DNA from: Callorhinchus milii
Lineage: Eukaryota
DNA: 64,000 nucleotides
Reading direction: 5' to 3'
NCBI RefSeq assembly: GCF_018977255.1
Contig: NW_024704742.1
Span: forward strand, 69,752,001-69,816,000
The notes beneath the pieces were generated by a model. The model had not been told where the DNA came from and searched no databases. It saw nothing but the letters and a program-made list of their open reading frames with translations. Positions within the stretch are counted from its first letter, which is position 1; every line of letters starts with the position of its first letter. This document shows positions 1 to 64,000 of the stretch, in pieces. A program made the translations under genes and the position numbers.

Positions 1-45
1 CTCAGCTCTACCACTCCTTCCTCTTGTCTTTTTGATCATGTGTGA

Positions 46-61
46 CAGCGCCACCTAGCGT
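46..61 (-). promoter_or_regulatory. Candidate CTCF site
   Basis: Reverse complement ACGCTAGGTGGCGCTG resembles the CTCF core consensus. Confidence 0.45.
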
Positions 62-2629
62 CGATCGGTGAGACCCTTGGGCTTGACAAACAACAACAAC
101 AAATTATATTTGTACAGCGCCTTTCATGTCGGGAGGACTATGTGATTCAAGTCCCAACTTGGACAAACAGCCTTCTAACTGAGAGGCGAGAGTGCTACTG
201 ACTAAGCCAGGTGTTGATCAAAGACACTGTCAAAGAGCTAAGTTTTGTAACACAGAAAGAAATGCTACAAAGTATGGGGATTTGGGGATGGAGTTGAAGA
301 GAGCAAGGGCACACTGAGTGAAAGCGTGGACACTTGGTGGGATTGAGGGGCCAGGAGCCGACAGTCAGCCCCAGGTGAGCGCCTTGTGAGACAGATAAGG
401 CGTCTTCACCCAGAACATTTTAACAACAACTTGTATTTATATAGAGCCCCTCATACTCCCGGTCGCCTGACAGTGGCGGAGGATGACACTGAGCCGGGGT
501 GAGGGGGAGAGGTGACTGTAAACACGGTCAAAGAGGAATTCAAGCACGACCTGAAGATAGGGAAGGAGAGGGAAAGGTGGAGAGATTGAGGGGCGTAGTG
601 GCTGAAAGCCGACCCACCGATGTTGGAACGAAGGGCATGAGGGACAAGCAGGAAGCCAGAGCCAGTCAAGAGGAGGCATCGGGTAGTGGATTTTAAGATG
701 AAATCCTGGAGTCTATAATTTTGAAGGAGGTACCCGTTACTCACTAAACATTTTAGATCTCTGGGGAAAACGGTAGCAGATTGCGGGAAAAATGGAACCA
801 GATCCATAACTGAAAACTGAGTGCAGACTGTAACAGGTACAGGCAGCTTTAAGTGAAAACAGTGTTTTTTCAAACACCATACCGTCTCTGGTAAATGAAA
901 GCTGTTTATCATGGCAGACACCATCCCAGCTCAGCAAAGCCCCGTTTGTCTCCCGCGCACACGGCAAGCTGACAGCTCTATTAAATTGGAAGAATCCGTC
1001 TGATGTATCAAGGGGAGGGAAAGGAGTCACAAAAAAAAACGTGCACCTGGAAGAGAGGAATCTCGTGAAAGTACTTATTCCTGCCCCTCTTCTGATTGAA
1101 GGTAGTTTCGGCCACAAAATACACAGTCGATTCACTTTAGAGTACATTCTGTGAAGTGCTTTGGGACATTTGAACGACATAAGGTAATCTCAGAACAATG
1201 CTTTCAGTTGCACAAAGACAGTAGAAAAAGAGGACACAGGTTTGGAGCTGCGAAGAGCAATTGCAGGAAAGATATCAGTAAGTTTTCCTGTATCTGCAGG
1301 GTAATTAATGACGAACAGGTTGCCAGGAAGGGTGGGTGAGGCCAGGATGTTGGGACACATCTAGGGGAATAAGAATTTCCAAGGCGAATGAAAATCAAAA
1401 TCTATCCAGTTCACCTTCCACGATCCAGGACATGTCGTGTCCCAAACTATATATCGTTTCCTGAGATATTATTTTTCAACAGAAATAATAATTCTAACAG
1501 AGGGAAGGGAAAGCCAACCCTTCAAGTCTCTTCATAACTGAAGGCTGTCAACATTGAAGCATAAAAATTGACAGTGAGAAGACCGTTTGACCCACTTGAC
1601 CCATGATACTGAATGCTGACTCACTGAACAGCAGTCGTTTCAGTGCTATTGCTGCAGTCCTTCCGCCTTGTCCCCTCCCCTGCCACCTTCAAGACCCTCG
1701 TCTTCGACCTTGCCTTTGATCTCCCTGCTTCCCCCTGTGCCCTCCAACCTCACCCGACCCCCAGCTCGAGTACAATACTCTGTCTGTTCCGCGCAGCGCC
1801 TTGGGACGTCCTCCTGACATGAAAGGCGCTTTACAAATGTAATTTTGCTGTTATATTCACCTGCCCTTTCAATAGAGGGGCTTGAAGGGCTTATGAGGAT
1901 AGAGTGGAGGGGTGTAGTGCGGGAGTGGGGTTGCAGGGGGTGAGGGTGAATTGATCTGCTTGCTCTGTGAGTCTCTGAGGACCTGTTGGGCCAAAAGGCC
2001 TCCTTCTACTTTGTAGATTTCTATGTTTCCATGTTTCCCCTTACCGCATAAAATTTCTGGTAGATTTATATTGCACCTATTCTACTGCGATTACATCTGT
2101 CCTATAATGGGATGCCTAAAAATGTGCGCATTGCTCTAATTGTGGCCAAGCTAAGTTCTTGCACAAGTTGTGCCTGCTTTAATATTACTTCAAAAGTATT
2201 TCTTCATTTTGCTTTTAACTGCAGTGCAGGAGTCATAAATCTTGATTATTACAGCCTCATGCAGCAAATTACCAGAAGCCTTGAAATTCCAACCCGGCTT
2301 ACCCTGGAACGTTATTCCGTCTTAAACATTTGAGATTGTGCAGAACTGTGAAAAATTCTTCAAATTCATTTGCAGGTTTTTTTAATATAGGAGCTGTAGA
2401 ATGGTGGCTTTGAAATGAAAGTTGAATTTGAGACTGCCCCACAATTCAGCGCCACCGTAAATTTTTAATGACAAAAATGATCCTAGGGGCGAAAATCGTG
2501 TGGAATTTTGGTATTTTCATCAACACACATAGAATGCTTGTTGGACATATACCAATATATTCATCAAACAGCCTTTAGGTTCAGGCAGCAATTTTGGCCG
2601 CTCTCCAAAAGTCCAAAAGCTAATCTCTC

Positions 2630-2962
2630 TGTGAGTCCTATAGCATAGTGGTTAGACCACTCGGCTCGCAGGCGGGAGGACCAATACCCGGGCAGGGCAA
2701 AACCTAAGGCAAGTTTCCTTAAGCCATACACCTCTGTTTACCTAGCAGTAACTAGGAACCCGGTTGTTAGTTGATTGGCAGATCACTTTCCGGGGGTCAC
2801 TCAACCTATGACTGTTCGTGGGAAACTGCTGTGTGCAATTGGCTGTCGCATTTCACCCATAAGAATACAGTCAATTCACTTTAGAATATATTCTGTGAAG
2901 CGCATTGAGATATCTCAATGATGTGATAAGGCATTATATCCAACGCAAGGCTTATTATTATT
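2630..2962 (+). mobile_element. Older subfamily of the tRNA-SINE; similar copies at ~3915-4247(+), 6520-6880(+), 7772-8140(+), 10250-10595(-), 13270-13626(-), 15232-15590(+), 35585-35928(-), 46296-46665(-), 48590-48955(-), 49745-50088(-), 51280-51556(-), 61285-61640(-)
   Basis: Shared head, internal GTTTACCTAGCAGTAAGTAGGAACCCGG segment, Deu-like core and TTGAGACGTCTCAA-type tail. Confidence 0.85.
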
Positions 2963-4269
2963 ATCTCCCCAGTTCCACCATCCACAAGGTCAAACTAATC
3001 CAAAACTCCGCTGCCCATGTCCTCATCTGCACCAAACCCTGCACAATCCCTAGCTCTGAAAGGATCAATTTCAAGATGATTGCCCTTTCTTCATGACCTA
3101 GCATCTCTCTATCTCCTGGCCTGCTTGTAATCCCATTCCTCTGCGTCCCCTATACAATTAGCTAACACAGGCCTGCTGCTGTGTTTCTTCACTATCGGTA
3201 GCCATGCCTTCAATCACTGCACTCCCTACATCTGCCTCAAACCCTTTAAATCCCACCTGAAGATCGACATCTTCGACCACACCTATAGTCACCTCCCCTC
3301 CTCTTGCTCGGTATCCAACCCCGTCACTGTCCAACGGTTTGAAACACGAACTTGCATGGAAGGTGCTCTATAAAGGTAAGGTGTGCGTGGATCTGAAGCA
3401 CAGACTTGCATTTTTCTCCTCACACTGGTCCAGTTTGGCCGACTGTATCATTCGCCTAGAAATTACACACTTTACAGCAAATCCTGTAAAGTGCTCAGAG
3501 GCATCAATCTGATGTCAAAGCGCTGTATTAAATGTAAGGATCATTTTTGTACTCTTTCAGGTTATTACTTCCAAGTTTAAAAACATCTGTAAAAGAACAC
3601 TAGACAAAAAAATATTTCAAAGCCTCTGGACCCCTCTGTATGTGGTAGTGCTCTGCCACAGGAAAGACCTGTTTGATTTATGTGTCTGTTATTGGTTGCG
3701 GTTGCTAGTGGCCTCTATGGTGGTCCTTCGCAGGTCTGGAATAGTCTTCGGTTTTTTTTAGGGTTATTTTCTTTGACGTGCTTAGTTTCGTTTTTTTGTT
3801 TTTTCTGATTTTTCGTTTTTTACCCTGACATTTCTTGTTTTTATGAATTTTGCTCGGTCATGACCAATTGAACCCTTGAGGGCTTATAATGGATTTGTTT
3901 TTGTTTTTTGTCAAACCTTAGGTAAGTTTCCTTACGTTTTATGGGATATGGGGCAAAGGCAGGTATTTGCAATTGAGTTACAGATCAGCCATGATCTAAT
4001 AGAATGACAGAACAGGCTCAAGGGTTTGAATGGCTTACTCCTGATTCTATATTCCTACTCCACACACCGTTGTTTACCTAGCAGTAAGTAGGAACCCGGT
4101 TGTTAGTCGTTGGCAGATCACTTTACGGGGGTAACAAATCCCTCCAAATTGATCACTTAATCCACGACTATGTGTGGGACACTGCTGTGTGCAATTGCCT
4201 GCCGTGCTTCACCCACATAATACACAGTCAATCCACTTTACAATATACAGTGGAAGCCGCTTTAGCTGG

Positions 4270-4598
4270 ATAATAATAATAATAATAATCCTTGCATTTG
4301 ATATAGCGCTTTTCACGTCGGGAGGACGTCCCAAAGCGCTTCACAGAACACACTGTAAAGTGAATTGACTGTATATTTGTGGGCGAACGCGGCAGCCAAT
4401 TGCGCACAGCAATGTCCCACAAACAGTCATGGATTGAAAATGACCAATTTATTATTGTTTTTGGTTTTGGAGGGATTATTATTAGGCTCTGTGTGGAGTA
4501 AGGAAACTTGCCCAAGGTTTCGCCCTCTGCCTGGAATTGAACTCACGTCTCTCGCTTGCAAAGCGAGTGCTCTAACCACTGAGCTACAGGACTCCACA
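4270..4598 (-). mobile_element. Young tRNA(Ala)-like-headed SINE with Deu-like core and L2-type tail
   Basis: A-box TAGCTCAGTGG, B-box GAGTTCAATTCC, TTGCAA anticodon-like loop, core GCTGTGCGCAATTGGCTGCCGCGTT, (TAT)n tail; near-identical to copies at 5984, 24174 and 40802. Confidence 0.9.
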
Positions 4599-4820
4599 AA
4601 TGGATGCTGGTTAACTTCAGGTGCCGGATAATCGGACAAAACACCCAGTTCCGATTGTTTGTATTCTTACCAATCGGGACCAATTCTTACCAATTGTATT
4701 CTTACCAATTGCTTTAAATATGCTGGTTAATTCGAGACAAAATGCTCGCTGGTTGCTGTTGCTTCTACTCACTCGCCACAAGTGGCTCGAGGATGCAGTT
4801 GGGAGGAGCCAAATTGCAAT

Positions 4821-4941
4821 TGATTGACAGCGGATTCCAGCCATTGACAATCGACTCTGGGCTGTCAATCAGTGGGGGGGCGGACCAATGGGAAGAAACC
4901 AAGGAGGGAATGGGAGGAGTCAAATCATGATTGATTGACAG
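4821..4941. promoter_or_regulatory. Cluster of three perfect TGATTGACAG (PBX-PREP/MEIS decamer) motifs with nearby CCAAT and GC boxes
   Basis: TGATTGACAG at 4821-4830 and 4932-4941, its reverse complement at 4862-4871; GGGGCGGACCAAT at ~4877-4889; function unproven. Confidence 0.45.
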
Positions 4942-5195
4942 CTGGAGCCGCTTGTGAATGGGTAGATAACCCATCCAATCACAAAAGCTGTCGATCACCT
5001 CGGAGCCGCCGCTAATTAGTCCCCTTCCCATCCAATGGGTAACGGCAATGGGAGGGAGGCGGTGCCACTGCTCTTCTACTGGGCGGAAGGAGGCAATGGT
5101 ATTTTGGTTAATTTTGGCAATGGTTAACCTCGGAAGCCGCTTTAGTCGAACAAAGCAACCGGCCCCAATGTGTCCGGCTTAACCGGCTTCCACTG

Positions 5196-5223
5196 TATAC
5201 ACACACACACACATATATATATA
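5196..5223. repeat. (CA)n(TA)n microsatellite; others: (TA)n 7735-7764, (CA)n 30129-30147, poly-G 42548-42565
   Basis: Direct reading. Confidence 0.9.
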
Positions 5224-5248
5224 GCACTAATTTCAAGCTTCAACTCAC

Positions 5249-5310
5249 CTGAAAAACGTGACAAAGAATTGCACCAGATCCATTAAGTTATTGTGCTGAG
5301 AAAAGGCGAT
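5249..5310 (-). CDS. ATRN: ATRN exon ~25, start of the transmembrane segment: [21 protein letters not shown]
   Basis: ttttgcag acceptor, AG|GTGAGT donor, 62 nt, phase 0 to 2; follows a 19.2 kb intron. Confidence 0.93.
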
Positions 5311-8300
5311 CTGCAAAACAACAACAACAACAAATTACATTTATATAGCGTCCTTCACGCTGCATGTAACACCTTGGGATGCAAGGTTTGTCTCCTATAC
5401 ATAACCGCACGTGGAGACTCAAGTAAAAGTTGGCCAGTTGATCTTGGGCTGAAGTCAAGGTCTCATGTTAGTGTGAAGGGTGGGGGGGAGGGGATTTCCT
5501 GGAGGATGTTATGTGGGAGGCACTTTTCTGGTGTTGAGTGCCATTTACGCTTTCCCTTTCGAGCATTGTTCAATCCTACTGCATAAGGATGTTGTTTCAA
5601 TACAGCGCTTGAGGAAGCACTGCATTATCAGAGGTGCCGCCCTTCCAACAAGACAATAATTTAAAGGAAATGTTTTATATCTTAAAAATACAGTACAGTA
5701 GTAATTGATTATTCTATTATTGCTGATAGTAGACTATGTACTTCTGAATTTTTATCACCATTTTTACACAGCATTTAAGTAATGTATTCACTGTTGAATG
5801 TAAAGAGGTGCTTCTTCCTAATTTATAATTTTGCAAAAAAAGAATAATTTTAAATACAATTTCAAGGTGTGAGCTGATTCTCTTCATCTATAACATTTCT
5901 CCACAGGAAATGGAATGAACACTTTGTGGGAAATAACTTCTCTTTCATTTAAAAGAAAATTATTTCTATACTTAGGAATACATTGGAGTCCTGTAGCTCA
6001 GTGGTTAGAGCACTCGCTTTGCAAGTGAGAGACCTGAGTTCAGTTCCAGGCAGAGGGCGAAACCTTGGGCAAGTTTCCTTACTCCACACAGAGCCTAATA
6101 ATAATCCCTCCAAAAAACAAAACAATAATAAATTGGTCATTTTCAATCTATGACTGTTTGTGGGACATTGCTGTGCGCAATTGGCTGCCGCGTTTGCCCA
6201 CAAATATATAGTCAATTCACTTTACAGTGTGTTCTGTGAAGCGCTTTGGGACGTCCTCCCGACGTGAAAAGCGCTATATCAAATGCAAGGATTATTATTA
6301 TTAATAAACTAAGGTTTCTTCAGCCAGTTCAGGTACATGTTAAAGATCCAGCAATGCTATTTAAAAAGCGAAGAGAGTTTCACTCGGTGTCCTGCCTGAC
6401 AATGCCCCCAAAAAGTGATCATTCACTTTTTGTGGGATACTGTTGCACACAAATTAGCTGCTGTGTTCACCTAAAATACCATGTTTCACAGTAAAATCCT
6501 GTGAAGCTCTTCGAGACCCACAGTGCAGTGGTTAGAGCACTTGCCTCGCAAGCAAGAGGACCCAGGCTCAATTCCTAAGCAGGGAGAAACCTTAGGTAAG
6601 TTTTCTTACTCCACAGGCTTCTGTTTAACTAGCATTAAGTAGGACCCCGGTTGATTAGTCAATTGGCAGATTGCTTTCTGGGGATAATAATCCTTCAAAA
6701 AACAATTTGGTCACTCAATCCACGACTGTTTGCGGGACACTGCTGTGGGCAATTACCCGCCACGTTTCGCCCACAAAATACAGTCAATCCACTTCACAAT
6801 ATATTCTGTGAAGCACTTTGCGATGTCTCAACGATGTGATAAGGCCATATATCAAATATAAGGATTCTTCTTCTTCTTATTGAGTCACCAAAGTTATTGA
6901 ATTACCAAAAGTTTTGAGCGGATATCAAAGGGTTAAGGGGACTGGGGGAGTACAAAGATGGCTTGTGTGCAGAATTCTCCCACTTCCAATTAAAATTCAT
7001 CAGATAAAACAGAACCCAGCAATGCGAGAATTTAATGCTGTGGAAAACGGTTATAATCGTGACATTTAGCTAAATATAATGCTTCGATGGTTTAAAACAA
7101 AGCCATGAATCAAATGACTGAAGGTCTTACCTCCTTGAAACGCACACAAGCCAGTTTTACAGAGGAGTAGATTTAACCGCTTCCCACTGTCGTTCAAAAC
7201 TTAGAGACTTGGTGAAAAATCTCCCCATTACCATTCCTCCAAGGCAACCCAAAGTTTCCAACTGTTATTCAACGATTTACATCAAGTGCAGTAAAGAGAC
7301 CGCAGATATAGAAAAATATGGATATGGTAAAAGATCCCAATGACATTCATTGTAACTTGTATCCCAAACCAGCTCTCTGAGAGTGTTTCAAAAACATTTC
7401 TGAGCCCAATTTCAGAGCAGGACTGATATGTATCTCATCGGCTGGAAATGAGGGATAGCAAATGGCCAGCTGGAAAATATTTTTTTAAAAATTTGTCAGG
7501 CAAACTAACAACAGTGGTAAAAAAGGAAGTGCTGGACAGAGTGGCCAGCAAAAATTGCAACCTTTCCAGGAATTAGGAAAGGCACATCCTTTCTGCAAAC
7601 TTCCCGTTTCCTTTCCCGGAGATTCCGTTCCTCGCAGTGGTAGGTTAACCCTTCTGTTTCAAAGCGTTAACTCTTGCAAAGCGTACCCAACGCTTGCTGG
7701 CAATTTGAAAAGAGGGCACAACTAAGCCCCATTTTATATATGTATGTATATATATATATATATAATTGTGCAGTTCTGTAGCATATTGGTTAGAGCACTC
7801 GCCTCGCAAGCGAGAAGACCTGGGTTCGAATCCCGAGGGGAGGGGAAACCAAATCTCAGCATGTTGCCTGACTCCACTAGCCTAGCAGTAAGTAGGAATG
7901 CACGTGTTAGTCGATTGGCGGATCGCTTTTCCAGAGGTAATAATCCTTTCAAAAAAATTAAATAAAAATATTAGTTGAGCCTGTTTGTGGGACACTGCTG
8001 TGTGCAATTGGCTGCTGTGTTTCGCCCACAAAATATTAAGTCAATTCACTTTACAGTATATTCTGTGAAGTGCTTTGGGATGTGTTGAAGATGTGATAAG
8101 GCTCTATATCAAATGTAAGGATTATTATTATTAATAGTAATAATAATGCTAATATTTGATGCAGCGCCTTGCACTTCGGGAGGACATCTCAAAGCGCTTC
8201 ACAGTAAGGTGTAGTGACTGTGCTCTTCTCCCTCTCCCAGAGAGGGAGAAGAGCACAGACACAGGATTCATAAAACCTTTTCAACATAAAACATTTGAAG

Positions 8301-11300
8301 GATTCGATAAGGTGGATGTTGGTGGGCTGCTTCCACTTGTTGAAAAGAGATGTTTAAGGGGGGACCTAGTTGAAGTGCTTAAAATTGTAAAAGGGTTTGA
8401 TAAGGTTAACATAAATAGGTTGTTTCCACTGGTTGGGGAGTCCGTAACCAGGAGACGCAAGTATAAGATAGTCACTTGTGAATCTAACAGAGAATTTAGG
8501 AGGAGCTACACGCAGAGGCTAGTGAGATTGTGGAACTCACTGCCTGAAGCAGTGGTTGAATCAGAGAGTGTAGATACATTCAAGAGGAAGCTAGGAATGG
8601 AACGAAAGGGTGAAAACTCATGTGGAGTATAAACACCGGCATGGAATTGGTTCGGCTGAGTCGTCTATTTCAATGCTGTACATTCTTTGTAACTTGAGGC
8701 CTTAAATATAAAATAAACGCAAGCAGATTTAATAGGGAGTTAAGGAGGAACTTCTTCACTCAGAGGTGGTGAGAGTGTAGAACTCACTGCCGGGAGCTGT
8801 GGTTGAAATAAAAAGCATCAACGTACTTAAGAAGAATTTGATGCATCCATGAGGAGAGAGGGAATAGTAGGCGTGGATTATTAGCATCGGCACAGACTTC
8901 AGCCCAAATGGCCCATTTCTATGTTGTAATGTCTATGTAACTACCATCTTTTCTTGCACGTTTTACTGAATCTTGTTTGGATGGGGAAAGGAGGTGAATG
9001 AAGAGAAAGAGCAGGGAGGGAGAGAATGCTTGTGTGTCTATTCTCTTAGTGTCCACATTGACGACATTTATAATAATGAGGAAGGATAGTTTTTNACCCG
9101 ATGGTTGTTACCATTTGGAATGCACTGCCTGAAAGGGCGGTGGAAACAGATTTGATAGTAGCTTTCAAAAGGGAATTGGATAGGTGATTGAAAAGGAAAA
9201 ATTTGCCGGACTATGGGGTAAGAATGGGGGAGTGGGACTAGTTGGATAGCTCCTTTAAAGACCTGGCACAGGCACAATGGGCTGAATGGCCTCCTTCTGT
9301 GCTGTACAATTGTATGATTCTAACACAAAAACAGCTTGCACATATATAGCACCCTCCACGCAGGGTAGCATCTCAGAGTGCTTAAGGGTGGCAGAACCCA
9401 ACTGCAATAGCTCCAATTAATGCTGCAGCTAATGTCCACTAATGTACTGAACTTAGTGATAAAGAGGAAAAGAAAACGGCCCCACATTACATGACTTCAT
9501 GAGGTTTCAGCAATAAACGTGGGTAGTCTGGTTTGAATTAAGCTGATGTACGCCTGGGTTTTCACGTCAGCGGGTTAATTTAATCATCTGATCGTGAAAC
9601 TGTTGCAAAGATTGCAACGTGCAGCAGAGAGCAAGAAATAGGAAACCTGTGATTTGCTCCTTTAAAAAAATAATAATCTTTGTATGTTCGAAGCAAGTCT
9701 CAACATGTGCTTCACATTTACTGTAAATTGTAGTGACTATTTACTTTGTAGGAGAACGCAGAAGCCAATTTGCGCACAGCAGCGTCCCATGAAATAGCCA
9801 TGAAGTTAATGACCAATTTTATCTGGGGATTGTTGACCAGGACCCAGGATGGGAAACTCCTTTCACTTTTGAAATAGTGACAAATGTCCATCAGAACAGG
9901 CAAGTGAGACCTCGGTTAACGCCTCATCTGATGCACTCTACCTGCACACCCCCACCCGTCTCCCGGCACTGCCCTGAAGTGTCATTTTAGACTATGTGAG
10001 TTCAAATTACCGACGTGGGGATTGAACCCAAAACCTTCTGACTCAGAGGCAAGAGTCCGACTGACTGAGGTAAAACATTTCTCTCTTCGAACAAAATTGT
10101 ATTCTGCCCTCCATGCCTTGCTGACAGACCAGGCTGGCTAGTCTCCAATCAATAGTGCCTTGGAATACTGTGGACCCATCAGGATTATTGAGATGATAAA
10201 AAATATGGACTGGTTGGTAGATCAATAACATAAGAGAATGAACTTATAATAATAATATAACAATAAACGTTGCATTTGATATAGCATGCCATTGAGACGT
10301 CTCAAAGCGCTTCAAGGAAAATATGGCAAAGTGAGTTGACTGTATATCTTGTGGGCGAAACACTGCAGCCAATTGGACACAGCAGTGTCACACAAACAAT
10401 TGTGGATTGAGAGACCAGTTTTTTTTAAAAAGGAATTATTACCCCGGAAAGCGATCCGCCAATCCACTAACAACCAGGTTCCTATTTACTGCTAGATAAA
10501 CAGATTCGTGTGGATTAAGGAAACTTGGTTAAGGTTTTCAATCCAGGTCCTCTTGCTTGCGATGTGAGTGCTCTGACCAATATGTTGCAGGACTTAAAGT
10601 TGATCACAAAGGAAATTAAAAAGAGGGAGCTCTTTGATGAAGCAGATTATTTTTAAAAAGAATTGGCAGATGTTTGCAATAGGAACATGACAGGGTGTGA
10701 AGAGCATGGAGGTAACTCATGTGGAGAGCAACACTAGGGCAGAATTGATCATCCATTTCTGTATTGTATCCATTTCTGTGGTTTTAAAGTGATGGGAGTT
10801 ATTAATCAGAAAGGAAGTAGATTATCGATAAGAAATGGCAGCCAGCAAGAGTTCAAAACGGGTAGGGCTTGTCTGACCAATCTCATTGACTTTTTTGAGC
10901 AGGTGAGAGCACAAATCAACCATGGGAAGTCATATGATGTAAAAAGGCATTTGACAAAGTACTCCTGAAAGACTCCTTCACAAACTGTAGTCGCTGAGTA
11001 TCAACAACAATAATAATAATCCTTGCATATGAAAAAGTGCCTTATCAGGGGCAAGACATTGATATGGATTCAGTTTGAAAGGAAGCAGAAGGTCTTTGTT
11101 AAGGGAGGTGGGTCAAAATAGGGTCTGTACTGGACACCGCCCGTTCCTCATATATGTTAATGACCTGGATTCACAGAACCAGTAGTTACATTTACGGATG
11201 ACACCAATTTGGGGGGAACTGTGGAATCAGATGAGACAGCAAAGACACTACAAAGAGCGCTTGCATGTCCTTTGTAACTGGCAAATTAAGTTTAATACTG

Positions 11301-14300
11301 ATAATAAACGCAAGGTACTGCATATAGGATCCAAGAATAGGAAATACTATTACTCCATAAATGGGATTGAATTTGCCAAACGGGAACCTGAAAGATCTAT
11401 GATTGTTAGTTGACTCAACGCTCTATATAAAAACAATGTGAGACAGAAATAAATAAGGGAAACAGGACCCTGGTCTGCATTGCCCTGGTCTCCAGTTCCC
11501 CAGATGCCATACAGGCTGTATAATGCTCTGAACAGGCCACACCTAGAGTACTGCTTATTGTTAGGTCACTGTGACATATGGGAGCTGCCCAGGACCAAGA
11601 GGCATTGCAGAGGAGAATAACAAGGATGATCCCCAATGTTAGAGGAATAAGCTATGAGCAAAATTGGACAAGCCAGGGCTCTTCAGAAAAATCTTGAGAA
11701 AATATGTCATTATAGAGAGATGTATAAAATTTTAAATGAGATTGAAAAAGTAAACGCAGAATAGTTTAGGATGCATCAAGACAGAAGAACAGGAGGGCAC
11801 AGGTTTAGAGTTGCAAAGGTACAATTTCAGCACAGATTCCAGGAAGTGTTTCTTTACCCAGAGAGTAATCAACGACTGGAACCGGTTTACCACGAAGAGT
11901 GTTGACACAGGGATTCATTTAAAAAGCAGCACAATACTGTGATGCGATGGGACAGTACTCTGGAGGAATGAGGTTAGATGGTCCTAAAGTACTTCTTCAT
12001 TCATGCTAACCTTGTGACTAAGAGAGCAGTCGCCAAAACAAACACTGGTAAGGATTGGCAGAGTGTGGAGAGCAATTAACATGAAGAAACAAATTTGGGA
12101 CATGAGAGACTAGAATTTCATAATACATAATCTGTCAACTTGCCCACAAAATAGTCAATTCACATTATAGTACATTCTGTGAAACGCTTTGAGACGTCTC
12201 AATGATGTGATAAGGCGCTATATCAAGTGCAAGGATTATTTTATCTCCTTGGTGCTTTCTCCTCTGTTACCTGAGCCCCACTCAAGCTTGAATCCCAAGC
12301 TAATGTAAGGAGCTAGAACAGCACATCCTGTCAAAACTGAGCCACAACTCTCCAACCTGGTCTTTTACCATAGAAAGGCTTATACACGGCTGGTGATTCA
12401 GGAATGCAAGTAAGATATCTTACTACCTTGTAAAGTTCAATCTCTACCGCAAATTGTAGTGAGTTCTTTCTAACTTTTGTTCCCCTCCGTTTCAGAATCA
12501 CAGCCAAAGCCAGCAAGTTAGGTTGTGGCTATAACATGTTAAATCAGTCAGTTCACAGAAGCAGCAAAAGCTTTTCAGTCGGCACTCAAAGTTAAGAGCA
12601 GATTTGGGTTTGAGAGCTGTACACAAAGAATCGTGCCAGAAACACAGTTCCAGCCCAGTTCAACAAGTTTCAAACAAGAGCAGCAAAACCTCAGCAGGAA
12701 AAATATTAACAAACTTGCAGAGCGAAGACAAAGGCATCCATTTACAAAATACTAGCCGGTCAGTAAACCCAGCGTTTGCTAATTTCTCTATTCTTTTCAA
12801 AAATGGTATCGTCAAAGATACATAGCATTACCTCGCTGGTGTTTATGAAAAGACTCCTGATCTGCCACAAAAGAACACTCCCTGGAGTGAAATCTCCAGC
12901 TTTGAGATTACAGGAAACAACCCTTTCCAAATTTTTCCCAAAGGGAACGAAGGAAATGGTTAAGAGTTTGGAGGCTGGGGGAAGGGAACGTAAATACCTT
13001 GGAAGCAACGCCAAAAACAACAAGAGCTAGACCAGATACTGCAAGGATTGCTTGATCTGCTTTAAACGGCAGAGCTGTGAAGTTTAACGTTACCAGTGTC
13101 TCTGCAAAGCGCTGCATGAAAGGCACTGTACGAGTGCCAGCGGTTGGACACATGTTACCTTGGCCACTGGCTTGATCCGGTTGATTTGCCACAACCGTGA
13201 ATCAAACAGTGTCACTGCAATCAATGAGCAGACATGCCAGTAACTGGCCAAGACATTGAGGGAAGCTCCCTTAATAATAACCTTTGCATTTGATATAGCT
13301 CCTTATCACATTGTTGGGACGTCTTAAACCGCTTCACAGAATATATTGTAAAGTGGCTAGACTGCATATTTTGTGGGCAAAACGCAGCAGCCAATTGTTC
13401 ACAGCCGTGTCCCACAAACACTCGTGGATTAAGTGACTTTTTTTTAAGGGTTTATTACCCCGGAAAGGGATCCGCCAATCAACTAATAACTAGGTTCCTA
13501 CTTACTGCTAAATACACAGATGCTTAACCTGTCTGAGGTTCCGTTTTCCCTCCCCCCGAGAATCTAACCCAGGTACTCTCTCTTGCGAGGCAAATGATTT
13601 AACCAATGTGCTTATAGGACTCCACAAGGAAGGGGAAAAAAAGACCTTCACAGAAGTGGACACATTTACAAATAGCGCGGCGGTAAGAAGGGGAAAGACT
13701 CTATCAGATTATAAACACACGAAAAATGGCCAGTGCTGACAATAAATTCCACCTTCCTTATCTTCCTGCAATTTTTTTTGACTGAATTTAGAACTTTTTT
13801 AGTGCGGTTCTCAAGAGTACAAGTCCTTCCAACCCCTGCGCATGCTACAAGCATCGACAATCTTCATAAACTAACAAGAGATTACCGCAGTCAGCAATTG
13901 GTCAGTAGTCAGTCAGTAATTGAATCAAAGACAACCTCTGTACAAGGTTAGAATTGAGTCTCTAACTTAAGAGACTAATGACTTAGAGACTAACTAGAGG
14001 CTGTGCCATTCAAGGAAGGATGGTAGGGGTAAGGGAAGAGACATACACCTCCCCTTTAAGAAAGTTTTTGCCTCACGTGACTTCCCAACAACGGTGCACA
14101 CACAGTCTGGTTCCCTGGCATCACTTGGTTAGTTCTGACCTACATTAATTTTAGAATTGTGAACACTCCCAGCAAGGGCCTCCAAGAGGGTCGATAATGT
14201 GGGGAAGGAGCTCAGTGAATGCAACAGAGTCTTGTCAGTTGAAGAATGAAGATCCCACGGGTAGTCGATCAGTCTTCTTCATTCTTCACGCTCTCGGCAC

Positions 14301-17300
14301 GTGCACGCACTCAGAGCAAGGGGTATCACATAGGCTCCAGTCGAAGGCAAGCTGGGAGAAGCATGCCGAATGGCCCAAACCCCAGCCGTCGGAGTAATAC
14401 ATCCGTCAGATGAGATGTTAAACCAAAGTCCCGCCTATTCCTGTTCAGGCTGACATTAAGATCCCTTGGCAGGATTCAAAAAGTTCCTCCCTGGGGCCCG
14501 ACTAAACAATGCCCGAGATGGAACTGGTCACACACTTCACTGTTTGTACAATATTGTTGTGTGCAAATTCACTGTTGAGTTTATTGGTGCCGCGTTTCAC
14601 CCACAAAATACACAGTATATTCTGTGAAGTACTTTGAGACGTCTCAAAGATGTGCTAAGGCGCTATATCAAATGCAAGAATTATTATTTATTATCTGCAG
14701 AATACAGTCGCTCTACTTAACAATTAAATCTGTGAAGTGCTTCAAGATGTCCTAATGTGAAAGGCATTATCTCAAATGCAAGTATTATTATTATTAGCAT
14801 TAGAATTACCACAGGGCAGGGGTAGGATGGCTGAAAGCCCACCCATTGATTGTTGAGCTGGGGACACAAAGCAAATCTATACTCATGGAGTGTCAGGTCA
14901 ATAAATTTGAAGGACGCCACAGAGCTAGAGTGGGGAGAGATCGTGTAAGGATTTCTAGGTGAAAGTAAAGATCTTGAATTCTATCCTCTGAGGGACAGGG
15001 AGCCAGTGAAGCTGGGTGAAGATGGGGATGTTAGGCTCGCGGAGCCTGATACGGAGGCCTCGAACAGAACGTTGGTGTAGTCAAATCTGGATCTGATTGA
15101 ACACGCGGATGAGGGTCTCAGTCCGAGGGGGGGTAGGTAGGGATGGAAGCAGGGCAATGTTACAGATGTGAGGGAAAGCTGAGCAGATAAGAACACAAAT
15201 GTGGGGGATTGAAAGACAGCTGTGAATCAAATGTGGAATCCTGTAGCATATTGGTTAGAGCACTCGCCTCGCAAACAAGAGGACCCAGGTTTGATTCCCG
15301 GGTAGTGAAACCTTAGGCAAGTTTCCTTACTCCGCATGCCTCTGTTTACCTAGAAGTAAACAGTTGATAGTCGATTGGTGGATCACTTTCTTTGAATAAT
15401 TCCTTCAAATAAATAAATAAATAATAGTTTGGTCACTTGATCTACAACTGTTTGTGGGACACTACTGTTCACAATTGGCTACCGTGTTTCGCTCACACAA
15501 TATACAATCCACTTGAAGTGAAGTGCTTTGAAACATCTCAACAATGTGATAAGGCTCTCTATCAAATGCAAGAATTATTATTATTATATTATGATTAGCT
15601 GTATTCTTTGCAGCTTTGCTTGCAACTAAGGATTCAATATGGAATGTAGATTGACACACAGACAGACACACAGACAGACATTTCATCTTTATCTATACTC
15701 ATCTGGGAGGACTCCTGTGGGAGGACTCATTTTGGCTGTACCGCTCTTTGAGTGGACAACTCATTTTGGCACGCTGTTGCATACCTTTCAACACTGAAGT
15801 GCAGCCGCGCTGTTCTTTGTTCTTCAGTTTCATTTAATGGATCTTCTCTCTTTTGTTTAGCATTTTTACTTATCCTTGAAAAGTTTGATTTCCACTTAGG
15901 CATCTTTATAATCTATACTAATAAACAACAACAATATTAAACTTGTAAAGCGCCTTTCATGTAAGGAGGATGTCCCAAGGCGCTGAACAGTCAGTGTTTC
16001 GGACGAATACAAATATACATGTATAATTTATAATCACTGGGACGTCCTCCCGATGTGAAAGGCACTTTAAAAATGTAATTTTGTTGTGGTTGCCACAACT
16101 TAGCTTCGTCTGTGTTCTTTATTTTGTTCCTGCCGCTGCTTGGCTATGTGCGTGTTCTGTAACGCAGGATGCCACAGCGCCACAGTCAGCCACCAGGTGT
16201 AACTGCAGTGCATGCGTACATACTTAGGTGCTCTGTAACACACGTGCCACTGAAACACATTTTAGGTCAGAACTCATGAACAATAGAAGATCCCCGAAAA
16301 CAATTCCCATGTTACCCCCAGGTGCAAGACCTTTCCAATTAGGTATAAATCATGTCTCTATGTCAATTAGCTATTAAGATCCTTCTTGAAGTGCAGACAG
16401 ACATTGCCATTTTATTAGTGTGTATACATATATAAAAGATAAGTCATGAGGCTCCGCAAGATGGAGAGTACATCCATCCATGCAGTTTGATGCTGTCAGT
16501 GCCTGAGGTGAGAAGGCACTGAGGGGAGAGAAGCAGGAGAGCCTCTGTCGTGTCAACATTCAACTGAAGGACTCGCCCAGGATTTGTACGTTATTACATG
16601 TTAATGTTGTGCCCCATAATGTGCTCAAAAAGTTTGTTCTATCTTTTTAACCTACCATGCATCCAGCAGCAGAATTAGCACACGTTCACTCCTTGCTGGG
16701 TTTATCTATCACCAGCCTTACAGTTCCACAAATCATGTGCACGCGTCATCTCACAGGAAGAGAAAAGAGTATTAATGCAGCCAGCCTGGTGGTCAGGTGA
16801 CATTTTTCTAACTAGAAAACTTTGATTGTGGTGTATTAGCACTGAGTTTTTTTTCCCCTCCTTGAGTTGAGAGAAACTAAGGCATATATCAAGGCACTGT
16901 CTCTCTCTCCTACACACGGGCAAGCTGGACAGTCTGCACTAGCAACAAACTAGTAAGAATCTGCTGGTAAGCCGCCGAGTCAGAAGGTTGTGGGTTCAAT
17001 CAGCTAATAGGGACTCAGGATTCATATGGTTTAAGCTGATGCTCCAATGTAGTGCTAGGGATGTGCTGCATTGTCGGAGGCGCTGTCCTTTGGGTGAAAC
17101 GTTAAACCGATTTCCCAGCTGCCAGTCCAGGTGGACATTAAAGATCCTCCTACACTATTCAAAAAGGGAAGTGAGTTCCTCCCTGTGTCTTGGCCAACAA
17201 TCCTCCAGAAAGAAGTTCGTCAGTCACTTCGTGGTTGTTTGTGGGACAGTTTATTGCTGCCTAAAGTTGCTGTGTCAAAGATATCTCAAAGCACTTCATG

Positions 17301-20300
17301 GAATATACTATAAAGTGGAGCGACTGTGTATTTTATGAGTCTACACAATATGTCAAGGGAGCCCGGGGGAAATTTCGCTGTATCCTCTCGAGCGGAATGT
17401 AAACATGACCCGGTTGCTTTTCAAGCATGGTGACAAGCTGGGCTATTGCTCTTCGCAGACAAATAAAGGTAGCCGTCATATTCAAGAACTGATGAAGTGC
17501 ATCAAAGGTTATGGCAGGCTCCTAGAGCTATTGAGACAATGGGCGGACCAGCCCAAAGGAAGGATTTAAATGAAGAACTATCATTGGTAAACCAGAACGA
17601 TACACCCATCTCGACAGAAGAGGGGCTGCAGGCCAAATGTATCCTGTAGAAGGGAAAGGCTGTAGGGTCGAATAGGGTCTCTGCTGACTCCTGTAAGAAC
17701 CTGGAATTCTTAATGACCTCTTCTCTGTTTTTGAAAGTCATTCAATACAAAAACATTTAGAACGTGGATCACTGCACCCAGTGTCGTCAAAGCAGAATCA
17801 ATTGGGACGCAAAAGTGAGAGATAGAGAGGCATTTGGGAAACAAGGGTATTATATACAATATAGGAACAGGACTAGGCCATTCAGCCCTCGAGCCTGCTC
17901 CACCATTCTATTAGATCATGGCTCATCAGTATCTCAACTCCAATTATTATGAATTAAGTATTGAAGGGTACAGAGCAGGGTAAAGGTAAGGAAATGCTTC
18001 ACAAGATCTGCCATCATCTAAGAGTTGAAGTTAGTTTAATAGAGGTTGCGACTGATAAGATTATTTTTTTTCTATTTCTGTCATCATCAGATTCAACACT
18101 GTTGATGCCACAGGCTCTATACACTTCTCTCTTAATTCAAATATGTGTGGAGGGTGGAGGTGTGTATAAGTGACTATGATATCACAGGCATATGTAGGGG
18201 TGTGTGTGTATATAGCTGTGTAACAATAAAACATACTTATACACACACACATAAACTTAGATGATCTGATTTTAGTGTACTGATACAGTGCAACACCATT
18301 ATAATGTGATAATCTGGCTCCAATGTCTCAGGCCTTGTGTTTTAACTAAGTGTCAGGAGTGCATCTTGTACATCTCTCTCTCACACAAACACACACTTAC
18401 ACCAACACACTCACACACAGAATTCAGGAGGTGACTCAGCAACAGACATCAGTGGCGACCTCAACATTAGCCTTTTTTAGTGGTTAGGAAGCTGGATCAG
18501 CACCGGATGCCAACCACAGGCCTTATAACAGGGCATAAAAGAGTATAACAATATGTCATGGGTATAGCAAGAGTATCATAGGATGTAACAGGGTATGCTC
18601 TGTAGAATTATATACAAAATGTGTCTCGTTTGATGGTCAGTGGCTTTCAGCTGCTGATTTATGAATTTTTGATACCCTACATTGCATTTGCAAAATTAAA
18701 AACAATTTTAAAAAAGAAAAGTACATTACATTATTATGTTTATTGTATACAATCTTTGAATACAATGGGTAGTAGTAAATGCAACACAGAGGTTTACCTC
18801 CACGCTAGCACATTTAAGGAAGGCTGGATAGATACCTCTAGATACCCTGTGGCATACATAGGAATCTAGCCAGTTAGCACGGAACGTATAACAGCAGCAA
18901 CAACAAAGCTAGGTAAGTACATGAGGGAGAAAGGAATAGAAAGTTATGCTGATAGGCTTAGCTGAGGAAAGGCAGGAGGCTCATAAACGTCAGGAGGAGC
19001 ATAAACGCCAGCATAGACGAGTTGTGCCGAATGTGTTGTATATTCTATGTCACAACAAAATTACATTTGTGTAGCGCATTTCACATCAGGATGACGTCCA
19101 ATGGCGCTGGACAATCAGTGTTTGGGACTCGAGCTGGGGGTCAGGATAGCAGAGGCCAGGGGGTGAACGCGGAGGGTAATCAAAGGCACAGTCGAAGAGG
19201 AGCATCTTGAGACAGGTCTTGAAGGAAGCAAGGGAGGGGGCAAGGCGGAGTGACTGCGGGATGGAGTTCCAGAGGGTGGGGGCAGAGTGGCTGAAGGCCC
19301 GCTCGCCAATGGTGGGGCGGGCGAGGTGGAGGATGTGAAGCAGGCCGGAGCCCGCTGAATGTAGGGAACGGGCAGATTGGTACGGGGTTAGGAGGTCGCA
19401 GAGGTAGGGGGAGCAAGACCATGGAGGGCTTTGAAGGTGAGGACCAGGATCTTGAACTGTATCCTCCATGTAATGGGAAGCCAGAGGAGTCAGGCGAGGA
19501 TGGGGGTGATAGGGTCATGTAGCCTGATGCAGAAGACACGGGCTGCAGAGTTCTGGATGAACTGCAGCCTACGGAGAAGGACCTGGGGAGGCCAACAAGC
19601 AAGGAGTTTGCATAGTCAAGCCTGGATGTTATGAATGCTTGTATGAGGGTTTCGGTGGCCTGCGGTGTGAGACAGTGGCGGAGCCGGGCGATGTTGTGGA
19701 GGTGGGGTAATGTCAGAGCGGGTCATGGCATGGATGTGGTGTAGAAAGGATAGTTGAGGGTCAAACAAGATGCCAAGGTTCCGGACTGGTTTAGTAAGTT
19801 GCAGTGCACAACCTTGGACAGGAGTGGAGGACAACTGAAGAATTATAGAATCCTAGAATTATACAGCACAGAAGGAGGCCAATCGGCCCATCGTGTCTGT
19901 GTCTGCTCTTTGAAAAGAGTTATCCAATTCAATCCCACTCCCCCACTCTCTCCTCATAGCCATGCAAAACTTGTTCTCCCCAAATAATTATCTACTTCTC
20001 TCTTAAAAGCTGTTATCGAATCGGCTTCCACCACCCTTTCAGGCAATGTATTCCAGATCTGAACAAATTGGTGTGTAAAAAAATTTCTCCTCACCGCCCC
20101 TCTGTTTCGTTTAACAACTATTCTAAATCGGTGCCCTTGGGTTACCGACCCACCCGCCAGTGGAAATAGTTTCTCCTTGTTCACCCTATCGAATCCCCTC
20201 ATAATTTTGAAAACTTCTATTCAGTCTCCTCTTAACCTTCTCTGTTCCAAGGAGAATAATCCCAGCTTCTCTCGCCTCTCCTGATAACTGAAGTCCTTCA

Positions 20301-23300
20301 TTCCTGATACCATCCTGGAAAATCTCCTTTGAACCCTCTCCAATGCCTCGACATCCTTCCTAAAGTGTGGGGCCCAGAACTGAACACTTACTCTCGCTGA
20401 GGCCCAACCAGTGTTTTATAAAGGTTTGTTATAACTTCCTGACTTTTGTATTCTCTGCCCCTATTTATAAAGCCTAGTGTCCCGTATGCTTTTTTAACAG
20501 CTTTATCTCCCTGTCCTGCCACCTTCAAAGATTTACTGATATGAACCCCCAGGTCTCTCTGTTTCTTCGCCCCCTTTAAGATTGTACCATCCTCTTATAT
20601 TGCCTCTCCTCATTCTTCCTCCCAAAATACCATCACTTCACATTTCTCCACATTAAACTTCATCTGCCACGTGTTTGCCCATCTTACCAGTCTGTCTATG
20701 TCCATTTGCAGTCTGCTACTATCCTCCTCACTGTTTACTACTTCTCCTAGCTTAGTATCATCTGCAAACTTGGAAATTGTACTCCCTATACCCAAGTCTA
20801 GGTCATTTATATAGATCGAAAACAGCAGTGGTCCCAATACCGACCCCTGGGAGTCACATTTGCACACTTCCCTCCAGTCAGAAAAACAACTGTTCACAAA
20901 TACTCTCTGCTTTCTGTCTCCCAGCCAGTTCTGTATCTATGCTGCCACTGTCCCTTTAATACCGTGGGCTTCTATTTTGCTTACAAGTCTCTTATGTGGC
21001 ACTTTATCAAACGCCTTTTGAAAATCCATATAAACTACACCAAGTGCACTACCTTCATCCACCCTCTCCGTTACTTATTCACACAGAGGATACAGTTCAA
21101 GATCCAGGATCTCAGCTTCAAAGCCCTCCACAGTCTTGCTCCCCCCTATCTCTGCAACCTCCTAACCCCCCACCACCGTGCCCGCTTCCTCTGCTCAGCG
21201 GGCTCCGGCCTGCTTCATATCCTTCACCTCGCTCGCACCACTATTGACGGGCAGGCCTTCTGCCACTCTGCCCCCACCCTCTGTAACTCCATCCTGCAGT
21301 CCCTCCGCCTCACCCCCTCCCTTGCCTACTTCAAGACCCATCTCAGGACCCTCCTCTTCGACCACCCTGTTTCTCCCCCTGCCTTCTAACCTCCCCAATC
21401 CCGACCCCCAGCTCGGGTCTGAAACTCTGTTTGTCCAGCGTCTTGGGACGTCCTCCCAACGTGAAAAGCGCTATACAAATGTAATTTTGTTGTTTTTGAT
21501 CAAAAATCTCTTATCAAGTTTGTGAGACAGGATTTGCCTTTAACAAACCTGTGTTGGCTGTCCTTTATTAACCCATATTTTTCTAGGTGAAAATTTATTT
21601 TGTCCCGTTTTATAGTCTCTAGAAGTTTCTCTACTACTGACATTAGGCTGACTGGCCTGTAGTTCCTGGGTTTATCCTTCAGCCACTTTTTGTACAGGGG
21701 AGTAACATTTGCAACCCTCCAGTCCTCTGGCACCACCCCGGTGTCCAAGGAGGATTGTAATTGTGGCAGAGACTCTGTTATTTCCACCCTTACTTCCCTC
21801 AGTAACCTAGGATGCATCCTGTCCGGACAGGGTGACTTATCTACCTTGAACACCAACAACCTTTTTAGTACCTCCTCTGTTTATTCTTATCTTATCCAAT
21901 TTCTCTACCCTCTCCTCCAATTGGCTGCATCCTCTTCTTTTGTGAAGACAGATGCAAAGTACTCATTCAGTACGTCAGCCATGCCCTCTGCCTCCACAAG
22001 AAGATTTCCTCTTTGGTCCCACCCTACCTTTGACTTAACATTTATTCTTTATATGCTTATAAAATACCTTAGGGTTCCCTTTTGTTACCTGCTAATCTTT
22101 TCTCATACAATATCTTTGCCCCTCCTATTTCCTTTTTCAGTTCTCCTCTGTACTTTCTATATTCTATTTGATTATCTTCTGTATTTTGGACCTGACATTT
22201 ATCATAAACCTCCTTTTTCTGTTTTATTTTATTCCCAATTTCCTTTTTCATCCAGGGAGGTTTGGATGCTCTACTTTTTCCTTTTGTGGGAATGTATTTG
22301 TTCTGTCCCCGAACTATTTTCTTCTTGAAGGCTTCCCATCGCTTGTTAGCTGTTTTACCTGCCAATCTTTCTTTCCAGTGCACCATGGCTCGGTCCCTTT
22401 TTAACTCACTGAAATTTGCCCACTTCCAGTTGAGTATCTTCACCTTTGATTGTTCCTTGTCCCTTTCCATAAGTACTCTAAATCTAATGAGTTGTGATCA
22501 CTGTTGTCCAGATGCTCTCCTACTGGAACCTGTTCCACTTGCCCCACTTCATTCCCCAGAACTAGATCCAGCACTGCTTCCTTCCTGATTGGGTTGAAAA
22601 CATACTGATCCAGAAAGTTATCCTGCACACTTTCAGGAATCCTTCCCCTTCCTTGCCCTTTACACTATTATTTTGCCAGTCTATGTTAGGATAATTGAAG
22701 TCCTCCATTATTACTACTCTATTGGTTTTGCATCTTTCTGAAATCTGCTTGCAGATTTGCTCGTTTATCACCTTCCCACTATTTGGTGGTCTGAAGTATA
22801 CACCTAACAGAGTAACAGTTCCTTTTCTGCTCCTTAACTCTAACCAAATAGATTCTGTTTGGGGCCCTCTACCACATCGTCCCTTTCCAGGGCCGTAACT
22901 GTGTCTTTAATCAATATTGCCACCACCCCTTCCTTTTTTTCCTTCCCGATCCCTCCTGAATACATTAGTCAGGATTATTCAGCTCCCATTCCTGCCCTTG
23001 TTTGAGCCAGGTCTCCGTTATTGCCACTGCATCATAACCCCCTTTGGCAACTTGAGTTTGCAGCTCACCAATCTTATTGGTCATACTCAGTGCATTTACG
23101 CACATGCACTCCAAGACCGACTTAGTCTGTTTTTCATTTCTCCCCCGTCTAATCCCTCCTTTTTCTGGATTACTCCTTATTACATTGCTATTTATCACTC
23201 CCAGCCCTCTATGTAACTTGTTTGTCCTCTCTAATACTACATCCCGATTCCCTTCCACCCTCGAAATTAGTTTAAACCCTTCCCCACAACACTAGATAAC

Positions 23301-26300
23301 CTCCCTGCGAGGACATTAGTCCCAGCCTTGTCAGTGTAACCCATCCCCCTTGTACAGGTCCCAAGCGCCCCAGAACTGAAGCCCTCCTTTCTGCACCATT
23401 TCTCCAGCCATGCATTCATGTGTTTGATCCTGCTGTTTTGATACTCACTTGCACTAGGCACTGGGAGTAATCCAGAGATCACCCCCTTTGAGGTCCTACT
23501 CTTTAGCTTTTTCCCAAGCTTCTGATACTCTCCCTGTAGGATCTCAGCCCTTTTTTCCTTAAGTCATGGATCCCAACATGGACCACGACTTCTGGATGTT
23601 CCCCTTCCCCCTGTAGAACGCCTTGCACCCATTCCATGATATCTTCAACCCTGGCACCAGGAAGGCAACATTCCATGCGAGAGTCATATCTTTAATAATA
23701 ATAATAATCCTTTGGTTGCAGAAACACCTGTCTACTCCTTTCACCATTGTGTCCCGAATAACAATTGCTCTGTCAAGAAAGTTAGCTTTCATCCAAGACT
23801 TGAGGTCTGACAAACATTCCTTCAGGACAGCAGTGGTCTTGGGAGTCATGGGTGGAGCAGAGAGATAGAGTTGGGTGTCATCCGCATACATGAAGTTGAC
23901 CCCATGTCTGCGGATGATGTCACCAAGAGGGCGCATATAGATATTGAAGAGGAGGGGACCAAGGACAGATCACCGAGGAACGCCGCAAGAGAGTGTGCGG
24001 GGGCTAGAGGAGAAACCATTTGTGCAGATGAAGTGGAGATGTTGTGAGAGGTAAGATCTGAACCATTCAAGGACAGAAGCATGAAGGTTGAGGTGAGAGG
24101 AGAGGCAGTGGAGGCGGATAGAGTGGTCTCCCCACTCTCGTGAAAGCTCTCCCCAAAGACGCAAACTGCTAACATAATAATAATAATAATAATAATAATC
24201 CTTGCATTTGATATAGCGCTTTTCACGTCGGGAGGACGTCCCAAAGCGCTTCACAGAATATACTGTAAAGTGAATTGACTGTATATTTGTGGGCGAACGC
24301 GGCTGCCAATTGCGCACAGCAATGTCCCACAAACAGTCGTAGATTGAAAATGACCAATTTATTATTGTTTGGGGTTTTGGAGGGATTATTATTAGGCGTG
24401 TGGAGTAAGGAAACTTGCCCAAGGTTTCGCCCTGCCTGGAACATAATTCCAAAGGTATTAGAAAGCGGACTAGATGGACCTTGGTATTTTATCGTCTAGC
24501 AATTCCTACGTTCCTATGGACGAGGAAACTGGTAACTAACCTGTATCTTGATGGGCCAGGTGAAGTTGCTGACATACACGAAGAATGTGATGTTCGGGTT
24601 GTTGCGGAAGTCAAACTTCTCGTTGGAGAAGCTGTCCTTATATTCTTTGATGTTGTTCTTCGAAATAATCGGAATCTCTTCTCCCGCCTGTGTGCCGGCT
24701 GTTTTCAGCACAGGAAACAATAACCAAAAATCCAATTAACTCACTGACAAAGCCCTTGTGAAGCTCAAAAGCCAGACCAGTTCTCAGCAACAACCAAAAT
24801 AGCTGTTTATGGGACGTTGCTGTTTGTGCGCAAATTGTCTGCCATGTTCGCCCACAACAAACACAGTCACTTCATTTTCAGTGTATCCTGGGAAGCGCTT
24901 TGAGACATCCACCCAACTTGAAAGGCGCTGTGTCAAATGAAAGGATTATAGTAATATAGGAATACATAGGAGCATAAGAACAGGAGGAGGCCGTTCAACA
25001 ACAACAAGATTCCATTTATAGAGCGCCTTTCACGTTGGGAGGACGTCCCAAGGCGCTGTACAGTTGGGTCAGGACCCGAGCAGGGGGGAAATGGTCAGGG
25101 TGAGGGGAGGGAAAGGAGGGAGCGAGGAGGGGGTAGAAAGTCGAGAGGAGAGCTGAAGGCACGGTCAAAGAGAAAGGTCTTGAGACAGGCCTTGAAGGAG
25201 GAAAGGGAGGAGGCGGCGAAGGCACTGGGGGATGGAGTTCCAGAGCCTGGGGGCTGAGAGGCTGAAGGCCCGGCCACCGATGGTAGGGTGGTCGGGGCGG
25301 GGGACATGGAGCAGACCGGAGCCAGAGGAACGGAGGGTATGGGCAGTTAGGTAGGGGGATAGTAGGTCGGAGAGGTAGGAGGGAGCGAGGCCGTGAATGG
25401 CCTTGTAGATGAGGATGAGTATCTTGAATTTGATCCTCTGGGGGATGGGGAGCCAGTGGAGGCGAGCGAGGGTGGGAGTGATGTGGTCCTGGTGCGGTAC
25501 AGTACACGAGCTGCAGAATTCTGAATGACCTGCAGCTTGTGGAGGGAGGTGCCGGGAAGGCCGGCGAGGAGAGAGTTCCCATAGTCCAGCCTTGAAGTGA
25601 TAAAGGCATGGACCAGAGTTTCAGCAGCGTGAGGGGTGAGGTAGTGCCGTAGTCTGGCGATGTTCTGGAGGTGATGGAAGGCAGTGCCAATTGTGGCGCG
25701 GATATGAGGGAGAAAGGACAGCTCAGGGTCGAACAGAACACTGAGATTCCTGACCGGCTTTGAGAGGTGGAGAGTGCAGCCTTGGATGCTGATGGTGTCA
25801 GCGCCTGAGGTGCGGAGGCGCTGACGTGAGCCAATCAGGAGGGCCTCGGTTTTGTGCACGTTGAGCTGAAGAAAGTTGTCTCTCGTCCAGGACTCGATGT
25901 CGGACAGGCAGACTGTCAGGACATCGGGGGTCGTGGAGTTGAGGGTAGAGGAGGAAAGGTAGAGTTGGGTGTCATCCGCATACATGTGGAAGTTAACCCC
26001 ATGTCTGCGGATAATGTCACCAAGGGGGAGCATATAGAGGGTGAAGAGGAGGGGACAGAGGACAGAGCCCTGAGGGACACCGCACGAGACAGTGCGGGGG
26101 CTGGAGGAAAAGCCGTTCGTGGAAACAAAATGAAGACGGTGGGAGAGGAACGACCTAAACCACTCAAGGATTTTGAGGAGGTCCGGCCAGATTTGTCGGT
26201 GGACCGTTAGGCCAGGTTTGACGCAGGTGCGTTCAGCGGCCTGCACCTGGCTCTTCAGTGAGCGGAGGTGGGTGGTGAACCAGGGGGAGGAGCGAGAGTA

Positions 26301-29300
26301 GGAGACAGTACGGGAGGTGATGGGGGCAAGAGTATCGAGTGTGGAGGAGAGGGTGTTGTGGAGGAGGGTGAGAGCAGAAGAGGGGTCAGTGAGGGTTGAT
26401 GGCCAGAGGGAGAGGAGTTCAGAGGACTCCAAGGCAGCGATTAGGGATTGTGGGGGTAACTTCTTCCAGCGACGGTAGAAGATGGTGGTGGGTCTGGTGG
26501 AGGTGGGGAGGGAATTGGAGGTGGTGAAGGAGATAAAGTGAGGATCGGAGACGGCCTTGTCGGTAATGGTGACATCCGAGACACTGAGGCCCCGGGTGAT
26601 CACCAAATCGAGTGGGTGGCTGTGACTGTGAGTGGCGGAGTTGATGTGGAGGGAGAGATTGAGCGACGAGAGCAGGGAGGAGAAGTCCGAGGAGATGGAG
26701 CAGGAGGGTGAAGTGCAGGTTGAAGTCGCCCAGGATGATGAGGCGATCAGAGCAGAGGCAGAAAGATGTAAGTAGGGTGGAAATATCGGAGATGAAGGTG
26801 GGAGAGGTTTTAGGGGGCTGGTAGAGGAGGAGGATTTTGAGTGAGAGGAAGGAGGGGTGGGAGAGGGTGAGGTGCTCAAAAGAGGGAAAAGAGCCAGAGG
26901 AGTAGGGGGATAGGGCAAGTGGTGTCCCTGAGATAAGGGCTTATTTTTGGTCAACTGGGTTTCTTACAATTCGGAAACCCATCTCCATGCTTAAACTGGG
27001 AGTTCCATGCCACCTACACATGGAAATTTCTGTTCATTGGAAAGGAATGCACACTCTCTCCCTGGAGGGACGTCCTGCTTACCTAATCTCAGAGAGTATA
27101 GATGCAGCCTGGTGAGAACCAAGGACCCGAGAGTGTGCAATGGGAGTAATTACTGGAGTTTCAATGGCAAGATCTTGCCAGTTTTAACTTTTAACTGCTG
27201 CATATAAATGGAAACTATCAAATTCACTGTATATCTCTTCAGAAGCAAAAAGCACACTGCGTAAGTCTTACCTAAGAAGCTCGTGGACCAGGTGATGTTG
27301 AGGTTAAAGTTTTTCGATGCGTTAATAAACATGTCCAAGTCTCTATTTTGCTGAAATAAAGAAAGTTCATATATTTACCAGTGGCCTGAGATTCCAGGGA
27401 ACAAACAGTTGACTGGCAAAGGGATGGTAAGAAGGAGGGGAATGGAGGAAGGGAGGGAGCAAAGTGAAGGGACTTTTCCACAAGTTTGCAGAGCACAATA
27501 TGGCATTTGCATTTCCTGAGACAGGAATTTTCTGATAGAAATCTATTCCAGGAAGATCGCAGATAATTGCTCAGATTGTGATTAAATGCTGGGGAACTCC
27601 AACTCAGAGCAGCTCACTTCCCAAATACAATGGCGTGAATTCTCTAGTGAGTAAACTCTGATCAAGCGCAACTTTATAGGAGCAAAATAGTGGTGGGTAG
27701 GAGGGGAAATAATAATAATCCTTGCATTTGATATAGCGCCTTATCATGTCATTGAGCCGTCTCAAAGCGCTTCACAGAATATACTATAAAGTATAATGTG
27801 TGAGTGAAATGTGGCAGCCAATTGCGTAAAGAAGTGTACCACATAATTTGGGGATTTAGTGACCAAATTCTTATAAATAAAATACAACTAACATTGGAAG
27901 GAGCTGCCAATGTGATGACAGATTAAAGTTGGCACTCAAACTCAGACTTTGGGGGGGTAAAAAAGGGGTTAAGGAGGGGGAAAGGTGGCCAAAAACAGGG
28001 TCAAAGAAAAAGGTGTGAGAAAAGGGACTCCGGAGTGGAGTTCCAGAGAGCAGGAGCAGACAGGCTGAAAGTTTGTCTGCTGATGGTGGAGTGGGGGGGG
28101 AATTAAGATAGCAGGTGCATGCTGAGTGGAGGAAGCTGGGGTAGTAGTTCGAGGAGGTCACAGAGGTAGGTTGGGGCAAGACCACGAAGGGATTTAACGA
28201 TTAGGACGAGGACTTTGACATTGTCCACTGAGGGATGGGGATCCAATGGGGGGCCGGGTGAAGATGGGCTGATAGGCTTGCAGAGTCTTATGTGGTAAAG
28301 GACAAAAGGCACAGAGCTCTGGATGATCTGCAGACCCAGAATTTGGAAGAGTGTTGAAAAGAGGGGGAAGGGGAAATGTCTTTACAGAGGACTGTTAGAC
28401 TGTGTATTTCCTGATGACAAACTGCTAATGAGATGGAGACCATGAATTTATTTTAAGAGACCCAGATTGATGCTTAAATGAATATGAAATGATGCGGGGG
28501 AGTGAGCGGGAGAGCAAGATTAGACTAGGTAGCTCATGTTGGGGAGAAACATCCTCATGGATTTGATTGGCCAAATCAGTGGATTCTGTGATGTTCTGTG
28601 AGACTGTGAACTCTTCCCAATTGAGCTATTAATGCTATTATGATCTAATTAACTACTAACAGTTTACATTTATATAGTGCCCTTGTAAAACGGTGCATTT
28701 TACAGAGACATAGGAACAGGAGGAGGCCATTCAGCCCCTCAAGCCTGTTCCACCATTCTATTTGATCATGGCTGATCTGTACCTCAACTCCAATTACCTG
28801 CCCTTGCCCCATATCCATTGATATCTTGACTTACCAAAAACTATCCACCTCAGGCTTTAAAATTTGAATGGATTAGCATTCACAGTCTTTTGGGGTAACA
28901 GAGTTCCAAATTCCAGATCCAGATGGATGGGGGTTGGACTCCAAGCAAGGGGGAGGTGGTCGTAGGAATGAACAAAGAGGTAGGATTTGACGTGGAGCTT
29001 CAAGACAGATAGAGGGGGGGCGAGACAGAGTTGGATAGATATAGGGAATAAAGGGAGGAAGTTTCAGAGGTTTGGGAGTGTAGAAACTAAAAACTGCCAC
29101 ACTCCAGTCACATGCAATACTCACTTCCTCAGGGGTGGCTACAAAGTTGATGGCTGTATAGTAACGATCATCCTCCTGAGAGAAGCTGAAGGTGAACTGG
29201 TAGTCAATCAGCAGGGAATCTGCCAGGGGGAAGAAACCAAACATCTCAAGTGGAACTCAGTCTACAGTGACCAACAACAAACCTCCCGTCCAATACAATA

Positions 29301-32300
29301 ACAATAAATTACATTTGTAAAGCGCCTTTTACATTGGGAGGACATCCCAGGTGCTGGACAGCCAGGAATTTACACCCGAGCTGGGGGTTGGCATCAGGAG
29401 GGTGAAGAGTAGGGAGGGTAGAGGTAGAAGGATGACTGAAGGCGTGGTCGAAGAGGAGGATCTTGAGAAGTGCCTTGAAGGAGGCAAGGGAGGGAGCAAA
29501 GTGAAGGGACTGTGGAATGGAGTTCCAAAAGGTGGAGTAAAGAGATTGAAGGTCCGACCGCCAATGGTGGGGAAGGCCAGGTGCGGGACATGGAGCAGGC
29601 TGGATTTTACAATACATTGCATTCCAACATTTCATGAAACATTTTAGTTCTTAGTGAACTGATGGAAGTTTCATCAGCAAACAAGCTCCAATTTAAGATT
29701 ATTTTGTTTTGGCTCTCATTTTTGCTGACTGTACATGGAGCGCAATGTTGGCTTCCTGTGTTAAACATCCAGTCAGAACAAAACCACTGGTCCATCAAGC
29801 AGGCTCATCCAGAGTCCTAAAGACTTCCTTCACCACATACATAAATTTTACATTTATACAGCATCTAAGAGCGCCTACAACTAAAGTAAACCACTTTTCA
29901 GTGTCCCAGACTGCACTCCTATACTTACAGTAGCAGGTGCCTTTCAGGGGGTTGCCCTGGTATCGAGTCTCAACGTCACATCTGCAAAGCAACGTTTCTC
30001 AATTTAGTTTCTCACAGAAACACAAATCTCTTACGGGTGAAATTTAAGCACAGTTCATTTCTTACTCTTCAGTAACTGATGCCATAGTCACCCAATCTCT
30101 GCCTCTTTCTCACCCCCACCACACCCCCACACACACACACACACACATGCGCCTTCTCATACAAATTTCCCCCCCATGTCTGCAATGCAATTGTGCAACC
30201 TGTTCACCTAATTCTACGTGCTCAAGGCACTGAGTTATCAGCCTGAATATCTCTCTCAACAACTTGCATTTATATATATCGCCATTCGTATGAAGCAGCA
30301 TCTCAAAGCACTTAACAGTGGCCTGATGCTGAGCCGGGGGTGAGGGAGGAGGTGACTTAAGCACGGTTGAAGAGGAAGGTCTTCAATAGTGATTTAAAAG
30401 AGGGGAAGGAGGGAACAAGGCCCTTGAAAGGATAGGGGGAAAGAATTTCAAAGTTTCAAAGCTTCGGGGTGTAGTGGCTGAAAGCATGGCCACCAATGAT
30501 GGAGCGGAGGGGACGAGGGACAAGCAGGAGGCCAGAGTTAGGCAGCGAGGCAGTGGGGCAGGAAAGCAGGTCAGAAAGGTCGTGAGGTGCCAGGGTGTGA
30601 AGGGATTTATAGACAAGTGAGAGGATCCCATGGAGATCACACTCATAGTCTCTTTCTCAGAGGCATCGCTCTCCCGCTCTCTCTCTCATTGGAAAGCAGA
30701 TTAAAGGGAAACTTGGGCTTTCCTGATGGCCTGGGGATGTTCATAAGAATTTTCTCTCCAGAATAAATGATTCTCTTGCCCTCAGATCAAGTGCACAATT
30801 AATCTGTGTTTCTGATTTATTCTGTTCTGACCTCTGGTGCAACACACCAATGCAGAACAGAACTTGAGCATTAAAGTGATTCGGCTTACAACTGCAACCA
30901 AACAGAAGCTCCCAAATGTTTATGCTGAGACACTCAACAAAAGGAAGATCCAAGTTTATTTGTTTCGTTGCAATGCAGACGGCAGCAGAAAAGTTCTTGC
31001 AATGATCACATGATGTGGGACTTAAAGGATGCGGGATGGTGTAGTGCCAGATGCAGAACGTTGCTCTACATTTCCTATTGTTTTGCTGTTGTACTTTTCG
31101 AAAGGGGAAGAGAATTTCTCCCGATATCCTGACCAGAAACACTCTCTCCTCCCCAACTATTTGACTGTTTGAGAGCCATTGCTATGCGCAAATCAGCTGT
31201 CACGATCGCCTACAAAATAGTCACTACATTTTATATTCACCCGTTCAGCCTACCCCATCTCTGCAACATTGTCCGCCTCCGCCACTACCTCTCCCCTCAA
31301 GCCACCGAGACCCTCATCCACTTCCAGGGTTGACTTTGCTAACTCCCTGCTCATCAGACTTTCCAACTCTTCCTACACAAGCTGCAGATTATTCAGAACT
31401 CTGCAACTAGTGTACTCTCCCACTCCAAGCTCTGCGAATCTATCTATCACTCATCATCCTCGCCGGCTCCACTGCTTCCCCATCGTCCAGAGGATTGAGT
31501 TTAAGTTACTCGTCCCTATTTTTAAGCACTCCACAGTCTTGGCCCACGCTACCTCTGGGACCTGCTAAAACCTTACCTACCTGTCCACTCCCCTCCGCTT
31601 GGCAGGCACTGACCGGTTCCATGTCCCCCGCTCTGTCCACCCCATTATCAGCGGTAGGGTCTTCAACCTTCCTGCCCCACCCTCCAGAGCCCCTATCTTG
31701 CCTCCTTCAGCACCTCCGGATGTCCTCCCAATATGAAAAGTGCTGCACAAATGCAATTTGTTGTTGTTGTTGTTAACCTCTACCCTGCAAACCACTGGCT
31801 GTAGACACAGGTGTGGACATGGAGTGAGGGCAGGATCAGGCTCGTCTTTACTGCCTCCCCCTCCTCTACCTTCCCTGATCTATTGCTCTGGATCAGGAGC
31901 TAATCTGACGTGGATATTGCATGCAGACTATGACAATAATAATCCTTACATGTGATATAGTGCCTTCTCAAGTCGTTGATACATCTCAAACCGCTTCACA
32001 GAATATACTGTAAAGTGAATTGACGGTATATTTTGTGTGCAAAATGCACTTCATTCTGCACAGGAAGAATACTCCTCGTCAAAATATATTACATGAATGA
32101 AATGAATTTACAATAACAATAATACATGCATTTTATAGCACCTTATGTCAAGACATCATAAAGCATTTCACAGAGAATTGCTGTGAAGTTTAGTGACTGT
32201 GTATAAAAATCCTTACATTTAATAGAGCCTAATGTCATCAAGATATCTCAAAGTGCTATGCAGGTTTTACTGTAACATGGTATGACTGTGTATTTTTTGA

Positions 32301-35300
32301 ACGCGACAGCCAGCAAGGTCCCACAAACAGCCATGGTTAAGAGAGAACAATGTTGAGGGATATGGGGAAAAAAACAGGATGTGGAATTAGGGATAGATCT
32401 AGGATGGACATTAACACCAACTGAACCTTGTATAAAAACCCAAAGATGTGGATGGTATATTATGGTCTGATATTTTTTTCTGGGATTTCTGCGACACAAC
32501 ATTGGTATAAAAAGGAACAAAGTATTTCAGATGAGATATTTAACAGACTGAATGTTCGGGAGTGGTGGCGGTGTGGGGGGGTAAGATAGAGGTGGGGGAG
32601 AGTGTGGGGGGTAAGAGGTTAGGCAAGGAATGGGATTATGATAAATCCAATTGAATCTTGGTGACCCAGAGGAATTTCAATGAGCATGTGGAACTCTCAG
32701 TCTGGTTTGTTTACTCTTAAGCAAGGCAATGAGATTCTGCATGTTAGACACCTGGCTATTAAAATTTAAAAAAAACTTTGGTGGAGAGAAATGAAGAGAT
32801 CCCTTTTATTGCCTCTTCTAAAATTAGTTCTAAACTTTTGAAAGCACTTGATAATACTAATGTCCCTTGCGGTTGATTAAAAAACACCTTATCACATCAT
32901 TGAGATGCCTCAAAGCATTTCACAGAATATATTGTAAAGTGGGATTGGCATGAATTGTAAAGATTTAAAAATACCTTTAATCCATGTGGAAAACCTTGTA
33001 TATTTCAGCACAGCGAGAGGCATGTGATGCAAAATATCTTTCTTTAAACATATAAAATGCTAAATATTTAAGTCGAACATGAGAACATAAGAACCTAAGA
33101 AATAGGAGCAGGAGTAGGCCGTTCGGCCCCTCGAGCCTGCCCCACCATTTAATAAGATCATGGCTGATCTTCTAACTTAATTCCATTTACCTGCCTTATC
33201 CCCATATCCCTTAATCCCTTTAGTTTTCAAAGATCTATTGATCTCAGTCTTGAATATGTTCAATAACTGAGAATCCACAGCCTTCTGGGGTAGAGAATTC
33301 CATAAATTCACTACTCTCTGAGTGAAGAAATGTTTCCTCAACTCAGTTCTAAAACGCTGTCCTTTTAGATTCTCCAACCAGGGGAAACAATCTCACAATA
33401 TCTACCCTGTCAAGAACTTAAGAATCTTATAGGTTTCTATAAGATCATCTCTAAATCTTTTATATTCCAGAGAATATAGGCCTAGTTTACTCAACCTCCC
33501 CTCGTAGGTCAACCCTCTCATCCCAGAAACCAATCTAGTGAACGTACGTTGCACCCCCTCTAAGGCAAGTATATCCTTTCTTAGATAAGGAGACCAAAAC
33601 TGCACACAATATTCTAGGTGCGGTCTCACCAAGGCCCTATACAATTGTAGAAAGACTTCTCTATTCTTGTACTCTAACCTCTTTGCAATAAATGCTAACA
33701 TGCTATTAGCCTTTCTAATTGCTAGCTGTACCTGTATATTAACTTTTTGAATGCGTTAGGATGTTCATTAATCGAAAATGCTGGTGGCAAAGCAGAAATG
33801 AAATATACAGTAACATTTTTCTGCAGATATAATCCTCCACAATATCACTAAAAACCCGGGGTTCAACTTACAGCTGACACTTGTCCCCTTTAATTCCTTT
33901 GGTGGTACAGAAACACTTTCCCGTCTGGTCGTTACAGATGGACGCATGTCCGTTGCACTTGCAGGCTGCAGGAAAGGACCCAAATCATTGAATATCCAAA
34001 TAATAATCCTCGCATTTGATATAGCGCCTTATCACGTAGTTGAAACAACTCAAAGCGCTTCACAGAATATATCGTAAAGTGGACGAGAGTTTTGTCTGCG
34101 TTGGATGTGAACACTTCATTTGAAGGTGTAGAATTAAATGGGAAACATTAAAATCATTCAAACAAGATATCTTCAGCCCTAACCTTAACACCAAGGATAC
34201 AGGAAGTGCTGGATATGTATTGAACAGAGTGCAGAGTTAATTAACAAGGATGGTTTCGGGCCAGGGGACTTCAGATGAATTCCCTGAACCTGGGGAAGTT
34301 AAAGGGAGATTTGAGGGTCAAATGCAGGAAAAGGGGAAATTATGTCATGACCTAGACTTCTGCCATTTTTCTATTAGCACAGGAACCAATCCTATCTGAT
34401 AAGTAAGGATATTGAGGGCTCATGGTGAGATGGTGGTAAAATATAATTAAAGAGGTGTCATTGACTTAATGGTGGAGCACCCACAATGGGCAGAAAGGCC
34501 ATCTCCTGTTCCTTTGAAAGCTTTTACCGAAAGAGAGCTTGTGCCATGACGGCACCTACCTTGGCAGGTTCCTCCGTTGGTAGGGTCTCCATAGTAGCCA
34601 GCCACACAGGTTTCACAGCGAGTCCCCATGGTCAGGTCTTCGCAATTCTCACAGATGCTTTCATTGATACAGTGGCTGTGACCATTGCACTGACAAGCTG
34701 GAAGACAAGAAAGTACTCCTAATGATAATCCTTCCATTTGATACAGCGCCTTTCACAGGACCTCTCAAAGCAGGATATACTGTATTCAGGAGTGACTATG
34801 TTTTGTGAACGAATGTGGCAGCAATTGACGCAAAACAATGTCCTAGAAACAGCCTTGAAGTGGACAACCAATTTTTATAGCTCCTTATGCCAAAATATCT
34901 CAAGGCACTTCAAAGGTCATTTCTGTCCAGTACAGCAGCTGTTTTTAAAGCAAAATAAAAAAGTAAAGTAATTCCAGGGTCTAACATTCCCCTAAAACTT
35001 GTGTGCAAGTGTGATGAGTGGACAGATTCCGAGTCCATCCCTTGGGTTTGACTGCTTTAAGAAAAACGTGCTGGCTGAGGGCAAGAGCTGCTCATAATGA
35101 TGATGACGGGGGTGGGGGGGGCTCAACTGCTAAGGTTGTATTTAAAGGTGGTACGTCCCCAGTCTGGGATGAGACACAGAGAATCTCAACATCCCGCAAG
35201 CAAGCGAAGAGGATTTGTGGGGTTTGCACTTTTTTTGTGTGAATAAAATGTTGATATTAATTTCAATGCGGTGATGGAGACTGGTTTGTTCGGTACCACA

Positions 35301-38300
35301 AGAACCGCGCTCACACCAAGTCATTATGTTACCGCAATTTTAACCTTCTACTGATTACAACAATATTGTGGAACCAGTTCATAATTCTACAGGGGTCAGT
35401 CTTCCATCTTCATCTCGCCCATGATTTCACAAGCATTGGTCTGGGTTAAACACGGACCAGATAAAGGGGGTACGGAGGGGAAGAAAGATAACGAGAAAGT
35501 ATTTCCATAATACTAATAAAATTGCACTTTACAGTATATCCTGTGAAGTGCTTTGATAATGAAGTGCTCAACGATGTGATAATGACAATAATAATCCTTG
35601 CATTTGATATAGCTCCTTATCAAGTCATTGAGATGTCTCAAAATGCTTGTAAAGTGAATTGATTGTATATTTTGTGGGCGAAACGTGGCAGCCAATTGCA
35701 CACAGCAGTGTCCCACAAACAGTCGTGGATTGAGGGACCTTTTTTTTAAGCGATTATTACCCCCGGAAAGCGATCTGCGCTAATCAACTAACAACCAGGT
35801 TCCTACTTCCTGCAAAGTAAACAGAGGCGTTGGGAGTAAGGAAACTTGCCTAAGGTTTTGCCCAGGAATCAAATCCCAGTCCTCTCTTTTGCTAAGAGAG
35901 TGCTCTAAACACTACAGTACAGGACTCCTGTTTCCCCTTCAAAAAGGGACTAAAATATTAAGTCTCTCACGTCAATAATTAATCTTTTTAAAGTTGTTTG
36001 CAAAAGGGAAAAAGAAACACAACCACTAAACTTGACAACTATTAAGATGCTGCAATGCGACAAGGAGCAATGCAAATGACAGCAACTGATGAACTGAGAG
36101 TAGCAACATGAGCCAGCTTGAACCAACCCATTGAGAGCACTTCTGAATGACGCACAGCACAGCAGAAAATTATTGCACACGCATTTTGCTCGGTGCACAA
36201 TGCAACCTATTTATACAACGTTCCAAATCAAAAACTAATTCTAACAATAAACTTGCTTCAGTCTCAATGACAAACTTTGCACTTGTGGCGATGAGAAATC
36301 TAATGTAAAAGAAAGCGGTGGACAAGTCCATCAACTTCTGAAACATTCTGTGTATCAATCTTCAGAATTTCCTTCAACATACATGAATGATGGTACTTTC
36401 TGGATGTAAACTGAGTCTCTAAATTGTCGTCAGCTTGGGTCAGTTGGTAGCACTCTTGCCTCCGAGTCAGAAGGTTGTGGTTTCAAGCCCCACATCGGGA
36501 CTTTCAACTCACCAATGAAGTGCTGCGGGAGCGCTGCATTGTTGGAGGTGCTGTCCTTCAGATGAGACATTAAACTGATGTCTGTGCCTGTTCAGGCAGA
36601 CCTTAAGGATCCTGCGGCGCTATTAAAAAGAGAAGGGTATTTCCCTCTCGTGGTGTCCTAGCTGACAATCCCTCAAAATAAAATTGGTCATTCTTCTTCA
36701 TGGCTGTTTATGGGACATTGCTGTAGGCAAATTGCTGCTTCCTTTGTCCACAAAACATACTTTACAGTGTGAACTTTACAGTATATCCTGTGAAGCTCTT
36801 TGGGACATCCTCTAGATTTGAATAGCTATACCAAATGTAACAACAACTTGCATTTCTATAGCCCCCTCGTGAATGACCAATTCTAACTGGGGACTTGTAG
36901 GCCAGGAGCTCCCATTTTTCAAGTAGCACCATGGGATTTAATACGCAATTGAACAGGCAGACAAGATGGGGTCTGTGTAACATCTCATTCGCAGGACAGC
37001 ACTACTGACAATGCAGTTGCAAATGCACAGTGTATTGGAGTGTCAGCCAAGTCCTGACCTGGGCTTATCCTAATCACAAAACTGTGTTCAGAATGTCACA
37101 ACGCTTTCTTTGTTTGCTCAGTTCTGGCACAACGTTTCCCTTGCAACTTACACAAGTGATTATAAGCAAATGGTAACTAGACTCCGGGGTGTTCATACCA
37201 ACCTGGGCACTGGATAAATGACCAGTTGGATTTCAGTTCCTCTGGGCACATGGTGGAATTCAACATGGGCTCGGAGTACGTCTTCGTGGAGGAAATATTC
37301 ACCGGTCCTCGATAAGCCCCTTCGATGCACTGTCCTTTCCCAGTGTTGCTGGGCTCGGTACACCATCCACACCCTGGTTGCTCCAAGCATAGATTGCACG
37401 TACGGTAACCGGAACAATTCTCAGCTAAGAGAGAGAGAAATTGTCAGCACAGCAGGAGGCCATTGGGTTGGTGCCACTGCTACATTTGTTTAAATCACTC
37501 ACTCCGTTAATCCCAACATCACCAAATGCTTTTACTCCTCAGGTGTTAACCCCCCAAAACTTATATACTGTATATAATAATAATCCTTGCATTTGATATG
37601 CGCCATATCAAGTCATTGAGACATCTCAAAGTGCTTCACAGAATATCCTGTAAAGTCAATTGACTGTATACTTCGTGGGTGAAATGAGGCAGCCAATTGC
37701 CCATAGCAGTCAGTGTCCCACACACAGTCCTGGATTCAGTGACCAATTTATTATCAATTCTTTTTAAGGGATTATTAGCACCAGAAAAGCGATCTGCCAA
37801 TCGATTCAGTTGCGCACAGCAACATGCCCACAAACAGCCGAGATTGGACCAATGGAAAAAAAGATGCTTATTCAGTACACTTGAAGGCTTACATTTCTCC
37901 AACCTCAATAGCTAATTGTGGGAGTTCATTCGAGCCCTAACAACTTTCCAAATTTAAGTTTCTTAAATGAATGTCAACAGCCTTTAATGATAACCCATTG
38001 ACTTCACTGTTGATTAGTTAATGCAAAGAAATGCTTCCTGGTGGCTGTTCTAGACTTGCTCCTCTAATGATCTTGTGCTCCCGAGCCCCTCTCTGACTGC
38101 CTACAATCATCTCCCTTATCTCCTGGCACGGCGTCAAGCTCCGCCATTGTTAAGCGCTCAGTAACCCTCATGAAGGGCACTAAATAAATGTAAGTTAGGT
38201 TATTATTTCTGGTTAATAATTTCTAATCATTGTATTGGTATTAATAATTTAATACCAACCAGACACCAACAACAACAAATTACATGTGTATAGCACCTTT

Positions 38301-41300
38301 CATTTCGGGAGGGCTTCCCAAGGCGCTGAACAGTCAGTAATTTGGATCGACGCTAGGAGTTGGGATCAGGAGAGGTAGAGGGCAGGGAGCGTAGGGGTAG
38401 GTGGGTGGCCAAAGAGGAAGATCTTGAGATGTGTCATGAAGGAGGCAAGCAGGGGGGACACGAAGGGTCTGTGGGATGGAGTTCCAAAGGGTGGGAACAG
38501 AGAGGCTGAAAGTTGGATCACTGATGGTGGGGTGGGCAGGGAGACATGGAACAGGCTGGATCCTGCTGAGCGCCGACCGGCTAAAATGAGCATAGCCACT
38601 TTGCAAATATCGCAAACTGCATCCCAGTGTAAATTTATAACTGTACCCAACAATACCAGTGGAAAAAATCGATGCTGGTAACATTACAAGCTTTATTGAA
38701 AGCTACTTTTAAGATGCGTTATCTGCTTGAACAAACGTATTATTGTACATTTGACTAATTAGGTATCACCAGCGCTGATGCCCTTAACACCCAGAAACAC
38801 AATTTCAATATTTCAGTATTTAATCTTTCTAACATTTGGCATTTTCCATTAGAAAATGCTATAATTAGCCACTTGCAATTACAATAAATTCCAGCGATCA
38901 GACTGATAAAATAGCGCGACTGTCTAATTAAGACCAGTCACTAACAGAGTTTCCTAAAATGTGACAAGCTGATTCAGGTTTAAAGGATGCGGGTAGACAC
39001 TGGGAGGGCAGAAACAAGCACTCCTTTGTGTGTCTACCATACAATAAGGATATTTTTAACCCAAACTCAGGAACTAGGAAACAATTAAATGGAGCATTTT
39101 TAAGAGTGTCTTGATTACTCTAAAAGTACAGTCATTAACTGAAGGACGGCACCTCCAACAATGCAGTGCACCCCAGAACTGTACTGTCAGGCTAGGCTGT
39201 GTTCACACATGCTGAGGTGGGGCTAGATTGCAGTCCAAAATTACTATAGATCGGCTTTCATGTCAGCAGACATCCGAAAGCACTCAACAGCACAGCATGG
39301 GCAGTCGAGCAGAGGGTTGGGAGGGGAAAGATGGCTAAAAGCTGAGTTATAGAGGTAGAGACAGAACTTGAATGGGGGGAGAGAAGTTCCAGAGACTGGG
39401 ACGGGGAGGGCAGAAAGGCTGAAAGCCCATCAACGCTCGAAAATGCTGAGCCAAGCTGATATCCGAGACACCTCTTGCTCTCGCTGCTGATGCAGTTTTC
39501 GATATTTGCAAAGGGGTTGGGAAGTGCTAATTTTAGCCGGTCGGACAGAGGACTGCTCAGTGCAAATGCACAAATTGGGGGGCGGGCGGGGTGGGGGTGG
39601 TCAAACGGCGGCAATGAGGGAGGTGGCTTCTCACTCTTAGGCCTTTCTTTCTATCATTTCAGTGGTCTTTGGCATTGTGACACTCCGCATGGAGCGGAGC
39701 ACTACGAAGTGCTATAATGGACTACTCACGTGTAGTTAATGGACTACTCACGTGGACAGCTGCTCATGGTGTACCACTCCATGCACTGGCCGAACGGGAA
39801 GGAGGCCACGTAGGCCTTGGAATCCACACACTGCTTCATGTTGCTGCACCACATGCACTCGGTGCTGCTGCTGGTACACTCCCCACACGTCATTCTCTGG
39901 GCACACGGAGTGCGGCACTGCTTGGCACTGTGATTTGCTGCAAATTAGAGAGATTCCGCTTTAATCAACAACTCTGCTTCTCATTTTCTTTCCCGCTGCG
40001 GGCGGCCCCGTGCTTCACTAGGCATTGACTTTACCCATGAAGACATCATAGTGAATCCCATTCCTCCTTTTTTCTTGGAACTTTATCTAATTATTGTCTA
40101 AAAGAATTAGGAACTCCCATCAATAGTTTGTGGCAGACAATTTCCTTATTCTTAGCTTAATTCTTTTTGTGACTGTCTTAAATTTCTTATTGCTATAATA
40201 ATATAGAATAATAAGCCTTATATTTGATATAGTGCCTGATCGCGACATTGAAACAACTCAAAGCACTTCACAGAAGATATTGTAAAGTGGATTGACTGTT
40301 TATATTATGGGTGAACCAGGGCAGCTAATTGTGCACAACAATTTCCCACAAACAGTTATGGGACCAATTTTTTTAATGACTCACTGACTATTCCCAGGGG
40401 ATGGGTGGGATGGATACCTCAATCCATATTATTGCTCAAAGCTCAGCTACCGTGGCTTAAAATTCAAGAGGCTGTTGCAGACTGATTAACTTCTAACTTT
40501 TTCCTCTTTCGCTTGAGGCTAAAAGGCAGCGGTTACAGATCTGGATTTATTCTAATAATCCTTACATTTGATACAGTGCTTTTCATGTCAGGAAGATGTC
40601 TCAAAGCGCTTCACAGGATTTACTGCAAAAAGGGGTTACTGTGCATTTTTGGTGGGTGAAGACTCGTGTCATGTATGAACATCAACACACTAGTTGGGCC
40701 GAATAGCCTGTTCCCATACTGTACAGTCTATTTAAATCTATGTAAATGTGGCTGCCAATTTTCACAACATCCCACACGGACATTCAAAGTGTAAGAGAGG
40801 GTAATAATAATAATAATAATAATCCTTGCATTTGATATAGCGCTTTTCACGTCGGGAGGACGTCCCAAAGCGCTTCACAGAACACACTGTAAAGTGAATT
40901 GACTGTATATTTGTGGGCAAACGCGGCAGCCAATTGCGCACAGCAATGTCCCACAAACAGTCGTAGGTTGAAAATGACCAATTTATTATTGTTTTTGGTT
41001 TTGGAGGGATTATTATTAGGTGTGTGGAGTAAGGAAACTTGCCCAAGGTTTCGCCCTCTGCCTGGAATTGAACTCAGGTCTCTCGCTTGCAAAGCGAGTG
41101 CTCTAACCACTGAGCTACAGGACTCCACAGGGTAAGTAAGGAAATGCAATGTGTCCTAGCATGCATAGAGACAGACAGCCTGTACAGCACGGAAACAGGC
41201 CACTCAACCCAACCATCTGTACCAACGTTTATGTACAATACAAAATTACATTTGTATATCACGAGTCTCCACCCACACCTCCTGTACCCTTTTATTCCCC

Positions 41301-44300
41301 TCTCCATCATGTATACATATCCAGCTTCCTCTTAAATGTACCTATCTGTTTCAACAACTTTGGGAAGCAAGTTCCACATTGTCACTACCCATTGTGTTAA
41401 GTAGTTCCTCCTAAATTCTCTTTTAGATTCCCCCCAGTCACTATCTTATATCTGTGCCCCCTGGTTACAGATTCTTCAACAAGTGAGAACAGCCTATTTA
41501 TGCTAACCTTACCAAACCCTTTTAGAATTTTTGCAAATTTGTGTCGAGAGAAATCTCAACACTGCTTTATCTTCATATCAAACCTTTCACAATTAGAACA
41601 GACTCAGAGAGCATCACGGAATTAAATTAGAATTATAGAAATGAAGTGGAAGTTTTGGAGACAAGACGATTAATTAGAATTTCAGGAGTGAATTTGGATG
41701 AGGAGGTAATGTAAGGTAAGCAACTGAGAGGCCTGGCTGTTCAGCTGGATGCGAAAAGATCACCTGGCACTATTTAAAAAGTAAAGGGAGTTTCTCCAGC
41801 CCTTGTGGTCAGCAATCCCCTAGAAAGGCCGCTTCCACTTGTTGCCAATTCCAAAACCAGAGGGTATAAATATACAATTCTTGCATAGTACAGGGTGTCC
41901 AGAAAGTCCTGTTACCCCCATGTTTATTTTCTATAGGGCATTGACCAACGACTGAAACATGTGGAAGAATGATGATAGTTGTATTTAGAAGCACTTCATT
42001 GTATTCAGCACAAGTGTTTAACTATATTTAGACGTCCAGAGGAGCGGTGTGAGTGAGAGGCATCATTTTCAGGCAGATAATGATCCGTCACCATGTTCAG
42101 TGCAACACCTTGTGTAACATGATGGAGTGAGGAGGGGAAATGCATCTCTAGACGCTTGTGTCAACTCCTCCATAGTCTCATATTCCAGTTTTGTAACAGA
42201 GGGTAAGATGGCTTTGTGGATACGCTGTAGATCTAATCTAAACTAAGGGAGTTTAGGAGGAACTTCTTCAAGTGGCAAGAAAGTGGAATTCACTACCAGA
42301 AACTGTGGTTGTAACAAATGGCACCAAAGTAGTTACGAAAATACTTAGATTTTTGGGGAAAAGTGAATTTGGGGTAGGGAAGAATATATAACAGTATCGT
42401 AATCCTTGATGTGGTGTTGTGCCCAAGACATTTCAATGCGCTTCACAGGATTTAACTGACGTGTAGTAATGTATCTATGTATCTTTTAGATGAACGCGAC
42501 AGCACACAACATCCTGCAAAAGCCACGAAGCGAGTGACCGATTTTATGGGGGGGGGGGGGGGGGGCGATATTGTCAGGCAGTAGAGCACAAAACATTGAT
42601 TTAAAATGACAGACACATTTCAAAAATGGACGGTGGAGGGGGAATGGAAACGAAAAAGAAGCAATCATCATCTTACAAAGCTGCTTAAGCAACACAAGTA
42701 GAGAGAAGTAATTTTCATTTATTTTGTGTCAGGGTGACCTGTAGATCTCAAGGACTTTTTAAGTATATATACTATTCGTTCTCATCTGTCATATGGCTCC
42801 TACAAACTGCATTGGCATTCATCCATCAGGTTAGTTTGACCCATTTCCCCATTGCCATTGCCAGTTTTGTTCTAGAGCCATGGCATGGTTCCGCATTTCG
42901 GAAAGCTAAACCATTGTGTCGTAAATATATGGATCAAGCTCCCTACGGAAACAGTGGAAGCAGAAATTGTTGCTTCTTTCAACAGATTAGATAGATTTCT
43001 GTAAGGAAATAATATGTCGAGAAACAATTATGTGGAGAGACTAGAGATGTCCGGATTATTCTCCTTAGAGTAGAGAAGGTTGAGGGGAGATTTGATAGAG
43101 GTGTTCAAAATGATGAGGCATTTTGATGGAGTAGATAGGAAGAAATTGTTTCCTCTGGCGGGTGGGTCGCTAACAGATTTAAGATAAAAATTGACAAAAG
43201 AACCAGAAGGGCGACAAGGAGATTTTCTTTCACCAAGAGAGTTGTTACAGTCTGGATGCACTGCCTGAAAGGGCGGTGGAAGCAGATTCAAAAATAGCTT
43301 TCAAAAGGGAATTGGATAGGTAACTTGAAAAGGAAACATTTGCAGGGTTATGGGGTAAGAGGGGCGAGGCAGTACGACTAGTTGATAGCTCTTTCAAACA
43401 GCCAGCACAGGCACGCTCGGCCGAATGGCCTCCTTCTGTGCTGTAAAATTCTATGATTCTCTGACACAATATATAGTTTGGGAAATGACATGTCAAGCAA
43501 ATGCAATGATGGTGGAAGGCGAACTGGATGGATCTTGGTCTTCTTTCGCCTAGCAAATTCATATTTTCTTATGTGTCGACTTGAGATGTTTTTTGTATAA
43601 AATATTCTCACTGCTGCCAAGAAATCCATATTCACACAGAGGCGGGCATCAATAGTGAGGGGTCATTATTTATTACCACTCGGCCCTGCGAGTCAGTAAC
43701 AGAGAGAGAAACCATAGAATGTAAGGTAATTAGAGAAAAAATTAAAGAGGAGGTTTAGTGGTGGGGGGAATAATCGGCTTCACTCTGAGTGTGTTTGGAA
43801 TCTGGATTCGGCAATCATAAAGCACTGCTGAAGCAGAGGCCATCAATTATTTTAAAAGAGAACGAGATAGGATCTTGAATAGGAGGAATACTGAAAGGAA
43901 AGAAGGATATGGTTCGACGAGGTGGCTGGTCAGTACAAATTTGTTTTGCCCACAAAATGCTCCTCTTTATTTGTTGATTCCTCCAGTTTATTTATTAACC
44001 AACAAAAATGTGTTCACTCAATCCACGACTGTTTGTGGGACACTGCTGTGTGCAATTAGCTTCTGCTTTTTGCCCGCAAAATACAGTCAATTCACTTTAC
44101 AAGATATTCTGTGAAACGCTTTAAAACGTCTCAACAACGTGATGAGGTGCTATGTCAAATGCAAGGATTACTTTTATTGTCCCATTTGTATGCCGCAGTA
44201 CTTTAGGATTTCAGAAGCTCTGCTTGCCCCTTTTCTACACACACATACCCACTCAGTGGAATGCCTACAATGTAATGCTGGAGTGCCAGAATTAAATGCC

Positions 44301-47300
44301 TCCACTGAGACTCTGAAGATTTGCATTGCACTCAGCTCTCGAGCCTCACAAGGCACATTCATTAATTCACAGCCGAAAGCAGCCTGTCAAGCAGAGTGGG
44401 AAGGTGTATAATTTACAGTGTCTTTAACAAGGTGTCCACCTTCCACTGAAAATCCCAGAAAGTAATCAAGTATAAGGCACCAATCTGACTATTTTTAAAG
44501 CCGTTGCGATCATTTTCTGAACACAAGCCCACTCAAGAGCAGAAGCATGCAATTTCATTCCCTTTCAATGGTTCAAAATTGCTTTTTGACATTTCCAGCT
44601 CGCACGTGCTTCAATTTATTAACAAACTTTACTTTCCAAATGTCACCCAAATCTCCATTTTAATTTCACTTTTTCATCTGAACCTTTCATTCTCACGCTT
44701 AGAACTCTGGTTTGAAAACTCGTAAGCATAGTGATGGGTTTCCTCATGTGTCACGATACCTGGCTGATCAATTGTCACTTTCTTCCTCTCCCTCTTCCTC
44801 TTCTCCCCCAGAAACTCAGCATCAAGCCCCATCACTTTTAAACGCTCTGAGACACATATAAATGCAAGGTGTTGCTGATCCAAAACTTGTGTCCTCTCCC
44901 CCACCAGGCTCCGCACATTAGCACCATCTTTGTCAGGCTCCCGGTAACCTGTTGCATCAACTTTCCAATCCCTTCACCATTTGCCTCTCTCTACCTATGA
45001 GATCTCCTCCAGCCCTATTCTGCTGTCCCTGCACTGACTTTGGTCTAATGCTAAGTCAATTTCTCAATAGAGAGCACACTTGCTTCTAACATGTGCCCAC
45101 TCTCTGGAACCCGGTCACAATATCCATTCAACCTGTGTGTTCTCTCTCTGCCGACAAAAAATCGCTTAAAAATTCCATCTCTGAATGTGGTCGCCTCACT
45201 GAAAACTCCTCTTTATTTATTTATCCACCCCAAACATATTTATTGACCCCACCCCCCAAAAAGATTTGGTCACTCAATCCACGACTGTTTGTGAGACACT
45301 GCTGTGCACAATTGGCTGCTGCGTTTCGCCCACAAAATACACTTTACGATATAGTATTATTATCCCAATCGTTTAAAAGCAACAGCAATAAGAAAATTAC
45401 ATTTGTAAAGTGCCTTTCATGTCGGGAGGACATCCCAAGGCGCTGGACAGAGTTTCGAACCCGAGCTGGGGGTTGGAATCGGGAGGGTGGAGGTTCATGG
45501 GGGGGAATCAGGGTGATCGAAAGCACGGTCGAAGAGGAGGGTCTTGAGATGGATCTTGAAGGACGGAAGGGAGGGGGCGAGTTGGAGGGACAGTGGGATG
45601 GAGTTCCAGAGGGTGGGGGCAGAGTGGCAGAAGGCTGCCTGCCAATGGTAAGGCAGGCGAGGCGGGGGACTTGAAGCAAGCTGGAGCCCGCTGAGCGGAG
45701 GGAGCAGGCAGGATGGTAGAGGTTTAGGAGGTCACAGAGGTGGTGGGGAGCAAGACCTTGGAGGGTTGTGAAGGTGAGGACCAGGATCTTGAACTGTATC
45801 CTCTGTGTCATGGGAAGCCAGTAGAGTCGGGCGAGAATGGGGTTGATAGGCAAACATGAGGGGCAAGCTCTTGCTCAAGACATTCATCCTATGTGACAGG
45901 AGCGGTACAAGTTGTTGTTTAGCTTACAAAGGCAACCAGGCGGTAATGCCCACAAGATTCCCGAAATAACTGAATGTTTGATGAGGTATAATTAGCTGAA
46001 CGTACCTGGTCTTTCACACACACTTCCATTCACAGAGCTGATGCAAGTAGCTGCCTTCAGGCCAGTGTGGTTATGCTCTGCCAAGTAGCCACAGAAACCC
46101 GCATCGCTGGGCTCCTCTGCCAACCACTGCAGTGACGTGTTGGTGAAAGGCAACATGTCTTCCCAGCACCAATAGGAGACGTTGATCTTCCGTAATCCAA
46201 CCCAAGGAGTTATAGGCTCTTTGTACTAAAATCCAATCAAATATTTGCATTATGATTAAAAAAAATTCTTGCATTTGATATACCTATAAAGTCAACATAA
46301 TAATAATCCGTTGCATTTGATATAGCACGTTATGACGTTGTTGAGACATCTCAAAGAGCTTCAGAGAGCATACTGTAAAGTGAATTTCAGACCAAATGGG
46401 GCAGCCAATTGCGCAGTACAGTGCCCACAGTTGTGGATTAAATGACCAAATTATTATTTTTTATTTAGTTAGTTTTTTTTAAAGGATTATTACCAACAGA
46501 AAGTGATTCGCCAATCCTCTAACAATAGAGTCCCTACTTACTGTAAGGTAAATAGAGGGGCGGTGATTAACTAAACTTTCCTAAGGTTTCGCCCTGTCTG
46601 GGAATCGAACCTGGGTACTTTTGTTTGCGAGGTGACTGCTTTAACCAATACGCTACAGGACTCCACGTTATGTACAGTGACTATTGGGCTATTGCAACAC
46701 TGGAGTGTCGACTTGCACATAGTTAGCTCAATCATGACATGGGCTTAAATCTACACCATTCTTACAAAGAGATCAAAATGCGACCAACTAAGCCATGCAG
46801 ACAACCGAGTCAATTTTCCACAATGAATTTGGAAATACAGAAAGTTGAGAAAAGAAAAACATGAAATCTAAGTTACTTGCAAATTTAAACCAACTTAAAA
46901 GTTGAATTACATGGGTTTAAAAGTACCACACATCACCATTCCCCAAACAAGTGAGCAGATTGGTAGCAGACACAACAATAATAATTCTTGCATTTGATAT
47001 AGCACCTTATCACATCATTAAAACAACTCAAAGCATTTCACAGTGAATTGCAAAGTGAATTGACTGTATATTTTGTAGGCAAAACATGGCAATTCTGAGG
47101 ATCTGTGCATAAGCAATCTGCAGCAGGTTGCACTCACCAATAAGTACATAATCTGCAATTCTTTCAAGACAAACTCAACTTTCTTCTGGGTTGTGAGTGA
47201 AGCCAGTGCTGCATGCTGACCCCGACACATCAGTTTAGCGTTGTCGTAGTTCTCTTTTGTGGTGCTGATCGTCAGGCACGAGTTTCCCACCAGATGCCAG

Positions 47301-50300
47301 TTCTCACCGCAGATGGTTTCTGTGTTCCCCAGTTTAAAAATAAAGTAAAATACGAGATTTGGAAAAATCTCACATTTGATGTAGCATCTTTGTAATATTA
47401 ATAATCTTGCATTTGATACAGTGCCTTATCATGTAGTTGAGACATTTTAAAGCATTTCACACGATATACAGTAAAGTGCAGTAACAGTGTACTTTGTGGG
47501 CGAAACGCGACAGCCAGTTTGTGCACATCAAGGTCTCACAAGCAGCCGCGGAACGAGTGATCAATTTTGTTTGGGGGATTGTTGGCCAGTACACAGAGAG
47601 AGTAACTCCCTTCCCTTTTCGAATAGTGCCATGGGATCTTTAATGTTTGCCTAAACAGACAGACGGGACCTCAGTTTACCGTCTCATCCGAAGGACACAA
47701 TAGGAAATGGCATCCAAATTAAGACTGAATTGAAACATTTTCCATAATTCTGCATAATCTTAAATTTTAAGACAAAATGGTCAGACACTCTTTCACGTCC
47801 CCAAGGCACTTCACAGGATTTACTGTAGAGTGTAGTGACTGTGTATTGTGTAGGCAAACGTGGCAGCCAAATCACAATATCCTACAAACAACCATGAAGT
47901 GAATGATCAAATTACCTGGGGGCGCGAGGGGGAGGTTTGTTGGGCAGGACACCGGAAGAAACTCCCTTCTCTTTTCAAGTAGTGACATCCGGTCTTAACA
48001 TTCCCCTCGGTTTAATGTCTCATCCGAAGGTCAGCCATGTAGCGCACTCTCCCCTCCCTCCCCAGCACTGCACTGGAGTGTTAGCCTGGACTATATATGT
48101 GTCCTTAACGTAGGTCCTGAACTCACAATCTTCTGACTCAGAGGTTAGAGTGCAAGCAACTGAGCCAGCTGACCTTATAACAATATTTCCAGCATCTGTA
48201 GTATTTTGCGTTTTGTTTGCAACAATATTATTTTGTCTTTGTTAAAAAAGTGTAACACAAATCTCAGATTGGAAATCCTACACTTATGTAAGTGAATATA
48301 AAACTCTACACAAAACTTTACTCAGGGAATAGCATTAAGCAGAGCAACATAAAATAGATGTTTTTAAGGAAAACTTGAAAGAGTAATTCCTACCAGGCAA
48401 GGGGATGCATTCCTGGTTTCTGGATTCCCACTGACAGTTCTGATCCATGGCACAGCTTTTACAGCTGGTCAGTTTATTGCAAACATATTCAGGTTTGTCC
48501 TTCGGACATATCTCGTACTCCAAAATTAGCCTCTGTGACAGAAACAAGCACTGAGCATGAGTGGAGATAATAATACATGCACATACACACATTAATAATC
48601 CTTGCATTTGATATCGTACCTTATCATGTAATTGATAAGCCTCAAAGCTCTTCACAGAATATACTGTAAAGTGAACTGATAGCATATTTTATAGTCGAAA
48701 CATGGCAGCCAATTGTACACAGCAGTGTCCCACAAACAGTTGGGGATTGAGTGACCAAATTTTCATTTAGAATTTTTTTGAAGGGATTATTACCCCTGGA
48801 AAGTGATCGACCAATCGACTAAAAACCTGGTTCCTACTTACTGCTACCTAAATAGAGGCATGTGGAATAAGGAAACTTTTCACTATGCCTGAGAATCAAA
48901 CCAAGATTCTCTCCCTTGTGAGGAGAATGAACTAACCACTGAGCTACAGGACTCCGAAGCTCCTTCTCCTTTGAAACTCTATGATGTTTTTCTCCGTTAC
49001 TGAAGATCAAGGGATATCCTTCGTCAAGTGTTGCAGCGACACAACTATGACTTATTTCACTGAGATTTGAAATTAAGCTACAGTGCAACTTCAGCCACAA
49101 TGTGAGATTCTCCTTGTAATGCAATTAAGAGTGGAATTCATAGAATAATAGATTCCTACCGCACAGAAAGGGGCAATTCGGCCCATTGTGCCTGTGCTGG
49201 TTCTTTGAAAGAGCTGCCCAATCAGTCCTACTCCCCCACTCTCTCCCCTTGGCCTGCAAAATTTTCCTTTTAAGTAAATATCTAATTTCCTTTTGAAAGT
49301 TATTATTTAATCTGCTTCCACCACCCTTTCAGGTAGTACATTCCAGATATAACTCGCTGTGTAAAAAAAAATGTTCTCCTCGTCTCTCCTATGTTTTTTT
49401 TCATCAATTATCTTAAATCTGGCAGGTGGGTTGGTATCCTATCCCAGTGGCAAGTTTCTGCTTATTTACTCTATCAAAACCCCTCATAATTTTGAACACC
49501 TCTATTAAATATTCCCTTAATCTTCTCTGCTCTAGGGAGAACAATCCCAGCATCTCTAATCTTGAAGCGGAATGGAAGTAATCCTGAGGCCTGACTGCTG
49601 TACTTACACTGTCATCTGTGCAGTTATTGCCCTTTGACATGCATTTGTTGCACCACTGACAGTCGTTGGTGTTGGCTGTGCAGCTGTAGCAGTCGGTGTA
49701 CTGTTCACATTTCACAACGTCCACTTCTGTGGGAATATTAATTACAATAATCATTGCATTTGATATAGCGCCTTATTATGTCTTAAAGGCGTCTCAAAGT
49801 GTTTCACAGAATACACTGTAAATCGATTGTGACTGTATATTTTGTGGGCAAAACGCGGCAGCCAATTGCACACAGCAGTTTCCCACAAACAGTTGTAGAC
49901 AAGGTGACCAACTTTTTTTTGAGGGATTATTACTCTGAAAAAAATATTCGCCAATCGACTTACTGCAAGGTAAACAAAGGCGTGTAGAATAAGGTAACTT
50001 GCCTAACGTCTCACCATGCCGGGGCTTCAAATCCAGATCCTCTCGCTTGCGAGGCGAGTATTCTAACTACTGTGTTACAGGACTCCACAAATGCAGTTGT
50101 GTTAACGCAGTTTGTCAATCTCCGAGGGCAGGATTTTCATAATAAAAAAAAACTATGTTCTGTTCAATTCTACAGAAATCCGTTCAGTAAAGGGGGGTAC
50201 ATTTAAAACAAATCTGAAGGGTTCCTTCAAAACAATTGAAGGGTGGATAAATTCGAAACACATCTGCGGAAACACTACTTCAGTGAGCGAGTAGTAAACT

Positions 50301-53300
50301 TATGGAACAGGCTCCTTAGGGAGACTGTGGAAGCAGAAAGTGCTGTTACTTTCAAGAACAAATTAGATAGAATTATTTTAGGAAATAATATCTCAGAATA
50401 CACTATATAGTTTGGGACATGACTGCCAGGATGGTGGAAGGCGAACTGGATGGACCTTGGTTTGCTTTAGTAATTGTGATGTTCTTATGTTCAGCAACCA
50501 ATAAGCATAGTTCTGTTTCAACTGCCTTCTCTCCAGTTCCTGCTCTCCATCCTTCACCCCCCTCCCCAGTAGAAAAACAAATGTCATATTCTTCACCTGT
50601 TACAAATCTAGACAGTTTCAGAAGCAGAATCGCTCTTTTATGCTACTTTACTGACCTTGAGCAATAGTCAAGGTGATTCTGGCTGCACAGTATATCTGGG
50701 GGTGGGTCAATGGGGAGGCCTCAGGCTGTACAAACTGCATTGGAGTCGAGTGCTTTGGACATTCCCTGGAGGACATGGTGTCAGGTGCAATGAGCTTTGA
50801 ATCCCGTTGTCGAAGGGGATGGGGGGGGGGAGAGGCGAGAAGGAGCAGCAGTACCAGAGCTTCCGCAGTTACCAATTACATTCGCCTCACTTCTCTCAAG
50901 GACTGTTCAAAGTTTCCACTTTAGCAGCAACAGAATCGCAAAATGCAATGCGTAGTGAACATAAGAACATAAGAATTTGCTAGACAAAAGAAGACCAGGA
51001 TCCATCCAGTTTGCCTTCCACCATTCTGGCAGTCGCATGCACATGTCATGTCCCAAACAATATACTGTATCCCAAAGATATTATTTCCTAAAAGAAATCT
51101 ATCTAAATCTTAGTGACTGACCACAAACTTCTTCACTCAGGGTACGACACGGTACCAGATCCCATACTGTGTCAGGCTTACAGTCTCCTTTTCTCTGACC
51201 CTCCACTCACAACCAAACAACTAACTAAAAACAACCTGTGCTTGGCTTAAACGCAGTCACAAAATTCCCAATATTCTCCTATACTGTCTTAATTTGTGGG
51301 CGAAACGTGGCAGCCGATTTCTCAAAGCAATGTTCCACAAACAGAGTTGAGTGACTAAGTGATTTACTTATCTATTTGTTTACTTATTGATTTATTTTTT
51401 AAAGGGATTATTACCCCCAGAAAGCAATTTGACAATCGACTAACAACCGGGTTCCTACTGACTAGGTAAACAGTGTAGAGTAAGGAAACTTGCCTAAGGT
51501 TTCTCTCCATCTGGGAATCGAACCTAGGTCCTCTCACATGCAGGGCGAGTGCTCTAAGAGAAGGCGCTTATGCAAAGAATTATCATAATGAACCCATCCC
51601 CTATTGTTCTGTTGCCTTGCTGCATATGTATGTCCTGTCCCGGATATGCTCTCTCGGTCCCGCTATTGCATATTTCAAAAGCAAGTTCCCCTTTTGAACT
51701 GTTCCCACTCTTCAATGTCTGAAGGTTATTAGAATACTTGAATCTTTAATAACAGTATTTCTGATCGATTGCTTTTCAACATTCTCGCTCTTTAAATAGA
51801 CCATTTAGCCGGGTTGTGGCACTTTGCTCTCTTACCAAGCACTGCAATTATATGCAATGTCCTCTCATCGATTCGGTGCTAATGTGCTGTGAGGGAGAAA
51901 TCGGACTCTAAATCAAACCTCAAGCAAGAAAGAGCTGAGCCTGTTAATTTCTTCTCAGTGAAAGCAACAGGAGACTTTGAAATTAGCTGTCACTCATCAG
52001 GTTAGTTCTGCCCACGTGTGGACTCTGATTGAGGATCTTATTCCCCTTGTCCAATCGCTGCAACTAAGAACTAATCACAACAACAATATAGCGCTCCTCA
52101 TGCCCACCTTGTCTTCGACCATGCCTTCGATCTCCCTGCTTCCCCACCTGCCCTCCACCCTCCCACACCCCGACCCTCAGCTCGGGTCCATAACTCTGTC
52201 TGTCCAGCACCTTGGGACGTCGTCCTGACGTGAAAGGCGCTACACAAATGTAATTTTGTTGTTGTTGTTGGTTGTTGTTGTTGGTAGCATCCCAGAGCAC
52301 TCAACATTCCAGAGATGGAGCATGACTCCAAGCCTGGGGGAGATGATCGTAAGCACGGCCAAAGAGGAAATCACAGAAAGTTACAGCAAAAGAGAAGACA
52401 ATTTGACCCAATAAGCCTACATCTGCTCTCTGAAAGTGTTGTCCATTCAATCCCACTCCCCTCCCTTTCATAGATACTGCTCAAACCCAAGATCTGGTCA
52501 TTCTCTCTCTCAGTGGGCAGTGGTCTGCTTCATGTCCCCCACCCTACCTGATACACTATCGGGGTTTGGGCTTTCAGCTTGTCTACCCTTATTCTCTGGA
52601 ACTCGATTCTGGAGAGCCTCCAACTCCCAATTCCCCTTTTAGAAGATAAATAATAATCCTTGCATTTGATATAGCACTTCATCACGCCGTTGTGACGTCT
52701 CAAAGCACTTCACAAAAGTGAATCGATTGACTATGTTGTGGGAGAAAATTTAATTAAATTAAAATTTTATGGAATCAGTCCTGATCACCAATTGTGTCAA
52801 GAAAATCTCACGAGTAAAAGTAATGTGATACAAATTTATAATTATACAGCACCTTTCACATCAGGCGGCTGGCCCAAAGTGCTTAACAATCTGGCTTTGG
52901 CACTTGAGTTGGGAGTGGGAGCTGAGAAAGACGACCAAAGGCCCAGTCCAAGAGGAAGTGGATCTCGAAGGAGGTGAACGAGGGAGCGAGTTGGAGGCAC
53001 TCCAGAATCGAGTTCCAGAGAGTAGCAGACAAGCTGAAAGCCGAACTGCCGATAGTGTGGCAGGTAGGGTGGGGGACATGAAGCAGACCACTGCCCACTG
53101 AGAGAGGGAGTGACCAGGTCTTGGATTTGAGGAGGTTGCAGAGCAACCAGCAGGCACCTCTCTGTGATTCCCCCCTCCTAGCCATGGTCCTAATGTGCTA
53201 CAACAGGAATATTTGAGCTGTAAATGTTTAGGGGAGGCAGCACCACAGAGGAAGGATAACCTGGGTGACCTTTTCACTAGGAAAACAGGGACAACCTAAA

Positions 53301-56300
53301 GGAAAGATGGCAAAGGGTTAAAAAAGGTGGGTCAACAATCTGCTTCAAAAATACAACAACTTGGATTCATGCCCTCCCTACCTGAAAGGCTCGAAATAAA
53401 TGTGAATTTGTATTATAATTTGTATTGTTGTATAGTGCCTTTTGCATCAGGTAATGTCTCAAAATGTTACATAGACAATCACGGATACTAAGCAGGAAAG
53501 GTGGGGAGGGGAATGAAAGAAGTTCCACAGTCAAAGAAAGAGAATTTCAAGAGACTTTTAAACAATAAAATTACATAATACAGCACCTTTCCCGTCAGAT
53601 GGACATCCCAAGGCACTGGAAAGTGGCTTGAAGACAGTGGAGAGGAAGCAGATGGAGCGATTTTGGGAGGGAGCTGCAGAGAGTAGTAGCATCGTAGCCT
53701 ATACATTTTTATAGCTCCTTTTGCATTGTGAGGCCCTTATGAAGCACTGAATAATGCGACAGGGCACGTGAGCTAGGAGAGGGAGGCGAGAGGGTTTGGG
53801 AGGGGAAAGGTGACCAAAAGCATGGTCAAAGAGGTACATTTAAACAGTAAACACAGTGCATAGTAAACCTGATTGATTCATCAGACGAGATTCAATCTAG
53901 CCCACAAACCAAGAGCAGCCAAGGAAATTAAACAGGGAGAGGGGTTGGTGGGTGCAGTTCCACACATCCGACCTGAACGCCCTAATTAAGAGACTCACCT
54001 ATCTTGCTGGGACACAGGATCTGATGTTTCTCCTGTTGCTGAAATTCTGAAGAAGCCGTCTGACACACGAAGGAGGTGACATTCCAGGAGCAGTGCATTA
54101 CTGGGCTGGCATCAACGCACTCGCTCTGCTGAGTGAGCGCCTCACAAGTGGCTGGGGTGAAGGTCAGCACGTCGCTCAGCAGCAGGCTGTTGAAACCACC
54201 GAAGATGTACATCGTCCTACAACAGAGGGAAAGAGCAAACGAAACATTAAGAACTCCTGTAATCCTCCTGGCTACTTCGTCAGTCTGATGGCACTTTCAC
54301 CTCTGGGTCAGAAGGTTGTGGACTCAAGGGGGATGGAGGAGGGAGCGCTACGATGTTGAAGATGTTCCAGATACAAATAGCCGTTCACTTCACGCTGACT
54401 GTTTGCAGGATGGTGCCGAACAGATTGGCTCCTGCATTCATCCACAATATACAACAACTACTTACATTTATATAACACCCCCAAACCCAGGGTTGCATCT
54501 CAGAGGTCTTGACAGTGGCAGAGCCTGATGCAGAGCCAGGAGGTTGGGGTGGGAGGGAGGAGGTGACCTTAGACAAAGATCTTCAGGCACAACCTAGAGA
54601 TGGGGAAGGCGGGGGCAAGGCGGAGGGATTAAGGGAGAGTGTTCCAGAGTTTCAGAGCAAAGTGGCTGAAAGCGCGCCTGCTGATGGTGAAGTAGAGGGG
54701 ACAAGGGACAAGTAGGAGGCCGGAGCCAGCCGAGCAAAAGCAACAGAATAATAGTCACTGAATAATTAAACAGGAGGCGTCCCTCAACAGAAAGATTGCA
54801 CATTCTATTGCAGGTATAGGGAGGTTTCCATATGTACATGGCTATATAAATGTAAATTTTTAATAATAATCCTTGCATTTGATAATAGCGCCTTATCACG
54901 TCATTGAGACGTCTCAAAGTGCTTCACAGAATATTCTGTAAAGTGAATTGAGTGTATATTTTGTGGGTGAAACAAATTGTCAACGTCTATGGAACTTTCG
55001 GCCCAGTTTTGATACTCTTAAGCTCAGTGATCCAGTTATCTCTGGAATTTCCATGTGTAAGTGAATTCTCAGTTTGGTGATGGGTTTTTTCATGTGTCAA
55101 GACACTCGGCTGAACAAACAAACAAACAAAAAGTTAAATAAATAAATAATAATTTAAAAAAAGCTGTGATAGGCTTCCCTGTGCACAAAGACATCTCGCT
55201 GACCAAAAAGATACCCCGAATCTCTTACCCATTCACGAACACAGCCGAGTGACCAAACCGGTGAGGAAGATCAGGTGCAGGCAGCACATACCACTCGTCG
55301 CAAGCTGTAACCGAACAAAAGGCAATCAGTCAACCACACAATAATTTACGTCCTTCAATCGAGACATTAAATTGAGGTCCCGTCCCATCTTCCTCTCCAG
55401 GTGGACGTTTAGGATCCCATGGCAGAATTCGAAAAGAGCCTTAGAACATCCTCCCAATATGAAAGGCCCTGTACAAATGTAATTTGCTGTTGTTGAGAAG
55501 GGTTTCTCCCCATGTCCTGGCTAATAACTTTCAAATAAAACTGGTCACTCATGTCATGGCTCTTTGTGGGACACTGCTGTGCGCAAATTGGCTGCTGTGT
55601 TTGCCCACAAAACATACAGTCACTACAATTTACAGCATATCCTGTGGAGCTTGAAACGTCTCAATGATGTGATAAGGTGCTGCATCAATCCACTGAAGGC
55701 TGCTCCAGTGGCTGAACCTGCAAAGTACCCACCGGCTGCCACAAAACTCGGGACTTCTGAATCTGACTTCATTTATCTTACATCTAGCACTCAGCCCAAT
55801 GTACTTGTAAAAAGAATCCTCACTCTGAATGCAGCAAAGTAACTGAGAGCCTGGGCTGAATAATGCACATAAGTGCAGTGTTCACTCTCTCAATTCAGTC
55901 TCTGCACATTCACTGCCCCTCGTGGTCAGTTTCGAGCATTCAGGAACACTACCCTGTGTGAGCGGCACTATGTAAATACACATTGTTGTATTTGTAGGTT
56001 GTACTGGTTCTGAATGGTCCACTGGAATAACACCACCCGCATCCTGACTCTCACATCCCATCATGGCCTCGCTTTTGCCTATCGGTCATCTCCAGCCTTA
56101 ATCTCTCTCCTGTTCTCTTCTAAATGTGGTCCAGTGCTCGCCCCTCACTTCCGGTCGGAAACTTCAACAACAATAACTTGCACTTCTATAGCATTCCCCA
56201 AGCAGGGTAGGTAGTGTTCCAGAATGCTTAACTTCAGCCACAGTCGCCCCACTCGGCTCCCAAAATTCCCTCTCTCTCCCCCTTTTATTGCCTTCGAAAC

Positions 56301-59300
56301 CCTCCTTTACCGACTGACTGTGCTGGAGCACAATCCCTTACTCTCCTCCCTGGCTGCTGTCTCTTTTAAGTGCTCCAAGATATTCATCCTACCCGAGAGA
56401 CGTTGTGTAAGTTCAAGGAGTTGTACCGTCCCAATGCCAGCAGCGCAATCAATCACTCAATTTTCTGGTGACTACACTTTTTCATCAATTAAATTAGAAA
56501 AGCACTGATTGGAATTTAATGGCTCAAATGGAGTTAAACAGGTATTCCCAATGTTACAGTTAGCAGAAAGTACTTCGATAGTATTACCTCAAACATCAAA
56601 TTAGCTGGATCCACTTCACTGCTCTAGTACTATTAGTGCTGTAAACTTGACAAGAAGAACATACAAATGCAGAGGATCAATCACCACCCGCCAAGTTACT
56701 AAATGCAATTTTGTGCTATCACTTAGTGTGCACAAAGCAAGACAAAACCCCGCCAGAGCTTGTTCTGGCAACAATGCTCTCCTCGGAGCCTCGTAAAGAG
56801 ATTCCTGTCTGTGTTCCAGTTCACGTTCCCATTTCAATAACAAGCAAGAGTTATGCAAAGCTTTCTCGCACCGAGAGCTTTGAAAGGAACCATTCTGAAA
56901 AACCAAGGAAGACAAAGGCAAAGGCGGAAAGCAAGTTAACAGACGTACGAGCGGGTGGGAGGAGAGATGGAGTGAGAGATGGAATGATGCCCAGTTTGTG
57001 CTGCTAGAAGTCGAGAGATCGCTTCCAGCAGAAAAGCAAGTCAGAGCAGTCGGCTAAATTTAGATTGCCTCATTCTAACAGCATTGGGTTGGAGACTGAA
57101 AGTGGTTCTGCACACAATGTAACTGAATACACATGAAGAATTCAGCTATCGAGTGGTTACCTATCTTCAACGCAGATAACATTGCTTTAAATAGAATTAA
57201 TGAGGGACAGCTCTTTTGTCAATGTTTCCCGACAAAGCTCTCGAGAAATCTTTATTCATTCAAACAATATTGAGCTGATGATAGTACTTTGCAGGATTTA
57301 GTGCAAAGTGCCAGTGCTTTGGATCCCACAACTCATCACACTGCGCTGCATCAACCAGCAGAAAGCAGCCCGAATGCTCCTTCCATCACCGTTTGTTAAA
57401 GGAGGAGAGGGAGAGAGGCAAGCAATCCAGGCACTTCACTGTGCACAAAATCAATGCCGCATCTGCCTTAAAAACAGTCACTATGCGACTATGATGACGG
57501 TGAAACGCTTTGAGGGGTTTCAATTTTGAAGATACTACATAAAAAATATAGTTTGTTCCTTCTTCCTGCTGAATGCATTCTGCACAGGAATGGAGCTGCT
57601 GCCCTCTGGCGGCATCTTTTTGCACTTAACCCCGTTGCTCAGGTCACAGCAAAGTCAGCACATTAATTAAACTATACCTCTCTGTTTAATTGAGCAGAAA
57701 GCATTGCTGATTGACTATTAGCCCTCCAGCATTCAGACACTTAAAACACAATTAAGGAACCTTTTTAACTAATTTATCAGCAATTACAAGGGAAAGGGAA
57801 GACGAGCAAAGAGGCTGATAAAAGACGTGAAACTCAAATTTCCTCCATCTTGCATTGCAGTAGAATGCTACAATCTGCCAGGCAAGGCAAAGCAAACACA
57901 CAGTGTCAGGGTCATCAAGGGAACCTCAACACACCAGCTGACATGCACACACACGTTCTCTCTTCATTCCAAATGCATCGCTCTGTCTCTCACTTTCTAC
58001 TCATCTTTCCCACGTCATTATCGTTTTATTGGCTGCTGCATTTTGCCCACAACAAGCACAGTCAATCCACTTTCTAATATATTCTGTGAAGTGCTTTGAG
58101 ACGTCTCAATGACGTGATAAGGCACTGTATCAAATGCAAGGATTATTATTGTTAACTCCTGATAACTCGACTTAAGTCATCAAGCTGTCAATATCCCGGC
58201 AGCATTTATTTATGTAGTTATACATATGCCTAACTCACCACTTCTGATAAATCGTCACTGAGCCCTTTTCCTTGGAGTGACTAGCTTTCAGGGGTTTACT
58301 GTATACGCTCTTTGGAAAGGGAGGGATATTGGCTGCTGCGTTTTACCCACAAAAAATACCATCAATTCACTTTACATATGTTCTGTGTTTTGAGCATGTT
58401 AAAGCGCATTGAGAGCTCTCAACGACGTGATAAGGCACTATATCAAATGCAAGAATTTTTATTATAAGGTAAAGTAGCAGGTCCCTGGAGCTGAATAGTA
58501 AGAAAGTAGTGACAACAAAAAGCAAATAGGAGAATTTATAATAATAATAATCCTTGCCTTAGCAACCTTTCCCCACCCCCAGCTCAGGTGTAAGCCTTAG
58601 ACGACAATTTAAATTTGTATTGTATTGCATTTGACATAGCGCCTAATCACGTCATCTAAACATTTCACAGGATTCAATGCAAAGTTCAGTAACTGTGTAT
58701 TTTGGAGCCAAAAGTGGCAACAAATTGATAAACACCAATCTAAATAATGCATAACCATCTTACCAAGGTCATAAGCCATGAAGTCTGAAGAAAAGCACTT
58801 GGCTCCATGGCTCATTGACGTGTCGTTGTGGGTATTGCCGCCAAACACCATCATTGTCCCGCTCACGATGACGGCCGTGTGCAGGTAGCGAAAGAAGCCC
58901 CCGTCCTTCAGGATTTTCCTTGAAAGCAAAAGAAAGGGCATCAGTTTCTTCCTGTTCCAGTCAATAAAAGCAACTTGCATTTATATAGCACCCTTCACAG
59001 CGCAACGTCTCAAGAGCGCTAAACAGCAGCGGAGTCTGAAGTCAAGCCAGGGGAAGTAAGCACGGTCAAAGTGGGAGATCTTCAGTCGTGATCTAAAAGA
59101 GGGGATGGAGGGGGCCAGGCGAAGGGATTAGGAGAGTATTTCAAAACCTTGGGGCGTAGTAGCTGAAAGCACAAACCTACCTGAAAGCTGTGAATGCACT
59201 GTGTACTGTAAATATTTTACCGCACAGAAATAAGGATAATCCTTGCATTGCATTCACGGTCTGTCACATCTGGAGGCTGCCTCCGTAAATACCTCTTTTG

Positions 59301-61888
59301 ACTGCTCTTTCGATCATCTTTCCCCTCCCCCACCCCCCTCAGCTTCCACCACCAACTCGGGTACTAACCGGGGATTGCTAGGCCCTTGGGAAATGCAAGG
59401 ATTATTAAATAAAAGCAAACATCACAAATATGCCAAACAACTGTTCCACTAAATGTTTAGTGCGGGCACCAATATTAAATGAAATAAATAAGCTACTCAC
59501 CACGTTTGAAAATCCACTTGATACTGGTACAAGTCGTCCGTGAGGCCGTACTTGTTAGCACTGAAAGCTTTGTATCCACCGTGTACGTAAATAGCTCTGG
59601 TCGTGGGGTCGTAAACACTGCTGTGGCCATACCCTCCTTGAACTAAGGCTCCTTTTGTTTGCAGGATATCCCACGTGTTTTTAACTGTTTGAAGCAGAAA
59701 GGGACCAGCGTTCAGTCCAGTGGTTATAACTAGACCCCAGGGAAGTTACTTTCATTTTTTATAATTTTTGTTCTTTTTGTTTCAAATGTTTTATTTCTTT
59801 TTATTTCCTCTGGCCCATTTGCAAAGTTCTGGATCACCCTGCAAGACAAAGCCCTAACGGGTAGGGTGGTCCTGGCGGGACAAGCTGCGGGAAATCTTGC
59901 AAGACAGCGAGTTTTAGCTGGTTAGACTCCAGGAGTTACCCCAACGCACACTCTGGGGTCCCCAAGCCATGGCTCTCACCAACCGGCGCCTAATATTTTC
60001 TGGAATTAGGTAATCAGGATGTGCCCCTCCAGGGAGAGAGCCCATTCCATTCCAACAATCCATCTCTGGGATTTCCGTGTGTAGGTGGGATCATGGAAAT
60101 GTCAGTTTGGTTTGGATACTCTTAAGCATCGTGATAGGTTTCTGCAAGTGTCAGACACTCGGCTGACCAAAGATTTGCACCTGCACCACTCCAGTGTGGC
60201 TACCAGATGGTTCAAGGGAGAGAAGTTACAATGTTACACTTCCATTTATGTTCACCACCTTTATTTCCCCTGACAATACTCACCAAGGTTGTACTGCTGG
60301 ATGTTGCTGATGTAGCCAAAGAGAGGACAGTGCCCAAAGATGACAAGCATGACACTGCCGCTTCTGAACTGCACAATGTGAGCTGAGTGGCCGACCACAG
60401 CGTACTGCTGCTTGGCTTTGGGAGTCACCTGCACCCAGGACTGATTGTGAACGTGGAGCACCCACAACTGCTTGGTGATGTTCCCAGATAAATCAATTTT
60501 GCCTCCGTACATGTAAATTTTATCCTGAAACATACCACAGTGTTAAGGTGGTCAGCTTGGCCACGGGCTATACAGGTCGAGGAGACATAATTACGAACAC
60601 AATACACGACACACAGCATGACATGTGTCAACAAATCCCTCCCTCTCCCCAAAAATTATACATTGGTCACTCAATCCACGACTGTTTGTGGGACGCTGTT
60701 GTGCGCAATTGGCTGCCGCATTACACCCACAAAATATAGTTAATTCACTTTACAGCATCTGCTGTGATGCGCTTTGAGACGTCTCAATAACATGATTAGG
60801 CGCTATATCAAATGCAAGGATTATCAATGTAAAGGGGAATGGTCATGATTTGCACAAAGTAGGATGGGTTCTCTTTTCAACCACGCGTTTGGTCATTTTC
60901 CTCACCTCCGAGTCGGCTCTGTGAAAGGCTTCGAGATGTCCTCCTGACATGAAAGATGCTGTGTAAATGTCAAATTGTTGCTGTCGTAGGCAGTAATCTC
61001 AGCCAAAAGCAACAGTGCAAGTATCTGTCACATTCGGGGAACACAGAGGAACTTGGGAGATTTTTTTACTTCTGCATCAACAAGCAAGTCAGATTTACTT
61101 AATGCAATCTGGCTCAGAATGTGATGGTCCACTCTGCACTTGACCTTCCCCAAAGTCTCAGGCTGAAATGTTGCTGTGTGGTGCAATACTAAAACAGGAG
61201 CAAATCATAGGTGGAAAAAGACTTTAAACCGCTCTGCATTTCTAATGTTACATACAGAGGATAGGATTCCAACCATCTACTTTGAATAATAATACTTGCA
61301 GTTGATATAGCATCTTATCACACCATTGAAATGTCCCAAAGCGCTTCACTATGTAAAGTGAATTGTAAATTGTATATTTTGTGAGCGAAACACAGCAGCC
61401 AGTTGCACACAGCAATGTCCCATAAACAGTTCTGGATTGAGTGACCAACTTTCCTTTCTTTTCGGAGGCATTTTTACCCCCAGAAAGTGATTTGCCATTC
61501 GACTAACAGTTGGGTTTCTACTTACTGATAGATAAACAGAGGCGTGTGGAGTAAGGAAACTTGTCTAAGGTTTCACCCTGCCTGGGAATCGAACCTCGCT
61601 TGTGAGGTGAACGTGACAACTACTACCCTATGGGACTTGAAATGCCAAATGGTTGATTTCAGTGCTGTGACTGAAATTCTGTGAAATGATAGAGTACTGA
61701 ACAAACTGGTTAGCACAAGGGAGGGAGCGAAATAAAGAGCACTGTGCAAAGTTTGCATGTGTCCTCTCTTAAAGCCGATGATTCCCAAAAAGAATATTAC
61801 CTCGTGCAAAGCCACGGAGTGCCCGTACCGTCCCATCGGTGTGTTCACCAATTTCAATGGAAGCCACTTCAAACTCCTCAGGTCATAT
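5249..61888 (-). CDS. ATRN: Attractin, partial multi-exon gene (19 internal coding exons; 5' and 3' ends outside the window)
   Basis: 19 GT-AG exons splice into one uninterrupted frame (2709 nt). Motifs [50 protein letters not shown] and NFTWPIKIQ match ATRN as I recall it better than the paralogue ATRNL1. Confidence 0.93.
5984..6304 (+). mobile_element. Young tRNA-derived SINE (same subfamily)
   Basis: Full head TGGAGTCCTGTAGCTCAGTGG through tail GGATTATTATT; near-identical reverse complement of 4270-4598. Confidence 0.9.
19050..19830 (-). mobile_element. L2 3' fragment; other L2 3' fragments at ~420-700(-), 14780-15200(-), 27950-28340(-), 29300-29600(-), 30260-30630(-), 31240-31775(+), 38270-38575(-), 45380-45850(-), 52090-52280(+), 52840-53140(-), 54455-54730(-), 61950-62200(-)
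   Basis: [35 protein letters not shown] motifs and L2 tail. Confidence 0.85.
19838..23772 (-). mobile_element. Decayed near-full-length CR1-clade LINE (ORF1 esterase-like, APE endonuclease, RT), interrupted by an L2 fragment at ~21070-21500
   Basis: Fragments ISGLLPVP...[13 protein letters not shown] (ORF1), [32 protein letters not shown] (APE), [48 protein letters not shown] (RT); many frameshifts. Confidence 0.88.
21070..21500 (+). mobile_element. L2 3' fragment nested in the CR1
   Basis: QRIQFKI...[10 protein letters not shown] remnant plus L2 tail hairpin and (TTG)n. Confidence 0.85.
23773..24135 (-). mobile_element. L2 RT fragment
   Basis: [24 protein letters not shown]. Confidence 0.85.
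24174..24441 (-). mobile_element. Young SINE, 5'-truncated, sense to ATRN; contains AATAAA at 24358-24363
   Basis: Near-identical to 4270-4598 from the tail to ...CCTGCCTGGAA; A-box head missing. Confidence 0.9.
24541..24698 (-). CDS. ATRN: ATRN exon ~24, last fully extracellular exon: [31 protein letters not shown]...NFTWPIKIQ
   Basis: aacag acceptor, CAG|GTTAGT donor, 158 nt, phase 1 to 0. Confidence 0.93.
24998..26925 (-). mobile_element. L2-clade LINE, 5'-truncated and internally deleted (endonuclease C-terminus fused to RT C-terminus, intact 3' tail)
   Basis: ORF 25347-26954 contains PLDLVITR...SDPHFISF (APE end), [35 protein letters not shown]; tail TTGGGACGTCCTCCCAACGTGAAAGGCGC...(TTG)n. 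Confidence 0.9.
27272..27350 (-). CDS. ATRN: ATRN exon ~23: [26 protein letters not shown]
   Basis: tttcag acceptor, G|GTAAG donor, 79 nt, phase 0 to 1. Confidence 0.93.
29125..29219 (-). CDS. ATRN: ATRN exon ~22: [32 protein letters not shown]
   Basis: ggcag acceptor, GAA|GTGAGT donor, 95 nt, phase 1 to 0. Confidence 0.93.
29929..29981 (-). CDS. ATRN: ATRN exon ~21: [17 protein letters not shown]
   Basis: ttgcag acceptor, T|GTAAGT donor, 53 nt, phase 2 to 1. Confidence 0.92.
33080..33750 (-). mobile_element. CR1 3' fragment; other CR1 3' fragments at ~1180-1430(+), 8290-8940(+), 9095-9322(+), 10780-12020(+), 28700-28915(-), 41140-41530(-), 43030-43460(+), 49140-49560(-), 50150-50490(+)
   Basis: [33 protein letters not shown] and CR1-type 3' UTR tail. 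Confidence 0.85.
33872..33965 (-). CDS. ATRN: ATRN exon ~20 (laminin EGF): [32 protein letters not shown]
   Basis: ctgcag acceptor, CT|GTAAGT donor, 94 nt, phase 1 to 2. Confidence 0.93.
34560..34697 (-). CDS. ATRN: ATRN exon ~19 (laminin EGF): [19 protein letters not shown]...[10 protein letters not shown]
   Basis: ttccag acceptor, G|GTAGG donor, 138 nt, phase 1 to 1. Confidence 0.93.
36430..36860 (+). mobile_element. Ancient DeuSINE-like element (SacSINE1/AmnSINE-type body); related copies at ~9700-10070(-), 14390-14690(+), 16975-17300(+), 47395-48170(-)
   Basis: Head GCACTCTTGCCTCCGAGTCAGAAGGTTGTGG, GCTGCATTGTTGGAGGTGCTGTCCTTCAGATGAGAC segment, Deu-like core; family name from memory. Confidence 0.7.
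37203..37424 (-). CDS. ATRN: ATRN exon ~18 (PSI): [22 protein letters not shown]...NWSFIQCP
   Basis: (CT)n-cttag acceptor, G|GTTGGT donor, 222 nt, phase 1 to 1. Confidence 0.93.
39715..39754 (-). repeat. Tandem duplication (period 22) of the exon ~17 splice donor
   Basis: TAATGGACTACTCACGTG at 39715-39732 and 39737-39754. Confidence 0.9.
39752..39937 (-). CDS. ATRN: ATRN exon ~17 (PSI): [21 protein letters not shown]...[16 protein letters not shown]
   Basis: ttgcag acceptor, C|GTGAGT donor, 186 nt, phase 1 to 1. Confidence 0.93.
40802..41129 (-). mobile_element. Young tRNA-derived SINE (full length)
   Basis: Differs from 4270-4598 at only a handful of positions. Confidence 0.9.
46006..46225 (-). 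CDS. ATRN: ATRN exon ~16 (C-type lectin, C-half): [24 protein letters not shown]...NGSVCERP
   Basis: ttttag acceptor, G|GTACG donor, 220 nt, phase 0 to 1; WVGL CTLD motif. Confidence 0.92.
47138..47319 (-). CDS. ATRN: ATRN exon ~15 (C-type lectin, N-half): [16 protein letters not shown]...[16 protein letters not shown]
   Basis: acacag acceptor, TTG|GTGAGT donor, 182 nt, phase 1 to 0. Confidence 0.92.
48394..48532 (-). CDS. ATRN: ATRN exon ~14 (PSI): [36 protein letters not shown]...CIPLP
   Basis: tcacag acceptor, G|GTAGG donor, 139 nt, phase 0 to 1. Confidence 0.92.
49608..49726 (-). CDS. ATRN: ATRN exon ~13 (PSI): [26 protein letters not shown]...TDDS
   Basis: cacag acceptor, AGT|GTAAGT donor, 119 nt, phase 1 to 0. 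Confidence 0.92.
52480..53131. repeat. Local inverted duplication of ~145 bp (52480-52626 vs 52988-53131)
   Basis: Arms share CTCTCTCAGTGGGCAGTGGTCTGCTTCATGTCCCCCACCCTACCTG and CTCTGGAACTCGATTCTGGAG in reverse complement. Confidence 0.8.
53999..54216 (-). CDS. ATRN: ATRN exon ~12 (kelch end/PSI): [16 protein letters not shown]...CPSKI
   Basis: gtag acceptor, G|GTGAGT donor, 218 nt, phase 2 to 1. Confidence 0.92.
55229..55304 (-). CDS. ATRN: ATRN exon ~11 (kelch): [26 protein letters not shown]
   Basis: ttacag acceptor, GG|GTAAG donor, 76 nt, phase 1 to 2. Confidence 0.9.
57597..57613 (-). promoter_or_regulatory. Candidate CTCF site
   Basis: Reverse complement GCCGCCAGAGGGCAGCA matches the CTCF core consensus well. 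Confidence 0.5.
58764..58918 (-). CDS. ATRN: ATRN exon ~10 (kelch): [16 protein letters not shown]...SSDFMAYDL
   Basis: tttcaag acceptor, G|GTAAG donor, 155 nt, phase 2 to 1. Confidence 0.93.
59501..59684 (-). CDS. ATRN: ATRN exon ~9 (kelch): [25 protein letters not shown]...DFQTW
   Basis: aacag acceptor, TG|GTGAGT donor, 184 nt, phase 1 to 2; not in the ORF track, translated by hand. Confidence 0.93.
59900..60172 (-). repeat. Unrecognised dispersed repeat; homologous pieces at 26947-27180 (opposite orientation), 32690-32765, 44700-44770, 55000-55115
   Basis: Shared blocks TTGGTCAGCCGAGTGTCTGACA...AAACCTATCACGATGCTTAAGAG, CCACCTACAC, CTCTCTCCCTGGAGGG...CCTGxTTACCTAAT, GGACCCxAGAGTGTGC; strand label arbitrary. 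Confidence 0.7.
60284..60524 (-). CDS. ATRN: ATRN exon ~8 (kelch): [11 protein letters not shown]...YAVVGHSAH...QQYNL
   Basis: tttcag acceptor, G|GTGAGT donor, 241 nt, phase 0 to 1. Confidence 0.93.
61801..61888 (-). CDS. ATRN: ATRN exon ~7 (kelch): [29 protein letters not shown]
   Basis: acag acceptor, GAG|GTAAT donor, 88 nt, phase 2 to 0; RYGHS kelch motif. Confidence 0.9.
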
Positions 61889-64000
61889 CTGTGTGCAGGT
61901 AACGTCAAGATAATTTAAACAGGAAAACACGGGAGATGCTAGAAATCAGCAACAACAAATTGCATCGGAAGGACGTTCCAAGGTGCTGGACAATCGAGGG
62001 TTCCCAGCGGAGCTGGGAGTTGGATTCGGGAGGGGTGGGGTCTAGGGGTTGGGGGGGAACCAACCGACCGAAGACATGGTCAAAGAGAAAGGACTTGAGA
62101 TGGACTTTGAAGGAGGCGAGGTGAGGGAAGGACCTTGAAGGACATAGAGGGACTCCAGGATGGAGTTCCAGATACTCTGAAAGCTTGACTGCCAATGGTG
62201 GACCAAAATCAAAATTAACAATGGGTTAGAGAGAAGAGTAGTTCAACTTATTGACAAAGAGTCACAACCAAACAGTAAATCTCTCCTCTACCCACCTTTC
62301 AGATGTCAAGTTCAGCTGCTATGGATTCCTTAATTTTAAAAAAAAGTGAGTAAAATATGAAAAAGTCCTGTTACCTCCTGTTTTATTCTTACAATGAATT
62401 TTTACTTTCTGTTGCAGATGAGTCAAGTGTAACAATGTCTGATACCAGTAACTACATGGTCGAGATACCCGTATTGTGGTTAGTATATCCATGAATATCC
62501 AAGGACCCGAAAGACAATGGAAAATGTGTGCAGTGATTTTAACAAAATGGTAAACACTTGTACTAAATACAGTGAAGTGCTTCTAAATACAATTATCATC
62601 ATTCATCCACATGTTTCAGTTGTTGGTTAGTGCATTGTAGAAAAAAAAGGGAGTAACAGGACTTTGTGAACACTAGTGTAGTTCATTCATGACTCACACT
62701 CCTGTGTGCACTCTCGCACAATATCAAGCAATATAAAATTCATTTGCAATAAGAGAACTGGGAAGAAAAAAACAATGGAAAGTCATTTCCATCCTTGCAA
62801 AGTAAATTTCACCTGAAGAACACAAACTTCCTCCTTGTATCTGCATGTTATGTTAAATTTAACATAACATGCGCCTTGGGACGTCCTCCCAATGTGAAAG
62901 GCCCTACATAAACGTAAACCTGCATTGCGTGTATTGAAATTATCCAGAACATCGCCAAAATGATCACTGAAATGCAAGTGCATGCAATTGCACTGAAACT
63001 CCAGCAGGTGGCACAAATTAACATTCACGCCCCAAGTCTGCAATGGGCAGTGGTGTGATTGGAGAGATGAAAGCAGTTTATTCATCTTTGATCGCAGAGG
63101 TAGAGACGAGGTCAATCAATAGAGATTGCAGCTTATTTTGCTGTATCTATTTGCACAATTTACTTAAAAGGTTCCCCGACAATGACTGAATGTCAACAAA
63201 ACCGCAGCCATCAACTTTGGCTCCTGCCATCGACCAACTATTTCATCAACCAAGGAGACACTACACTACCTTAGTGTTATGTCTGACCCTCGGGCCTCTA
63301 AGCCTTTCATCCAGTCCTTGACGAAATCCCCTTTCACCCATCTCCGTAACATGGGTGGCTTCCATCTTTAGCTCACCCCCAACACAACCTAAACCCTGAC
63401 TTGGTTTCTCTAACTCCAATCTCCTTGTTTTACCAGCTCAATCCTCCACGATCTGCAGATTCCCTGCTCTTTGGAACTCTCCCAATAGGTCTTGGCTTTG
63501 TCTCCTCTCTCCCTGCCTTCAAATCTCTCATTAAAAAAAGCATGATTCTCTGTTACTGTGCATTTAGTGAACACACCTGAGTTTTCCTCCGTGCTCGATG
63601 GAGCCCGGAGCACCTCTGTTGACACAGTTCTTTGCACTTGACAGGTATTCTCTATGTGCACATTTTTTTCAAGCAGCTTTCATGCAGTGTCTGATCCGTT
63701 CATTCCAAAGGCATTTTCGAAGGATGAACTTCCAAGGACCGTCCCAACTTAGTGTTGGTCATGTGGCGGGGTGGTAAAATTTGTTCGGCCGGAGTGAAAA
63801 CAGCTCCCTAATTACTTGTCAAGGTGATGCAAATCTCACCCCACCCATCCCCAGCAGTGAACTTGCTGACTTCAAATGAAAATTGGTGTGAGACAAGGGA
63901 CCACGTTGGTGAAGACCTCCACAAGACTGTCCACCTGTCAATTTTTTTTACTAATAAAATGCTTGTCATGATCTGAATCTGTGCAAATACTACCTTGGAC

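Follow-up and report, generated by a model that had tools for sequence, protein, structure and literature searches.

Secreted attractin has been reported in human and rat (PMC5599910, PMC2323389), and the first of these sources describes most species as making membrane attractin only. The closest described counterpart of the arrangement analyzed here is the human soluble form (isoform 2); according to a review (PMC3554611), an L1-derived terminal exon, exon 25, lies between human ATRN exons 24 and 26. Poly(A) sites donated by transposable elements (TEs) are an established class, and mechanisms of this type are already familiar. MIR and L2 elements are described as donating poly(A) sites to host transcripts (PMC2553571), the L2-derived IL18R1-Short is presented as the product of a TE-donated site (PMC13232192), and dog Can-SINEs are said to donate poly(A) sites as well, their intronic AATAAA motifs being reported as purged (bioRxiv 2020.11.30.405357). 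Cryptic last exons are described as recurring in orthologous introns, as in EphA4, and as favoring the longest intron of a gene (bioRxiv 10.64898/2026.01.30.702498), and intronic polyadenylation has been linked both to weak donors and to long introns, with U1 protecting cryptic sites (PMC10227441). For Callorhinchus milii, Luchetti et al. (2017, PMC5499810) described the CmiSINEs (SINE2-1_CM / SINE2B-1_CM), which possess a tRNA-Ala head and an L2-type tail and number 302,861 copies, about 130,000 of them inside genes; the older SacSINE1-CM (Deu) has only the 3' ~160 bp in common with CmiSINE. The main text of that paper mentions neither "AATAAA" nor "polyadenyl".

We analyzed a stretch of C. 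milii DNA of 64,000 nucleotides (the window) for which a preliminary description had proposed that a SINE in an ATRN intron might end the transcript early and yield a soluble attractin. The proposal resembles human secreted attractin in gene, upstream exon, intron, and use of a retroposon poly(A) signal, and the product would similarly lack the membrane and cytoplasmic parts. In contrast to the human form, whose spliced last exon has been demonstrated and draws stop and signal alike from L1, the chimaera proposal is drawn from sequence only and involves read-through of a donor, an older antisense repeat as the source of the stop, and a SINE as the source of the signal. Two different repeats thus stand in place of the single retroposon that supplies acceptor, stop, and poly(A) signal in human, and the two soluble forms would be convergent in outcome only, their routes differing. 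The MIR/L2, Can-SINE, and IL18R1-Short examples are similar in having a sense-strand AATAAA within a retroposon consensus, able to end host transcripts, but these published cases rest on transcript data whereas the focal SINE is known from its nucleotide sequence. The reported purging of intronic AATAAA from dog Can-SINEs also contrasts with the ATRN window, in which sense copies were not depleted. The EphA4 exons parallel the human and shark ATRN models in that, in different lineages, a receptor is terminated at one and the same point by intronic sequences of unrelated origin; those exons are described as spliced and RNA-supported, whereas the SINE site would be a predicted composite exon. 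With the CmiSINEs the focal element shares its host species (by protein match), a putatively L2-like tail, high copy number, and sister copies with a tRNA-Ala head, although the focal copy itself lacks the head. The reading we favor, with a probability of about 0.76, is that the young SINE leaves with the ATRN intron and that no soluble attractin arises from the site beyond trace cleavage.

The final ectodomain exon, its donor, and the read-through stop

The host gene is ATRN: the exon at 24698-24541 (minus strand) matched C. milii attractin P0004 at every residue (100% identity), and 19 exons of C. milii XP_042199688 (P0121) were placed exactly and in colinear order on the minus strand, spanning 61887 to 5249. 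Mapping of P0004 and P0121 identified 24541..24698 as the final ectodomain exon (…AGTQAGEE…NFTWPIKIQ), the counterpart of the exon that precedes the human soluble/membrane split, and the following exon, which starts the membrane segment (IAFSQ…FFVTFF), was located by protein mapping at 5249..5310 on the same strand. The intervening intron (5310-24541) extends over 19.2 kb and is the longest of the 18 introns in the window; the remaining 17 range from 0.6 to 6.1 kb, the second longest reaching a third of its length. Its initial 99 nt are non-SINE, and the assembly contains a single N at 9095. The preliminary description had stated that human secreted attractin ends after this same exon by means of an L1 exon, and both the review (PMC3554611) and human isoform 2 (P0129), which ends WPIKIQ-VQTEQ, agree with that account. 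A bonobo model (P0058) reads through the donor into a tail that begins VRRGF rather than VQTEQ, which indicates that the human soluble end is spliced.

The 5' splice site of the chimaera exon is CAG/GTTAGT (24535..24543, minus strand, exon end at 24541). It matched the consensus at 8/9 positions, a score of eight being reached by 3 of the 19 ATRN donors, and its U1 duplex energy ranked 10th of 19; by these crude measures (consensus match count and duplex energy) the donor is of average strength, not weak, and so differs from the weak 5' splice sites with which composite terminal exons are associated. Read-through of CAG/GTTAGT to TAG had been proposed, and the coordinates held: on the minus strand, translation of 24514..24540 gave eight extra codons (VSYQFPRP) before TAG at 24516-24514. 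This in-frame stop is ordinary, since 10 of the 19 donors show read-through of eight codons or fewer and the probability of a stop within nine codons was 0.34 for random starts. The SINE was rejected as the source of the TAG, which lies 73 nt upstream of it and inside an older repeat fragment at 24461..24518 (plus strand, antisense to ATRN) that was recognized by similarity to other loci in the window (76-78% identity of 24518-24461 to 43573-43515 and 50960-51018). The short-repeat end of this fragment contributes the TAG; read on the plus strand, the fragment looks like the 3' terminus, with its short repeats, of a putative CR1-type LINE.

Among short database proteins, mostly unnamed ORF calls, 55 have V-initial tails at the orthologous donor; these are unconserved, with a median length of 20 aa and 11/55 at 8 aa or shorter. 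VSYQF occurred in 0 of the 189 proteins compared, and when the read-through peptide was searched against proteins, none of the 38 matches carried the VSYQFPRP tail. An Rfam search over 23500-25200 returned two weak matches, which were rejected as far under the gathering scores.

The SINE copy and its poly(A)-like signal

BLAST comparison with sister copies defined a young, 5'-truncated tRNA-Ala SINE with an (ATT)n tail at 24178..24441 (minus strand, sense to ATRN), flanked on both sides by TTATGTT (24446-24440 and 24177-24171). The element retains only the last bases of the tRNA head; three full-length copies in the window match it at 94-96% BLAST identity and differ from it by 7-9 substitutions per 245 nt (2.9-3.7%). 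The three sisters are ~325 nt long, 96-98% identical to each other, and placed by alignment at 40802..41126 (minus strand, sense, in an ectodomain intron, with identical AATAAA and GU element), at 4270..4595 (minus strand, sense, with the same signal 795 nt past donor 5249), and at 5985..6306 (plus strand, antisense, inside the 19.2-kb intron). Read-through of donor 5249 stops after one codon (…FFVTFFR*), and the first AATAAA beyond it is the one in the sister at 4270-4595. All three sisters (3/3) have tRNA-Ala heads, and the three tRNA-Ala(TGC) predictions made by ARAGORN (4522-4592, 5988-6058, and 41053-41123) are unlikely to be true tRNA genes, as all correspond to these young SINE heads. 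The final ~55 nt of the SINE are 82-90% identical to LINE-like ends within the window (e.g., 25063-25010 and 21437-21484). The SINE is likely a member of the CmiSINE family, an assignment made by match to the published description rather than by consensus alignment, and the substitution rate in PMC5499810 gives a rough age of ~15-35 Myr. With ~130,000 genic CmiSINE copies, placements like that of the focal SINE are expected to be common.

The preliminary description had placed AATAAA of a young sense SINE about 150 nt past the stop and a GU-rich stretch downstream of it, and both are present. The hexamer lies in the SINE body at 24363-24358 (24358..24363, minus strand), 151 nt after the TAG and 177 nt after the donor, and the GU-rich CTGTTTGTGGG (24326..24336, minus strand) begins at 24336, 22 nt past the hexamer end (27 nt from its start). 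CA/TA/GA dinucleotides occur at 24346-24337, and hexamer, CA, and GU element are spaced as in a normal poly(A) site. The order of elements is that of a composite terminal exon, with an in-frame stop followed by a poly(A) hexamer and a downstream GU-rich element; no TGTA was found within the 100 nt upstream of AATAAA 24363. All young SINE copies (4/4) carry both AATAAA and GU stretch, two of the others being sense-oriented in ATRN, and the hexamer is thus a feature of the SINE subfamily. AATAAA was found anywhere in the body of 12 of the 25 longer SINE-related matches spanning the site (7 sense, 5 antisense). In the 64-kb window, AATAAA with a TGTTTGTG-like element downstream is present at six sense sites and in seven antisense matches (5 loci), and the sense sites at 40987 and 37752 fall within ectodomain introns. 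The 19.2-kb intron holds 14 sense AATAAA sites, namely the focal one and 13 more, six of which cluster at 21569-22233. The 61 SINE-related matches in the window include 36 of at least 120 nt, with 21 sense versus 15 antisense (p = 0.41); no sense depletion was seen in this small, one-gene test, and young copies may still await purging.

The closeness of AATAAA to donor 24541 is the sole unusual point, and it is somewhat unusual. The hexamer that follows the read-through stop is the closest to its donor among all 19 ATRN donors, one of which has AATAAA within 177 nt and three within 500 nt. The chance of such proximity at donor 24541 was 0.11 (20,000 random starts) and fell to ~0.02 when a GU element was also required (hand arithmetic from 6 such sense sites/64 kb), whereas the chance of finding it at one or more of the 19 donors was ~0.9.

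Annotated attractin proteins and competing readings

In the C. milii cluster, 8/8 ATRN proteins end with the 162-aa membrane tail, annotation being prone to miss minor isoforms. Three shark proteins differ from this pattern: among the 15 listed of 17 cluster members (7 species), P0143, P0149, and P0150 (2/7 species) end directly after the exon corresponding to 24541..24698, with QERR* in Carcharodon and tails of 21 and 34 aa (NSTLSC… and MFLHAN…) in Heptranchias. These short models are predictions. Their tails are mutually unrelated and cannot begin at GT, so they appear to be spliced, and the first Heptranchias tail gave only short matches to the window among the matches listed. Other models, from Heterodontus, camel, capuchin, bat, elephant, rhino, coelacanth, platypus, and eel, end after the exon at 5249..5310. 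The shark models suggest that the region is permissive for new transcript ends, and the Carcharodon and Heptranchias proteins may be a better lead to convergent soluble attractin than the focal SINE.

Donor 24541, of average strength and 177 nt upstream, would hold the AATAAA site under U1 protection (telescripting), and its splicing to the exon at 5310 would produce membrane attractin. Indirect evidence speaks against a soluble isoform from the site: the ordinary nature of the stop, a signal shared across the subfamily and tolerated at other places in the gene, average U1 pairing, and the membrane form of all eight annotated proteins (8/8). The best reading is an ordinary one, in which the focal element is one of ~300,000 SINE copies.

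We consider it unlikely that the donor is skipped in some tissue and that cleavage at the SINE signal forms a composite last exon, giving a secreted ectodomain that ends VSYQFPRP. The stop does precede a well-spaced AATAAA-CA-GU array, which is the nearest to any of the 19 donors (chance ~0.11, or ~0.02 with GU), and the truncation point coincides exactly with the end of human isoform 2, but no C. milii protein has such an end (0/8). TE-derived intronic poly(A) sites that yield truncated receptors are documented, no other intron in the window is as long as the 19.2-kb one (cryptic last exons preferring a gene's longest intron), and the intron seems permissive, as 3 of the 15 listed shark proteins end there. 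Against these points, the signal recurs across the family and is tolerated at other places in ATRN, the donor is of average strength, the upstream region lacks TGTA, and the SINE is a young one (roughly 15-35 Myr). Were the isoform real, retroposon-made soluble receptors would have arisen convergently across jawed vertebrates, and a secreted attractin in cartilaginous fish would suggest repeated selection for a soluble form. No report of soluble chimaera attractin appeared among the literature matches listed in a non-exhaustive search.

It is similarly doubtful that C. milii makes a membrane-less ATRN from a spliced last exon located elsewhere in the 19.2-kb intron or after the next exon, with the SINE being incidental. 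The human gene uses a spliced L1 exon from which the bonobo read-through (VRRGF) differs, the Carcharodon and Heptranchias models end at the exon with tails that do not start at GT, and 13 further sense AATAAA sites are available in the intron; in addition, the account in PMC10227441 includes a skipped last exon in human ATRN that is probably unannotated. None of the eight C. milii models shows such an exon, however, and the shark tails share no relationship with one another and belong to predicted models, the first Heptranchias tail having only short window matches among those listed. A still broader proposal, improbable in our judgment, is that the post-ectodomain ATRN intron is a 450-million-year-old hot spot for soluble attractin, used independently by human (through L1), white shark and sevengill shark (through unrelated spliced tails), and chimaera (through two stacked retroposons, the stop coming from one and the poly(A) site from the young SINE), with the young CmiSINE subfamily acting as a portable poly(A) site genome-wide.

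Sequencing-run contigs and repeats flanking the exon

Sequencing-run material was given no weight in the preference for excision of the SINE with its intron; it consists of assembled contigs, which are incapable of showing RNA ends and whose depth is unable to rank parts of the gene. Of 23 sampled words, 12-13 were present in each of eight presumed-RNA runs (exon-only expectation 0.52) and 22-23 in each of four unlabelled runs, while two runs contained next to none; the word counts in these 14 runs were taken as evidence neither way. For 4 of the 14 runs compared with 5200-25199, repeat cross-mapping was dominant, with at least 117,996 pieces, at least 3,321 joints, and at least 5,769 loose ends, and neither the 24541-5310 splice joint nor pieces crossing the donor were among the matches listed. 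A contig of run X1 apparently covers 24541-24700, the exon alone. This implies that sequence continues in two ways at either end of the exon, which unspliced RNA or DNA would explain as well as read-through does. Within the exon X1 differs at 24595 and 24622 (C>T and G>A, plus strand), and these differences are probably alleles; because the run contains 13/23 words despite the differing exon letters, it may contain sequence that crosses the donor. Contigs of X1 and X8 reach unique intron stretches at ~10.7-18.7 kb, past the SINE, and DNA carry-over is possible. Run X4 had no cover at two exon positions listed, probably as a result of filtering.

The exon is also flanked by LINE remnants at ~25000-26170 and 23775-24073 (minus strand, sense to ATRN), which share 78% identity over 303 nt. 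We presume these to be L2-like, their reverse-transcriptase-like character having been judged by eye. An older SINE-related copy at 24799-24952 (plus strand) lies antisense ~100 nt 5' of the acceptor of exon 24541..24698. The exon is thus bracketed by inverted related repeats (~80% identical), so pairing within the pre-mRNA is possible.
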